Shown piece after piece: positions 1 through 51,628 of a stretch of DNA of 51,628 nucleotides (position 1 is the first letter of the stretch; each line of letters opens with the position of its first letter). The translations under genes and the position numbers were made by a program. The notes under the pieces are model-generated. The model was not told the origin of the DNA, did no database searches, and worked only from the letters and a program-made list of their open reading frames with translations. The stretch is taken from contig JACPLF010000007.1 in NCBI GenBank assembly GCA_016186645.1, positions 192,651 through 244,278 on the forward strand. Reading direction: 5' to 3'. Source of the stretch: Candidatus Levyibacteriota bacterium (GTDB lineage Bacteria; Patescibacteriota; Microgenomatia; Levybacterales; UBA12049).

Positions 1-794
1 TCCAAATTGTGCCTGCCCAAAAGTTTTATTTTTTTAGTATCAATAATTTTTTCTTTCTTACCATCGCTGCTTATCCAAACACAATCTTTGCCGACAAAAC
101 ATCCATTGACTACTTCTCTTTCGCGGCTAACTTGAAAAACTTTTCCCAATGTATGAATACCTGATTCATGGCTTGCCGGATAGTCTTTATTTATGATTGC
201 GAAATCTTGAGGAGTTTGAAATCTCAAAATATTTCTTTTTGCATTAACGTAATCTTCTAACGTCTTGTGATAATCCAAATGCTCCTGGGTTATCATCAGG
301 ATAACTGCAATATGGGGCCCACCCGCCGGCGAGGCAAAAGATTTTTTCAAATCATTAAGCTGGTATGATGACATTTCCAGAACAGTCCAAGAATGATCGT
401 TTAGCTTGTTTATAAAGTCCAAAGGTGATTGACCAATATTCCCTCCCAGATAAACATCTAGACCTTGAGCCTCTAACATTTCATAAATAAGCCTTGAGGT
501 AGTACTTTTTCCTTTTGTACCCGTAACTCCAATTACTTTTCCTTTTGCATTAGATAAAAAAATATTTGTTGCAGTTGTGTATGGAATTGCAATAAGTTCT
601 GGTTTTACTCCCGGAGATTTTACAGCAATATCATAATCTTTTTGTCTGTCTAAATAATTTTCCCCATCTTTTCTATCAACAGTGTCAATCACAGGGTTTG
701 GCAAATGTTTTTTAAGATACTTAAGCGTGGCATTTCCCTCGATTCCTTTCCCAACAATTAATATTTTTTTGTTTTTTAATTCTCCAAGTTTCAT
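1..794 (-). CDS. murD: UDP-MurNAc-L-Ala:glutamate ligase (MurD family, probably MurD2 type); 3' end runs off the window
   Basis: Manual translation from ATG at 794: MKLGELKNKKILIVGKGIEG...KSPGV...VIGVTGTKGKSTT (P-loop)...GGNIG...VLEMSSYQL...EHLDYH...LLGRHNLE. ATGA overlap with the stop of the upstream gene (791-794). Confidence 0.9.
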   Translation of the reverse strand, partial: MKLGELKNKKILIVGKGIEGNATLKYLKKHLPNPVIDTVDRKDGENYLDRQKDYDIAVKSPGVKPELIAIPYTTATNIFLSNAKGKVIGVTGTKGKSTTSRLIYEMLEAQGLDVYLGGNIGQSPLDFINKLNDHSWTVLEMSSYQLNDLKKSFASPAGGPHIAVILMITQEHLDYHKTLEDYVNAKRNILRFQTPQDFAIINKDYPASHESGIHTLGKVFQVSREREVVNGCFVGKDCVWISSDGKKEKIIDTKKIKLLGRHNL

Positions 795-2041
795 ATTGCT
801 TTATAAGAGCTGATGAGTTTAGTATTATTAAACTCCCCTCTTTTAATAATTTCCGATAATGCTTCTTTTACTTCTTCAGGCGTACCAACGCATTCAAATG
901 GCTTAAAATTTCTAACTCCTATTAATTCTTCAAAAAGAGGAAGTAAGCTTATTTCATCCAAAAGATTTTTTCCAAAAATAGCCAAAATCTTTTCTTTTGG
1001 CAAAAAAGCTGCAAGAGATATAAAAACAAAAAGACACTTTGCGCACTCCCCGCACCACTTACCCGACACCTTCGAGGAGTCCATTCGGCCACCTCGAAGG
1101 TGGGTCTTGTTTATCTTAAAATTGCTATTACATGATGAAAAAACTTTAAAATACTTTGGGTATTTTGCAAATTCTTTTGCAACTTCCAATTCATTCATGT
1201 TACGAAGGGGTGAAGAATAGGAAATATCCGGTGTTACAAACTTTTTAACATATTCTCTAAAAAGGTTTTCAAACTCCTCAGACTTGCTCCATTGGTGATT
1301 AATAGTTTGTCCTAAATATTCTACGTTCCCATAGTTTGCACTTTTCTCGTTCCCAACAGTAAAAGATTTATAATCATAAAGTGCTGCAGTCATCAAACCT
1401 AAAAAAGCATAAATAGCAGATATTGGAATGTGTCCATTATAAGTTTCTTTTTCTTTATTAAAATCAAACAGTTTAGGATCTAGCTCCCTTTTGATAACAA
1501 TTGGTTTTTTGCCAATAGCAAGAGCTACTTCCTCTTGAGTTTTCGATGTTCCAACTGTAAAAAGGTCAAAATCCTTGTTTTGTGCTTTCAAAATCTCTGC
1601 TGTTACAATAGAATCTTTTCCTCCGCCAAGACCCAAAAGAGCACGGGCTTTTCGAGGATATGAAATTGGATCTTGAGAATTTTTTATAAACGGAAATTGT
1701 ATTAAACCTCTAAAGTCAATCTTGTTTTTGTAGAAAAACTCTCCTAATCCCTTCGTATAGACAACATTCCAAAATTTAGCCTGCTGCCTGCTTAAAAAAT
1801 TATTTTCGATAATAATTTTCCGGGGACAATGCAACTTCCAATACGAAATTCCCAAAATAAGCATTAGATTATTAAAAATTGATTCAAGCAGAACCTCAGG
1901 AACTTTATTCACAACCCGCGGAAAAGAGATTTTCTCCGTAAAATCTATATTTCCCCCACTTCTAAAACCAAAGCGAAAAAGAACCTCGCCTTTTTCAAGG
2001 TTTGATTCATAACCATTAAATACAAATGATGGGCTTTTCAT
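791..2041 (-). CDS. murL: UDP-MurNAc-L-Ala-L-Glu epimerase (MurL family)
   Basis: PP-loop-like LGLGGGKDS plus YNGHIPISA, VGNEKSAN, NHQWSKS, FSSCN, WCGECAKC and KPFECVG, which I recognise as the MurL motif set; translationally coupled to murD. Confidence 0.75.
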   Translation of the reverse strand: MKSPSFVFNGYESNLEKGEVLFRFGFRSGGNIDFTEKISFPRVVNKVPEVLLESIFNNLMLILGISYWKLHCPRKIIIENNFLSRQQAKFWNVVYTKGLGEFFYKNKIDFRGLIQFPFIKNSQDPISYPRKARALLGLGGGKDSIVTAEILKAQNKDFDLFTVGTSKTQEEVALAIGKKPIVIKRELDPKLFDFNKEKETYNGHIPISAIYAFLGLMTAALYDYKSFTVGNEKSANYGNVEYLGQTINHQWSKSEEFENLFREYVKKFVTPDISYSSPLRNMNELEVAKEFAKYPKYFKVFSSCNSNFKINKTHLRGGRMDSSKVSGKWCGECAKCLFVFISLAAFLPKEKILAIFGKNLLDEISLLPLFEELIGVRNFKPFECVGTPEEVKEALSEIIKRGEFNNTKLISSYKAI

Positions 2042-2086
2042 GGGTATATTATATTCGATAAGAGGGGTTTTTACTAATTGAAAATA

Positions 2087-2275
2087 TTATTCTATCGCAT
2101 AGCTACCGAGGCGTCTAAGATGATCTTCTCCATAACGCTCCTCTCTCATTTTTCTAAGTATGCTCGTGCTATCTTCTCCTTTAGCAAGTTCCACACCATA
2201 CTTTTCTCTAAATGCAAGAATATCTTCTACTACTTTTTCTATTTTTGATTTGGGTCTTTTGAATATAATTTTCAT
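2087..2275 (-). CDS. Small hypothetical protein, possibly an orphan antitoxin-like protein
   Basis: 62-aa ATG ORF filling the gap between tRNA-Met and murL. The C-terminal DSTSILRKMREER resembles VapB-type antitoxin tails; no toxin is adjacent. Confidence 0.4.
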   Translation of the reverse strand: MKIIFKRPKSKIEKVVEDILAFREKYGVELAKGEDSTSILRKMREERYGEDHLRRLGSYAIE

Positions 2276-2300
2276 AAAAAATACTACACAATTCTTTTTG

Positions 2301-2372
2301 TACCAACGACAGGATTCGAACCTGTGATCGATCGCTTATGAAACGATTGCTCTACCGCTGAGCTACGTTGGC
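2301..2372 (-). tRNA. tRNA with CAT anticodon (elongator Met most likely)
   Basis: Cloverleaf: acceptor GCCAACG/CGTTGGT, D-arm GCTC..GAGC, anticodon stem ATCGT/GCGAT with loop TTCATAA, T-loop TTCGAAT, discriminator A. No encoded CCA. Confidence 0.9.
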
Positions 2373-2382
2373 GCGCCTCACT

Positions 2383-2421
2383 ATTCTAGCAGTTGATTTA
2401 AAAGAGGTCAAACATTATAAT
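2383..2421. promoter_or_regulatory. Overlapping divergent sigma70 promoters for the two CAT tRNAs
   Basis: + strand: TTGATT(2393-2398)-17 bp-TATAAT(2416-2421). - strand: TTGACC(2411-2406)-17 bp-TAGAAT(2388-2383). Confidence 0.65.
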
Positions 2422-2430
2422 ATTTAGACG

Positions 2431-2499
2431 CGCGGGGTAGTGTACAGTGCACGTGAGGCTCATAATCTCACAGGTCGGGCGCAACTCCCGACCCCGCAA
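2431..2499 (+). tRNA. Atypical initiator-like tRNA-fMet (CAT), 69 nt
   Basis: 5' CGCGGGG and 3' CCCCGCA-A with the C1:A72 mismatch typical of initiators; anticodon loop CTCATAA. The D-loop is only 5 nt (ACAGT) and the T-loop is CGCAACT. Confidence 0.75.
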
Positions 2500-2506
2500 C
2501 ACAGAA

Positions 2507-2839
2507 TTAGAAAAATAGATTCCACCACTGTTTCCAGTTCGGATCTTGGACTTTTTCTTTTTTCACCGCTTCCTCCGAATCTTTTGATATTAAAATCCTT
2601 TGCTCGCCTTTTTTAACCATTAAGAGTTTATCGCGAGCCTGCTTTTCTATAAATTCCCGTGTCTTTGAGTAAGATAAAGCGGACTTGAGCCTCTGACCCT
2701 CCTGTTTTTGGAAACTTAATTCCTTCTGGGCCTCTGTTACGAAGTCTTTTTTCTGCCAGATATCATAAATCGAGCGTATAAGATTATTAATAATAACCAG
2801 CAATATAGCCACAACCGTTACAAACAAAATTTTTTTCAT
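2507..2839 (-). CDS. Septum formation initiator family protein (FtsB/DivIC-like)
   Basis: N-terminal TM helix, coiled coil, then FIEKQARDKLLMVKKGE, matching the DivIC/FtsB pattern E..AR..L.M..PGE. Confidence 0.7.
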   Translation of the reverse strand: MKKILFVTVVAILLVIINNLIRSIYDIWQKKDFVTEAQKELSFQKQEGQRLKSALSYSKTREFIEKQARDKLLMVKKGEQRILISKDSEEAVKKEKVQDPNWKQWWNLFF

Positions 2840-2892
2840 TCTTGACTTATAGTTACTTTATTGATATTATAGGCTATCTAAAATTACAAATT

Positions 2893-3765
2893 ATGAAAAC
2901 TATCGACATCAAAGACGCGCATCGCGAGTTCAAGAAATATTTAAGCGAAAACAGACGTTCGAACTCTACCATTGTAGCATACGGAAAAGATATAGAGCAG
3001 CTCGTAAGTTTCTTAGAAGAGCTATCAAAAAACCATATTCATGAGGTTACAAGGGGAGATCTGGAGTCATTTTTGGCTAAAATGACCAAAAACGGCTATA
3101 CTCCAAAATCTATATCACGAAAGCTTAACTCAACCAGAACTTTTTATAGATTTTTAAAAGTAAATAAATATGTAACAGATGATCCTTCCCTTTTGGTTGC
3201 GCACCCAACATATCAATTGGCAGCTCCCCGTATTTTAACGCCTACAGAATATAGAGCATTGAGAGATGCTGCGAGGCCGGACTCAAGAATGTTTGCTATT
3301 ATCGAACTCTTACTTCAAACTGGAATCAGAATCGGTGAATTGGCTGCTTTGAAACTTTCTGATATTCAAAAAGAGGGGCTTAGAATTGCACCAATGGAAA
3401 AACACTTGGAGAGAATAGTTCCCCTTAACAAAAGAGCAAAAGAAGCATTGGATAAATATTTGGAAGTAAAACCCAATACGCCAACTAGCGAAAAATCAGG
3501 TCATTTATTTATCACCAAATCCGGAAAAGCTTTCTTAATAAGAAATATCAGAACTGCGGTTGAAAGATATTTTAGATTAGCTGAGATAAAAAATGCAAAA
3601 GTAAATGATCTTCGCCACACCTTTGTTGCGCATCATCTCAAACATGGAGTTTCTCTGGTTCTTATTTCAAAAGTTCTAGGACACAAAAGAATTTCAACAA
3701 CCGAAAGATATTTGGAATACGTTCCGGACCGCGCCCGCGAAAACGGCATCCTTACAGAACTCTAA
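2893..3765 (+). CDS. XerC/XerD-like tyrosine recombinase
   Basis: SAM-like N-domain (RSNSTIVAYGKDIEQ...SISRKLNSTRTFYRFL) and catalytic boxes LLLQTGIRIGEL, DLRHTF, LGHKRISTTERY. Start placed at ATG 2893 (ORF track starts at 2842). Confidence 0.9.
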   Translation: MKTIDIKDAHREFKKYLSENRRSNSTIVAYGKDIEQLVSFLEELSKNHIHEVTRGDLESFLAKMTKNGYTPKSISRKLNSTRTFYRFLKVNKYVTDDPSLLVAHPTYQLAAPRILTPTEYRALRDAARPDSRMFAIIELLLQTGIRIGELAALKLSDIQKEGLRIAPMEKHLERIVPLNKRAKEALDKYLEVKPNTPTSEKSGHLFITKSGKAFLIRNIRTAVERYFRLAEIKNAKVNDLRHTFVAHHLKHGVSLVLISKVLGHKRISTTERYLEYVPDRARENGILTEL

Positions 3766-3829
3766 GACTAGAAATAACCTATTTTTCTTTGATCCTTTCT
3801 TAACCTGTGATATACTTTAATCTGAATTT

Positions 3830-3902
3830 GGGCTCGTAGTTCACCGGTTAGAACGCGACTCTTATAAAGTCGATGCAGATGGTTCGATTCCATCCGAGCC
3901 CA
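3830..3902 (+). tRNA. tRNA-Ile with TAT (UAU) anticodon
   Basis: Perfect cloverleaf: GGGCTCG/CGAGCCC, D-stem GTTC/GAAC, anticodon stem CGACT/AGTCG with loop CTTATAA, T-arm GATGG-TTCGATT-CCATC, discriminator A. Confidence 0.9.
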
Positions 3903-3907
3903 CTCCA

Positions 3908-6271
3908 TTAGAGTCTGGCGCGTTGGGAAATCACTGCTTCGACTGCTGCCGCATCTTTGCCATATTTAAGTCTGGACAACTCGCGGACCAACTCTGCCAC
4001 TCGCGGATTGGCAAGAGCTTTTTCTTTGTTCAGATCCCTCGTCAAATCCATGGAAAACGGCGTGACCGGCTCTCCGCCAACTATTGTCTTAACATAAGTA
4101 TTGTATCTTTCAACATTTATCAAATCTGCTTCTTGAAAAACCGGCTGGAATTCATGCTGGAGATAGTTTGCATCTGTTACTCCAACTCTAAAGGATATTA
4201 ATGAGCCAACATTACCAAAAATAGCGTTTTTAACTTCCTCTTCCATTTGACCGATAAACTGGTTGGCAACAATTAAATTTAATTTATATTTTCTGGCTTC
4301 TGACAAAATTTGCGCAAAATCAGGTGTTGCAAAATTCTGAAACTCATCAACATAAAGGAAAAAATCACGTCTTTGATCTTTTGGTATGTCCTGCCTGCTC
4401 ATTGAGGCAACCAGAATTTTTGGAACCAGAATTAAACCCAAGAATTGTGAATTCTCTTCTCCTATTTTTCCTTTTGCAAGATTAATAAGAAGAATTTTCC
4501 CCTCATCCATAACTTTTCGGAAGTTGAAAGCACTGTCTGATTGCCCGATAATATTTCTGATCATTTTGTTGGTGACAAATCTTCCGAATTTTGAAACTAT
4601 ATAATCCAAAACTTCTGATTTGTGAAAGTCTGATGTTTGGGCAATCTGATCTGTCCAATATCTTTTGATAATTGGGTCTGCAACTTTTGGCAAAAGTTCC
4701 TGCACGTAATGTGCGTCAGTTAAAACACGGACAACTTCAACAAAAGTTGCTCCTTTTTCATACATAACTGTTAACATTGCATTACGAATTGCGTGTTCAA
4801 ACCGAGGACCGATAATACCTGTTTTGTTCGGATCGAAAAGTTTATACATAAGCCCGATAATCGATGAAACAACATAATGTTTCTGTTCTTCTGTTTGGGC
4901 TTCCAGCATATTAAATCCCATAGGTCTTGTTGTATCTGATGGATCAAAAAGAATAACATCCTCTGCTCTTTTTGGCGGAATGAGAGGCAAGATATCATCA
5001 ATCAGATCTCCATGAGGATCAATTACTGCCAATCCCTGTCCTCCTCTAATATCCTGCATGATCATGTCTTTTAGGAATTCAGATTTCCCGGTACCGGTTT
5101 TTCCGATAATATACATGTGTCTTCTTCTGTCATCTATGTCCATATAGACAGGTTTCGCCAATCCTCTGTAGGTGCTTTTCCCCAAGTACAAACCTGAAGT
5201 CGGAGTAGAGGCTGGAGCAGGAGCTCTTTTCGCATTCATCCAGAAAATATTTGGAGTTGTAATAGATTTATTTGGGAAATGGAAAATTGTTGCCAGCTCT
5301 TCACTTGTTAAAACAGATTGGCGTCCTATCATTGGCAGGTATCTATAAATAAAATCATTCATAAACATTCCTTTAAATCTGTGCTTTTCTTTTTTGAATG
5401 AATTTATTGCTTCAAACTGACTAAATACACTCATAATGTTGCCTAAATGGGCTTCTGCTGACTCTTTGGATGTTGAAGAGACAACAATTCGTATCACCGT
5501 ATTAAACCCGGGTTTTCCAATTTTACTCTCAATCCCCTCCAATTCCTTAGCATCTGCAGAGTATTTTGCCGTCTCGGGATTTGACTCTAGCTTTTTTGTT
5601 TTGGCAAGATAGGCTCTTCCATGCTTTTTCCAGGGGGAATCAGCTGGAGTAATTAAAATTTGAATGGCAGCACCTTCTCCTTCTGTCATTTTTGCCAAAA
5701 CTGATGTTATTGAAGAAAGAGGATCGGTTGGTAAATCTTTATATACTTTTATTGGCTTATAATTTTCGGATTTAAGCTTTAAAGATGTAAAAGCAACCTT
5801 TCCATCGCGCGAGAAAATATTGTACTCATTTCCTATTATCATGCCATCTCTTTTAACGCTATCTATATTCACCTCTTCTATCTCCGCGTCAGGATATGCT
5901 CCATTAATTTGTTTTTCAACAAGATCTCTTAATTTTAGGGGTGTGTGAACATAAAAACGGATGTCTCCGGGCATTCCAACTATTTCAAAAGATAAATGCG
6001 GGGGAAGCTTAAACATTCCTCCTTTGCCAATTGCTGAAAGAGAAGAAAACAATTGTTCTGCAGTATCTATTTTTATTTCATTATCCCGAGGAAGAGCAAC
6101 TTGAAGAAGCACTGATTCAAGGGATACTTTTTCTCTTCCTCTGTTTTTGTACCAAACTAATAAAAGTTTACCTAAATAATACAATCCAGCACCCAAAATA
6201 ATTAGGATAAGAACAGTCAATACGAAATTTGTCAGGTATGATGTAGCAGCCTCAATTGAAAAGTTCTGCAT
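3908..6271 (-). CDS. VirD4/TraG/TrwB-like coupling ATPase (HerA/FtsK superfamily)
   Basis: N-terminal TM helix, Walker A GKTGTGKS, IDPHGD, Walker B FFLYVDEFQNF, SEARKY, ANQFIGQ. Confidence 0.8.
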   Translation of the reverse strand: MQNFSIEAATSYLTNFVLTVLILIILGAGLYYLGKLLLVWYKNRGREKVSLESVLLQVALPRDNEIKIDTAEQLFSSLSAIGKGGMFKLPPHLSFEIVGMPGDIRFYVHTPLKLRDLVEKQINGAYPDAEIEEVNIDSVKRDGMIIGNEYNIFSRDGKVAFTSLKLKSENYKPIKVYKDLPTDPLSSITSVLAKMTEGEGAAIQILITPADSPWKKHGRAYLAKTKKLESNPETAKYSADAKELEGIESKIGKPGFNTVIRIVVSSTSKESAEAHLGNIMSVFSQFEAINSFKKEKHRFKGMFMNDFIYRYLPMIGRQSVLTSEELATIFHFPNKSITTPNIFWMNAKRAPAPASTPTSGLYLGKSTYRGLAKPVYMDIDDRRRHMYIIGKTGTGKSEFLKDMIMQDIRGGQGLAVIDPHGDLIDDILPLIPPKRAEDVILFDPSDTTRPMGFNMLEAQTEEQKHYVVSSIIGLMYKLFDPNKTGIIGPRFEHAIRNAMLTVMYEKGATFVEVVRVLTDAHYVQELLPKVADPIIKRYWTDQIAQTSDFHKSEVLDYIVSKFGRFVTNKMIRNIIGQSDSAFNFRKVMDEGKILLINLAKGKIGEENSQFLGLILVPKILVASMSRQDIPKDQRRDFFLYVDEFQNFATPDFAQILSEARKYKLNLIVANQFIGQMEEEVKNAIFGNVGSLISFRVGVTDANYLQHEFQPVFQEADLINVERYNTYVKTIVGGEPVTPFSMDLTRDLNKEKALANPRVAELVRELSRLKYGKDAAAVEAVISQRARL

Positions 6272-6275
6272 AAAT

Positions 6276-6665
6276 TTAAATCCCCATTAATTTCATTACT
6301 TTTCGTACTTTTTCTGTCAGTTCATCAAGCCATGTACCTGAATTGCTGATGTCTCCCTTTTGAGAGATTTGAACCAAACCCGTTGGACCCTTTGGAACCG
6401 GAACTGTTGCTCCAGAATGTCTCAATCCTATTTGTCTGTCTTGAGGCGCTAAATTAGGAGCTTCTTTTGTTACCACAACTCCCATATCCCTCTGCTCTTG
6501 GTCGACATTAGGTTCAGCTTCTGGCTTTATAAATTCAGACAAGTTCGGCTCAAAGGCAACCGGGGGAGCTTGTTCTTTGTTTAAAGACCCCATCTGAGGC
6601 TTAACTTGACTGCCAGAAACAGGAGCAGAAGTAAGATTCCGATCTAAAACTACATCACCATTCAT
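6276..6665 (-). CDS. Hypothetical protein, Pro/Gln-rich
   Basis: 129-aa ATG ORF ending 4 bp upstream of the VirD4-like gene on the same strand; likely co-transcribed. Confidence 0.6.
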   Translation of the reverse strand: MNGDVVLDRNLTSAPVSGSQVKPQMGSLNKEQAPPVAFEPNLSEFIKPEAEPNVDQEQRDMGVVVTKEAPNLAPQDRQIGLRHSGATVPVPKGPTGLVQISQKGDISNSGTWLDELTEKVRKVMKLMGI

Positions 6666-6755
6666 ACACAGTGCCCCGAGGGGTACACTTATGATACCAC
6701 AAAATAAATGTTACTATATATAATATGTTAGGGTTAATATCTTTGCTGAAGGCTT

Positions 6756-7409
6756 TTACTTTTTTACGTCCGGCAAAATGGTTTGCAGAGCTTTCCCCAC
6801 TATTTCATTTAATGTATCCATCGCTTCCCTATCAAGGTGGCGCATATTACCATCCGCCCCAACCGGTTCAAAAGTAGTCCGACTTATCCTGTACATTCCC
6901 ATTCTTTTTAGATCACCAACAATTAAAAAGGTGGGAACAAGAAATCCACCTTCAAATGCACTCTCTGGGGAATTTATAGTTATTTCATTTATCTTACCGT
7001 CGTTATCAAATCCAATAATATCTCCATTTATAGAAAATGACTTACACATCCATTTTCCTTTTACTTTCTTCGTCTGAATTCTAACCTCTCTTATTCCGCT
7101 TTCGGTATAAATCTCGAAAGAGTATGAACCTACTAAGGAAGACTTTTTTACTTCAGAAGGCAATTTAGAAGTAGCAAAATCTTCAGCCTGCCGGTGCAGA
7201 TACTCTTCATAAGGCTCCAGCGTACTGCGGATATCTTCAAAAACTTTAATTTGTTGCGGCGAGGCCTCTTCAGTCCTTTTAGTGCCGCGTTCCTCTTTGA
7301 CAACTCTGCTGAGTAGACTCTTGTCTCCTGATAAAATTCTACGCAAATCTTCAGTCGTTCTTCTATTCCAAAATTTTCCCCCCGTGTCTTTTTCTTTACG
7401 TGAACTCAT
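6756..7409 (-). CDS. Hypothetical protein
   Basis: Long ORF with normal amino-acid composition; start placed at ATG 7409 (MSSRKEK). No family recognised. Confidence 0.55.
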   Translation of the reverse strand: MSSRKEKDTGGKFWNRRTTEDLRRILSGDKSLLSRVVKEERGTKRTEEASPQQIKVFEDIRSTLEPYEEYLHRQAEDFATSKLPSEVKKSSLVGSYSFEIYTESGIREVRIQTKKVKGKWMCKSFSINGDIIGFDNDGKINEITINSPESAFEGGFLVPTFLIVGDLKRMGMYRISRTTFEPVGADGNMRHLDREAMDTLNEIVGKALQTILPDVKK

Positions 7410-7475
7410 ATCTGTAATAAAGTAAATTATAACAAAAACCCATATTAGATTCAAACAAAATGTTATTATTTATCT

Positions 7476-9029
7476 ATGTTGGCGAAAGTTAATTCTTCTG
7501 CAGTGGTTGGGTTAGATGCGGTTCCGGTTGAGGTTGAAGTGGATATTTCCCAAAGAGGCCTTCCATCCTTTACAATTGTCGGATTGCCTGACAAGGCAGT
7601 CCAAGAAGCAAGAGAGCGTGTCAGGTCAGCGATTCTCAACTCCAAGGCAAAATTTCCGGATCATCGCATTACGGTAAACCTAGCTCCTGCAGATTTACCC
7701 AAAGAAGGACCATCCTATGATCTTCCCATTGCATTGGGAATCTTAATAGCAGATGAACAAATAGAAGCAGACATTACAGATAGCATATTTATGGGAGAGC
7801 TATCTTTGGATGGACGATTAAGACATACCAATGGAGTTTTGCCTCAAGCTCTTCTTACAAAAGAAAAAAAATTAAAAAGAATATTTTTGCCATCAAGTAA
7901 TGCAAAAGAAGCAACAATCTTAAAAGGAATCAAAATTTATCCAGTCTCAACACTTCTTGAACTTTTTCACCATCTAAAAGGCAACAAATTAATAGATCCT
8001 CAAAAACACGTGAATTTAAAAGACCATTTCGCTCAGGAGGAATTTGAACTCGACATGAGTGAAATAAGAGGACAAGAAGGTGCCAAAAGAGCTTTGGAAA
8101 TTGCAGCAGCTGGAAATCATAACATCTTACTAAAAGGTCCGCCTGGAGCTGGTAAAACGCTTTTAGCTAGAACTCTTCCGTCAATTCTGCCAAATCTTAC
8201 CTTCAATGAAGTTTTGGAAGTAACCAAAATTTACAGCATATCCTGACTTTTGGACAAAAGAGCGCTAATTGTTACAAGACCATTTAGATCGCCTCATCAT
8301 ACAACATCTCATATAGGGCTAATCGGCGGAGGAACTGCTCCTCGACCTGGAGAAATTTCACTTGCTCATCGCGGGGTGCTTTTTTTGGACGAATTTCCGG
8401 AATTTCCCCGCCATGTCCTTGAAGCGCTAAGACAACCAGTCGAAGATGGAATAATTACTATTTCTCGCTCTGCCGGACGGGTAAATTTTCCTGCAAAATT
8501 TATGTTGGTTGCCGCACAAAATCCTTGTCCCTGTGGATTTTTTGGAAATCCTACGAAAAACTGCAAATGCAGTCTTAATCAAATAATCCGCTACCAAAGG
8601 CGGATTTCAGGACCAATGCTTGATAGAATTGACATTCATTTGGATGTTCCAGCTGTAAAAGTGGAGAAATTGACTTATCAAAGTCATCCTGAGTCCCCCT
8701 TGGGGGATCTTCGTCCCGTCGAAGGATCCCATCAAATCAGAAAGCGCGTGCAAAAAGCCCGAGATATTCAGACAAAAAGATTTAAAAATTCCAAAATTAC
8801 ATCCAACTCCGAAATGGGAAATAAAGAAATAAAAGAATTCTGTGTATTGGATGACAATTCTGTAAAACTTTTACAACTTGCTGTTGTAAAAATGAATTTA
8901 TCTGCAAGGTCATATAATAGAACTATAAAACTAGCCCGAACTATTGCGGATTTGGAAGGACAGAATAAGATAAACTCAACTCATATTGCCCAAGCTCTTC
9001 AATATAGACCCCGAACTGATAATTTATGA
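7476..9029 (+). pseudogene. comM: ComM/YifB (Mg-chelatase-related AAA+) gene interrupted by one in-frame TGA at 8244-8246
   Basis: Both ORFs share one frame. Motifs: GLPDKAVQEARERV, NLAPADLPKEG, GPPGAGKT, RPFRSPHHT, LAHRGVLFLDE, NPCPCG, LDRID, SARSY. The junction reads IYSIS-TGA-LLD where the family has Gly. Confidence 0.85.
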
Positions 9030-10705
9030 CGAAAAAAATAATTTATTTTTTAATATTTTTACTATTATTTATAGGATTTTTTCATCCTGTTTATTCTATT
9101 ACCCAAGATTTGGGAAGACACTTAAAAACCGGAGAGATTATTTTAAACACTTATTCTGTCCCGAAAACAAACTTATTTTCCTATACATACCCAAACTTTC
9201 CTTTCATAAATCACCACTGGTTATCTGAAGTTTTCTATTTTTTCTCGTTTCAAAGAGTGGGATTTAACGGACTACTTATTCTAAATACAGTTCTTGCTTT
9301 ATTAGCCTTTGGCTTAATTTTTAATATTGCTAACAAAAAAAATAATCCTTTGGTTCTTTTATTTTGCTCTTTGCTCTATATTCCTATTCTTTTTGAAAGA
9401 ACAGATGTGAGGCCGGAATTTTTCAGCTTCTTATTTTTATCTTTATTTATAGTTATTCTTTACAAATTCAGAGAAAAATGGACTTACTTAATATTTCTTC
9501 TTCCATTGATTGAGCTTTTATGGGTTAACATGCACATCTATTTCCCAATCGGCATTGTGCTGATAGTTTTCTTCTTAATCGATTATCTAATTCTAAATAG
9601 AAAACGTCTTAACCACCAACATACTAGTATATTAGTGTTAGTTCTTCTCCTTTCGGTTTTGGTAACACTTTTAAATCCCAATGGGTTAAAAGGAGCACTA
9701 TATCCTTTCACTGTTTTTCAAAACTACGGTTATTCGATAGAAGAAAACCAGAATATCTTTTTTTTATGGAATTTTGTGCATAAACAATCAATCCTTTTCT
9801 TTTTTATTACAGTGCCTCTTCTTTTTGCCGCTCTTTTCCTAAATTTTAAACGCGTGCTTCCAGTAGATTGGTTAATTTCTGTTTCCTTTACGATTCTGGC
9901 TATTCTTTCTATCCGAAATTTTCCCTTGTTTGTTTTTGCTACATTTATTCCATTTGTGAGATATACATCTGGTCTTAAGTTTTTTGCATTGAAAAAACAC
10001 CTTAAAATAGTTCTACTTATTCTTTTAATTTTTCTTGCTCTTTTTGAAACCCAGCAAATTTACATAAAGAAAGGCTTCGGGTTAGGAGTAGAAACTGGTG
10101 CAAAAAACGGGGCAGACTTTTTTATAAAAGAGAATCTAAAAGGGCCAATTTTTAATAATTTTGACATCGGAAGTTATCTGGATTATCGTTTTTATCCAAA
10201 AGAAAGAGTATTTGTTGATGGCCGGCCTGAAGCATATCCTGCAACTTTTTTCCTTCAGGATTATATTCCTATGCAAGTGGAGGAGAGTAAGTTTGATAAT
10301 CAAGACCAGAAATACAAGTTCAACACTATATTTTTCTCTCACACGGATCAGACCCCTTGGGGGGAAAACTTCATAAGACAAATTACTAAAAATAGTAAAT
10401 GGAAATTAGTATATCTGGACGATTTTGCAGTCATTTGGACCAAAGACCCGCCTGCCGGCGAGGCAGGTAAAAATATTAAATCAGTGATCAAAACGAATTA
10501 TTCAAACATGAGAAGCTTGATTCAGTTATCTCGCTTTTTCCAAATTGCAAGTCTAGAGGATCAAGAAATAAATATTTACCAGGAAATTCTTAATATCGAT
10601 CCCACCTTTTGCCCTGCTCTTTACAATCTTGCCCTAAAACTTCAAAGCAGAAATGATCCATCTTTCCCTATATTTATAAACAAATTTAATAATAATTGCC
10701 AATAA
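9026..10705 (+). CDS. Multi-pass membrane protein, probable GT-C-fold glycosyltransferase, with short C-terminal TPR-like helices
   Basis: Many TM segments with loop motifs DLGRHL..G, HHWLSE, RPEFFS, LWVNMH, NPNG and FVDGRPE. ATGA overlap with comM. Confidence 0.55.
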   Translation: MTKKIIYFLIFLLLFIGFFHPVYSITQDLGRHLKTGEIILNTYSVPKTNLFSYTYPNFPFINHHWLSEVFYFFSFQRVGFNGLLILNTVLALLAFGLIFNIANKKNNPLVLLFCSLLYIPILFERTDVRPEFFSFLFLSLFIVILYKFREKWTYLIFLLPLIELLWVNMHIYFPIGIVLIVFFLIDYLILNRKRLNHQHTSILVLVLLLSVLVTLLNPNGLKGALYPFTVFQNYGYSIEENQNIFFLWNFVHKQSILFFFITVPLLFAALFLNFKRVLPVDWLISVSFTILAILSIRNFPLFVFATFIPFVRYTSGLKFFALKKHLKIVLLILLIFLALFETQQIYIKKGFGLGVETGAKNGADFFIKENLKGPIFNNFDIGSYLDYRFYPKERVFVDGRPEAYPATFFLQDYIPMQVEESKFDNQDQKYKFNTIFFSHTDQTPWGENFIRQITKNSKWKLVYLDDFAVIWTKDPPAGEAGKNIKSVIKTNYSNMRSLIQLSRFFQIASLEDQEINIYQEILNIDPTFCPALYNLALKLQSRNDPSFPIFINKFNNNCQ

Positions 10706-10763
10706 ATCCTGCACTTTTACAATCCTGAAAGTGCAGGATAAAAAATTTTGCTACAATAAAATA

Positions 10764-13175
10764 ATGGAGAAAGGATTAGCTTCTTTAGAAGCTTTAGAAA
10801 AGCTAAAAAATTTTGGGAAAAACGAAATTACAACAAAAGAAAGAATATCCACTCTTTCTCTTTTCCTTTCTCAATTTCCTAATTTTATTAATGGCATTCT
10901 AGTTACAGCATCAATCCTTTCCTTCATAACTGGCAGCAATATTGACGGCTTATTTATTCTTATTATTTTATTTCTAAATGCATTTTTTGGTTTTATACAA
11001 GAATATAGAGCGGAAAAATCATTAGATAAGTTAAAAACTTATGTAAAATCTGTTGTAAGAGTTGTTAGAGATGGAAAAGAAATTCAACTAGACGCAGCGT
11101 ATTTAGTTCCAGGAGATGTTGTTCAAGTTGCCGAAGGAGATAGAATTCCTGCTGATGGAAAAATTATTACAGATAAATTTTTAGAGGTTGATGAATCCAT
11201 ATTAACAGGAGAGTCTTTGTCTATTATTAAAAACCGTGGTGAATCCGTGTTCTCAGGCACATTAATAACAAAAGGGTCTTCCCGGATAATTATCGAAACC
11301 ACAGGAAATCAGACTCGTTTTGGACAAATTGCTCAGACACTAGCTGGAGTAGCACCAGACAAAACACCTCTTCAGAAACGACTGGACGGCCTTGCAAAAA
11401 CTTTATCTGTTGTTATTCTTTTTGTAGCCGCCCTGATTATTCCTCTGGGAATTTTTCAGGGAAAAGAATTTGTGTCGCTACTCTTAATTGCGGTTAGCAT
11501 TGGAATTGCCGCAATCCCAGAAGGACTACCTGCTGTAGTCACAATTGCTCTTGCAATCGGAACTTCAAAAATGGCAAAAAGAAAAGCAATAGTTCGGCGC
11601 ATGCAGTCTATTGAAACGCTGGGCGCAGTCCAGATAATCATAACTGATAAAACAGGTACTTTAACACAAAACGTAATGCGGGTTAAAAAATTCCAAACAT
11701 TAAAGCCGGACTATTTAGCTCCTCTTTTAAAAGCGTGTGTCTTGGGAAATACTGCTTCTCTTATTGATAAGGCGGGAGTCTCGCCGCTTGCGGGATCCAG
11801 AATGGAAACTACCATCGGGAAAAAACCCGATATTGTTGGCGACAAAACAGACGGAGCGCTCTTACTTTTTGCAAAAGAGCAGAAACAAGATCTTCAGATG
11901 TTGAAAAAAGAAGGCGCAATTTTGGAAGAATATTCTTTTGATCCGCAAAAATCAACCGTAACAACCATTTGGGTCAACAAACAAAATGCAAAGCATATTT
12001 TTGTAAGAGGCGCCCCTGAAGTTGTTTTGTCCAAAAGCAAAATCTCTAAAAAAGAAAAAGATAAGGTTATCAGACTCTATCAGGCTTACGCAAGAGAAGG
12101 ACTTCGGGTTATTGGATTTGCAGCTAGAACTTCAGACCATCATTCTCTTCATATCGCAAGAGAAGATGCGGAAAAAAACTTAACTTTTCTTGGGATTGTC
12201 GGAATCTACGATCCGCCCCGACCTGAAGCCAGAAAAGCAGTTGAAGAATCCAAAAAAGCTGGAATTCAAACAATTATGGTAACCGGAGACAATGTTTTAA
12301 CTGCATCAGCAATTGCTCAAGAAATTGGACTTTTGGAAGAGGGCGATGACATTGTAACAGGTGAGGAAATAGATAAAATGACAAATGAAGAACTCGAAAA
12401 AATAATTCTCAAAACCAGAATTTTTGCTCGTACAAAACCTGAGGATAAATTAAGACTGGTAACAGTACTTAAAAAAATGGGTTATGTAGTTGGCGTTACC
12501 GGAGACGGAGTTAATGATGCTTTGGCATTAAAACGCGCAGATGTAGGATTGGCAATGGGAGAATCAGGAACTGATGTTGCTAAAGAAGCAAGCGACATTG
12601 TGTTAGTTGATGATAATTTCTCAACAGTTGTGTCTGCAGTTGAGGAAGGAAGAACAATTTATAACAATATTTTAAAAGCAATTACTTATCTTCTGACCAG
12701 CAATCTGTCTGAGCTTTCCCTTGTTGTTTTCGCAAGTATTTTGGGGATGCCTAACCCATTTTTCCCAACTCAGATACTTTGGATCAACTTGGTTACAGAT
12801 GGTCTACCCGCACTGGCACTTGCATCAGACAATAAAGACCATAGTGTTCTTAGCAGAAAACCGAGAAATCCTAATGCTCCGATCCTAAACGACGGGCGTC
12901 TGATATTTATTTTGGTAATTGGGTTTTCTATATCTCTTATTTTGCTTTTTGTATTTAATACTCTTCTTGAAAATGGATCATCTGAAACTCTTGCCAGAAC
13001 TATAATATTTAATGCTCTTATTGCCTCGCACATGATTCTTGCTTTTATAGTTAGGGGAAGACTGATGTTGAGGCTCAACAAATTTCTTATTCTGGGAGTG
13101 CTATTTACTTTTATCCTTCAAGCGGTTATAACCTTCAACCCCTTCTTCCAAAAAATCTTTAGACTCGGATTTTAA
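10764..13175 (+). CDS. P-type cation-transporting ATPase, type II (Ca2+/Mg2+-like)
   Basis: TGES, IPEGLP, phosphorylation motif DKTGTLT, TGDN, GDGVND and QILWINLVTDG. Start placed at ATG 10764. Confidence 0.92.
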   Translation: MEKGLASLEALEKLKNFGKNEITTKERISTLSLFLSQFPNFINGILVTASILSFITGSNIDGLFILIILFLNAFFGFIQEYRAEKSLDKLKTYVKSVVRVVRDGKEIQLDAAYLVPGDVVQVAEGDRIPADGKIITDKFLEVDESILTGESLSIIKNRGESVFSGTLITKGSSRIIIETTGNQTRFGQIAQTLAGVAPDKTPLQKRLDGLAKTLSVVILFVAALIIPLGIFQGKEFVSLLLIAVSIGIAAIPEGLPAVVTIALAIGTSKMAKRKAIVRRMQSIETLGAVQIIITDKTGTLTQNVMRVKKFQTLKPDYLAPLLKACVLGNTASLIDKAGVSPLAGSRMETTIGKKPDIVGDKTDGALLLFAKEQKQDLQMLKKEGAILEEYSFDPQKSTVTTIWVNKQNAKHIFVRGAPEVVLSKSKISKKEKDKVIRLYQAYAREGLRVIGFAARTSDHHSLHIAREDAEKNLTFLGIVGIYDPPRPEARKAVEESKKAGIQTIMVTGDNVLTASAIAQEIGLLEEGDDIVTGEEIDKMTNEELEKIILKTRIFARTKPEDKLRLVTVLKKMGYVVGVTGDGVNDALALKRADVGLAMGESGTDVAKEASDIVLVDDNFSTVVSAVEEGRTIYNNILKAITYLLTSNLSELSLVVFASILGMPNPFFPTQILWINLVTDGLPALALASDNKDHSVLSRKPRNPNAPILNDGRLIFILVIGFSISLILLFVFNTLLENGSSETLARTIIFNALIASHMILAFIVRGRLMLRLNKFLILGVLFTFILQAVITFNPFFQKIFRLGF

Positions 13176-13200
13176 AGCAGTTTTTGCTGGTTTTTGCCGT
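13172..13200 (-). repeat. Displaced duplicate of the ruvB 3' end
   Basis: The - strand reads GGC AAA AAC CAG CAA AAA CTG CTT TAA (GKNQQKLL*), versus the ruvB end AKNQQKLI*. A 15-bp identical stretch tttttgctggttttt lies at 13181-13195 and 13928-13942. Confidence 0.75.
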
Positions 13201-13245
13201 CAGCAGCTTGTCAATAGTTAGAAATGCTTGTAAATCAAGCTTTTT

Positions 13246-13274
13246 TTGTCTTAGGGCGAAATTTGGTGTATAAT
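13246..13274 (+). promoter_or_regulatory. sigma70 promoter of the DUF433/DUF5615 module
   Basis: TTGTCT-17 bp-TATAAT, 24 bp before the ATG at 13299. Confidence 0.55.
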
Positions 13275-13298
13275 CCAATTATCTTAATTTCCTAGTTT

Positions 13299-13514
13299 AT
13301 GAAAAAACCTACACTTACAAAAGAATCTACGCTTGCAAAAGCCAATTTAATTCCAAAAAGCAGAATTCCAATTGCTTATCTTTTAGATTATATAAAGGAA
13401 GGTTATTCTGTTTCTGATTTTCTCGCATCTTATCCTTGGATAAAGAAAAAAGATGTAGGAAAAGCCTTAGACGAAATCAAGACGCGAGAATTTACTGCCC
13501 GTTATGCCCTCTAA
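13299..13514 (+). CDS. DUF433-family antitoxin
   Basis: SRIPIAYLLDYIKEGYSVSDFLASYPWI matches the DUF433 pattern; overlaps the downstream PIN-like gene. Confidence 0.75.
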   Translation: MKKPTLTKESTLAKANLIPKSRIPIAYLLDYIKEGYSVSDFLASYPWIKKKDVGKALDEIKTREFTARYAL

Positions 13515-13908
13515 AAAATCCCGCATACAGCTCTACGCCGACGAGTGTTTCCCTGTTACGGCCGTAATGGAATTAAAATCTTTTGGATATTCTATTATTC
13601 ATGCTTTTGACAGAAAACTCGTTCATAAATCAGATCGCTTACATCTTAAAGAGAGCAAAAAATTAAAAAGAGCTCTTATTACGCTAGATCGAGATTTCAT
13701 TTCTTACGAACAGGTTAATCTGAATGCACATCCTGGGGTCATAGTTATTTCTGCCGGATCGGCAACTCCTAAAAACATAAATAAAATTTGTAAAAAATTA
13801 CTTACCATTATCAATAGCGATTCAGTCAAAAATTCACTCCTTAGAGTTACTTCCAGCAAGATAATAAAAATGAAAAGGGGTAAAATCGTAAGCGAAAGAA
13901 AACTATGA
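13504..13908 (+). CDS. DUF5615 PIN-like toxin
   Basis: LYADECFP...SD...LITLDRDF...HPGVIVI; canonical pairing with DUF433. Confidence 0.75.
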   Translation: MPSKKSRIQLYADECFPVTAVMELKSFGYSIIHAFDRKLVHKSDRLHLKESKKLKRALITLDRDFISYEQVNLNAHPGVIVISAGSATPKNINKICKKLLTIINSDSVKNSLLRVTSSKIIKMKRGKIVSERKL

Positions 13909-13918
13909 TCTTTGAATT

Positions 13919-14971
13919 TTAAATTAATTTTTGCTGGTTTTTTGCGCCAGCTGGCGCATCAACGAATTTTTTGCCTAAATGTTCGTAGGCGTGTTTGGTT
14001 GCGACTCGGCCGGATTTGGTTCTTTTTATAAATCCAAGCTGAAGTAAATAAGGTTCTACTACTTCCTCAACTGTTCCTATATCTTCAGAAATGGATGCGG
14101 CAATGGTTTCTACTCCAACTGGTCCTCCGCTATGTTTTTCAATAATATTTTTTAAATATCTCCTGTCCAAAGAGTCCAGTCCAAATGGATCAACTCCCAG
14201 CAAATCCAAAGCCTGGACAATATTAACTTTATCGATATCCCCGCCTGCTTTAACTTGCGCATAGTCTCTTGCTCTTTTCAGAAGTTTCAGAGCGACTCTT
14301 GGAGTTCCTCTGGCTCTTTTTGCAATTTCTTTTATGCTTTCTCGATCAACTTTCACTTTTAATTTTTTCGCCGCATTTGAAATTATTGTTTCAAGTTCTT
14401 GTGGCATGTAAAAATTAAGCCTGTGGACAAGACCAAACCTGTCTCGAAGGGGCGCTGACATTAATCCAATTCTTGTTGTTGCTCCAATAATTGTAAATTG
14501 CGGAAGATCCAATCTTAAAGTCCGGGCAGAAGGCCCTTTACCAATAATAATATCGAGCGCATAGTCTTCCATCGCAGGATACAGCGTCTCCTCAACTACT
14601 TTATTAAGCCTGTGAATTTCGTCAATAAACAATATGTCTCCTTTTTCAAGATTGGTTAAAATTGAAGCCAAATCTCCTGCCCTTTCAATTGCTGGCCCGG
14701 ATGTCACTCTAATATTTGATCCCATTTCTTTTGCAATTAAATGAGACAGAGTTGTTTTACCAAGCCCCGGAGGACCATACAAAAGAATATGCTCTATTGC
14801 TTCTTTTCGCCTCAATGATGCGGTTATTGTAATTTTCAAAGACTCTTTTATTGAGGATTGTCCGTGAAACTCATTCCACTGTTTTACCCGAAGAGAAGTA
14901 AACAACGCCTCTTCTTCAGGATTAACTTGTTCGACTAAATTACTTTTTTGTTTTGTTTTATTATTTACCAT
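13919..14971 (-). CDS. ruvB: Holliday junction branch migration helicase RuvB
   Basis: [55 protein letters not shown]. Confidence 0.97.
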
Positions 14972-14982
14972 AATTCAAATTT

Positions 14983-15083
14983 TTAATTACTCTAATTTCT
15001 AATTGACCTAATCAAATTCCAAATCCCAATTGGTGATTGGGAATTCTTTAGAAATTAGGCTAATTAGATCAATTAGGTTAATT
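14983..15083. repeat. Inverted short-period (7-9 nt) tandem arrays filling the ruvA-ruvB spacer
   Basis: Left arm of CTAATT units, right arm of AATTAG units at 9-nt spacing (15053, 15062, 15071). Perfect IR ctaatttctaa (14992-15002)/ttagaaattag (15048-15058); inner IR cccaat/attggg. Confidence 0.7.
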
Positions 15084-15659
15084 TTATTTCCCAAGGTATT
15101 TTAGCGCCAATTTAATTGTTTCTGTAATTTTTTGCCCTTTTTTCTTAACAGCTCTTATCGCATCATGAATTTCTTTGCTCGTAAATCCAAAGCCTTTCAA
15201 TGCAGCTACTGCTTCTTCGCTTCCAGACATATCATCTCCGCTTAAATCAAGATCCCCTATTCCGCCAAATTTATTTTTTAACTCAATTATTATTTTCTGC
15301 GCGTTTTTTCGTCCCAGTCTTGGAACAGAAGTAAAAAAATCAACGTCTCCTTTTGTAATCGCAGACATTATTTCGCCTCTATTGCCAACTGAAAAAATAT
15401 GCATTGCAGTCTTGGGGCCTATACCTGAAACTCCAATTAGATTCTCGAAAAGTTTCAAATCCAAAGCTTCCAGAAAACCAAAAAGGGAAATATTGTCTTC
15501 TCTGACATGAGTATAAATGAAAAGTTCCAGTAGTTCCCCTTTAATCGCTTTTGACAAAACGTCGATTGCAGCCAAAACTTTGTATCCAACTCCTTTAACA
15601 TCAAGAATAATAGAATTTGCTTCTTTGAAAAATACAACTCCGCTCAAATGCCCTATCAT
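15084..15659 (-). CDS. ruvA: Holliday junction DNA-binding protein RuvA
   Basis: MIGHLSG...GVGY...THVRED...LFGF...VSGIGPKTA...VPRLGRKNAQKIIIELK. Start placed at ATG 15659. Confidence 0.95.
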   Translation of the reverse strand: MIGHLSGVVFFKEANSIILDVKGVGYKVLAAIDVLSKAIKGELLELFIYTHVREDNISLFGFLEALDLKLFENLIGVSGIGPKTAMHIFSVGNRGEIMSAITKGDVDFFTSVPRLGRKNAQKIIIELKNKFGGIGDLDLSGDDMSGSEEAVAALKGFGFTSKEIHDAIRAVKKKGQKITETIKLALKYLGK

Positions 15660-15717
15660 TTCGTCTTGATTATAGCACAAGGATTGTCTATTATAGATAC
15701 TGAGCGTAGCCGAATGT

Positions 15718-16158
15718 ATGAATTTTGATCCAAAACAATTTGACAAATCATCATTTACTAATGATTCTTATGTAAAAAGAGTGGAAAAACCATGGGGGTA
15801 TGAACTCCACTGGGTAGCGGAAAATCTTCCCTACATGGGCAAGATTGAACATGTAAATGCAGGCGCTCGCTTATCTCTTCAAATTCATGATCAAAAAAGA
15901 GAAAGCTTCTTCCTTATGAGCGGCCGGGGAAAAATTATTTGGGACAATAATAAAGGAGAACTTGTTGAAACAGAAATGGAAAAAGGCAAAGGATATACTT
16001 GCGCTACAGGACAAAGACACAGGCTGGTTGGAATTACGGATTGCGATATTATTGAGGTATCAACACCTGAAATGGGCACAACCTATAGGCTTGAAGACGA
16101 TTACAAACGTCCAGACGAAACCCCACAACAGCGCAAAAAAGAACGCGGAGAAGTCTAA
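15718..16158 (+). CDS. Cupin-domain protein (mannose-6-phosphate isomerase type II C-terminal-like)
   Basis: EKPWG, RLSLQIH, HRL, EVSTPE, RLEDDY. Confidence 0.75.
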   Translation: MNFDPKQFDKSSFTNDSYVKRVEKPWGYELHWVAENLPYMGKIEHVNAGARLSLQIHDQKRESFFLMSGRGKIIWDNNKGELVETEMEKGKGYTCATGQRHRLVGITDCDIIEVSTPEMGTTYRLEDDYKRPDETPQQRKKERGEV

Positions 16159-16580
16159 TTCTCAAAATCTTCTAAAAATTCCCCGGGAGTTACAATCTTA
16201 ATGCCTCTATAAATTTTTAACTGTAGCAAATCTTCATCTCCGGTAACAATATATTTGCAATCTCCTTCCGCTGCTGCTTCCAAAACCCGATTATCATCCT
16301 TATCTCGCGAGGCGTATATTATTTTTCCTGGCTGGACTATTTTAAAAATTACTTCTATATTTTTAAGGGTTAATTGAAAGGCTTCTTCCTTCAAAGGAAA
16401 CTTTTTGCTAAAGACTTCTCTAATTTCGGTAATTAAAGAGGGTGAAATCGCGCAAATAATTTTCTCTTCAAGCGCTAATCTCAGAATTCTATATGGTTTA
16501 CCGCCAAAAAGTATTGCAGAAACCAAAACATTTGTATCAAGGACTACCCTAATGAGGTTTTCTCCCGTGGCGAAATTCAT
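16155..16580 (-). CDS. PIN-domain (VapC-like) toxin
   Basis: RVVLDTNVLVSA...DKDDNRVLEAA...YIVTGDEDLL. Confidence 0.85.
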   Translation of the reverse strand: MNFATGENLIRVVLDTNVLVSAILFGGKPYRILRLALEEKIICAISPSLITEIREVFSKKFPLKEEAFQLTLKNIEVIFKIVQPGKIIYASRDKDDNRVLEAAAEGDCKYIVTGDEDLLQLKIYRGIKIVTPGEFLEDFEN

Positions 16581-16800
16581 ATACAATGTCGTCTATCTGC
16601 TTTTCGCTCCTGATTCCCATTCTTTTTGCAGTTTCTCTTCCAGCCCTAAAAATTTTATTCCAATCTTTCATCCTTTGCATATAAATTCTTAGCGCTTCAC
16701 GAATAAGCTCGCTCCGGCTACGATACTCATTTTCTGCGAACTCATCAATTTTTTTCACCATCTCTTTTGGCAAAGATATGTTCAAGGTTCGTGTTTGCAT
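16549..16800 (-). CDS. CopG/ribbon-helix-helix antitoxin
   Basis: TLNISLPKEMVKKIDEFA...SRSELIREALR; overlaps the toxin start. Confidence 0.85.
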   Translation of the reverse strand: MQTRTLNISLPKEMVKKIDEFAENEYRSRSELIREALRIYMQRMKDWNKIFRAGRETAKRMGIRSEKQIDDIVYEFRHGRKPH

Positions 16801-16836
16801 ACAATGATTGTATGGGTTTTGTATCTATCTGTCAAG
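16800..16836 (-). promoter_or_regulatory. Leaderless promoter with palindromic operator for the RHH-PIN module
   Basis: TTGACA-17 bp-TACAAT, then 6 nt to the ATG. The palindrome TACAAT-C-ATTGTA (16800-16812) covers the -10 and the start. Confidence 0.7.
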
Positions 16837-16863
16837 AGGCAAAACGCGGCAAAATCTAAGAAA

Positions 16864-18165
16864 TTATTTTCTTAATCTCTTTACGTCTCTCCACCCAATA
16901 TCTGTTCTAAAATGAAGATTATTGCCTTCAATGCTTAATAAAAACATTGCATCATACGCACGTTTCCGCGCTTCAATAACAGCTTTTCCTTCTCCCACCA
17001 CATGAAATAATCTTCCTGATGAAACAAAATATTTATCTTTGTCTTTGGTCACCCTCGCACCGTATAAAGTTATCCCCTTAAGCCTGAGTGCTTTTTCTAT
17101 ACCAAACAGTTCTCTTTTTTTATTTATTGCTCCCGGACGAAGCGACCCTGTAACTGCAACTCGTGACTTACCATCAACTATAATCTTGAAATTTCTTAGA
17201 TTGCCTTGCGCTACATTCATTGAAAGTTCAAAAAAGTCATTTTCTATACCCGGCACGAGAACTTCTGCTTCCGGATCGCCCCATCGCGCATTAAATTCAA
17301 TAACAAAAACCTTACCTTCCACAACCATTCCTCCCAAATATAAAACACCTTTATATGGGCGCTTTTCAGAAGCTAAGCCCAAAACTGTTTTTTTGAATAT
17401 TAATTCTCCCTGTTTATAAATTTTTTTATTCACAACAGATGTTGGTGTAATACAGCCAATTCCACCGGTATTTGGTCCTAAGTCGCGGTCATATAATCTT
17501 TTGTAGTCTTCCGCACATCCTAATATCTGGAATGTGCTACCGTCTGTTATTGCAAACATGGAAAACTCTTCCCCTACAAGCCATTCCTCAATAACAAAAG
17601 TCTCTCCTGATTTTCCAAATCTATCCATTTGCTTAATTGCTTTAATAGCTTCCTTTGCATTCTCTGCAGGGATTGCACCTTTTCCTTCAGCAAGACCTGA
17701 TGCTTTAATAAAAAATCGTTTAGAGGGATTTTTATTTATAAAATTTATTGCTTTTTTTTGGGAATTAAATATATGATAATCAGGAGACGGGATTTTATAC
17801 TTCTTCATAAACTCCCGAGCCCAAGCCTTATCCCATTCTATTTGTCCTGCCGCATGTGTCGGGCCTACAACATTAAATTTTTCTTTCGTTAGCTTATCAA
17901 CAAGACCTGTTTCTACTGCATTATCTTGAGCAACATCAGCTAAGTCTACTTTTTCTTTTTTAGAGATTTTCAGAATTTCCTTAAGGCTTGTTGTTTTTAA
18001 ATTTGGGAAAATTTTAACAGGTTTTTGGGAATTAATTTTCATTAAATCATTCCCCGGAATAACAATTATTTTTGAAACGTGCGGACTTTGGGAATATTTA
18101 TGTACCAAGACTGCCCCTCTTCCTCCCCCATCAATAACCAAAACAGTATTGCCTTTTTTCTTCAT
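16864..18165 (-). CDS. purD: Phosphoribosylamine--glycine ligase
   Basis: [68 protein letters not shown] overlap with ruvC. Confidence 0.88.
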
Positions 18166-18641
18166 CTTAATTTTTTATTTGTAAAAGCGTGGGTGAGGGC
18201 GACTGCTAAAGCATCTGCAACATCATCAGGCTTGGGAATTTCCGGAAGTTTTAATAAAACTTTAACCATTTGTCCAATTTGCGCTTTTTCCGCCCTTCCA
18301 TAACCGGTTATTGCCATTTTTACTTGTAAGGGCGTATAAATTGCAGTTTTAAGACCAAAATTTGCCGCAGCCAAAAGCACTACTCCTCTTGCCTGTCCGA
18401 CAATCAATGCTGTTTTCGCATTAGTATTGAAAAATAACTCCTCGATTGCCAAAACATCCGGCTTGTGTTTTTTTATTAATTCTGTAATTGCCTTATAAAC
18501 CGTAAGCAATCTTTTTTCTACGGGAATATTCACTTTCGTTTCCGCACATCCATAATTTTGCACTTTGCACTTTGCATTTTGCACTTCAACGATTCCCCAT
18601 CCGCATCTTGCAATCCCCGGATCAATTCCCAAAATTTTCAT
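18162..18641 (-). CDS. ruvC: Crossover junction endodeoxyribonuclease RuvC
   Basis: [49 protein letters not shown]. Confidence 0.96.
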
Positions 18642-18706
18642 AAAATCAAAATGATTATAGCATTAACAGTTGTATTAATATCCCAAATACGGTAAAATAA
18701 CAAATT

Positions 18707-19471
18707 ATGAAGCGTTTTAGCCTTAAAGTCGAACCTCGAAAAATTGTTGGAAAAAAAGTAAAAAAACTTCGAAAAGAAGGCTTTTTACCAGCCAACATTT
18801 ATGGAAAAGGTGTAAAATCTCTGTCTTTACAAGTCCCCTACAAAGAGTTTGAAAAAGTTTATAAAGAAGCAGGCGTTACAGGAATTGTAGATGTTGAGGT
18901 CGACGGAACTGTAAGGCCGTCTCTTATTCACAATGTTCAGCAAGATTATTATAATCATCAGCTTCTTCATGCGGATTTTTTCCAAGTTAATCTTAAAGAA
19001 AAAGTTACAACCATGGTCAAAATTGTCGCAATTGGAGAGCCAAAAGCGGTCTCGGAAAAACTTGGACTTTTACTACAGCCTCTTGCTGAAGTCGAAATCG
19101 AAGCACTCCCAACAGATCTTCCTGACAAGATAGAGGTAAATGTTGAGCCTCTCGCAGAATTGGATGCACAAATTACAGTTGGTGAAATAAAAGCTCCAAC
19201 CGGCGTAACCATTTTGACAGACGCAGGACAAGTTGTAGCCAAGATTGGATCTCTTATCAGTAAAGAAGCTGCAGAACAAGCGGCAGCTGAGGCTGCAGCG
19301 GCACAAGCACTAAAAGCTGCAGTTCCTGCGGAAGGTGCAATAACAGAAGGAGCTGCTCCCGCAGCCGAGGGCGCACCAAAGACAGAGGGAGAAACCCCTT
19401 CCACAGGCTCAGGGCAAGCAAAACCTGCCGCTGCAAAACCGGAAGCCAAAGCAGAAGCACCAAAGAAATAA
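18707..19471 (+). CDS. rplY: 50S ribosomal protein bL25/Ctc with Ala/Glu/Pro-rich tail
   Basis: R....GKKVKKLRKEGFLPANIYG, LLHADF, VEIEALPTDLPDKIEV. Confidence 0.92.
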   Translation: MKRFSLKVEPRKIVGKKVKKLRKEGFLPANIYGKGVKSLSLQVPYKEFEKVYKEAGVTGIVDVEVDGTVRPSLIHNVQQDYYNHQLLHADFFQVNLKEKVTTMVKIVAIGEPKAVSEKLGLLLQPLAEVEIEALPTDLPDKIEVNVEPLAELDAQITVGEIKAPTGVTILTDAGQVVAKIGSLISKEAAEQAAAEAAAAQALKAAVPAEGAITEGAAPAAEGAPKTEGETPSTGSGQAKPAAAKPEAKAEAPKK

Positions 19472-19472
19472 C

Positions 19473-19937
19473 CTACTTATTCACAAGAAATTCTTCCAAT
19501 TTTCTACCATCTTTTGAATTTGGATCCAAAGACAAACCTTTTTCTACATACATTTTGGCCTTTGACGTATTCCCTAGTCTATATTGCAAAATGGATGCCT
19601 GAAAATATGCATCTCTATAATTTTTCCTTTCTTCAATGACAGATTCCCAAAACAAAAGTTCACTTGTTAATTTTTCTCTTTCCAAATCAAGAGATTTCTT
19701 TGCTTTAAGATTTGTGTCTAAATCCATTCCAACAGTTACTACTGCCAATAAAAAAATAAGCGCGATAAATAATTTTAGGCTTCCTCTGTAAATTTTTAAC
19801 AGTAATGCGGAGTTGAATTTAGGGAAAGAGAATTTGAATGGTGCGGGAATAGTTCGGGAATTACTCGGGGATTGATTCTTCTTTTCCTTACCTGGTGTAT
19901 TTTTCTGAGTTTTTTTAAAAAAACGTTTTGGAGACAT
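19473..19937 (-). CDS. Hypothetical membrane protein with C-terminal TPR-like motif
   Basis: One TM segment, coiled coil, then YRDAYFQASILQYRLGN..KAKMYVEKGLSLDPN. Confidence 0.6.
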   Translation of the reverse strand: MSPKRFFKKTQKNTPGKEKKNQSPSNSRTIPAPFKFSFPKFNSALLLKIYRGSLKLFIALIFLLAVVTVGMDLDTNLKAKKSLDLEREKLTSELLFWESVIEERKNYRDAYFQASILQYRLGNTSKAKMYVEKGLSLDPNSKDGRKLEEFLVNK

Positions 19938-19955
19938 ACTATGTAATTAAAACTT

Positions 19956-20007
19956 TAAAGTTAAAAGTGAAAAGTTAATTTTGAACTTTGCATTTTGAAT
20001 TTTGAAT
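19956..20007. repeat. Inverted heptamer arrays in the spacer downstream of valS
   Basis: taaagtt-aaaagtg-aaaagtt followed by ttttgaa-ctttgca-ttttgaa-ttttgaa. Confidence 0.65.
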
Positions 20008-22182
20008 TTATTTTGGCCAGGTTTCAACCATTATGGATTTACCAAATTTAAGTCTCTGGTAGATTTCCTCGGTCACAAAAGGCATAAAAGGATGAAGAAG
20101 CTTTAAAAGTATTAAGTATAATGTATTAAGTATTATGTATGAATCAGGATTAATCCTATTTTTAATATCCTCAATATATTTATCTGCAAATTCGTGCCAA
20201 ACGAAATCGTAAAGCCCTTCAGCAGCGTAGTTAAAATTATATTTATCTAAATCATTCGTAACTTTTCCTATTAATTCGCTCACCTTTTCAATCATCGCTT
20301 TATCATTTTTATGTTTAGCTTTCTTTTTCAATTCCTCAATACTTACTACTTGATACTTACTACTTGATACATTCTTCATCTCAATAAACCGCCCCATATT
20401 CCACAACTTATTTGTAAATTTTCTTGCTGCATCAAGCTTGGGATAGGATAAGGCTTGATCATTACCGGTTGCGTTGCCATAAATTAAGGCAAAACGAACC
20501 GCATCTGCACCATATTGTTCAACCAATTCCAATGGATTGACAACATTCCCTTTGGACTTGCTCATTTTTTTTCCATAAGGATCGTTAACCAGCCCATGGA
20601 ATAATACATTATTAAACGGAACTTTTCCCGTTACATAAATACCCATCATAACCATTCGTGAAACCCAAGCTTTCAGAAGGTCGTATCCTGTTTCCATAAC
20701 AGAAGTTGGGTAAAACTTTTCAAAATCCCCATTGTAAGGGCTTGCCCTGAGTGCAGCGAATGGCCACTGAGAAGATGAAAACCAAGTGTCAAGTGTATCC
20801 TGATCTTGTTCTAAATTGGCTGAGTCACACTGCAGGCACTTCTTTGGTTTAGCACCATCAGTGACAGTCCAATGCCCATTGTCAGATATCGGAGTTCGGA
20901 GTTCGGATGGTTTAGGCTCTGATTTCCCACTTCTGATTTCCGACTTCTGGCACTTCCATGCAGGAATTTGAATTCCCCAAACAATTTGCCTTGAAATATT
21001 CCAATCTCTCAAATTTTCAAGCCATAAAAAATATTGTTTTTCAAAATTCGAAGGAGTAATTTTAATTTTCCCATCTTTAACTGCCTGTATTGCTTTTTGG
21101 CTCAAGGGTTTTACTTTTACAAACCATTGTTCCAAAGGCAAAGGCTGCAGCACATTTTTGCATTTATAGCAAACTCCTATTCTGTTTTTATAATTCTCGT
21201 CTATTTTCTCTATTAATCCCTTTTTCTGCATCTCTTCAACCACAGCCTTTCTTGCCTGCCTAACATACAAACCTTCAAATTTACCTGCAAAACGATTCAT
21301 TTTTCCATCAAATCCAATAACTTGTTTTAATGGCAGATTGTGGCGCTTTGCAACTTCAAAATCATTAAAATCATGAGCAGGAGTTATTTTTACAACTCCT
21401 GTTCCAAATTTCTGATCAACTGACTCATCTCCAATTACTTTTATTTTTGCTTTTCCTAACACTGTTTCTATTTCAATTTGCCGGCCAATATATTTTTGAT
21501 AACGCTTGTCCTGAGGATGAACAGCTACTCCAGTATCTCCGAACTTTGTCTCAGGACGGGTTGTTGCCAGAACCAAAGGTCCGTATTTTATATAATAAAG
21601 CGGGCTAATTCTTTCCTCATGAACTATTTCTAAATCCGAGAATGAAGTTCCATCAAACGTGCAATAATTAACCAGCCGATAATCGCGGTAAACCAATCCA
21701 TCATCATACATTTTTTTGAATGTTTTATGTACAAGTTTTACAATATCCGGATCAAGAGTGTATTTCGCCCTAGACCAATCTAAGGAAAAACCAAGGGTTC
21801 TCAATTGACTCTCTATTCCTCCCCTGTGTTCATTCACGTATTCTTCAATCATTTTGTAAAGAGTTTCTCTGTCAAAATCCAAGCGGGACTTTCCCTGATT
21901 TTTTAATCTTTTCTCAAAAACAAATTGAGTTTCTATTCCCGCGTGATCAGTTCCAGGAAGCCAAAGCGCAGCTTCCCCTTTCATCCTGTGGAAACGCACT
22001 AAAATATCTTCAATAGCAAACATTGCGTGGCCAAAATGAAGCGCTCCATTTGCATTTGGAGGCGGCAAAATTATTGAGTAAGGTTTGCCTTGCGGATTTA
22101 TTTCCGGCTTAAAATATCCTGAATTCTCCCATTCTTTATAAATTCTCTCCTCAACATCTTTGTGACTATAAACTTTATCCAT
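20008..22182 (-). CDS. valS: Valine--tRNA ligase (short form without the C-terminal coiled coil)
   Basis: PPPNANGALHFGHA (HIGH), PGTDHAGI, DWNISRQIVWG, DTLDTWFSS, KMSKSKGN, LLHPFMPFVTEEIY; ends at ETWPK. Confidence 0.96.
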   Translation of the reverse strand: MDKVYSHKDVEERIYKEWENSGYFKPEINPQGKPYSIILPPPNANGALHFGHAMFAIEDILVRFHRMKGEAALWLPGTDHAGIETQFVFEKRLKNQGKSRLDFDRETLYKMIEEYVNEHRGGIESQLRTLGFSLDWSRAKYTLDPDIVKLVHKTFKKMYDDGLVYRDYRLVNYCTFDGTSFSDLEIVHEERISPLYYIKYGPLVLATTRPETKFGDTGVAVHPQDKRYQKYIGRQIEIETVLGKAKIKVIGDESVDQKFGTGVVKITPAHDFNDFEVAKRHNLPLKQVIGFDGKMNRFAGKFEGLYVRQARKAVVEEMQKKGLIEKIDENYKNRIGVCYKCKNVLQPLPLEQWFVKVKPLSQKAIQAVKDGKIKITPSNFEKQYFLWLENLRDWNISRQIVWGIQIPAWKCQKSEIRSGKSEPKPSELRTPISDNGHWTVTDGAKPKKCLQCDSANLEQDQDTLDTWFSSSQWPFAALRASPYNGDFEKFYPTSVMETGYDLLKAWVSRMVMMGIYVTGKVPFNNVLFHGLVNDPYGKKMSKSKGNVVNPLELVEQYGADAVRFALIYGNATGNDQALSYPKLDAARKFTNKLWNMGRFIEMKNVSSSKYQVVSIEELKKKAKHKNDKAMIEKVSELIGKVTNDLDKYNFNYAAEGLYDFVWHEFADKYIEDIKNRINPDSYIILNTLYLILLKLLHPFMPFVTEEIYQRLKFGKSIMVETWPK

Positions 22183-22260
22183 CCCGTTAGAAAACCCTCC
22201 TTAACATATTATAACTAAAATATAAATAATCTGGTGTAAGAAGAAATTTTCTAACGGGAT
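22181..22260. repeat. Perfect 14-bp inverted repeat bracketing the valS promoter
   Basis: atcccgttagaaaa (22181-22194) and ttttctaacgggat (22247-22260), with a 52-bp spacer holding the - strand TATAAT and AAGGAGG. Confidence 0.8.
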
Positions 22261-22281
22261 CCACGAATTCATTTTATCATA

Positions 22282-22322
22282 TTGACATAAATGAAAAAGA
22301 AGAGTATGCTGTATACAGCATA
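22282..22322 (+). promoter_or_regulatory. Promoter and palindromic operator of the RHH-VapC module
   Basis: TTGACA(22282)-17 bp-TATGCT(22305); perfect 18-bp palindrome TATGCTGTATACAGCATA (22305-22322). Confidence 0.75.
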
Positions 22323-22364
22323 TGACCCTTCGACAAGCTCAGGGTCATGCTGAGGTAATCGAAG
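22322..22364. repeat. REP-like palindromic element in a 5' UTR
   Basis: Hairpin ATGACCC-ttcgacaagctca-GGGTCAT followed by the inverted half ctgaggtaatcgaag. The 19-mer cccttcgacaagctcaggg recurs with 2 mismatches in rplY (19396-19414). Confidence 0.75.
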
Positions 22365-22365
22365 T

Positions 22366-22617
22366 ATGATGCACCGAACCCAAGTCTATTTTGAACCGGA
22401 AATTTTAGAGATACTCAGAGAAGAGGCCAAATACAAGAAAACAACCTTGGCGAGTGTTATCCGTGAGAAAGTGGAAAAAAGTGTGAAGAAGAAAAAAAAG
22501 GTAAAACAAAAAAGTGCCGCAGAGACACTTTTAGGCCTTGCTAGGCTTGGAGAAAAACTTAAAGTAAATGGTCCTAAAGATCTTTCTCAAAGGATAGATG
22601 AGTTTGTATACAGATGA
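22366..22617 (+). CDS. Antitoxin (RHH/CopG-like)
   Basis: HRTQVYFEPE...LASVIREKVE...GPKDLSQRIDEFVY; ATGA overlap with the toxin. Confidence 0.75.
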   Translation: MMHRTQVYFEPEILEILREEAKYKKTTLASVIREKVEKSVKKKKKVKQKSAAETLLGLARLGEKLKVNGPKDLSQRIDEFVYR

Positions 22618-23033
22618 ATGAAATTGTTTTTATAGATGCCAATGTCTTATGCGGATTATTTAATAATAAAGACTCCCTTCACGAGAAATCAAAAAAAGCA
22701 ATAGGATTATTAAGAGAATCCTCATTTGCAATTTCCAATTTCATACTTCTTGAATGTTATACGATAATCTCGCAACGGACTTCCAAAAAAAATTCTATTC
22801 TTTTTAGAGAATATATGTTTACCAATAAACAGTACGAGGTTTTTTGGATTGATCGAAAACTAGAAGATGAGACTTGGACAATTTTCCAATCTATCAAGGA
22901 TAAAAATTTCAGCTATGTAGACGCTAGTATTTTGGCTGCTATGAAGAAGGGGGGAATAACCGATCTTCTTTCTTTTGACACCGGATTTGCTCAGCTTCAA
23001 AAAATATTTGGCTTTACACTAATAGGAGCTTAA
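22614..23033 (+). CDS. PIN-domain VapC toxin
   Basis: VFIDANVL...ILLECYT...FSYVDASILA...LLSFDTGF. Confidence 0.85.
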   Translation: MNEIVFIDANVLCGLFNNKDSLHEKSKKAIGLLRESSFAISNFILLECYTIISQRTSKKNSILFREYMFTNKQYEVFWIDRKLEDETWTIFQSIKDKNFSYVDASILAAMKKGGITDLLSFDTGFAQLQKIFGFTLIGA

Positions 23034-23176
23034 CTGCTGCAAATTCACGGTATTTTGCCAATATTACGTGGACTTAGGGCATTTCGGGGCATGATTCACG
23101 CTATAATAAATTCGTGACTCATTCTAACACAGCTGTATTGAGACCACAATTCAGGAAAAGAGGCTTTTCTAAAGAT

Positions 23177-23815
23177 TCAAGGAGTTAAAGTAGCCATTTT
23201 TCGAGGAAGCACTACCGCCTGAATAACAAATACATCGCGATCAGCAAAGTTGCGAGGCCAGCTAAAAATGTGAAGGGGGGACGGATCAGGAACAAGATTA
23301 TCGTTCTCATAAGAAGGCCTGCCAACAATGAGATTCTGCTCACTTGTACGGACAAATTGATCTGGTAATAACAGCAACTTTCCTGTTACATGTCTATATT
23401 CAAAGTCCAACTGTGCTGTAGCTGAAGCATTCAGAATACTCATACTGATGGCATGTCTTACTTCAAATGGCAATTTTCCTTTAAGTGCAAATTCCCTCTC
23501 CCCAATCAGATAGTCTTGACCAGCAGCTCCTAAATTGTTGCTATTTTCTACTAATATACTATTAGGATTAATGGCAACTTTCATTTGCAAGGAAACAGTA
23601 TTACGCAATGCTTCGGCGATATTAACATCGCCAAAAAGAGCTTCTATTTCTTTGTCTGTAAAAAGAATATGGTTAATCGCTAATGGCTTAATAGGAGTAA
23701 CAAAAGTATAACCTTCTTTTGCTAAGGCTTCAAGGGTTAATGTATATAGTTCTTCATTTACCTCTGGGATTTCAAATCTTGCTTCTGAAGGAAGTGCTCG
23801 GTTTTCAACTGACAT
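23177..23815 (-). CDS. Hypothetical protein, paralogous to the frameshifted gene at 28542-29140
   Basis: 212-aa ATG ORF sharing ordered motifs with the 28.5-29.1 kb gene (see findings). Confidence 0.65.
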   Translation of the reverse strand: MSVENRALPSEARFEIPEVNEELYTLTLEALAKEGYTFVTPIKPLAINHILFTDKEIEALFGDVNIAEALRNTVSLQMKVAINPNSILVENSNNLGAAGQDYLIGEREFALKGKLPFEVRHAISMSILNASATAQLDFEYRHVTGKLLLLPDQFVRTSEQNLIVGRPSYENDNLVPDPSPLHIFSWPRNFADRDVFVIQAVVLPRKMATLTP

Positions 23816-23876
23816 AGGACTATTTTATATCACAACCATAATCTAAATGTCAAATTTTTCAGCGTGCGTAACCATA

Positions 23877-23905
23877 TTGACAAATAGTATGTTTTGTCAT
23901 AGAAT
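23877..23905 (+). promoter_or_regulatory. Leaderless promoter with operator inverted repeat for the BrnT module
   Basis: TTGACA-17 bp-TAGAAT, 5 nt before GTG 23911; IR TGACAAA (23878-23884)/TTTGTCA (23893-23899). Confidence 0.75.
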
Positions 23906-23910
23906 AAACC

Positions 23911-24192
23911 GTGAAGTATTTTGATTGGGATAAAGAGAAGAATCAGAAGCTGAAAAAAGAAAGAGATGTTTCATTCGAGGATGTAATAAATGCCATAAAC
24001 GCAGAAAGAGTACTGCATAGAGGCAACCATCCCAGTCAAAAAAAATATCCTGGTCAGAAAATTATAGTAGTAGAGATAAAAGATTATGCCTATGTAGTTC
24101 CGTTCGTAGAGGATAAAGAAAAAATCTTTTTTAAAACCATAATACCAAACAGGAAAGCAACTAAAAAATACTTAAGAAAGGAGGATAAATGA
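23911..24192 (+). CDS. BrnT-family toxin
   Basis: YFDWDKEKNQKLKKERDVSFED...YVVPFVE...IFFKTIIP.RKATKKY. Confidence 0.8.
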   Translation: MKYFDWDKEKNQKLKKERDVSFEDVINAINAERVLHRGNHPSQKKYPGQKIIVVEIKDYAYVVPFVEDKEKIFFKTIIPNRKATKKYLRKEDK

Positions 24193-24449
24193 AACACATT
24201 ATACTTGACAAAGAAGAAGAGCAGATTCTGAAAGACTTTGAAGATGGTAAATATGTAAGAGTGAAGAATTTTGAACAAGAAAAAAAACGACTACAGGAAA
24301 TTGCGAGAAATACCTTGAAAAAGACAAAGAACATTAATCTTCGTCTTTCGGAGAAAGTCGTTCACAAGCTTAAGATTAAAGCAGCAGAAGAAGGCATACC
24401 CTACCAGACTCTTGCCTCTTCTATTCTTCACAAATTCGTAAATAACTAA
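24189..24449 (+). CDS. CopG/BrnA-like antitoxin
   Basis: LDKEEEQIL...KTKNINLRLS...KIKAAEEGIPYQTLASSILH. Confidence 0.8.
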   Translation: MKHIILDKEEEQILKDFEDGKYVRVKNFEQEKKRLQEIARNTLKKTKNINLRLSEKVVHKLKIKAAEEGIPYQTLASSILHKFVNN

Positions 24450-24482
24450 AAACCTTTTCATGATTCCCGAGGAATTAACGAG

Positions 24483-25778
24483 TTATTCCCTAAACTCTAC
24501 CATTTTATACCCCCTGGTCTTGACTGTCTGGATTTCAAATTTGGCATTTTGCGATTTTAGCTTAACCCTTAATCTTGCGACTAATCTGTCAATTGCCCAA
24601 TCGGAAACTCCAAATTCTTCAACCTCAGGCCAGACTGCCTGAATAATTTCTTCTCTCTCGCAAATAATTCCGATTTTACTTTTAAGAAAAGTGAAAAGTA
24701 AATGTTCTTTTTTGCTAAGCTCTACGCTTGATGTAACTCTTTTTGTAATTTGTCTTTGTTTCAGATAATGGCTGAAAAGCAGACTAAAAACTACATCCCC
24801 AATTACAAATCCGCTATCCCACAGATAAGAAGCAGTTCTTCTTTCCTCACTCGTTATTTTCTGACTTTTCTCTATTTTAAGTAAAACATTTTGCTCCGAT
24901 CCCACTAGGCTTTCCCAAAGTTCTTCTGACTGTAGTATGATTCTTTCGTCATTGGATAAGAAATCAAAAAGTTCTTGCTTGTTTTTAACTTTAGTTCCTG
25001 ATTCATGAAAAGAAATAAGAGCCAGCTGAAGATATTGAACATATCCATCAACAACCTCAAAAAGAACAGTTTCCAGAATTGGCGAAAGGGATAGTTTTAC
25101 TCTCGCCTTATATGTATCATAAATTATTTTTGTGTCCTTTTTTTCAGCTGGATGAATATACATATTTTGGGCAAAAAGAGAAATAGAAGATTTTGTAAAA
25201 ACCTGCGGAGCCAAATCTGTTAGTCCTCTAAAGCTTGTGAAAACATATGAAACTTTACGATTCGCAGCATCTTTGAGTCCTTGAAGATTTCCGAAAAGCT
25301 CTGGGGTAACAACTTCTCTTAGTCTATCGAATCGTATAAAAAATATTGTAGGCAGCACATTTTCTTGTGTGATTTTAGCTAGACTTTTTTTAATACTTTC
25401 TATTGTCAAAAAAGTGTCCTTGGACTGCATGCTGTCCAAAAATAATCTTTCCACGTATTTCTTTGTTGGTTTTCCCAAGGTTGAATTCTCAACAACATCA
25501 TAAATTCTCTTAAGAGTAAGTATCCAAAAAGGAAAAACTTCCCTTTCAACAAGATCATTTAAATCAACAGGAATAAATAGATGCGAATTACCGTCTTTTA
25601 TATAAGTTTTCGCAATTCCTTTATGATTGAGGAAAAAGCGAAGAAAGTTGCTAATTCCAACCCGTTTCATTCCAATTAATACAACTGAATTGCGGTTCTT
25701 AAGATGCTGACCTAATTCCACGGCATCATTCTTCCTAAACGAAATCGGATAAACTGCCTCAATTACTCCGTTTTCCAT
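24483..25778 (-). CDS. AAA/STAND-like domain fused to a C-terminal OmpR/PhoB-type winged-helix DNA-binding domain
   Basis: C-terminal LSKKEHLLFTFL...ICEREEIIQAVW...AIDRLVARLRVKL...IQTVKTRGYKM; N-terminal degenerate P-loop GMKRVGISN. Confidence 0.75.
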   Translation of the reverse strand: MENGVIEAVYPISFRKNDAVELGQHLKNRNSVVLIGMKRVGISNFLRFFLNHKGIAKTYIKDGNSHLFIPVDLNDLVEREVFPFWILTLKRIYDVVENSTLGKPTKKYVERLFLDSMQSKDTFLTIESIKKSLAKITQENVLPTIFFIRFDRLREVVTPELFGNLQGLKDAANRKVSYVFTSFRGLTDLAPQVFTKSSISLFAQNMYIHPAEKKDTKIIYDTYKARVKLSLSPILETVLFEVVDGYVQYLQLALISFHESGTKVKNKQELFDFLSNDERIILQSEELWESLVGSEQNVLLKIEKSQKITSEERRTASYLWDSGFVIGDVVFSLLFSHYLKQRQITKRVTSSVELSKKEHLLFTFLKSKIGIICEREEIIQAVWPEVEEFGVSDWAIDRLVARLRVKLKSQNAKFEIQTVKTRGYKMVEFRE

Positions 25779-25803
25779 AGATGCTCTATTTTATACTACT
25801 TCG

Positions 25804-28383
25804 CTATTTTTTAGCAAATCCGACAATTAGATTTTCATCCCTGACTATTTTCTTTGAATAAGATGTTGTCCCTTCAATAACATTAAAGCTATTAGGAAAC
25901 TCAAGAGAAAAAGAATAAGGCAGGTTGTCGATTCCCGGCTGTTTAAATAATTTAAGATTATATGAAAAATTATTTAAATTTGAAACATTATTTTTAAGCG
26001 CGTACTTTATCTTTATTTTTATTATCTCTCCCACTGGAATATTAACAATAAATCCATAGATTGTTTTATTACCATCATTCACTTTTTCTACTTCAAGACC
26101 TGGTGGCGGCTTAAAATCTTTTGCTTCATAAATTAAGGGGTCAGTAATTGCATCAATTAAAACCTGAGAAACATTCTGAATTGATATTTCAGATATGTTT
26201 GCGTCTTCTGGCAAAATGATTCTAAGATAGTTTTTGTAACCTCCGCCTGGCCAAGATGTACTTGCATTTTTATAACTAATATTTAATTCTTCCGAAATGC
26301 TTCCATTGTCCTCTATTGCAACTTTATGATCAATTTTTCTTGAAATAAAATAATTAACTTTGTTAACTCCCAAATTTGCCTCAATAATACCCAAAAAATC
26401 ATTAACTGATTTTTCATCATCTATTCTTTCGTCCCAAAGAGAGGAAGACCAACCATTCACAGTAAAAATATTCTGTGTATTATCATTGAATGCAAATAGT
26501 AAGTGTTTCTGAACTAAAGAATCAGATATCGCTTGAGCTACTGAAAGATACGGCACATTATGCTGCGAAATCTTGTCCATTATTGCCCTGTATAAAGATC
26601 TTAGAAAATCCTTTTTCTGTGTTGAACCCGGAAAAAAGTTTTTTTCCGCATGCGACTGTGTAATAATATAAAGATTATTTTCATCAACATTTTCTTTATA
26701 ATCCGGCACGTATACAGGACCTATTGCGTGAAGAATGTTTTTGACAAAACTCACATCTACACCAATTACTCCATCACTCTTAACTCCTGTTTCAACATAT
26801 AAAAAGTTAGAAGAAGCTGATGCGGCTTTTACAAAATCTATGTCAAAATTACCGTCTCTCATATACCAATGGGCCGATGGAAGATACCTTCTTATTGCAA
26901 AGGGTGGCTCTAGATGCCCTTTTAATTGCCCGTCCGCATCATATACATCATGAATTGTAAATTCAGTAATTTTACCCAAGTTTATTTTCAAAATTCCGTA
27001 GGACCCAATAAAACCTCCTCCAGGTCTTAACTCCATATTGTTTTGAAAAAGCACCAAATAAGTTCTCTGACCTTCTATTCCAACAATATTTGGCAGAACA
27101 TCCGAAGCATTAGACAGAAGTTTAATGAAAGGATCTACTACTTCTAGCTTTTGCAAAAAAGAGTCGGAAACTTTTCCCTCAGCTTTTATTTTTTCAAGAA
27201 TAACAATTGAACTTTTCAGATAATTCTGCCACTTCGAAAAATCATCTACCGGATTATCGCTTTTGCCTGAGAAAATTTTAGAAAAATAAATTTCTGAATC
27301 AAATGCATACAAAACCCCTTGAGATATTTTATGTCCTAATTCTAAGTTCTGCGAGAATCTTTTTAAATTATTTTCTCGTCCAATAATTTTTGCTTGAAAA
27401 TGTAAAGCCTTGGACGCTTGCCTGCCAACATAGAAAAATGTGTTGGAAAGACGAAGCGAGCTCTTGGCTCTTATAAAGTTTCCTCTATCTATTTCCTCTT
27501 TCGCAAGATAAAGTGTGTTTAAGCCAAGAAAAGAAAAAAACAGAGCAAAAATCAGCGGGGAAATAAATAAAAATATTAATACCCATAAAATTTTTAAAGA
27601 AAAACTTTTCTTTCCTTTATATTTTGTCTGCGTATTTTCTTTCCCCTCATTTGTTGCGCCGGCCGGCGGATTTCCATAAATATCTATAGCTCTGATTTTT
27701 TTAGAAAGTGCATACTTGTCTTCCAACAGATACTTACCATTTTGAGGGAAATGGACAATCCCCTTTCTTGGATCACTCCTTATAAAATCTATATTAATTT
27801 GCGGATTGGCCTTTTGAATCATGTGAGCTAAAGAAAGCTCAGTGACCGGATGCTTTGGGAAAAGATAAAAAAGAGAATGCTTGTCATTCATGCCAAATAC
27901 AAGATCAATTAACCCATCGACAACATCGTTAATAAATACTGGATGTGTCATCCTAAGACCATCTCCCAGAATTTGGATTTTCCCAAACATTTTTCCTTGA
28001 TATATAAATTTATTTATGACTGACTTAAAACTTTCCGTTCTTAAAATTAACTTATTGCCGAAAATATCCCCATATAAAACTACTTTTGAGCTGGAATATA
28101 AACCAAGGACTTTCTCTGCATAAATATCTTTTGAGGCCATATCCTGTGCAAAAATGAAGCCTGAGTTAATTCCTTTTGCCTTCTTGATTATTTGGGGTAA
28201 AAATTCCAAGCTCCCATTCTCATCCGCAATAAATATAATGTGGGAATATTTATTATCAGTAATCACCGGAAACTTCTTCCATTTACTAATCAAGACAACA
28301 GGAAATTCTTTGGAAAGTTTAAGAGAAAGAGGTTCGCCTATTAATCCTGTTTTGTCAATTATGAGAATTGGGGCAGATTTCAT
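25804..28383 (-). CDS. DUF4012-domain membrane-anchored protein with a degenerate epimerase/SDR-like N-terminal domain
   Basis: RTYLVLFQNNMELRPGGGFIGSYG, RDGNFDIDF, DGVIGVD, EANLGVNKVN, YKNYLRI, KQPG; TM helix near residue 270. Confidence 0.75.
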   Translation of the reverse strand: MKSAPILIIDKTGLIGEPLSLKLSKEFPVVLISKWKKFPVITDNKYSHIIFIADENGSLEFLPQIIKKAKGINSGFIFAQDMASKDIYAEKVLGLYSSSKVVLYGDIFGNKLILRTESFKSVINKFIYQGKMFGKIQILGDGLRMTHPVFINDVVDGLIDLVFGMNDKHSLFYLFPKHPVTELSLAHMIQKANPQINIDFIRSDPRKGIVHFPQNGKYLLEDKYALSKKIRAIDIYGNPPAGATNEGKENTQTKYKGKKSFSLKILWVLIFLFISPLIFALFFSFLGLNTLYLAKEEIDRGNFIRAKSSLRLSNTFFYVGRQASKALHFQAKIIGRENNLKRFSQNLELGHKISQGVLYAFDSEIYFSKIFSGKSDNPVDDFSKWQNYLKSSIVILEKIKAEGKVSDSFLQKLEVVDPFIKLLSNASDVLPNIVGIEGQRTYLVLFQNNMELRPGGGFIGSYGILKINLGKITEFTIHDVYDADGQLKGHLEPPFAIRRYLPSAHWYMRDGNFDIDFVKAASASSNFLYVETGVKSDGVIGVDVSFVKNILHAIGPVYVPDYKENVDENNLYIITQSHAEKNFFPGSTQKKDFLRSLYRAIMDKISQHNVPYLSVAQAISDSLVQKHLLFAFNDNTQNIFTVNGWSSSLWDERIDDEKSVNDFLGIIEANLGVNKVNYFISRKIDHKVAIEDNGSISEELNISYKNASTSWPGGGYKNYLRIILPEDANISEISIQNVSQVLIDAITDPLIYEAKDFKPPPGLEVEKVNDGNKTIYGFIVNIPVGEIIKIKIKYALKNNVSNLNNFSYNLKLFKQPGIDNLPYSFSLEFPNSFNVIEGTTSYSKKIVRDENLIVGFAKK

Positions 28384-28442
28384 TAAATCTATTTTATACC
28401 ACTCCGCTTTGAATTTGCAAAGATTTGGTATATGCCTCCGTA

Positions 28443-28461
28443 GCCCCGATTTGATCGGGGC
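28443..28461. repeat. GC-rich intergenic hairpin (REP-like)
   Basis: gccccgat-ttg-atcggggc, a perfect 8-bp stem. Confidence 0.6.
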
Positions 28462-28541
28462 GAAGGGGTATAGGTTAGTTTAACTACATTGTCCAGCCAC
28501 CGAATTCACCAGCCAAAACCAAAAGGCCAAATTGCTAAGTT

Positions 28542-29140
28542 TTAAGCGGGTACTACCAGAGGTGTCGCATGCACACGTTCAAAGCCAAGGCGAGCATTCC
28601 AGTCGCCGACACGCAAACCCCAAGCAGCGCTGAAGTAGCCAACAATAGCTGCATGGGAAGAGTGCCCTACGGTTTTTGTCCTTACATAGGGATAACTATA
28701 TTCTGCTCCAAATAAATATTTTCCTGTTGTATCTAAGTGTAGAAATGCGAGTAGGGAATAATCAGGAGCATCTCCCATAATTGCTTTTATCTCCTCTGAA
28801 CCAAACTCCATTTGTAGTTTAATAGAATACTCACTAATCATATATTGCTGTTGAAATAAAGTAAGTCTGTTACTTTTTGGCAAGATAAACTTATCTGGAG
28901 AGGGATGAAAAGCTACCTCGCTTTGCATTGAAGGTAAAGATAACTTTCTTTTACCATCATATATATATACCAGAAGGGCCTGCCTGCTAATTTTTGAGCT
29001 CGAAGAGATTGTCCGTCAAGACGGTAATGCAAAAGCCCCTTTTCCTTTAAAAATTCAAGAGCATCTTTGGAAAATGGTTTTATTTCAACTGGTGTTTCTG
29101 GATGTCTTGAGCCGGCATCCAAGGCTTCTTTCATTGTCAT
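28542..29140 (-). pseudogene. Hypothetical gene frameshifted at an 11-nt (TA)n tract (28959-28969); possibly phase-variable
   Basis: ORFs 28913-29140 and 28542-28928 join into one 198-aa frame (FWYIYDGKRKLSLPSMQSEVAFHP) if one TA unit is removed. Confidence 0.75.
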
Positions 29141-29194
29141 AGGTTTGTTGTATAGTATGATTATAAATCACTTGTCAAGCGATCTGGCTGGTTG

Positions 29195-29842
29195 TTACAC
29201 GTAATTTTTTATCAGGTTTTCAAAAAAACGTTTTATTTCTTCCGGTTTCGGCAACTTTGACAAAGATGCGGGAATAATGTCAAAATTCCTTAAATCTTCG
29301 AAATAAATTAGTTGCGTTAAGAAAATTTTCTCGTCAAAAACATTTCCATACACTTTTTTAACAAAGGCTATAATCTCCGATAAATCCATATACTTATTCT
29401 TAAGTATCGTGTAGAGATCAAAGTAATCTCTATATTCTCCTCTTCTTCCGATGGTGTATGCTTTTTTTATAGCAATGTCTTTTATTCCAAATACTTTTAA
29501 TCCATTTTCCAGCGTCTCTTTCGGAAAGGAATGGCCGAAAGGGTAATAAAGAAAGGTAACCTTAATCTTGTTTTTGGTAAAAAAAGTGAGCTCGTCAGCG
29601 CTATCAACAGCAACATTACCGATCGGTATTGTATTGGAAAGTTTCTCAAGAAGATTTTTTGGAATTGGGTTCGAGCCGAAAAAATCAAAGTCGAATGATT
29701 TGCGATGATTAAGGCTTAATGCCAACGCAGTACCGCCACCCAAAATATAATCTTTTGCGTATGGATAAAGTTTGTCTAAAAGGCTATGCCTTTTGTTATC
29801 CAATACGCCTGGGTGAATTTTTAAGATATTTTTGTTCATCAA
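29195..29842 (-). CDS. AbiEii/AbiGii-family nucleotidyltransferase toxin (type IV TA)
   Basis: YILGGGTALAL.LNHRKSFDFDFF, DIAIKKAYTIGRR..YRDYFDLY. Confidence 0.85.
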   Translation of the reverse strand: MMNKNILKIHPGVLDNKRHSLLDKLYPYAKDYILGGGTALALSLNHRKSFDFDFFGSNPIPKNLLEKLSNTIPIGNVAVDSADELTFFTKNKIKVTFLYYPFGHSFPKETLENGLKVFGIKDIAIKKAYTIGRRGEYRDYFDLYTILKNKYMDLSEIIAFVKKVYGNVFDEKIFLTQLIYFEDLRNFDIIPASLSKLPKPEEIKRFFENLIKNYV

Positions 29843-30059
29843 TAGAAGCGTGTATCTGTAAAATAATGTTTTTAATAAAATTGAAAAGAGGCGCTGTATA
29901 TACTTTTTTAGGATATTCGAGAAAAAGACCTTTTAATTTTTTGGTTCCCATTGTTTTTTTGAGAAATTGAATGTCATAAAGACTACCATAGGCCAAAATT
30001 TGATGAACAACATCAGGAGATTTTTTACTTTTTGTATTCGTATACCATGAATAGTTCAT
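29796..30059 (-). CDS. Putative cognate antitoxin of the AbiEii toxin
   Basis: Small gene overlapping the toxin start; YSW...VVHQILAYGSLYDI; TG-A-TATAAT 6 nt upstream of the ATG. Confidence 0.65.
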   Translation of the reverse strand: MNYSWYTNTKSKKSPDVVHQILAYGSLYDIQFLKKTMGTKKLKGLFLEYPKKVYTAPLFNFIKNIILQIHASIDEQKYLKNSPRRIG

Positions 30060-30100
30060 AAGCTTATTATATCAAAAATTTCCTTAGAAGTGTATCCAAG

Positions 30101-30535
30101 TCAAACTTGGTGTAACTGATTGTCAAGCGCGGCATTAACGAATTCGTCAGCTTTGGTATTTTGCTCTCGGGGAATATGCTTATAATAGATTGGGAAATTT
30201 ATTCTCGTTTCTCTGTCTCTAACATCAAAAAGTAAATTTCTAAGATCTGCATTTTTAACTTTGAAAATTCCTATTATTTGAGAGTAAATTAATTTTGAAT
30301 CCAGAAAAAAATTAATTCTCGCATTTTCTGACAAACTTTTTTTATTTTCAATAATCCAGTCAAGCGCCTCAATTACAGCTTTGTATTCCGCAACATTATT
30401 AGTTGCGATCCCAATTTGTTTGCCAAAACCAGCAATCTTTTTGTGATTTCCATCTACTATACAAACTCCGATTGCCGAGGGCCCGGGATTTCCTCTTGCT
30501 CCCCCATCTGTAAAAACATTTAAAGTATTTGTCAT
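30101..30535 (-). CDS. rnhA: Ribonuclease HI
   Basis: FTDGGARGNPGPSAIG, TNNVAEYKA, LDSKL, IPREQNTKADEFVN. Confidence 0.9.
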   Translation of the reverse strand: MTNTLNVFTDGGARGNPGPSAIGVCIVDGNHKKIAGFGKQIGIATNNVAEYKAVIEALDWIIENKKSLSENARINFFLDSKLIYSQIIGIFKVKNADLRNLLFDVRDRETRINFPIYYKHIPREQNTKADEFVNAALDNQLHQV

Positions 30536-30639
30536 CTAAATAATCTTATCATACTTCAGATTTCGGGAAAAGTTCTTATTTTGAGAAATCTGTGAAAATA
30601 ATTTCTTTTGGATAAAATTGGGGCAGAGGATTATGAAAG

Positions 30640-31944
30640 CTATTTTAATGGCTTATTGTACCAACATAATCCCAAAATAAAAGTCAGCAATAATTGTCCT
30701 TGTTGTAGGGTCAAGAAGTAATGGTCAAACAATCCCAAGATAATTATTAATGATAAAGGATAAATGATGAATGAAGAATTAATCCTTCTGTATGTTTGGA
30801 CTAAAAACCAAAAGAAAAAGGAAAAACCTATAATTCCTGTTTCGGAAAATATTAATAAGAAAATATTATGAACCGGTTGTAAGTAAAATAGGGGAGTATG
30901 CGCCTTTTGATAATCAGGTAAATTTATTAAAAAGTTATTTAAGCCTACTCCAAAGACAAGATTGTCTCTAATCATTGCTATTGAACTTTTAATAAGACTT
31001 TCTCTTTGCACAATTGACTCGTCTGTCAATTTCAAGCTAGCAAATCTTGTTCCTAAAGGTGTTGTTAAACCTAAAACTAAAATCAAACCCAGAGAAAGAA
31101 TTATGATATAAGATTTAAGATTTACGAATCTTCTGAAAATATAGATCCCCAAAATTACAAACCACAAAACAATTGCAATGCGGCTTAATGTTAATAAGAG
31201 CGAAGCTGTGCCGATTATAACTGACAACTTAAGAAAGATTTCCTTCATACTTAATACTTTATACTTAATGCTTGCTACTATTAGCGTCATCGCAATAATA
31301 AGATGCCCTGCGAGTACATTGGGGTGGGAGAATGTACCATATGGACGAAGAAATAATTCTCCTCCTAAGGAAGCATTTGCTATGCCCGGAGTATTGGAAT
31401 TAAAAAGTCTCTCGCCAAAAAAATAAAAGATGCCCTGCAAGGATCCGTGATTAATATATTGCGCAAAAGCAAGAAAGGATTCAAAAACTATACCAATTGA
31501 GAACATTAATAGTATGTTTGCAAATTTTAATTTATTAGTATCTTGAGCTACGTAAAATCCCACAAAGCTAAATTCCAAGATTTTTATTGCTCCATAAATT
31601 CCGACCTGGGGGCTTTTTGATAAAGCAATACCGATTATTAAACACAAGGCAAAAATAACAATTGGAAATTGGGGTTTGATTAGAAATTTTCTTCTATTAA
31701 AAATCCACAAAATGAAGATTAACAAAATAAGTGTGTCGGTTGCATACATGGTGGGGGAGAGATAGTCTATGCGAACTCCTTTGATAAAAGCAAAATCCGG
31801 CCAAAAATGAACACCTAATTGTGTGGGAATGAAAAGAATAAGAGAATATAAAAGAAGCCTTTGAATATTATTTAGATTTTGGCTTGACAACCAGAACCCT
31901 GTCGCGGCCTTCGCCTTGGGATTCTGAAATAACTTCTTCATCAC
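30640..31944 (-). CDS. O-antigen ligase/Wzy_C-family membrane protein (true start possibly TTG at 31890)
   Basis: About 12 TM segments; RPYGTFSHPNVLAG, LLLTLSR, R...I..S..MI.DN..FGVG.NNF, PVHN.FL...SETGIIG. Confidence 0.8.
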   Translation of the reverse strand: MMKKLFQNPKAKAATGFWLSSQNLNNIQRLLLYSLILFIPTQLGVHFWPDFAFIKGVRIDYLSPTMYATDTLILLIFILWIFNRRKFLIKPQFPIVIFALCLIIGIALSKSPQVGIYGAIKILEFSFVGFYVAQDTNKLKFANILLMFSIGIVFESFLAFAQYINHGSLQGIFYFFGERLFNSNTPGIANASLGGELFLRPYGTFSHPNVLAGHLIIAMTLIVASIKYKVLSMKEIFLKLSVIIGTASLLLTLSRIAIVLWFVILGIYIFRRFVNLKSYIIILSLGLILVLGLTTPLGTRFASLKLTDESIVQRESLIKSSIAMIRDNLVFGVGLNNFLINLPDYQKAHTPLFYLQPVHNIFLLIFSETGIIGFSFFFWFLVQTYRRINSSFIIYPLSLIIILGLFDHYFLTLQQGQLLLTFILGLCWYNKPLK

Positions 31945-32341
31945 CTTCCAGCAATAAGTGAACGACCCTTCTTTCCCAAGATTTTAGTTCCGGAATTACC
32001 GCTTCTTTGCCGTCAGCTAAAACCCTTTCTTTGGTTTCTAAAGCCAGCGTCTTTAACCAATCCGTTCTATTTTTCTTATAGTCTCCGGCATCAATTGATA
32101 TCCTAACAAAGCGTCCTAATTTTCTTGCAACACACAATGAAAGGACAAGTTGCAAACCCTCAAGAGTATCTCCGTGGTATCCAATTACTACTCCTGTATC
32201 TTTTGTGTTGAGAACTATTTCTACGGATTTTTCTCCTTTGCCATTTTGCATTTCCAGAATTTCGAAATCTCCATCAACATCCAGCATCTCTAATAGCTTT
32301 TTTGTAATATCTTTTATAATTTTTATTTCTTTTTTATCCAA
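31868..32341 (-). CDS. jag: Jag/KhpB-like KH-R3H protein lacking the Jag_N domain
   Basis: GVVIGYHGDTLEGLQ (KH), IDAGDYKK, ERRVVH (R3H), SQGEGRDRVLVV; conserved position after yidC. Confidence 0.88.
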   Translation of the reverse strand: MDKKEIKIIKDITKKLLEMLDVDGDFEILEMQNGKGEKSVEIVLNTKDTGVVIGYHGDTLEGLQLVLSLCVARKLGRFVRISIDAGDYKKNRTDWLKTLALETKERVLADGKEAVIPELKSWERRVVHLLLEGDEEVISESQGEGRDRVLVVKPKSK

Positions 32342-33156
32342 GTGCTTAGTCCTCCTAATCCTGCAATTTTATATTGCTGTATAATACCAAAAACAGTAAA
32401 CGTATTCCAATACAGAGCTAGCCCGACAGGAAATTGCCATGAGAAAAACCCAATCATAAGAGGCATAAGATACAACATCTGGCTTTGCATACTGCTTGCC
32501 ATATCTCCCTTAGTATCTTTTTCTTTTTTTTCCAGTGGCGAATCTGATGGGTACTTCTTTACGGGGGATGGAGCCATCATTTTCGACTGTACAAATGTCA
32601 AAGCCGCTGTAACAATTGGGATTAAAAGCAACCCCCATCCGTCTTGGCCAAAATCCGAAGGCCTGTGTGAAAGGTTAATTCCTAAAAATTGCGGGCTTGG
32701 CATTTTCGCAAGATCCGGTATAAAAGAATAGGTAAGATCGTTAATTCGTGTCAGTCCGGATTTAGAATCAAAAAAAGCAAATATTACCTGGTACAACGCT
32801 ATAAATACAGGCATTTGAATTAAAGCAGGCAGACATCCTGCAGCCGGGTTTATCCCATGTTCTTTAAAAAGCGCCATTTGAGCTGTAGCAAACTTTTGTT
32901 TATCTCCCTTGTGCTTTTCTTTAAGCTTATCTAGATGGGGCTTTAGATCTGACATTTTTTTAGTAGAGCGCAATTGAGCAGTCATAAAAGGCCAAATCAA
33001 AAGCTTTATGACAATTGTTAAAGCTATGATTGAAAGTCCTAAGGATCCCGGAATCCCAATATAATTAAATACGTGGATGAAAAAAACCATTACATTAATA
33101 ATTGGGGCGATAAAAAAAGTGTCAAATACTGCGCCGATTGCTGAAAAAGGATTCAT
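32323..33156 (-). CDS. yidC: Membrane protein insertase YidC (short form)
   Basis: GLSIIALTIVIKLL, M..LKP....LKEKHK, LFKEHGINPAAGCLPALIQMPVF, GLALYW. Confidence 0.93.
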   Translation of the reverse strand: MNPFSAIGAVFDTFFIAPIINVMVFFIHVFNYIGIPGSLGLSIIALTIVIKLLIWPFMTAQLRSTKKMSDLKPHLDKLKEKHKGDKQKFATAQMALFKEHGINPAAGCLPALIQMPVFIALYQVIFAFFDSKSGLTRINDLTYSFIPDLAKMPSPQFLGINLSHRPSDFGQDGWGLLLIPIVTAALTFVQSKMMAPSPVKKYPSDSPLEKKEKDTKGDMASSMQSQMLYLMPLMIGFFSWQFPVGLALYWNTFTVFGIIQQYKIAGLGGLSTWIKKK

Positions 33157-33344
33157 CTACAAGCTCCTATTCTTTTTACACCCAATAGAATTCCAAAAAA
33201 ACCATGTTGTTTTATCATTTGCTTTGTGTATTCTGAACAAGTGGGGGAAAATCTGCACATTCTATCAATTCCTAAAATGTTTTTAAAAACACCCGAAATA
33301 AAACTTTGATAAAAATTGATAATTAAAATTAAAGCCTTACTCAT
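33153..33344 (-). CDS. yidD: Membrane protein insertion efficiency factor YidD
   Basis: YQSFIS...CRFSPTCSEY...GILLGVKRIGAC; synteny with rnpA and yidC. Confidence 0.9.
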   Translation of the reverse strand: MSKALILIINFYQSFISGVFKNILGIDRMCRFSPTCSEYTKQMIKQHGFFGILLGVKRIGACR

Positions 33345-33347
33345 CTT

Positions 33348-33692
33348 TCATTTCTCGCTTCTCATTTTCATTAATCCTGCTTTTGCCAACGCCTCTTTTA
33401 TTATTGATTGGTTTTCCTCTTTGGTTTTTTCCAAAACTCCAATTCTTGTAATAACGAGTATATCATGTCCGGGAATCATATTCCCATCTAATTCCCTTAA
33501 GATGTCCCTCAACATTCTCTTGATCCTGTTTCTCCCAACCGCTCTTTTGTCAATCTTTTTTGAAACAACAATTCCAAAACGATTTAAAGTTAACCCATTT
33601 TTTTTTGCTTTTAAAACAAATTGGGGAACAGTGAAATTATAAGAATTGTTAAATCTTACTCCAGACACAAGACGATTTTCTCTTTTAAACAT
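33348..33692 (-). CDS. rnpA: Ribonuclease P protein component
   Basis: RFGIVVSKKIDKRAVGRNRIKR (RNR motif). Confidence 0.95.
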   Translation of the reverse strand: MFKRENRLVSGVRFNNSYNFTVPQFVLKAKKNGLTLNRFGIVVSKKIDKRAVGRNRIKRMLRDILRELDGNMIPGHDILVITRIGVLEKTKEENQSIIKEALAKAGLMKMRSEK

Positions 33693-33701
33693 CTTCTAAG
33701 A

Positions 33702-33836
33702 TTAAATTGAGGGTTTCGATCTGCCCTTAGTTCTTCTTCTTTTTAAAACCTTCTGTCCATTGTGAGATCTCATTCGATGCCTAAAGCCATGTTTTCTTTT
33801 TCGTTTTACTTTTTTTAGCGTTACGAATTTTTCCAT
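33702..33836 (-). CDS. rpmH: 50S ribosomal protein bL34 (absent from the ORF track)
   Basis: Manual translation: [44 protein letters not shown]; canonical position divergent from dnaA. Confidence 0.92.
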
Positions 33837-33897
33837 AACAAGTAGTATATCATAAAAAAGACACAGTTGTATCCACTTTCTCTATCTTGACAAAAAG

Positions 33898-33906
33898 TTA
33901 TCCACA
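33898..33906 (+). promoter_or_regulatory. DnaA box in the dnaA promoter
   Basis: Perfect TTATCCACA just downstream of TTGACA (33887-33892); another perfect box (TGTGGATAA) lies inside dnaA at 34123-34131. Confidence 0.8.
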
Positions 33907-33925
33907 TGGTTTAACTGTATGTTAC

Positions 33926-35293
33926 ATGGGCGACGAAAATAATATTTTGTGGAAAAAAGTCTTAGGGGAAATAGAGACAGAGGTTTCTCGCGCTAATTTT
34001 TTAACTCTTTTTAAACCAACCGGACTCCTTTCTTTGGAAGATGGAGTGGCCTCAATTGCTGCCCCCTCAACAATGATTATTGATCTTCTGCAAAAACGCT
34101 TCTATCAAATTATTAAAAAAACTGTGGATAAACATACCAACATGGACATCAAAATAATATTTGTTCCTAAAATTATTAATCATATCTCCAAAGACAAGAT
34201 TGGCATTGCTCCTCTTTTAGAGTTTGCTGAAAAGAAAACTGCAACAATCGGTCACCTTCCGAGAGTGAGGGCTGACTACACCTTCCAAACCCTTGCTGTT
34301 TCTTCAACCAATCAACTTGCCTATGTTTCGGCAACAACTGTCGCAAAAAAAATAGGCACCGCATATAACCCTCTTTTTATTTACGGCCCTGTGGGTGTTG
34401 GGAAAACACACATCATGCAGGCAATCGCAAATGAGGTTTACAGAAACGACCCCAACAAAAAAATTATCTACACAACAAGTGAGGAATTTACAAATGAAGT
34501 TGTCGAAGCAATAAGAAATAACGATACCGCAAGAATGAAAAGAAAATTCAGAAATATTGACCTTTTAATTATAGATGACGTACAGTTTTTTGCGGGAAAA
34601 GATCGGGCCCAAGAAGAACTTTTCCACACTTTTAATATTCTTATTGATGAGGGTGCGCAGATTGTTTTGTCCTCGGACCGTCCTCCGTCTGAGATAAAAA
34701 AACTGGAAAAAAGGTTATCTTCCAGGTTTGCCGGGGGGTTAACCGTAGATATAGAGGCTGCAGATTTTGAGCTAAGATGTGCAATTCTTCTTATCAAGGC
34801 AAAAAAATATGACATTGATCTTTCGATTGACAGCGCAAAAAAGATTGCGGAAAAAGCACACGACTCAAGAGAGCTAGAAGGACTTCTTCTCAAAACCATT
34901 ACTGTTTCAAACAATCGCGGAGTAGAGATTACGCCCGAACTTGTAGATAGCTCTTTTAACCAACAAGGGACGGAAGATAAGTTTTTTTTTCGTCCTGACG
35001 AGGTTATTAAAAACGTCTGCTCCTTTTATAATATTAAGGAAACATTAATAAAGGGCCCGAAAAGAGACTCTTCTTTGGTAAAGGCAAGGCATATTGCAAT
35101 GTTTCTTTTAAAAAACGACCTTAGCTTAAGCTATGTAGAAATAGGAAATATTTTAGGAGGGCGAGACCACACAACCATCATGCACGGGGTTGGGAAAATA
35201 GAAAAGCTTCTTTCAAACAAAAAATTTTCTGAGGAAATGATGGGGATAAAGTCTTTATTAAAAAACAATAAGGGAAACACGAGGGGTTTGTAA
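33926..35293 (+). CDS. dnaA: Chromosomal replication initiator DnaA
   Basis: YNPLFIYGPVGVGKTH, LLIIDDVQFF, QEELFHTFN, SSDRPP, RLSSRFAGG, GGRDHTTIMHG. Start placed at ATG 33926. Confidence 0.97.
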   Translation: MGDENNILWKKVLGEIETEVSRANFLTLFKPTGLLSLEDGVASIAAPSTMIIDLLQKRFYQIIKKTVDKHTNMDIKIIFVPKIINHISKDKIGIAPLLEFAEKKTATIGHLPRVRADYTFQTLAVSSTNQLAYVSATTVAKKIGTAYNPLFIYGPVGVGKTHIMQAIANEVYRNDPNKKIIYTTSEEFTNEVVEAIRNNDTARMKRKFRNIDLLIIDDVQFFAGKDRAQEELFHTFNILIDEGAQIVLSSDRPPSEIKKLEKRLSSRFAGGLTVDIEAADFELRCAILLIKAKKYDIDLSIDSAKKIAEKAHDSRELEGLLLKTITVSNNRGVEITPELVDSSFNQQGTEDKFFFRPDEVIKNVCSFYNIKETLIKGPKRDSSLVKARHIAMFLLKNDLSLSYVEIGNILGGRDHTTIMHGVGKIEKLLSNKKFSEEMMGIKSLLKNNKGNTRGL

Positions 35294-35420
35294 ATCTTAT
35301 CAACCCCTATGTCTATTGTTTGCCCACAGGTTATCCACATTATTTTAGCCATGCCTCTTGCTTTTTTCCACTTTTCCATATACACTACTACAACTACAAA
35401 TTTTAAAACTATAGAAAAAA
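35294..35420. other. Predicted replication origin oriC
   Basis: dnaA-dnaN spacer with TTATCCACA (35331-35339), near-consensus boxes at 35320, 35364 and 35372, a CTA-CTA-CAA-CTA trio-like run (35385-35396), then an AT-rich tract. Confidence 0.8.
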
Positions 35421-36551
35421 ATGAGAGTTTCTTTACTTTCGGGGAATCTGCAAAAAAAAATTTTATTCCTAAACCACGCCATATCTACAAGGTCTCAGCT
35501 TCCGATACTTCTCAATTTTTTGATAGAGGCTAAGAGGGGGAAACTAACCATAAGCGCAACAGACCTGGACGTAGGGATAATAACAGAAGTGCCGGCAAAA
35601 ATAGAAAAAGAAGGCTCAGTTACGGTACCGGCAAAAACATTCACGGAATTAACCGGAGCAATTCCTTTGGATAAAATAACCCTTGAAACAGATAGGGAAG
35701 GGCTGGTTTTAACAGGAGACAAAACGAGAACGGTTTTTCAAACAGCCCCAGCCGACGACTTCCCAAAACTATACGAAGAAAAAGGAGAAGCGGCCTTAAC
35801 TTTAAAAAAAGAAACCATGGCCTCAGATTTTTCAAAAATTGTCTTTGCAGCAAGCCCCGACTCAGAAAGACCGGCCCTATCAGGGGTTTTGATAAAAGAA
35901 GAAAAAGGGGGCTTTTTGCTGGTTGCAACAGACGGATATAGGCTCTCTTTAAAAAAGCACGCATTAAAAAATGTCCAAAAAACAAAAAACAAAGATCAGG
36001 TTTCCCTTCTTGTTCCATCCCGGGTTATTAGGGAGCTTATCCAGATGGAAAAAGACGCAGAAGGTGCGGACATAATGGTTTATGCTTCAGAGGAAAAAAA
36101 TCAGATTGTTTTTGCAACGCCCGACACAACTCTTGTAGGGAGGCTTATAGAGGCAGAGTTCCCAATTTATGAAAAAATAATACCAACAGACTTTTCTACA
36201 AAAACCGTTTTTCAAAGGGAAGATTTACAAAGAGCAATTAAAGCGGGGTATGTTTTTGCCAGACAAACTGCCGGCATTGTCAAGCTGTCTATTAAAAAAG
36301 ACAAGATTGTAGTTTCGGCCAACGCCCCATCTGTTGGGAACAACACAATTGAAGTTGACGCCAAAACGGAGGGTGAAGAAAACGACATCGCATTTAACGC
36401 TAGATATCTTTTGGATTTTCTTTCAAACGCAACTAGTGACGAAGCATCTTTTGAAATGACAGGACCTCTTAATCCAGGAGTTTTTAGAGAAATAGATGAT
36501 TCCTCTTTTCTTCATCTGATAATGCCAATCAGGGTGCAGCAGGAGGGCTAG
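35421..36551 (+). CDS. dnaN: DNA polymerase III beta sliding clamp
   Basis: LPILLNFLI, SATDLD, LVATDGYRL, RLIEAEFPIYEKIIP, IAFNARYLLD, LHLIMPIR. Confidence 0.97.
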   Translation: MRVSLLSGNLQKKILFLNHAISTRSQLPILLNFLIEAKRGKLTISATDLDVGIITEVPAKIEKEGSVTVPAKTFTELTGAIPLDKITLETDREGLVLTGDKTRTVFQTAPADDFPKLYEEKGEAALTLKKETMASDFSKIVFAASPDSERPALSGVLIKEEKGGFLLVATDGYRLSLKKHALKNVQKTKNKDQVSLLVPSRVIRELIQMEKDAEGADIMVYASEEKNQIVFATPDTTLVGRLIEAEFPIYEKIIPTDFSTKTVFQREDLQRAIKAGYVFARQTAGIVKLSIKKDKIVVSANAPSVGNNTIEVDAKTEGEENDIAFNARYLLDFLSNATSDEASFEMTGPLNPGVFREIDDSSFLHLIMPIRVQQEG

Positions 36552-36882
36552 TTGGTTTCTGGGTTGGTAAATGATTGGGTAGAGTTTGAACGCCTGTTTC
36601 TAAAGCGGGAGCCCCTCCAAAACCGACGATTATAAACGTAAGTACAGAAACAAGAACGATGGCTATTAGGATGGGAAGCCCCGGTCCTATTAAAAAAACA
36701 GCAAAGCCCCTTAGCGCTGTTTGCACAGCAACCTTTGAGCCGATCCTGCCAATAGGATTTGAAAACAATCTATTCGCGTTTCTTAAATTGTTGACAGAGT
36801 TTATTCCGCGGCTAATAATTCCTTGTCTCGATTCTTGTTTTTGATCTTGATAGTTTTGTTTTTCCTCTTGCGTTGGGTACAT
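36529..36882 (-). CDS. Small membrane protein downstream of virB4, possibly truncated
   Basis: ATG 6 bp after the virB4 stop; long hydrophobic segment; its end overlaps the dnaN 3' end convergently. Confidence 0.55.
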   Translation of the reverse strand: MYPTQEEKQNYQDQKQESRQGIISRGINSVNNLRNANRLFSNPIGRIGSKVAVQTALRGFAVFLIGPGLPILIAIVLVSVLTFIIVGFGGAPALETGVQTLPNHLPTQKPTSPPAAP

Positions 36883-36888
36883 AGTCTA

Positions 36889-38835
36889 TTAAAATATTTC
36901 TGGCTCGGGTTGCGGAATAGAAAAATTTCCTTGGCCTAAATTAGTTGGGGGAGTTGGATTTTGTTCCTGTTGAGTTGGTTGGGGAACTTTTATTAATGGC
37001 TCTATCGGGTTTGTAGATGGGCCTTGCGCGGGGGCAACGGGCTGATAAGCAGTATTTCTTTCTTCGCGCGCTTTTACGTCAGCAGGATTTGATGTCGCTA
37101 GTTCTTTCTCATATGGAGCGGCAACTACTTTTAAAACGACATGGCTTTGTCCCGCAAAAAACAATCCCTCGCCAACACCTACAGACAAAAGCAATTCTCT
37201 TTCGCCGCGTGATAAATAAAATATCTGAGAGACCGTATCAATTTCAGTTGGGCTTTGTTTTAAAAGTATCTGAATGGAAGAATTTGACAATACTGCTTTG
37301 CCGTAGTCAGTGGATAGAAAATCCTGAACATCTTGAGTTGCAGTTGTCAATGCTAAATAATATTTTCGGGCTCTTTTTGCAATTCCATATACAAAAGACG
37401 CGGAGTCTTCGTATTTCATTAAGTACCATGCCTCATCCAAAATAAGAAGTCTTTTCTTAAGGCTTTTTCTTACCTTAGTCCAAACAAAATCCAAAATAAT
37501 ATGCATTGCAATTGGGCGCAGCTGATCTTCTAAGGCCTTGACAGAAAAAACGGTAAAAGGATTAGCTATGTCAAAATTTGATTGCTGATTGAAAAGTCCT
37601 GACAGACTTCCTTTAATAAATTTTTCCAAACGAAGTGCCAGCTCGCTTGCGTTTTGATCTTCCATTCCCAGCAAAACTTTGTAAAGATCTTCCATAAGGG
37701 GCGGCTGTTTTTTTTGAGTAGACGGATCTGTTGTTATGCCTTTTTGCCTGTATGTTTCAACCAGTGCCCTATCCAAAATTGCATCATGAGCCGCATCGAG
37801 TTCTCCCATTACAATTCGCAAAAGTCCATGAAGGGAAAGTATTTTTAATCCCAATTCGTTTTCTCCCTCAGCATACATTCCCGACAAATCAAAAGGATTA
37901 ATCTTAATTGGAGAGCTGGGTGTAAAAGAAACATATTCCCCTCCGAGAGTTTTTGTTATTGCTCCATACTCTCCTTCGGGATCAATAATTATTACCTCTG
38001 TCCCAAACATAAATTGTCTCATTGCTTCTAATTTAATAAGAAAAGATTTTCCGGACCCTGATTTTCCAAAAACAACTTCATTAGCATTTTCCAAAGAAAA
38101 CCTGTCAAAAATAATTAAAGAGCCATTTTGCTGGTTCAATCCATACATTATTCCCTTGTCTTGGGTAAGGGTTGCGGATGTGAATGGAAAAGTTGATGCC
38201 AAAGAGGTCGTATCCATGTTGCGTGTTATAAAAAGATTGTCGGTTCCCATTGGTATTGTTGATTTAAATCCTTCTTCCATTTGAAGGGTTGAGGTTTTTG
38301 GAAGGATCAAAAGAGATGACAGCGTTGACTCAAGCCTCTTGGAGGATTGCTCTAACTCGGCAAGACTATCCGAGTAAAGAGTTATATAAAGACTCATTTG
38401 AAAGAATCTCTCAATACCTTTTGCAAGTTCCTCTGTTAATCCCTGCGCATCTTCCAAAGCCGCCTGAATTTTCGCATCAACAACAAGACCCTGATCCATT
38501 TGAGATGAAATAGTTGCTTCCATTTCTGCAGTTTTGCGTCTCAAATCGGATAGAACATCCGGAGAATTCGTTGGATAAATAAACATGGAAATATTTAAAG
38601 AATGATTAAAATCAATAACCGGGGACAGCCAGTTTGGAGAAACATATCTTGGATATCCTACAACAAAAAAAGTTTTATAAAATCTTTCTCCGACTCTTAT
38701 GTAGTTAAAATCAACTTCAACTGAAGATGGAGCAATAACATCAGAAAGAGAAACCATACCTTTCTGTATAGCCGTCATGGGAGAGATCTGGTCTCGATTT
38801 GTATTAATTTCCTGACCTTTTTTTTTAGAAAACAT
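36889..38835 (-). CDS. virB4: VirB4/TraC-family T4SS ATPase
   Basis: Walker A GKSGSGKS, IIDPEGEY, INPFDL, Walker B LLILDEAW, KRARKY, TATQDV. Confidence 0.85.
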   Translation of the reverse strand: MFSKKKGQEINTNRDQISPMTAIQKGMVSLSDVIAPSSVEVDFNYIRVGERFYKTFFVVGYPRYVSPNWLSPVIDFNHSLNISMFIYPTNSPDVLSDLRRKTAEMEATISSQMDQGLVVDAKIQAALEDAQGLTEELAKGIERFFQMSLYITLYSDSLAELEQSSKRLESTLSSLLILPKTSTLQMEEGFKSTIPMGTDNLFITRNMDTTSLASTFPFTSATLTQDKGIMYGLNQQNGSLIIFDRFSLENANEVVFGKSGSGKSFLIKLEAMRQFMFGTEVIIIDPEGEYGAITKTLGGEYVSFTPSSPIKINPFDLSGMYAEGENELGLKILSLHGLLRIVMGELDAAHDAILDRALVETYRQKGITTDPSTQKKQPPLMEDLYKVLLGMEDQNASELALRLEKFIKGSLSGLFNQQSNFDIANPFTVFSVKALEDQLRPIAMHIILDFVWTKVRKSLKKRLLILDEAWYLMKYEDSASFVYGIAKRARKYYLALTTATQDVQDFLSTDYGKAVLSNSSIQILLKQSPTEIDTVSQIFYLSRGERELLLSVGVGEGLFFAGQSHVVLKVVAAPYEKELATSNPADVKAREERNTAYQPVAPAQGPSTNPIEPLIKVPQPTQQEQNPTPPTNLGQGNFSIPQPEPEIF

Positions 38836-38836
38836 A

Positions 38837-39472
38837 TTAAATAGTTTGTCTTTTTACAATTGGAAACTTAGAACCTAAAACTGTTTCATTGATTTGCTCG
38901 AAGTCTCCATTGTAAATTTCATGAAATAATTTAACCAATTCTTCTTTCCCTAAGGTTTTTGCAGGCAGATTCATGCGCCTAAGCATGGAATGGAGGCTTT
39001 CTGCTTTGGAAGAAAGTTTGCTTTTCGCAGACGGGAAAAAATTATTACCTCTCATATTTATACCGCCTTCCAGTCCCGAATAGGGAATTGCAATGTAAAA
39101 TTTTTTATCCAAAACAGTATTAACTTTTATTAGCTCCTGAACAAAGTCTTTGTAAAGCTTGATCTGGTTTTTCAAAAGCTGATTCTGGCTTTTTGCGGCC
39201 TCCTCATCAAGCTGTCTTAAATACGATGAGATATCTATTTTTTTGCTGCGTATAAATACCTGAATTGGAAAGGAAAGGGAATTTAATAAAGAAGAATAAG
39301 AAAGAACTTTTACATCTTGCTCCTCTTGAGATAAAAGAGAAAAATTAGTTGCCTGAACTTCGATTACAAGACAGGCATTTCCCCCGGAAAGTAAAACAAT
39401 ATTGTCTATAATGTCATGGATTTCTATAAACTTTTGGGTTGTGGCTTTTGAATTTTTGGCAGCAGTTTTCAT
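38837..39472 (-). CDS. Conserved T4SS-associated protein preceding virB4
   Basis: STQ-like ATTQKFIEI.DI.D, NFSLLSQEEQ, LNSLSFPIQ..IRS, KKFYIAIP; operonic between prgI and virB4. Confidence 0.65.
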   Translation of the reverse strand: MKTAAKNSKATTQKFIEIHDIIDNIVLLSGGNACLVIEVQATNFSLLSQEEQDVKVLSYSSLLNSLSFPIQVFIRSKKIDISSYLRQLDEEAAKSQNQLLKNQIKLYKDFVQELIKVNTVLDKKFYIAIPYSGLEGGINMRGNNFFPSAKSKLSSKAESLHSMLRRMNLPAKTLGKEELVKLFHEIYNGDFEQINETVLGSKFPIVKRQTI

Positions 39473-39473
39473 T

Positions 39474-40508
39474 TTAGTTATTTTGTGAGAAAAGAGACTT
39501 TCTAAGCTCCTCTCTTGCGTCTAAAGATATGGCAACAAGCGGCTGAATTATTTGTCCCGTTGCATTTATTATTCCTTTTTCAAATTTGTTTTGAGATTTA
39601 GGATCTTCAAATTCGATAGTGTAAGCTCCGTTCATCAAGGGGGTTGCAGATGCAAATCTGCCAAACTCATTTGTTTTAAACGCTCTTACCGGACTTCCTT
39701 CTTTATCTTTTACTTCAACTAAAATATTAGCCAAAGCATTTCCCCTGGCGTCTTTTGTTATTCCTGTAATAATATTTGGAGAATCAGGAGCACTTGGCAT
39801 TCCAATTCCTTTGTTAAAACTTTTTATAAACGGCATTCCGGGTTTCATTTCAACTTTTGGTACAGGGACAGTTTGAGCTTGCGCTGAGACAATCGGCTGA
39901 AGGGTGGGCTTTGATGCGGGCATGTCCGTTATTGGCTGGGGCATAGAAACAGGTTTTGTTAAAGGAATATCAATTGCTGGAGAAAGAGCAGCGGGTTTAA
40001 AAGTACTCATGCTGGGGGCAGCTAAAGGGGGATGGGTTGCCAGACTTGCAACAGAAGTTAGAAAATTATCTTCTTTCTCATCGATTTTATTTTTTCTTGA
40101 TGCTTGAGATTCAAGATAGTCTTTTAGCTTATCTTTTTGCCTAAAAGGTAAAGCGTTGCTATTGATATATTGTTTGGCCGGTGGAATGGAGGCTCTGCTG
40201 CTTGGATAATAAAGCTGTACTCCCGACTTTTCATAAAAAAACTGCGTTGGTCTGAGGAGCGCCTTAATATAGCTTCCTATCATTGCGTCCACCGGGCGGC
40301 CTGAAATTAGAAAAAAAGTAAGTCCTATTCCAAAAATTGCAGAAAAAAGGCCCAGAGGGAATTTTATAAAAATACTTATTGGCAATTGCAAAAGAACCCA
40401 TGCCATAATAATTCCAGTTGCCAAATATGCAAATTGCTTAACTGTCATATTTCCAATAAGCTTAAATTGGAATCCTGTAACATCTTGAGGAATAGGGTGA
40501 TTTTCCAT
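39474..40508 (-). CDS. PrgI-family (VirB3-like) protein with C-terminal carboxypeptidase-regulatory-like beta domain
   Basis: HPIPQDVTGFQFKLIGNMTVKQF plus two TM helices (PrgI); Pro-rich linker; ITGITKD..G..L.NILVEVKD...TNEFGRF. Confidence 0.75.
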   Translation of the reverse strand: MENHPIPQDVTGFQFKLIGNMTVKQFAYLATGIIMAWVLLQLPISIFIKFPLGLFSAIFGIGLTFFLISGRPVDAMIGSYIKALLRPTQFFYEKSGVQLYYPSSRASIPPAKQYINSNALPFRQKDKLKDYLESQASRKNKIDEKEDNFLTSVASLATHPPLAAPSMSTFKPAALSPAIDIPLTKPVSMPQPITDMPASKPTLQPIVSAQAQTVPVPKVEMKPGMPFIKSFNKGIGMPSAPDSPNIITGITKDARGNALANILVEVKDKEGSPVRAFKTNEFGRFASATPLMNGAYTIEFEDPKSQNKFEKGIINATGQIIQPLVAISLDAREELRKSLFSQNN

Positions 40509-40523
40509 ATAAAATTAGTCTAT

Positions 40524-40541
40524 AATGTGAAAATTCACATT
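40524..40541. promoter_or_regulatory. Candidate operator in the divergent prgI / M50-peptidase spacer
   Basis: Perfect IR aatgtgaa-aa-ttcacatt. Confidence 0.45.
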
Positions 40542-40610
40542 GCAAGACAATCAAAATATGTCAAAAAAACTGACTTATAGCCTCAACTGTGAAAAGTGGT
40601 ATTATAAGGT

Positions 40611-41297
40611 ATGGTTTATTTTGGATTATTAATTTCTGAGATAGCAATATTATTTTTACTTTCAAGAAAAATGAGCAAAACTCTTTCTAAATTTATATCA
40701 ATTAATTTTTTATCTTTTCTGTTTTTGCCTGGAGTAATTATTCATGAATTGTCCCATTTGTTAATAGCGGCAATTTTATTTGTTCCTGTTGGGAATATGG
40801 AATTTACGCCAAAAAAAAGCGATAACGGAGTAAAACTTGGAAGTGTTGAAATTGCCAAAACAGATCCGATCAGAAGAAGCATAATCGGATTTGCGCCTGT
40901 TTTTGTTGGATTTATGATTGTTGTTGGGATTGTCTATCTTTTTACTGCAAATGTCTTGTTTTTCAAGGATAAAGAAATTTACATTTTTGCAATTGCAGTT
41001 TTGGGACTTATATATTTGCTTTTTGCAATAAGCAATACTATGTTTTCTAGCAGTCGCGATATGGAAGGAACAATAGAAATTCTCATAACGCTTTTGATAA
41101 TTTTTGTCGCAGTCTATATCCTTGGTTTTCGCCCGCAACTTTCTTTTGAAAAAATAATGACAAAAGAAGTAATAGAAGCTGCCAGAAAATCAGCAATTTT
41201 TTTACTTGTTCCGATTCTTATTGATTTGTTTATTTTGGCAGTAATAAAATTATTTACCGGCAGCCGAAGCCGAACCCACCGTCATGACCGAAATTAA
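40611..41297 (+). CDS. Membrane Zn-metalloprotease-like protein (M50-like)
   Basis: PGVIIHELSH (HExxH) within TM segments, LGSVE, IGFAP, SSRD. Confidence 0.7.
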   Translation: MVYFGLLISEIAILFLLSRKMSKTLSKFISINFLSFLFLPGVIIHELSHLLIAAILFVPVGNMEFTPKKSDNGVKLGSVEIAKTDPIRRSIIGFAPVFVGFMIVVGIVYLFTANVLFFKDKEIYIFAIAVLGLIYLLFAISNTMFSSSRDMEGTIEILITLLIIFVAVYILGFRPQLSFEKIMTKEVIEAARKSAIFLLVPILIDLFILAVIKLFTGSRSRTHRHDRN

Positions 41298-41607
41298 TGC
41301 ACTCTACTCCTGTAACCTGAGAGATAACATTTATTAATAGAAAAGAGAACAAAACAATCATGAGTCCTATTATTCCATAAATCACATTGTTCCTTGCTCC
41401 TTCAATTTTTTTAGCATCTCCTTCTGAGTTCATGAGCTTGAAACCTGCCAAGATAAACATTGCCAAAGCTGTAAGTCCTGCGAACAAAAGAAGAGTACTG
41501 ACAATATTTAAAAAAATAACAGGAACGCAGTTTAGGGTTGCAACATCTTTGGCATTGTCAAAATTTTGAACGCAGCCTTTAACAATATCGTTCCAATCTT
41601 TAAACAT
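41254..41607 (-). CDS. VirB2/TrbC-like pilin
   Basis: Two hydrophobic helices linked by GFKLMNSEGDAKKIEGAR, then IIGLMIVLFSF; Cys residues at both ends. Confidence 0.7.
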   Translation of the reverse strand: MFKDWNDIVKGCVQNFDNAKDVATLNCVPVIFLNIVSTLLLFAGLTALAMFILAGFKLMNSEGDAKKIEGARNNVIYGIIGLMIVLFSFLLINVISQVTGVECINFGHDGGFGFGCR

Positions 41608-41653
41608 ATTTAGAGAGTATCAAAGAGGAAGTTAAAAAACAAGATAAGGAACT

Positions 41654-42106
41654 TTATATGGCTCCGGAAGTAATTACTGGAATTTTAAGATCATCAAAGC
41701 TTACTCCAAAAGCTGCAAGAATTATAGAAAGTAAGAAGATTGAAAGAAAAACAACTATAAGCCCGATAATTGCAGCCATTATGTGATTTCTTGCTTCTTC
41801 AACTTGAGTCTTGTCTCCATGGGATGTTATCCATTTTACTCCGCCATAAAGAAGGTAAACAAGCGCAATAACAACTGCCAGCATTACAAAGAAAACAACA
41901 ATATTCTTTATTGTATTGCCGATATTGCCGCCGCCAAGGTCACAAACAACCTTAGCAATATCTTCTGCATTAGAACATGGATTTATGCTGACTTTTCCAG
42001 CTGCAAATGCGGGAAGAGCTAAGAAAGGATAAATAAATAGGCCTTGAATAAAAGCAAATAACTTCTTCACTAAGTTTATGATAAGCATGATTTTGAAGTT
42101 TGTCAA
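41654..42106 (-). CDS. VirB2/TrbC-like pilin
   Basis: Signal-like N-terminus (PAFAA), then GGVKWITSHGDKTQVEEARNHIMAAIIGL. Confidence 0.75.
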   Translation of the reverse strand: MTNFKIMLIINLVKKLFAFIQGLFIYPFLALPAFAAGKVSINPCSNAEDIAKVVCDLGGGNIGNTIKNIVVFFVMLAVVIALVYLLYGGVKWITSHGDKTQVEEARNHIMAAIIGLIVVFLSIFLLSIILAAFGVSFDDLKIPVITSGAI

Positions 42107-42119
42107 GGGGTAAAACGGT

Positions 42120-42899
42120 TTATTTAATCATGTAAGGCAAGTGATGCTTAAATGAATTTTTCAAAGCCCAATCAATTATTTTTTTTGCATTTGGGAATCC
42201 TTTTGAGATTATTTCAGAAAGACTGTTTTTCCGCTCATTATAAAGATATAGAACATTGTCTGCTTCTTTGTAGGAAAAACCAAAATCTCCTTCATCAGTC
42301 TGTCCTATCCACAATCCCGCAGTCGGGGGTAAATCTATTATTGATTGAGGAATGCTTAAATATTTAGCAAGCTCATAAACCTGAGTTTTATACAAATGCT
42401 GTATTGGCTCAAAATCCGATGCCTCATCGCCAAAGCGGGTAAAATATCCAAGAAGTTTTTCTGATTTGTTTTCTGTTCCGCAGACAAGACCGTTATGTTT
42501 TTTAGCAATGTCATAAAGAATTATCATTCTGACTCTTGCCATTATATTTCCGAGACGCACTTGTTCCACCTGGAACAGGTGTAAATTTCTAAAAGAATCA
42601 ACAGCATCTTTGATGGAAATGTTATAGATATTTTTTTGAGGGATATTTGCTTTCTTAAACATTTGTTTAATAAGACCAATTTGGGATTTAAAATAATATA
42701 AATGGGCAACAAAAATATTCTGTGGAGGAATAGATTTTGCAAGAAGAGAGAGACTAACAGCGGAATCTATGCCTCCGGAGACTCCAATGACAACATTTTT
42801 AAAGTTCTGTTTTTGAAGAACAGTTTTGATAAAAGATACGATTTTTTTTGTTTCCGCAGATGGATTTATGTTTAGTAGATTATTGTTAAATTGTTTCAT
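42120..42899 (-). CDS. nadE: NH3-dependent NAD+ synthetase
   Basis: VIGVSGGIDSA, GNIMARVRM, GTENKSE..LGYFTRFGD, LYKTQV, PTAGLWIGQTDE. Start placed at ATG 42899. Confidence 0.92.
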   Translation of the reverse strand: MKQFNNNLLNINPSAETKKIVSFIKTVLQKQNFKNVVIGVSGGIDSAVSLSLLAKSIPPQNIFVAHLYYFKSQIGLIKQMFKKANIPQKNIYNISIKDAVDSFRNLHLFQVEQVRLGNIMARVRMIILYDIAKKHNGLVCGTENKSEKLLGYFTRFGDEASDFEPIQHLYKTQVYELAKYLSIPQSIIDLPPTAGLWIGQTDEGDFGFSYKEADNVLYLYNERKNSLSEIISKGFPNAKKIIDWALKNSFKHHLPYMIK

Positions 42900-42966
42900 T
42901 GTTGTCGCTCGCTTTGCTCGCTCATTGTTGATTTTTAGCAATTTAGCAATATAACAATTGAGCAAT
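42882..42966. repeat. Inverted octamer arrays without cargo (candidate empty site)
   Basis: ATTG-type units attgttaa, attgtttc, attgttgt and attgttga (42882-42931, interrupted by cgctcgctttgctcgctc), then CAAT-type units ttagcaat, ttagcaat, ataacaat, tgagcaat (42935-42966). Confidence 0.7.
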
Positions 42967-42975
42967 GAAAATTAT

Positions 42976-43599
42976 TTACCTGTATAGTTTATTTCGTATT
43001 ATATACTTTTCCACCTTTTTTGGCACTAAATTTGAAATGGATTTTCCTTCTTTTACCATTTTTTTAATTTGTGAGGAAGAGACATCAATAGGTTTAAAAG
43101 ATTTTTTGTTAATAAAAGTTGTATGTTTTTCGTCATTCTGGCTTGTCCAGAATCTCCAAAAAGAAGTGATTCTGGAGTCCTCACTGCGTTCGTCCCCAGA
43201 ATGACTAAATCCTTTTCTTGAAATAATTATTAAGCCAAATTTTCCTATAATTTCCTGCCAACTTTTCCATTTCGTAAAATTTTTTATTTGGTCTTCGCCT
43301 ATAATCCAAACAAAGTGATCTTTTGAATAAAGTTTTTTTAATTCATTTAAGGTGTCTATGGTGTAGCTTATTTTACCTCTTTTTATTTCCAAATCGGAAA
43401 CTTCTATATTTTTCTCTTCCAGGAGTTTTGCCATTGCCAGTCTATGTTTAGCTTGAATTAATTTTTTTGCAAACGGATGAATATTAACCGGCATTAATAT
43501 TACTTTGCGAATCTTTCGTAATTTTAAAACATTTTTTGCAATTGTTAAGTGTCCGTTGTGGCTAGGATCAAAGCTTGCTCCCAAAACAGCAATATTCAT
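42976..43599 (-). CDS. nadD: Nicotinate-nucleotide adenylyltransferase
   Basis: GASFDPSHNGH, HRLAM, SYTIDTL, IIGEDQ, WKSWQEI, VSSSQIK. ATG 43599 overlaps the pilin stop (ATGA). Confidence 0.9.
   Translation of the reverse strand: MNIAVLGASFDPSHNGHLTIAKNVLKLRKIRKVILMPVNIHPFAKKLIQAKHRLAMAKLLEEKNIEVSDLEIKRGKISYTIDTLNELKKLYSKDHFVWIIGEDQIKNFTKWKSWQEIIGKFGLIIISRKGFSHSGDERSEDSRITSFWRFWTSQNDEKHTTFINKKSFKPIDVSSSQIKKMVKEGKSISNLVPKKVEKYIIRNKLYR
43131..43205. repeat. 75-bp REP doublet inserted in frame in nadD
   Basis: CGTC-ATTCTGG-cttgt-CCAGAATC (43131-43154) plus an opposite-orientation unit gtgattctgg...ccagaatgac (43166-43205); encodes SHSGDERSEDSRITSFWRFWTSQND. Confidence 0.75.
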
Positions 43600-43979
43600 A
43601 AACAATCTGAGGCTGGTTGAAGAAGAAGGCAAAGAAAATCGTATCCAAAAAAAGCTCCGATCATATTTATTGCAGTAAAAGACAGGAAGATAACAATCAG
43701 GCCCAGAATTGCATACATTGTTCTCTTTCTGCCGATTTGAAGCTTTTCTTTTTGTCCTTCGGACATGATCATCTCCAATCCGCCTTTTGCTATGAAATAT
43801 AAAGCAACCAAGATGGCGATAACCAAAGTAAGCTCAATAAAAACGCGTATTGCGTCTGTTCCCGTGCCGGAAAGCCCGCCGGTTGGCACACCTTTGGGCA
43901 AGAGAGGCACGGGTGTTAGATTTATCTTTTCAGAATCTATATTAGAAAAACCTGGTATTGATAACGTTAAATATTTCAT
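43596..43979 (-). CDS. VirB2/TrbC-like pilin
   Basis: KGGLEMIMSEGQKEKLQIGRKRTMYAILGLIV between two hydrophobic helices. Confidence 0.7.
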   Translation of the reverse strand: MKYLTLSIPGFSNIDSEKINLTPVPLLPKGVPTGGLSGTGTDAIRVFIELTLVIAILVALYFIAKGGLEMIMSEGQKEKLQIGRKRTMYAILGLIVIFLSFTAINMIGAFFGYDFLCLLLQPASDCL

Positions 43980-44002
43980 TAATTTGAAATTATATTATAT
44001 TA

Positions 44003-44441
44003 ATTGTTAAATTGCTATATTGCTAAATTGTTATTATTTTTTTAACTTTTCATTAGTAAATTTTATCAATTGGTGAATTTCTATAGGTAAATTCTGCAAC
44101 TCTTTTAGTATATGGGCATACTCCTCTGAAGTTAGAAGTTTTCTTACTTTGGATTTTTCATTCCAGTCAAGACTTTCTTTTATAGAGCCGAAACTATAAT
44201 AATAGAACTTTATCTTGTCTTTTTTGCCATATCTTCCAAACCCTTCAGCGATATTCGCAGAGATAGAATCAACAGCTTCAACGAATTGACTACCTACGGT
44301 CTTTTTTGCAAACCAATCCCATTTAATGACTATATCCCACACATAATTAGATAAAGCCAAAGATTTCTTATATGCGCTAGTATCATTGAGTTCCAGATAT
44401 TTCACTAGTTTAACAATTTAATAATTTAACAGTTTAGCAAT
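44003..44441. mobile_element. Putative cassette: four-helix-bundle gene between inverted 4x8-nt arrays
   Basis: Left attgttaa-attgctat-attgctaa-attgttat (44003-44034); right ttaacaat-ttaataat-ttaacagt-ttagcaat (44410-44441). Mobility is inferred, not shown. Confidence 0.5.
44034..44405 (-). CDS. Four helix bundle protein (23S rRNA-IVS-protein-like family)
   Basis: YKKSLALSNYVW...QFVEAVDSISANIAEGFGRY...KFYYYSFGSIKESLDW. Confidence 0.88.
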   Translation of the reverse strand: MKYLELNDTSAYKKSLALSNYVWDIVIKWDWFAKKTVGSQFVEAVDSISANIAEGFGRYGKKDKIKFYYYSFGSIKESLDWNEKSKVRKLLTSEEYAHILKELQNLPIEIHQLIKFTNEKLKK

Positions 44442-45235
44442 TATTTTGAAAAGCCAGGGATTTTCAAAATATCCACTCCGATTATTTGTAATATAACAAA
44501 TGAGAAAATAATAAACAAAAGTCCGACAATTGCCGAAGTTAACGTTTCGGTTGCAGATTTAACCGCTTCCGGATTGCCCTGGGACGCCATAAATTTGTAG
44601 CCTGAAACCATAATTAAAATTAAAGCAATTCCTCCGGCAAGCCCCAAAACCAAAGTAAAAATCGACCGCACAAATCCCTGAGGCTCAGTACTTATTTGTC
44701 CAATCGCAGTATCTACACAGGTGCACTTCCCGTCTATAAAACATCCCTCCGCACAGGGAGGGGAAGGGACAGGGATTTGCTCATCGGAAGAAAGCGCAGC
44801 GTTAACCGCGATAGGGATTTTGCTTACGATATTGTTCTGGTCTGCACAATCAGATAAGGGAGATTCTTTTGAACAGACCTCAAGTGTCCATGTGCCGGGA
44901 TTACTTTTTCCGATAGCTCCTTGAGACAGATTAAGATTAGCTATTATGGTTTGTGAATCTTGAGGATTTTTTCTGTCTACGGCATAGTTCGCAAAAAGTC
45001 CACCGGAAGTTACATCTTGAGGATGTGCAAAAATAGTATATTTTACTGGCGTTTGAAAATTACAATCCGAAGTAGTTATTGTAACATTGCCGTTATAGTC
45101 AGAAGGAAACGAATTGGGATTAGCATTGATTGAGCAAGCGTAAGAAGGTGTGACTAAAAAGAAAAAGACAATTGAAAACGCAAAAAAAATTAAAATATTT
45201 AAACAGGTTTTCCTCACTCTTCCATCGTAGCTCAA
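44441..45235 (-). CDS. Pilin-like protein with an N-terminal extracellular Cys-containing beta domain
   Basis: Signal peptide (PSYAC), beta-rich domain, C-X3-C-X5-C-X-C cluster, then CVDTAIG..TEPQGF and SGYKFMASQGNPEAVKSATETLTSAIVGLLFIIFS. Confidence 0.75.
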   Translation of the reverse strand: MSYDGRVRKTCLNILIFFAFSIVFFFLVTPSYACSINANPNSFPSDYNGNVTITTSDCNFQTPVKYTIFAHPQDVTSGGLFANYAVDRKNPQDSQTIIANLNLSQGAIGKSNPGTWTLEVCSKESPLSDCADQNNIVSKIPIAVNAALSSDEQIPVPSPPCAEGCFIDGKCTCVDTAIGQISTEPQGFVRSIFTLVLGLAGGIALILIMVSGYKFMASQGNPEAVKSATETLTSAIVGLLFIIFSFVILQIIGVDILKIPGFSK

Positions 45236-45261
45236 GTATTAAGAGGAATGCAAGTGTTTAA

Positions 45262-45483
45262 CTGGACGGTAGATGGTGGGGGTAGAATCTTTGAGGATGG
45301 TTAGAATATTTGAAGTGGGAAGTTCTTGACCTTTTTGAAATTGATCGCAGAATTGATGTTTTGAATATTTGAAGACTTGAAATCCCTTGGTCGAGAAATC
45401 AAAGAATCAAAAAATCAACGTCAAAAACTTCTCACTTCCAACTTCAAAGATTCCAACCTCTATTGTCTAATTTTCCCGTCCAG
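45262..45483. repeat. About 220-bp imperfect foldback built from 7-8-nt units
   Basis: Nested IRs: 45262-45269/45476-45483 (perfect 8 bp); 45299-45330/45420-45458 (4 mismatches plus one extra 7-nt unit); 45353-45372/45399-45418 (3 mismatches). Confidence 0.75.
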
Positions 45484-45542
45484 CAAATGTCAGGTTGAAT
45501 TGTCAAGCAGTTCGGCTCCGCTCACTGTAAAATTCTGCCCGT

Positions 45543-51628: not shown

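Follow-up and report, generated by a model that had tools for sequence, protein, structure and literature searches.

Can a tRNA gene with a CAU anticodon, whose D-loop, T-loop and anticodon stem all depart from the textbook form, be the initiator of its cell? Textbooks treat the G18-pseudouridine-55 contact, T54 and, in initiators, the three G-C pairs as nearly universal, and in E. coli both A11:U24 and the three full G-C pairs contribute to initiator function. The gene lies in a window, by which we mean the whole stretch of 51,628 nucleotides that was analysed (G000:C5:192651-244278), of an 880-kb assembly (G000; 36% GC, 11 contigs, 95% complete) originating from groundwater metagenomes. The host is an ultra-small bacterium of the Microgenomates class of the Patescibacteria/CPR, a class of free-living-type bacteria that are yet episymbiotic and reduced.

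The gene and its detection

The tRNA gene and its four arms, in positions of the window, are the following.

2431..2499, plus strand: very probably an initiator tRNA gene of the tRNA-fMet type, with a CAU anticodon and, C1 and A73 included, a length of 69 nt (ARAGORN, sequence, conservation and covariation)
2431..2437, plus strand: 5' strand of the acceptor stem, CGCGGGG, pairing with CCCCGCA at 2492-2498; discriminator A73 at 2499
2440..2452, plus strand: D-arm, stem GUGU/GCAC (G10-C25, U11-A24, G12-C23, U13.G22), loop ACAGU at 2444-2448
2453..2471, plus strand: anticodon arm, stem UGAGG/UCUCA (A29-U41, G30-C40, G31.U39), loop CUCAUAA; extra 26:44 pair G2453-C2471
2475..2491, plus strand: T-arm, stem UCGGG/CCCGA; loop C54 (2480), G55 (2481), C56 (2482), A57, A58 (2484), C59, U60

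Read segment by segment, the gene is CGCGGGG UA GUGU ACAGU GCAC G UGAGG CUCAUAA UCUCA CAGG UCGGG CGCAACU CCCGA CCCCGCA A. It has a variable loop of 4 nt and does not encode the CCA end, and minimum-free-energy folding gives a cloverleaf (z = -2.5) whose anticodon helix has 6 bp. The original prediction, made from the letters of the window alone, had listed C1:A72, G2-C71, C3-G70, A73, the CAU anticodon, a D-loop of 5 nt, the T-loop CGCAACT, U11-A24 and the A-U, G-C and G.U pairs of the anticodon stem, and all of these are present in the sequence. It had also expected that standard scanners may miss such a gene, which is true of the Rfam tRNA model and untrue of ARAGORN. RF00005 gave no match at 2431-2500, neither at its gathering level (29 bits) nor when 401 nt were searched at E<=10, but ARAGORN readily calls a tRNA-Met at 2431-2500. 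The best Rfam match to the gene is the tymovirus tRNA-like element RF00233, which at 19.6 bits stays below its gathering threshold of 40 bits.

Conservation, covariation and a group I intron

Homologues of the gene were found by BLAST in 37/41 genomes of the genus, family and order, with one copy per genome in nearly all relatives. A pattern scan that used one genome per species extended them to at least 120 Microgenomates-type (Patescibacteria/CPR) species; the groups named among these are Levybacteria, Woesebacteria, Shapirobacteria, Gottesmanbacteria, Roizmanbacteria, Microgenomates and Patescibacteria, many of the other labels being generic or evidently wrong, and it is from these names that G000 is assigned to the Microgenomates class. 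When the cloverleaf was compared with 25 relatives, 96% of the positions expected to pair did so, with 8 doubly-changed pairs; on 97 further sequences (79 distinct) the figures were 97.8% and 11, and all four stems covary. The same covariation was reached by 0/500 shuffles of the 79 distinct homologues and all slid controls fell to 31-54% paired, in statistics that ignore phylogeny. The covarying homologues to which the original prediction had pointed as a check do exist, and they support every stem.

The variation of the gene is best followed arm by arm in the 79 distinct homologues. In the acceptor stem, pairs 3-5 and 7 are invariant (C3:G70 in 79/79), 2:71 covaries (G:C 65, A:U 13, C:G 1), and 1:72 shows U:A 42 times, a mismatch 37 times and G:C or C:G not once; A73 is invariant by inspection, every distinct homologue ending in ...A-A-C. 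The D-loop has 5-6 nt in 79/79 of these Microgenomates-type sequences, where initiators from most of the other sampled Patescibacteria classes have 7 nt, and U11:A24 and U13.G22 are invariant (79/79), where other Patescibacteria classes have A11:U24. The anticodon loop CUCAUAA is likewise the same in all 79, and positions 29-31:39-41 are A-U, G-C and G.U (au/GC/gu) in 77/79; the other sampled classes carry au/GC/gu or au/GC/GC. Positions 26:44 are always paired and covary in Watson-Crick form (G:C 44, A:U 34, G:U 1), and all five pairs of the T-stem show double changes. Across the whole phylum, the acceptor stem, A73 and the CUCAUAA loop are nearly invariant. The small D-loop sets the initiator apart within its own genome, since the other 41 tRNAs of G000 have a D-loop of at least 7 nt with GG, and keep G18G19 and T54; for four of them (three being class II), where automatic parsing of the D-arm was unsuccessful, the GG was identified by visual inspection.

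Several relatives give a BLAST match in two parts, which in three of them (G001, G005 and G018) are separated by a group I intron (RF00028, 68-72 bits). The example in G001 measures 203 nt, is inserted after U33 and ends in G, and its rejoined exons are identical to the tRNA at 2431-2499.

L015 1298-1500 (G001:C7): group I intron in the initiator tRNA; introns also in L014, L023, G003, G020, G021, G072 and G097

An intron of about 200 nt after U33 is found in several genomes of the same genus and of the same class, in the manner of the cyanobacterial-type group I intron of tRNA-fMet, which lies in the anticodon loop as well. Unlike these intron-bearing genes, the copy at 2431-2499 has no intron. 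The intron-split initiator genes were missed by ARAGORN. The same program reported no tRNA-Trp, tRNA-Tyr or tRNA-Thr (UGU/GGU) in G000, for which incompleteness or intron-split genes may be the cause.

Initiator identity

The question of identity turns both on the marks that the tRNA carries and on the other CAU tRNAs of the genome. The original prediction had described a tRNA lacking most universal tertiary and initiator determinants. This is overstated, in view of a 1:72 mismatch (C1xA72, with no strong Watson-Crick pair), G2:C71, C3:G70, A73, G30:C40 and a CAU anticodon (2461-2463) set in a CUCAUAA loop (2459-2465), all of which are present. The remainder of the acceptor stem is built of G4-G7 with C66-C69, and the stem as a whole is identical to that of E. 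coli tRNA-fMet. Two classical determinants are indeed absent: U11:A24 stands in place of A11:U24, and positions 29-31:39-41 do not have the three consecutive G:C pairs of the strict rule, although they keep G30, the base required by a relaxed published rule.

In comparison with the metZWV/metY-type tRNA-fMet of E. coli, the gene therefore shares the CAU in CUCAUAA, the CGCGGGG/CCCCGCA acceptor stem, C1xA72, G2:C71, C3:G70, A73 and G30:C40, and it is similarly a gene separate from the elongator tRNA-Met. Yet the E. coli type measures 74 nt to the discriminator with a D-loop of 8-9 nt, and the present one 69 nt with a D-loop of 5 nt; A11:U24 gives way here to U11:A24 and the three G-C pairs to au/GC/gu; positions 26 and 44 form a Watson-Crick pair, the variable loop has 4 nt, the T-loop reads CGCAACU, with neither T54 nor pseudouridine-55, and position 18 is A and not G. 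Initiators with au/GC/gu are natural variants in some mycoplasmas and alpha-proteobacteria, in which G30 is critical, and they can sustain E. coli (PMC5389676); the A-U, G-C and G.U pairs and the retained G30 of our gene agree with them. Unlike in those variants, the au/GC/gu stem is joined here to a miniaturised body and is the norm across a CPR class (77/79). The mycoplasma and alpha-proteobacterial tRNAs keep, as far as is known, a normal D-loop, G18G19 and the TPsiC loop.

Three further features of the window bear on identity.

2300..2372, minus strand: canonical elongator tRNA-Met (CAU), RF00005 71.4 bits, also called by ARAGORN
3830-3903, plus strand: tRNA-Ile (UAU), called by ARAGORN
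2393..2421, plus strand: predicted sigma-70-type promoter of the initiator tRNA, -35 TTGATT at 2393-2398, 17-nt spacer, -10 TATAAT at 2416-2421

ARAGORN reported 42 tRNAs in G000, two of them with CAU, namely the compact initiator and the canonical elongator. A second initiator was sought throughout the 95%-complete G000 with a regular expression for the acceptor stem, with blastn-short (queries being E. coli-type and Patescibacteria-type initiators) and with a scan for YUCAURN loops closed by 5-bp stems, and none was found. In a closed genome of the same class (G043), a model built in this analysis gave the compact initiator 88.8 bits, the next match being a tRNA-Gln with 51.8 bits. The original prediction had named, as what would speak against it, a canonical fMet tRNA elsewhere together with an unconserved or untranscribed locus; no such tRNA was found in the assembly, and the locus is conserved. 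TilS was above its family cut-off in 0/21 genomes of the order, and the weak 20-bit matches in open frames of about 430-540 aa are presumably other PP-loop enzymes. Since the order lacks TilS and G000 has a tRNA-Ile (UAU), AUA needs no CAU tRNA; judging from gene content, it is apparently the UAU tRNA that reads this codon, rather than a CAU tRNA bearing lysidine. One of the two CAU tRNAs is then the elongator and the other the initiator, and the gene at 2431-2499 is distinct from both elongator tRNA-Met and tRNA-Ile2(CAU). We conclude that 2431-2499 is very likely the cell's initiator tRNA, of tRNA-fMet type, and probably the sole one.

The D/T elbow

The D-loop ACAGU comprises A14, C, A18 (2446), G19 (2447) and U. 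It had been described as having no G18G19, and this holds for G18 only, an A being found at 2446. The single G of the D-loop (2447) and C56 (2482) are both invariant in 79/79 distinct homologues, as is A58, and G2447 is best read as G19 with C56 as its partner. Position 18 covaries with position 55 without exception: G:U occurs 54 times, A:G 23 times and G:C twice (Fisher 2e-20, phylogeny ignored). G55 is found only together with A18, in 23 distinct sequences, and C54 almost only with G55 (11/12 cases). Both states, G:U and A:G, are found in each of the two families of the order. Moreover, A:G at 18:55 recurs in other classes in different loop contexts, AGUAGCAA or AACAGCA with UGCAAAU, so that the switch has happened, or was maintained, repeatedly. 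Covariation of the 15:48 Levitt pair, also sought among the 79 distinct homologues, gave no clean pattern.

Measured against the canonical elbow, the gene keeps G19:C56 and A58, has A:G at 18:55 and carries C at position 54, as read from its bases. In canonical tRNAs, G18 intercalates between 57 and 58 and forms one hydrogen bond to pseudouridine-55, and the exposed face of G19:C56 is read by L5, the L1 stalk and RNase P (PMC4810234). The bases of this pair, i.e. the outer face of the elbow, are intact in the initiator. An elbow with A:G would also be structurally plausible, because the tRNA-like structure (TLS) of TYMV has a tRNA-like elbow, its D/T association being nearly identical to that of tRNA in the crystal structure (PMC4810234), and the Rfam consensus of the tymovirus valine TLS (RF00233) combines CAGU with UGCAACU loops, having A at '18' and G at '55'. 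It is this combination of loops that makes RF00233 the best Rfam match to the gene. The sub-threshold match is not taken as homology to the tymovirus element; the TLS is a pseudoknotted mimic in a viral 3'-UTR, the gene here is a cloverleaf tRNA, and the likeness is limited to two loops that we read as convergent.

The original prediction had called the tRNA mitochondrial in style, and in a short D-loop, in the loss of G18, T54 and pseudouridine-55 and in the reduced genome the likeness to metazoan mitochondrial tRNAs is real. However, the D/T interaction is gone from mitochondrial tRNAs, as are the elbow-reading motifs from the molecules that bind them (PMC4810234), while here 19:56 is G:C in 79/79, A58 is invariant, 18:55 covaries between G:U and A:G, all four arms are of full length and the initiator alone is altered; conserved partners at 18:55 and 19:56 are what a mitochondrial-style tRNA would not have. 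Such a pattern makes the mitochondrial label too strong. Going by the conserved and covarying bases, the D/T elbow appears rebuilt rather than lost, and in the initiator alone.

Promoter and neighbouring tRNA genes

A canonical promoter had been noted just upstream of the gene, and the promoter scan confirms it: TTGATT-17-TATAAT at 2393-2421 matches the consensus at 10/12 positions. In an alignment of 21 relatives, a TATAAT-like -10 box is kept 8-10 nt 5' of C1 in most, and the ACG that precedes +1 is conserved, with A at 2428 (position -3) in at least 90%. As C1 sits 9 nt past the -10 box, the 5' leader is predicted to have about 2-4 nt; both the start site and the short leader are predicted from the position of the promoter. 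The elongator tRNA-Met has a promoter of its own, TTGACC-17-TAGAAT, running from 2411 down to 2383 and thus divergent from the initiator gene. Each -10 box stands some 9-10 nt away from the mature 5' end of its gene, a distance that suggests very short leaders for both tRNA-Met genes. The two promoters stand back-to-back within 2383-2421, their -35 boxes (2393-2398 on the plus strand, 2411-2406 on the minus strand) being a few bases apart. The divergent pair of initiator and elongator tRNA-Met is syntenic in most relatives, across genera and families.

Contigs from RNA runs contain an identical tRNA, and were rejected as proof of transcription since they extend into unlike flanks and into a promoter; they may represent DNA carry-over or the sequence of relatives. 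The initiator locus itself is present in DNA runs only.

A functional initiator tRNA, as had been proposed from the letters of the window, is consistent with all of the above: the gene is conserved and covarying, has its own conserved promoter and is the only one of initiator type that was found.

Pseudouridine-55 and RNase P

TruB is absent from 7/7 genomes of the genus and from 14/21 of the order. U55 is near-universal in tRNAs; nevertheless six elongator tRNAs of G000 carry C55, in a T-loop UCCGAUU or UCCAAUU (Ile-GAU, Asn-GUU, Lys-CUU, Gln-UUG, Pro-CGG and Val-CAC).

C4:3716-3788, C5:172514-172588, C10:24893-24966, C10:49195-49266, C10:161934-162006 and C11:172494-172566: C55 elongator tRNAs of G000

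The absence of TruB and the elongators with C55 together suggest that pseudouridine-55 was given up in this lineage, or so it seems from the genomes. Likewise, an initiator with A18-G55 and C54 would need neither pseudouridine-55 nor ribothymidine-54, which fits the genus-wide absence of TruB. A simple correspondence between the presence of TruB and the base at 55 was considered and rejected, as A:G is found with TruB (G030, G032) and G:U without it (G008, G011, G012).

The RNase P RNA of the host is found outside the window.

G000:C5:14495-14922, minus strand: RNase P RNA, type-A, full-length match, 36 bits (gathering 100), E = 2.6e-10

Across the order the scores of this RNA range from 36 to 104 bits, and the G000 copy is unusually divergent. 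The 16S rRNA was sought in G000 by conserved motifs, for the sake of G1338/A1339, and none was found in the assembly.

Alternative explanations

The elongator-type orientation of U11:A24, the incomplete set of three G-C pairs and the Watson-Crick U1:A72 pair of about half of the homologues could be taken to mean that the gene is no initiator at all, and that it encodes a second elongator tRNA-Met, a tRNA-Ile2 with CAU read as lysidine, or a dual-purpose Met tRNA as in animal mitochondria. This is very improbable, given that a canonical elongator tRNA-Met adjoins, that TilS is absent with a tRNA-Ile(UAU) present, and that the acceptor stem, A73 and CUCAUAA make up an initiator signature which is nearly invariant across the phylum; in addition, weak 1:72 pairs are tolerated by Fmt, as mutants of E. 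coli demonstrate. A decaying pseudogene, or a set of hairpins that resembles a tRNA by chance, might likewise lack an Rfam tRNA match and be without T54, pseudouridine-55 and G18 all together. Still, such a sequence would hardly be kept in at least 120 species while each of its stems and two tertiary pairs acquired compensatory changes, nor would its promoter be conserved or a group I intron be maintained in the copies of relatives, and this is the sole initiator candidate of G000, which leaves decay or chance a negligible probability. Nor do we see more than the slightest chance that the tRNA belongs to a phage or another mobile element and is not a housekeeping gene of the host: odd tRNAs are common on phages, but this one is found once per genome in nearly all relatives, forms with the elongator tRNA-Met a divergent pair that is syntenic across genera and families, and has no integrase or repeat signature around it in the list of open reading frames.

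Whether the initiator is formylated is a different matter. In 19/21 relatives fmt and def are present and adjacent (e.g. G004:C18:13560-15039 and G006:C14), the Fmt of the genus having Formyl_trans_N and a partial Formyl_trans_C domain (Pfam) and scoring below the family cut-off. In G000, on the other hand, HMMs for def and fmt found no match, and tblastn with the Fmt, Def and M50-type peptidase proteins of G004 and G006, the last being a conserved neighbour, found nothing. Perhaps the initiator works unformylated here, the def-fmt operon having been lost and U11:A24 and the small D-arm reflecting a relaxed recognition by Fmt; a joint loss of def and fmt would be biologically coherent. Yet G004 and G006, both of which have def-fmt, carry this tRNA with 99-100% identity, and its shape is thus not tied to the loss of Fmt. 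That the conserved neighbour gene is missing as well agrees with a block left out of the assembly, the bin having 11 contigs and 95% completeness, and the source metagenomes hold several unbinned contigs with a related M50-fmt arrangement, none of them assignable to G000. Unformylated initiation is accordingly unlikely in our view, and an assembly gap is more likely than a real loss of def-fmt.

How the compact initiator may work

With 2431-2499 read as the cell's initiator tRNA, a course from gene to ribosome can be proposed. Its own sigma-70 promoter would give a transcript that starts with a leader a few nucleotides long, which the divergent type-A RNase P would trim, and CCA would be added post-transcriptionally, as none is encoded. 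MetRS would charge it through the CAU anticodon and A73. C1xA72, G2:C71 and C3:G70 would serve as the initiator marks, through which in E. coli Fmt is led to formylate the tRNA and EF-Tu to reject it, and the 1:72 mismatch would exclude EF-Tu here too; G30:C40 in the au/GC/gu stem would license the tRNA for the P-site and IF3. The body would be that of a miniaturised initiator common to the Microgenomates class, with 5-6 nt in the D-loop and 4 nt in the variable loop, with U11:A24 and with Watson-Crick pairing between 26 and 44. The elbow of the L-shape would be kept by G19:C56 as its outer face and by the retained A58, and in the genus A18-G55 would have co-evolved to take the place of the G18-pseudouridine-55 contact, and C54 that of T54.

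Meaning for the lineage

A search of the literature on CPR/Patescibacteria initiator tRNAs or on their D-loop and T-loop found no description of this tRNA form. The au/GC/gu stem is already known as a natural variant; it is the compact body and the A18:G55 elbow for which no prior description was found, and a tRNA specialist would find the compact initiator moderately surprising. Models of the covariance type that report CPR genomes without an initiator tRNA would find their explanation here, and the gene may offer a compact natural scaffold for the engineering of orthogonal initiators. The finding also ties in with the loss of TruB and with C55 in the elongator tRNAs of the same genus.

A whole class of bacteria appears to break several near-universals at once in its single essential initiator, and to keep the L-shape through a compensatory A18:G55. 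Nature would thereby have run, with phylogenetic replication, an experiment on the requirements of the elbow in tRNAs and of the anticodon stem in initiators. As a tentative proposal, which we consider possible though doubtful, Microgenomates-type Patescibacteria may have miniaturised the initiator alone and rebuilt its elbow (A18-G55 in several sub-lineages, often with C54), so that it needs neither TruB nor a T54 methylase, and the shape itself may be an extra initiator mark that is read by Fmt, IF2/IF3, RNase P or the ribosome. The co-adapted IF2/IF3, Fmt or P-site that the original prediction had inferred may belong to the same picture, for which the absence of TruB, the divergent RNase P RNA and an Fmt below its family cut-off provide circumstantial context. 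If the proposal is true, the shape of a tRNA and the machinery of initiation would have co-evolved in a setting other than an organelle.

What the first reader, a model, noticed from the sequence alone, without database searches (positions are those of the whole stretch)
42882..44441. Four-helix-bundle gene between inverted octamer arrays, with an empty site 1 kb away: candidate new mobile system
Seen: the gene (44034-44405) is bounded closely by four ATTG(C/T)TA(A/T) units on the left and four TTA(A/G)CAAT-like units on the right. At 42882-42966 the same two arm types occur in the same orientation with no gene between them, and supply the NadE N-terminus (MKQFNNNLL). Known: this family was first found in 23S rRNA intervening sequences and is structurally related to the DGR accessory protein Avd, a nucleic-acid-binding pentamer; it has no known catalytic role. 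Inference: filled and empty states of a transposase-free cassette whose folded arms could be excised at RNA level (IVS-like) or recombined at DNA level. The other micro-arrays and the 45.3-kb foldback may be its footprints. I am not aware of a description of this arrangement, but could not search.
Basis: partly seen in the sequence, partly recalled or inferred. Interest (0 to 1): 0.82.

Follow-up and report, generated by a model that had tools for sequence, protein, structure and literature searches.

The report
Repeat-framed four-helix-bundle gene cassette
A small, highly conserved gene framed by two inverted runs of 8-base repeats is a compact mobile cassette, the same kind as the "intervening sequences" of ribosomal RNA genes but sitting between ordinary genes, and this layout proves general for its protein family across many bacterial phyla.

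Summary
Window 44001-44443 is a 443-nt cassette: a PF05635 four-helix-bundle gene (44034-44405, minus strand) between two arms of four ATTG(T/C)TNN octamers in inverted orientation. Site 42882-42966 is a gene-less arm pair that supplies the NadE start codon.

The layout is general. Of 80 homologous loci from many phyla, 58 carry the array upstream and 56 downstream; about 0.011 per flank is expected. Other subfamilies carry their own 7-8-nt unit, including relatives of the two solved structures (Xanthomonas GGGAATC; Bacteroidaceae AATTGAC).

Orthologous operons show every state:
- truly empty junctions without arrays;
- cassettes of different subfamilies at the same junction;
- gene-less pairs;
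- one internal-deletion remnant (L084).

So the window's "empty site" is most likely a decayed cassette, not a virgin target.

The architecture matches the S23p-bearing 23S rRNA intervening sequence (Coxiella: 428-444 nt, 28-bp stem, tandem heptamers before the ORF, RNase III excision), but here it lies inside an mRNA operon.

The protein is under strong purifying selection (dN/dS 0.06-0.08). RNA processing, protein-repeat binding and the DNA insertion mechanism are inferred, not shown. I found no paper describing the general arrangement.

The parts
44001..44443 (-). Whole cassette: 5' arm, four-helix-bundle gene, 3' arm (443 nt). It sits between the stop codon of a T4SS-pilin-like gene (44441-45235) and the start of another (43596-43979).
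   Evidence: The Logan unitig 44004-44440 in run X2 is a separate 437-nt piece bounded by the arrays.
44409..44443 (-). 5' arm on the gene strand: ATTGCTAA ACTGTTAA ATTATTAA ATTGTTAA. It overlaps the stop codon of the upstream pilin-like gene and ends 4 nt before the GTG start.
   Evidence: (D1, I2).
44034..44405 (-). Four-helix-bundle protein gene (123 aa, pI 9.2) of the S23p / 23S_rRNA_IVP / Avd-like family.
   Evidence: Pfam and NCBIfam matches. AF2 model pLDDT 95.4 with four helices. Foldseek TM scores: 2GSC 0.86-0.92, 2RLD 0.74-0.84, Avd 4DWL 0.73-0.83. dN/dS 0.06-0.08.
44003..44034 (-). 3' arm. On the + strand it reads ATTGTTAA ATTGCTAT ATTGCTAA ATTGTTAT, the reverse complement of the 5' arm type. 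It starts at the gene's stop codon.
   Evidence: Depth spike of 1051-3479 against a baseline of 8-14 in groundwater metagenome contigs.
42934..42966 (-). Gene-less pair, 5' arm on the gene strand: ATTGCTCA ATTGTTAT ATTGCTAA ATTGCTAA. It lies just after the NadD-like gene.
   Evidence: It is 92% complementary over 26 nt to the cassette arm 44002-44027 (I3).
42904..42933 (-). Roughly 30-nt spacer of the gene-less pair, with no recognisable remnant of the gene.
42882..42903 (-). Gene-less pair, 3' arm. It contains the NadE start codon (42897-42899) and encodes MKQFNNN.
   Evidence: Orthologous NadE genes lack these codons.
45353..45419 (.). Another gene-less inverted pair of octamers with a different core (TTGAA-NNN / NNN-TTCAA). 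The cores pair and the spacers loop out. Same class of element, different repeat family.
19945..20014 (.). Intergenic pair of heptamer arrays (AAAGTTA / TTTTGAA). Probably a further, decayed member of the class.

Best explanation
Window 44001-44443 is one compact, horizontally spread cassette. It is the same kind of element as the S23p-bearing intervening sequences (IVS) of 23S rRNA, but it is lodged between two protein genes of an operon.

Anatomy (shown): a strongly constrained, basic, Avd/S23p-like four-helix-bundle gene is framed by two roughly 32-nt arms. Each arm is four tandem octamers, made of a hexamer core ATTG(T/C)T plus two free bases. The arms are in inverted orientation and fill almost the whole gap to the neighbouring genes.

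Life history (shown by comparison): cassettes of this and other subfamilies, each with its own 7-8-nt unit, are gained at junctions between co-directional genes. Different subfamilies can occupy the same junction. Cassettes decay by internal deletion into gene-less arm pairs such as 42882-42966.

Mechanism (inferred):
- The cassette has no room for its own promoter, so it is read through with the host operon.
- The arms pair into a roughly 33-bp interrupted stem that closes off the gene.
- As in the Coxiella and Leptospira IVS, RNase III cuts this stem. The insert is thereby cut out of, or insulated within, the host transcript and does little harm.
- The pentameric protein is inferred to read the repeated hexamer core of its own arms, as RNA or DNA.

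The enzyme and route of DNA insertion remain unknown.
For: Generality:
- Among 80 homologous loci from Patescibacteria, Bacteroidota, Gammaproteobacteria, Ignavibacteria, Planctomycetota and others, 58 have at least two in-phase ATTGYT units upstream, 56 have ARCAAT units downstream, and 46 have both. About 0.011 per flank is expected from the rest of the same loci.
- Only period 8 is enriched at the flanks.
- Unit logo: positions 1-6 carry 1.1-1.96 bits and positions 7-8 carry 0.06-0.25 bits, identically in both arms.
- The modal arm length is four units.

Operon setting: flanking genes are co-directional in 65/75 cases upstream and 57/70 downstream. Median gaps are 55 and 43.5 nt.

Stem:
- The MFE and centroid folds of the cassette RNA are both closed by the arm-arm stem.
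- Arm duplex energy averages -25.0 kcal/mol against -15.7 for shuffled arms.
- Arms of one cassette match at the variable positions more than cross-locus arms do (0.655 vs 0.573, 0/500 permutations).
- Seven loci switched both arms to ATGGTT/AACCAT, and none of the seven is another's nearest protein relative, which points to independent switches.

Mobility (synteny across pil264-[X]-pil127-NadD-[Y]-NadE):
- L082/L083 are empty at both sites and carry no arrays.
- L093 and L101-104 carry the same cassette as the window.
- L085/L086/L088 and L089 carry other subfamilies with other repeat units at site X.
- L085/L086 carry a third subfamily at site Y.
- L081/L087/L088 carry gene-less pairs at site Y.
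- L084 keeps both arms plus the first 11 codons only.
- The 4HB gene's dS (0.27, 0.40) is 2-4 times lower than that of its immediate neighbours (0.60-1.29).

Constraint: dN/dS is 0.06-0.08. Amino-acid identity is 63-82% across phyla while synonymous sites are saturated.

Other subfamilies:
- Xanthomonas, between accB and accC, GGGAATC x4.
- gap|pgk junction, GTGACNN.
- Vreelandella, GTGAGTN.
- Bacteroidaceae, between araD and araA, AATTGAC.
- Four more subfamilies in loci already held.

Precedent: the Coxiella IVS is 428-444 nt with a 28-bp terminal stem and three to four tandem GACAGAT heptamers before the S23p ATG. RNase III cuts at the first repeat (PMC4990558).
Against: - There are no RNA data for this organism, so co-transcription and RNase III cleavage are by analogy only.
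- Sense and antisense arm pairing are equally stable (-25.03 vs -25.04 kcal/mol, p=0.76). C/T use at core position 5 is identical in both arms. There is thus no G-U signature of selection on one RNA strand; a DNA-level hairpin or a double-stranded binding site would fit as well.
- Most arm complementarity comes from the shared core (own vs cross-locus arms -29.5 vs -26.3 kcal/mol, p=0.04).
- The ATGGTT variants do not follow the protein tree.
- Xanthomonas-type proteins 65-75% identical to the 2GSC query fragment carry different units. Protein-to-repeat specificity is therefore not a simple one-to-one code.
- The modal arm has four units, while the solved homologues are pentamers.
- No target-site duplication could be defined.
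- No enzyme for insertion is encoded.
Confidence: 0.55

Rival explanations
1. DNA-level repeat system of the REPIN/RAYT type without a nuclease. The four-helix-bundle pentamer recognises its tandem-repeat arms as DNA (hairpin, cruciform or duplex). With host replication or repair enzymes, it copies or maintains both gene-bearing cassettes and gene-less arm pairs. Any RNA stem is a by-product.
For: - There is no strand bias in pairing.
- The hexamer core is conserved across phyla at saturated synonymous divergence while the spacers are free.
- Repeat units go with the cassette, not with the genome: two different units lie 1-2 kb apart in L086, L079 and L090.
- A-type arrays are 100-250 times deeper than the genome in groundwater metagenomes, and many contigs join two arms across short unrelated spacers.
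- In Xanthomonas, 70-75 convergent GGGAATC pairs were reported (PMC4692102), and the 4HB gene there is framed by the same unit.
Against: - The fold has no known catalytic site and no DNA-cleaving domain.
- L084 shows that gene-less pairs can arise by simple deletion, without any copying.
- No target-site duplication was found.
- The strong co-orientation with host genes is not needed by a purely DNA-level element.
Confidence: 0.25
2. Domesticated regulator. The protein is a host-beneficial ring protein, like TRAP (tryptophan RNA-binding attenuation protein). It binds tandem repeats at its own gene (autoregulation) and at gene-less sites between operon genes, tuning polarity, stability or translation of neighbours such as NadE. 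Mobility is incidental.
For: - Purifying selection is very strong (dN/dS 0.06-0.08).
- The arms abut the start codons of the 4HB gene and of downstream host genes. The NadE, accC and araA starts sit at or in the arm.
- The core-plus-free-spacer pattern is typical of ring proteins reading tandem RNA repeats (my own knowledge of TRAP; not tested here).
Against: - Closely related operons work with no cassette and no arrays (L082/L083).
- The same junction holds different subfamilies in different relatives.
- Host contexts are unrelated to one another: pilins, NAD synthesis, accBC, gap-pgk, ara, cas operons.
- The Coxiella copy is decaying and apparently untranslated.
Confidence: 0.15
3. Retro-mobility. 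Like its relative Avd in diversity-generating retroelements, the protein works with a reverse transcriptase. The RNase III-released, stem-closed RNA is copied to cDNA and integrated.
For: The model matches Avd and the Avd chains of the DGR ribonucleoprotein (4DWL, 8UB7; TM about 0.7-0.8). The element is a discrete transcribed unit bounded by structured ends.
Against: No reverse transcriptase lies in or near the cassette or in any locus inspected. There are no template/variable repeat pairs and no A-biased substitutions. This is pure analogy.
Confidence: 0.04
4. Chance, or slippage-prone AT-rich low-complexity sequence unrelated to the gene. Alternatively, an assembly artefact that joins repeats.
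For: The genome is AT-rich (36.7% GC). The arrays are high-copy in the metagenome, so unitigs break there.
Against: The enrichment is about 65-fold per flank and specific for period, core and polarity across 80 loci. GC-rich hosts carry GC-rich units in the same layout. Independent contigs L093 and L101-L104 span the same junctions.
Confidence: 0.01

Closest known systems
S23p-encoding intervening sequences (IVS) of 23S rRNA (Leptospira, Coxiella, Brucella; Ralph & McClelland 1993; Warrier et al. 2016, PMC4990558)
   Same: - One PF05635 ORF.
- Similar size: 443 nt here, 428-444 nt in Coxiella.
- Complementary termini forming a roughly 28-33-bp stem.
- Three to four tandem 7-8-nt repeats directly before the ORF, with variable copy number.
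- Sporadic, horizontally acquired distribution.
- No transposase.
   Different: - It sits between protein genes of an mRNA operon, not in helix 9, 25 or 45 of 23S rRNA. No rRNA motif was found in any of the loci inspected.
- Both arms are built entirely of tandem units.
- The protein is under strong purifying selection, whereas the Coxiella copy is decaying.
- Gene-less derivatives exist, and subfamily-specific repeat units are documented.
Heptameric GGGAATC / GGGGA(C/T)T repeats of Xanthomonas and Nostoc (Rehm et al. 2015, PMC4692102); cyanobacterial STRR repeats (my own knowledge)
   Same: [quoted passage not shown]
- Located between aligned ORFs, within 50 bp of starts and stops.
- Frequent convergent pairs.
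- Transcribed.
- The Xanthomonas 4HB gene is framed by exactly this unit.
   Different: That paper explains the four-unit preference by G-quadruplex formation and does not mention the 4HB/S23p gene. The AT-rich octamers here cannot form quadruplexes, yet they also prefer four units. The cyanobacterial link was not tested here.
REP/REPIN elements and their RAYT gene (PMC3116915)
   Same: Short inverted repeat doublets are dispersed in intergenic regions, and a cognate gene is itself flanked by the repeats. The repeat family goes with the gene family.
   Different: RAYT is a HUH tyrosine transposase. The gene here is a small helical bundle with no known catalytic residues. The arms are tandem arrays, not single palindromes.
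Avd, accessory protein of diversity-generating retroelements
   Same: Same four-helix-bundle fold (TM 0.73-0.83). It is basic. Homologues are pentameric and bind nucleic acid.
   Different: About 8-10% identity. There is no reverse transcriptase and no template or variable repeats nearby.
MITEs (miniature inverted-repeat transposable elements)
   Same: The gene-less arm pairs are short, intergenic, hairpin-forming and numerous.
   Different: No parent transposase and no target-site duplication were seen. At least one pair arose by deletion in place (L084).

Membership tests
PF05635 / TIGR02436 four-helix-bundle (S23p, 23S_rRNA_IVP) protein family | Profile match above the curated cut-off | tested here: met
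   PF05635: 69.7 bits against a cut-off of 33.8. TIGR02436: 75.3 bits against 24.
PF05635 / TIGR02436 four-helix-bundle (S23p, 23S_rRNA_IVP) protein family | Four-helix-bundle fold like 2GSC and 2RLD | tested here: met
   AF2 pLDDT 95.4 with helices at 10-26, 31-57, 61-87 and 93-120. 2GSC TM 0.86-0.92, rmsd 1.2 A; 2RLD TM 0.74-0.84.
PF05635 / TIGR02436 four-helix-bundle (S23p, 23S_rRNA_IVP) protein family | Conserved motif GxxRxxxSxxxNxxE (Lin 2006; Zhang 2014) | tested here: inconclusive
   S47, N51 and E54 are invariant, together with A53, G55, R58, G73, S74 and E77. The motif's R is replaced in this subfamily (E43 in the window, T in the subfamily consensus).
PF05635 / TIGR02436 four-helix-bundle (S23p, 23S_rRNA_IVP) protein family | Homopentameric ring | not testable with these tools
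   2GSC and 2RLD each hold five chains. No multimer prediction was available.
S23p-type intervening sequence (IVS) | Encodes an S23p/PF05635 ORF in an element of about 0.4-0.8 kb | tested here: met
   443 nt in total with a 372-nt ORF.
S23p-type intervening sequence (IVS) | Complementary termini forming a stable stem that closes the element | tested here: met
   Arms of 33 nt, 82% complementary. The stem is present in both the MFE and centroid folds.
S23p-type intervening sequence (IVS) | Tandem short repeats directly 5' of the ORF (Coxiella GACAGAT x3-4) | tested here: met
   Four octamers end 4 nt before the GTG start. Literature.
S23p-type intervening sequence (IVS) | Inserted in a 23S (or 16S) rRNA gene helix | tested here: not met
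   It lies between two pilin-like protein genes. Rfam finds nothing there. No rRNA signature motifs occur in any held locus.
S23p-type intervening sequence (IVS) | Excised from the transcript by RNase III | not testable with these tools
   No RNA runs hold this sequence.
REPIN/RAYT system | Dispersed inverted repeat doublets plus a cognate gene flanked by them | tested here: met
   Window 42882-42966 and L014, L061, L042. Many arm-arm joints in metagenome contigs.
REPIN/RAYT system | The associated gene is a HUH (IS200/IS605-like) tyrosine transposase | tested here: not met
   The only Pfam match is PF05635, and the fold is a helical bundle.
Classical transposon / MITE | Target-site duplication at the insertion borders | tested here: inconclusive
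   Empty alleles (L083) and filled alleles show no duplication, but the flanks are too diverged for base-exact borders.
Classical transposon / MITE | A transposase or integrase encoded in the element or nearby | tested here: not met
   The neighbours are pilin-like, NadD, NadE, PrgI-like, TraG-like and unknown proteins.
Diversity-generating retroelement | Reverse transcriptase plus template and variable repeats next to the Avd-like gene | tested here: not met
   None within about 7 kb. No long direct repeat pairs in 42800-44500.

The most novel reading that the evidence does not exclude
The four-helix-bundle pentamer is the sequence-specific partner of its own tandem-repeat arms. Using only host enzymes, it propagates or maintains both gene-bearing cassettes and their gene-less hairpin derivatives. 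This would be a nuclease-free counterpart of REPIN/RAYT. One system would then unite 23S rRNA intervening sequences, the unexplained heptamer repeats of Xanthomonas (and perhaps the cyanobacterial STRR repeats), and the intergenic micro-arrays of Candidate Phyla Radiation (CPR) genomes.
Probability: 0.3. Interest if true: 0.92.

Novelty: new variant of a known kind. Interest (0 to 1): 0.8.

Why it matters
- **A general anatomy for a very large family.** The family is functionally blank: 1359 clusters at 50% identity match this one protein, and over 4000 near relatives were found. The anatomy is gene plus inverted tandem-repeat arms. It shows these units come and go between genes of tight operons in many phyla without any recognisable transposase. 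How they move is therefore an open and now testable question.
- **An origin for unexplained repeats.** It offers a source for short tandem 7-8-nt repeats and intergenic hairpins that have been described without explanation, such as Xanthomonas GGGAATC with its preference for four units.
- **A check on guilt by association.** The family's reported links with cas operons and defence islands could be promiscuous insertions rather than shared function.
- **A practical point for metagenomics.** The arrays are high-copy and break assemblies.
- **Testable in model organisms.** Carriers include Xanthomonas campestris and Bacteroides relatives of BT_0352, whose proteins already have crystal structures. 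Protein-repeat binding and RNase III processing can be tested directly.

Tried and rejected
- **Shallow AF2 model.** A mixed-subfamily alignment fixed it.
- **PDB by sequence.** A single-sequence search found nothing. The profile gave only weak hits (E about 0.15).
- **G-U strand bias as an RNA signature.** None found.
- **ATGGTT arm variants as a protein clade** (co-evolution of specificity). They do not form one.
- **Cassettes inside rRNA genes.** None among the held loci, by a crude motif screen.
- **Known RNA families.** Only a chance miRNA hit below threshold at 45360-45413.
- **Defence-system models (PADLOC).** No match.
- **RNA-seq.** No runs exist for the window.
- **Excised allele in the source metagenomes.** The arm-to-arm joints found have only 20-30 nt on one side. 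They most likely come from other loci, so they say nothing about excision at this locus.
- **Target-site duplication.** Not definable.
- **A second 4HB gene in the window.** None.
- **Literature.** Eight full-text searches found no description of the general arrangement. Subscription journals are not covered.
Full report
**1.

The ORF at 44034-44405 (minus strand, 123 aa) matches PF05635 (E=2.8e-19) and TIGR02436. On the + strand it is preceded by four exact ATTGYTAW units at 44003-44034. It is followed at 44409-44441 by four in-phase units of the complementary type, two exact and two with one mismatch.

The arms are 33 nt long and 82% complementary (I2).

On the gene's own strand the layout is compact:
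- stop codon of a pilin-like gene;
- four octamers;
- 4 nt;
- GTG and the 372-nt ORF, ending in TAA;
- four complementary octamers;
- 24 nt;
- ATG of the next pilin-like gene.

At 42882-42966 the same two arm types, in the same polarity, enclose only about 30 nt. The NadE start codon (42897-42899) lies inside the arm.

In the whole window, in-phase chains of ATTGYT occur only at these two places.

All neighbours lie on the minus strand:
- T4SS-pilin-like genes;
- a NadD-like cytidylyltransferase;
- NadE;
- further downstream, PrgI- and TraG-like genes.

No transposase, integrase or reverse transcriptase lies nearby.

**2. The arrangement is a property of the gene family, not of this locus**

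A scan of one genome per species returned 80 loci whose proteins are 63-82% identical to the window's. They come from Patescibacteria, Bacteroidota, Gammaproteobacteria, Ignavibacteria, Planctomycetota, Dadabacteria and others.

- 58 loci have at least two ATTGYT units at 8-nt spacing within 130 nt upstream, and 56 have the complement downstream. Background in the same loci is 0.08 arrays per kb, or about 0.011 per flank.
- Only period 8 is enriched at the flanks.
- The unit is a hexamer core, ATTG(T 0.77 / C 0.22)T, followed by two almost information-free bases. It is identical in both arms.
- The commonest arm length is four units.
- The neighbouring genes are co-directional in 65/75 and 57/70 cases, and the arms nearly fill the intergenic gaps.

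Other subfamilies show the same layout with their own 7-8-nt unit:
- four in loci I already held;
- three in the orthologous operons described below;
- Xanthomonas campestris relatives of the crystallised XCC0516, between accB and accC, with GGGAATC x4 on each side;
- relatives between gap and pgk, with GTGACNN;
- a Vreelandella copy, with GTGAGTN;
- Bacteroidaceae relatives of the crystallised BT_0352, between araD and araA, with AATTGAC and its complement.

Units differ between two cassettes 1-2 kb apart in one genome (L086, L079, L090). The unit therefore travels with the cassette, not with the host.

**3. Presence and absence at orthologous sites**

Metagenome contigs carrying relatives of the NadD-like gene share the operon pil264-[X]-pil127-NadD-[Y]-NadE-pil150-pil117.

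Site X:
- the window, L093 and L101-104 hold the same cassette (94-95% protein identity);
- L082 and L083 have 16 nt between stop and start, with no array;
- L085, L086 and L088 hold a different subfamily with heptamers;
- L089 holds a fourth subfamily (AGCGTCT / AGACGCT);
- L101 keeps a half-array of that fourth type beside the window-type cassette.

Site Y:
- L083 and L084 are tight junctions with no array;
- the window holds the gene-less pair;
- L081, L087 and L088 hold gene-less pairs with other units;
- L085 and L086 hold a third 4HB subfamily.

L084 at site X is decisive for the origin of gene-less pairs. It retains the 5' arm, the first 11 codons of the window-type gene, and the 3' arm, in 120 nt.

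The window's "empty site" is therefore best read as a decayed cassette, not a virgin target.

**4. Selection and history**

- dN/dS is 0.076 and 0.060 against the two closest copies.
- Against copies from other lineages, synonymous sites are saturated (pS 0.7-1.0) while 75-82% of residues are kept. The cross-phylum similarity thus reflects extreme constraint rather than very recent transfer.
- The distribution is still incongruent with host phylogeny.
- Locally, the cassette's dS (0.27, 0.40) is 2-4 times lower than that of the genes touching it (0.60-1.29). This suggests more recent exchange, or constraint on silent sites. The samples are small.
- The repeat core has stayed the same over this saturated divergence, so it too is under selection.

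**5. The protein**

With a mixed-subfamily alignment, AF2 gives a confident four-helix bundle (pLDDT 95.4). The best structural matches are XCC0516 (2GSC, TM 0.86-0.92) and BT_0352 (2RLD). Next come Avd (4DWL) and the Avd chains of the DGR ribonucleoprotein (8UB7). The protein is basic (pI 9.2).

**6. Arms: pairing, reading, or both**

Evidence for pairing:
- the cassette RNA folds with the arm-arm stem closing the ORF;
- arm duplexes are about 9 kcal/mol better than shuffled ones;
- arms of one cassette agree at the variable positions more than arms of different cassettes (0.655 vs 0.573, 0/500);
- seven loci switched both arms to ATGGTT/AACCAT, and none of the seven is another's nearest relative in the protein comparison. 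This is compensated change, apparently arising several times independently.

Evidence for sequence-specific reading:
- a stem alone would let the core drift with compensation, yet the core is fixed across phyla while the spacers are free;
- each subfamily has its own unit.

Evidence against a purely RNA-level reading:
- sense and antisense pairings are equally stable;
- base use at the wobble-capable position is symmetric between the arms.

**7. Comparison with what is known**

The Coxiella burnetii IVS is 428-444 nt. It is bordered by a 28-bp stem and carries an S23p ORF preceded by three to four tandem GACAGAT heptamers whose number varies between strains. RNase III excises it, with the 5' cut at the first repeat (PMC4990558). 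That is the same anatomy as the window's cassette. The defining difference is location, since the IVS sits in rRNA and this cassette sits in an mRNA operon.

Rehm et al. 2015 (PMC4692102) described GGGAATC heptamers in Xanthomonas:
- a preference for four units;
- positions between aligned ORFs, within 50 bp of starts and stops;
- 70-75 convergent pairs.

They proposed G-quadruplexes. Their text does not mention the 4HB gene. Here the Xanthomonas 4HB gene is framed by exactly that unit. AT-rich octamers that cannot form quadruplexes also prefer four units.

Reports of this family inside cas operons (PMC3936711; PMC10910872) may simply reflect insertions between co-directional genes; I did not test this.

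Eight full-text searches found no paper stating the general arrangement. The library lacks most subscription journals.

**8. Metagenome context**

The window's sequence is present in four groundwater DNA runs. Contig depth jumps from 8-14 to 360-3480 exactly at the arrays. Many contigs with unrelated flanks end there, and several join two arms over short spacers. Window-type arrays are thus abundant across that community, and assemblies break at them. These joints cannot be assigned to this locus. No RNA data exist.

**9. Verdict**

This is a real and general feature, not previously described as far as I could search. I file it as a new variant of a known kind: an IVS-type cassette outside rRNA.

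- Shown: the anatomy, its generality, the states at orthologous sites, decay by deletion, and purifying selection.
- Inferred: read-through transcription, RNase III processing of the stem, and recognition of the repeat core by the protein.
- Unknown: how the DNA is inserted.

Noticed in passing
window 18552-18589: Four tandem heptamers (TTTGCAC) lie inside the RuvC ORF (18162-18641, minus strand). They are in frame and encode [10 protein letters not shown]. RuvC still matches Pfam end to end (3-151 of the protein vs 1-148 of the profile), so the array replaces the normal hairpin region rather than lengthening it.
   Followed up: partly
window 43127-43205: A roughly 75-nt nested palindrome (GTCATTCTGG...CCAGAATGAC) lies in frame inside the NadD-like ORF. 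Metagenome contig depth there is 65-128 against a baseline of 8-14, so it is a repeated element. L081's NadD shares it, L084 has a different insert in the same loop, and other orthologues have none.
   Followed up: partly
It is an inverted pair of four octamers with a TTGAA core, lying in the divergent intergenic region. In the fold, only the 5-nt cores pair and the 3-nt spacers form regular internal loops.
   Followed up: partly
window 19945-20014: A heptamer pair lies between ValRS and the next gene. It folds only as the + strand, through G-U pairs (-12.5 vs -2.9 kcal/mol), although both flanking genes are on the minus strand.
   Followed up: partly
window 20106-20143, 20338-20365, 20879-20909, 30740-31276: Further period-7 runs lie inside long ORFs (ValRS and the 434-aa ORF 30640-31944). 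They include an inverted pair, AAGTATT / AATACTT, about 195 nt apart within ValRS.
   Followed up: no
L101-L103 compared with window 42120-43632: The NadD-NadE gene pair is absent from the otherwise syntenic pilin operon of relatives whose 4HB protein is 94% identical. In the window this segment is bounded by window-type arrays: 44002-44027 and 42934-42959 are 92% complementary.
   Followed up: no
L101 about 900-975: A half-array of another cassette type (GAACGCT AGACGCT) sits directly after the window-type cassette. It is a trace of successive occupation of one junction.
   Followed up: partly
window 42284-42406: In all four groundwater runs, a contig joins 42284 to 42406 (skipping 121 nt inside NadE) at about the genome's own depth. 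Depth in 42363-42483 is raised 2-3-fold. This is unexplained.
   Followed up: no
L116 735-800 and 1152-1232: In the Bacteroidaceae araD-4HB-araA cassette, each side of the gene seems to hold both arm types (AATTGAC runs followed by AATTGTC). Each flank may therefore form its own hairpin rather than one stem across the gene.
   Followed up: no
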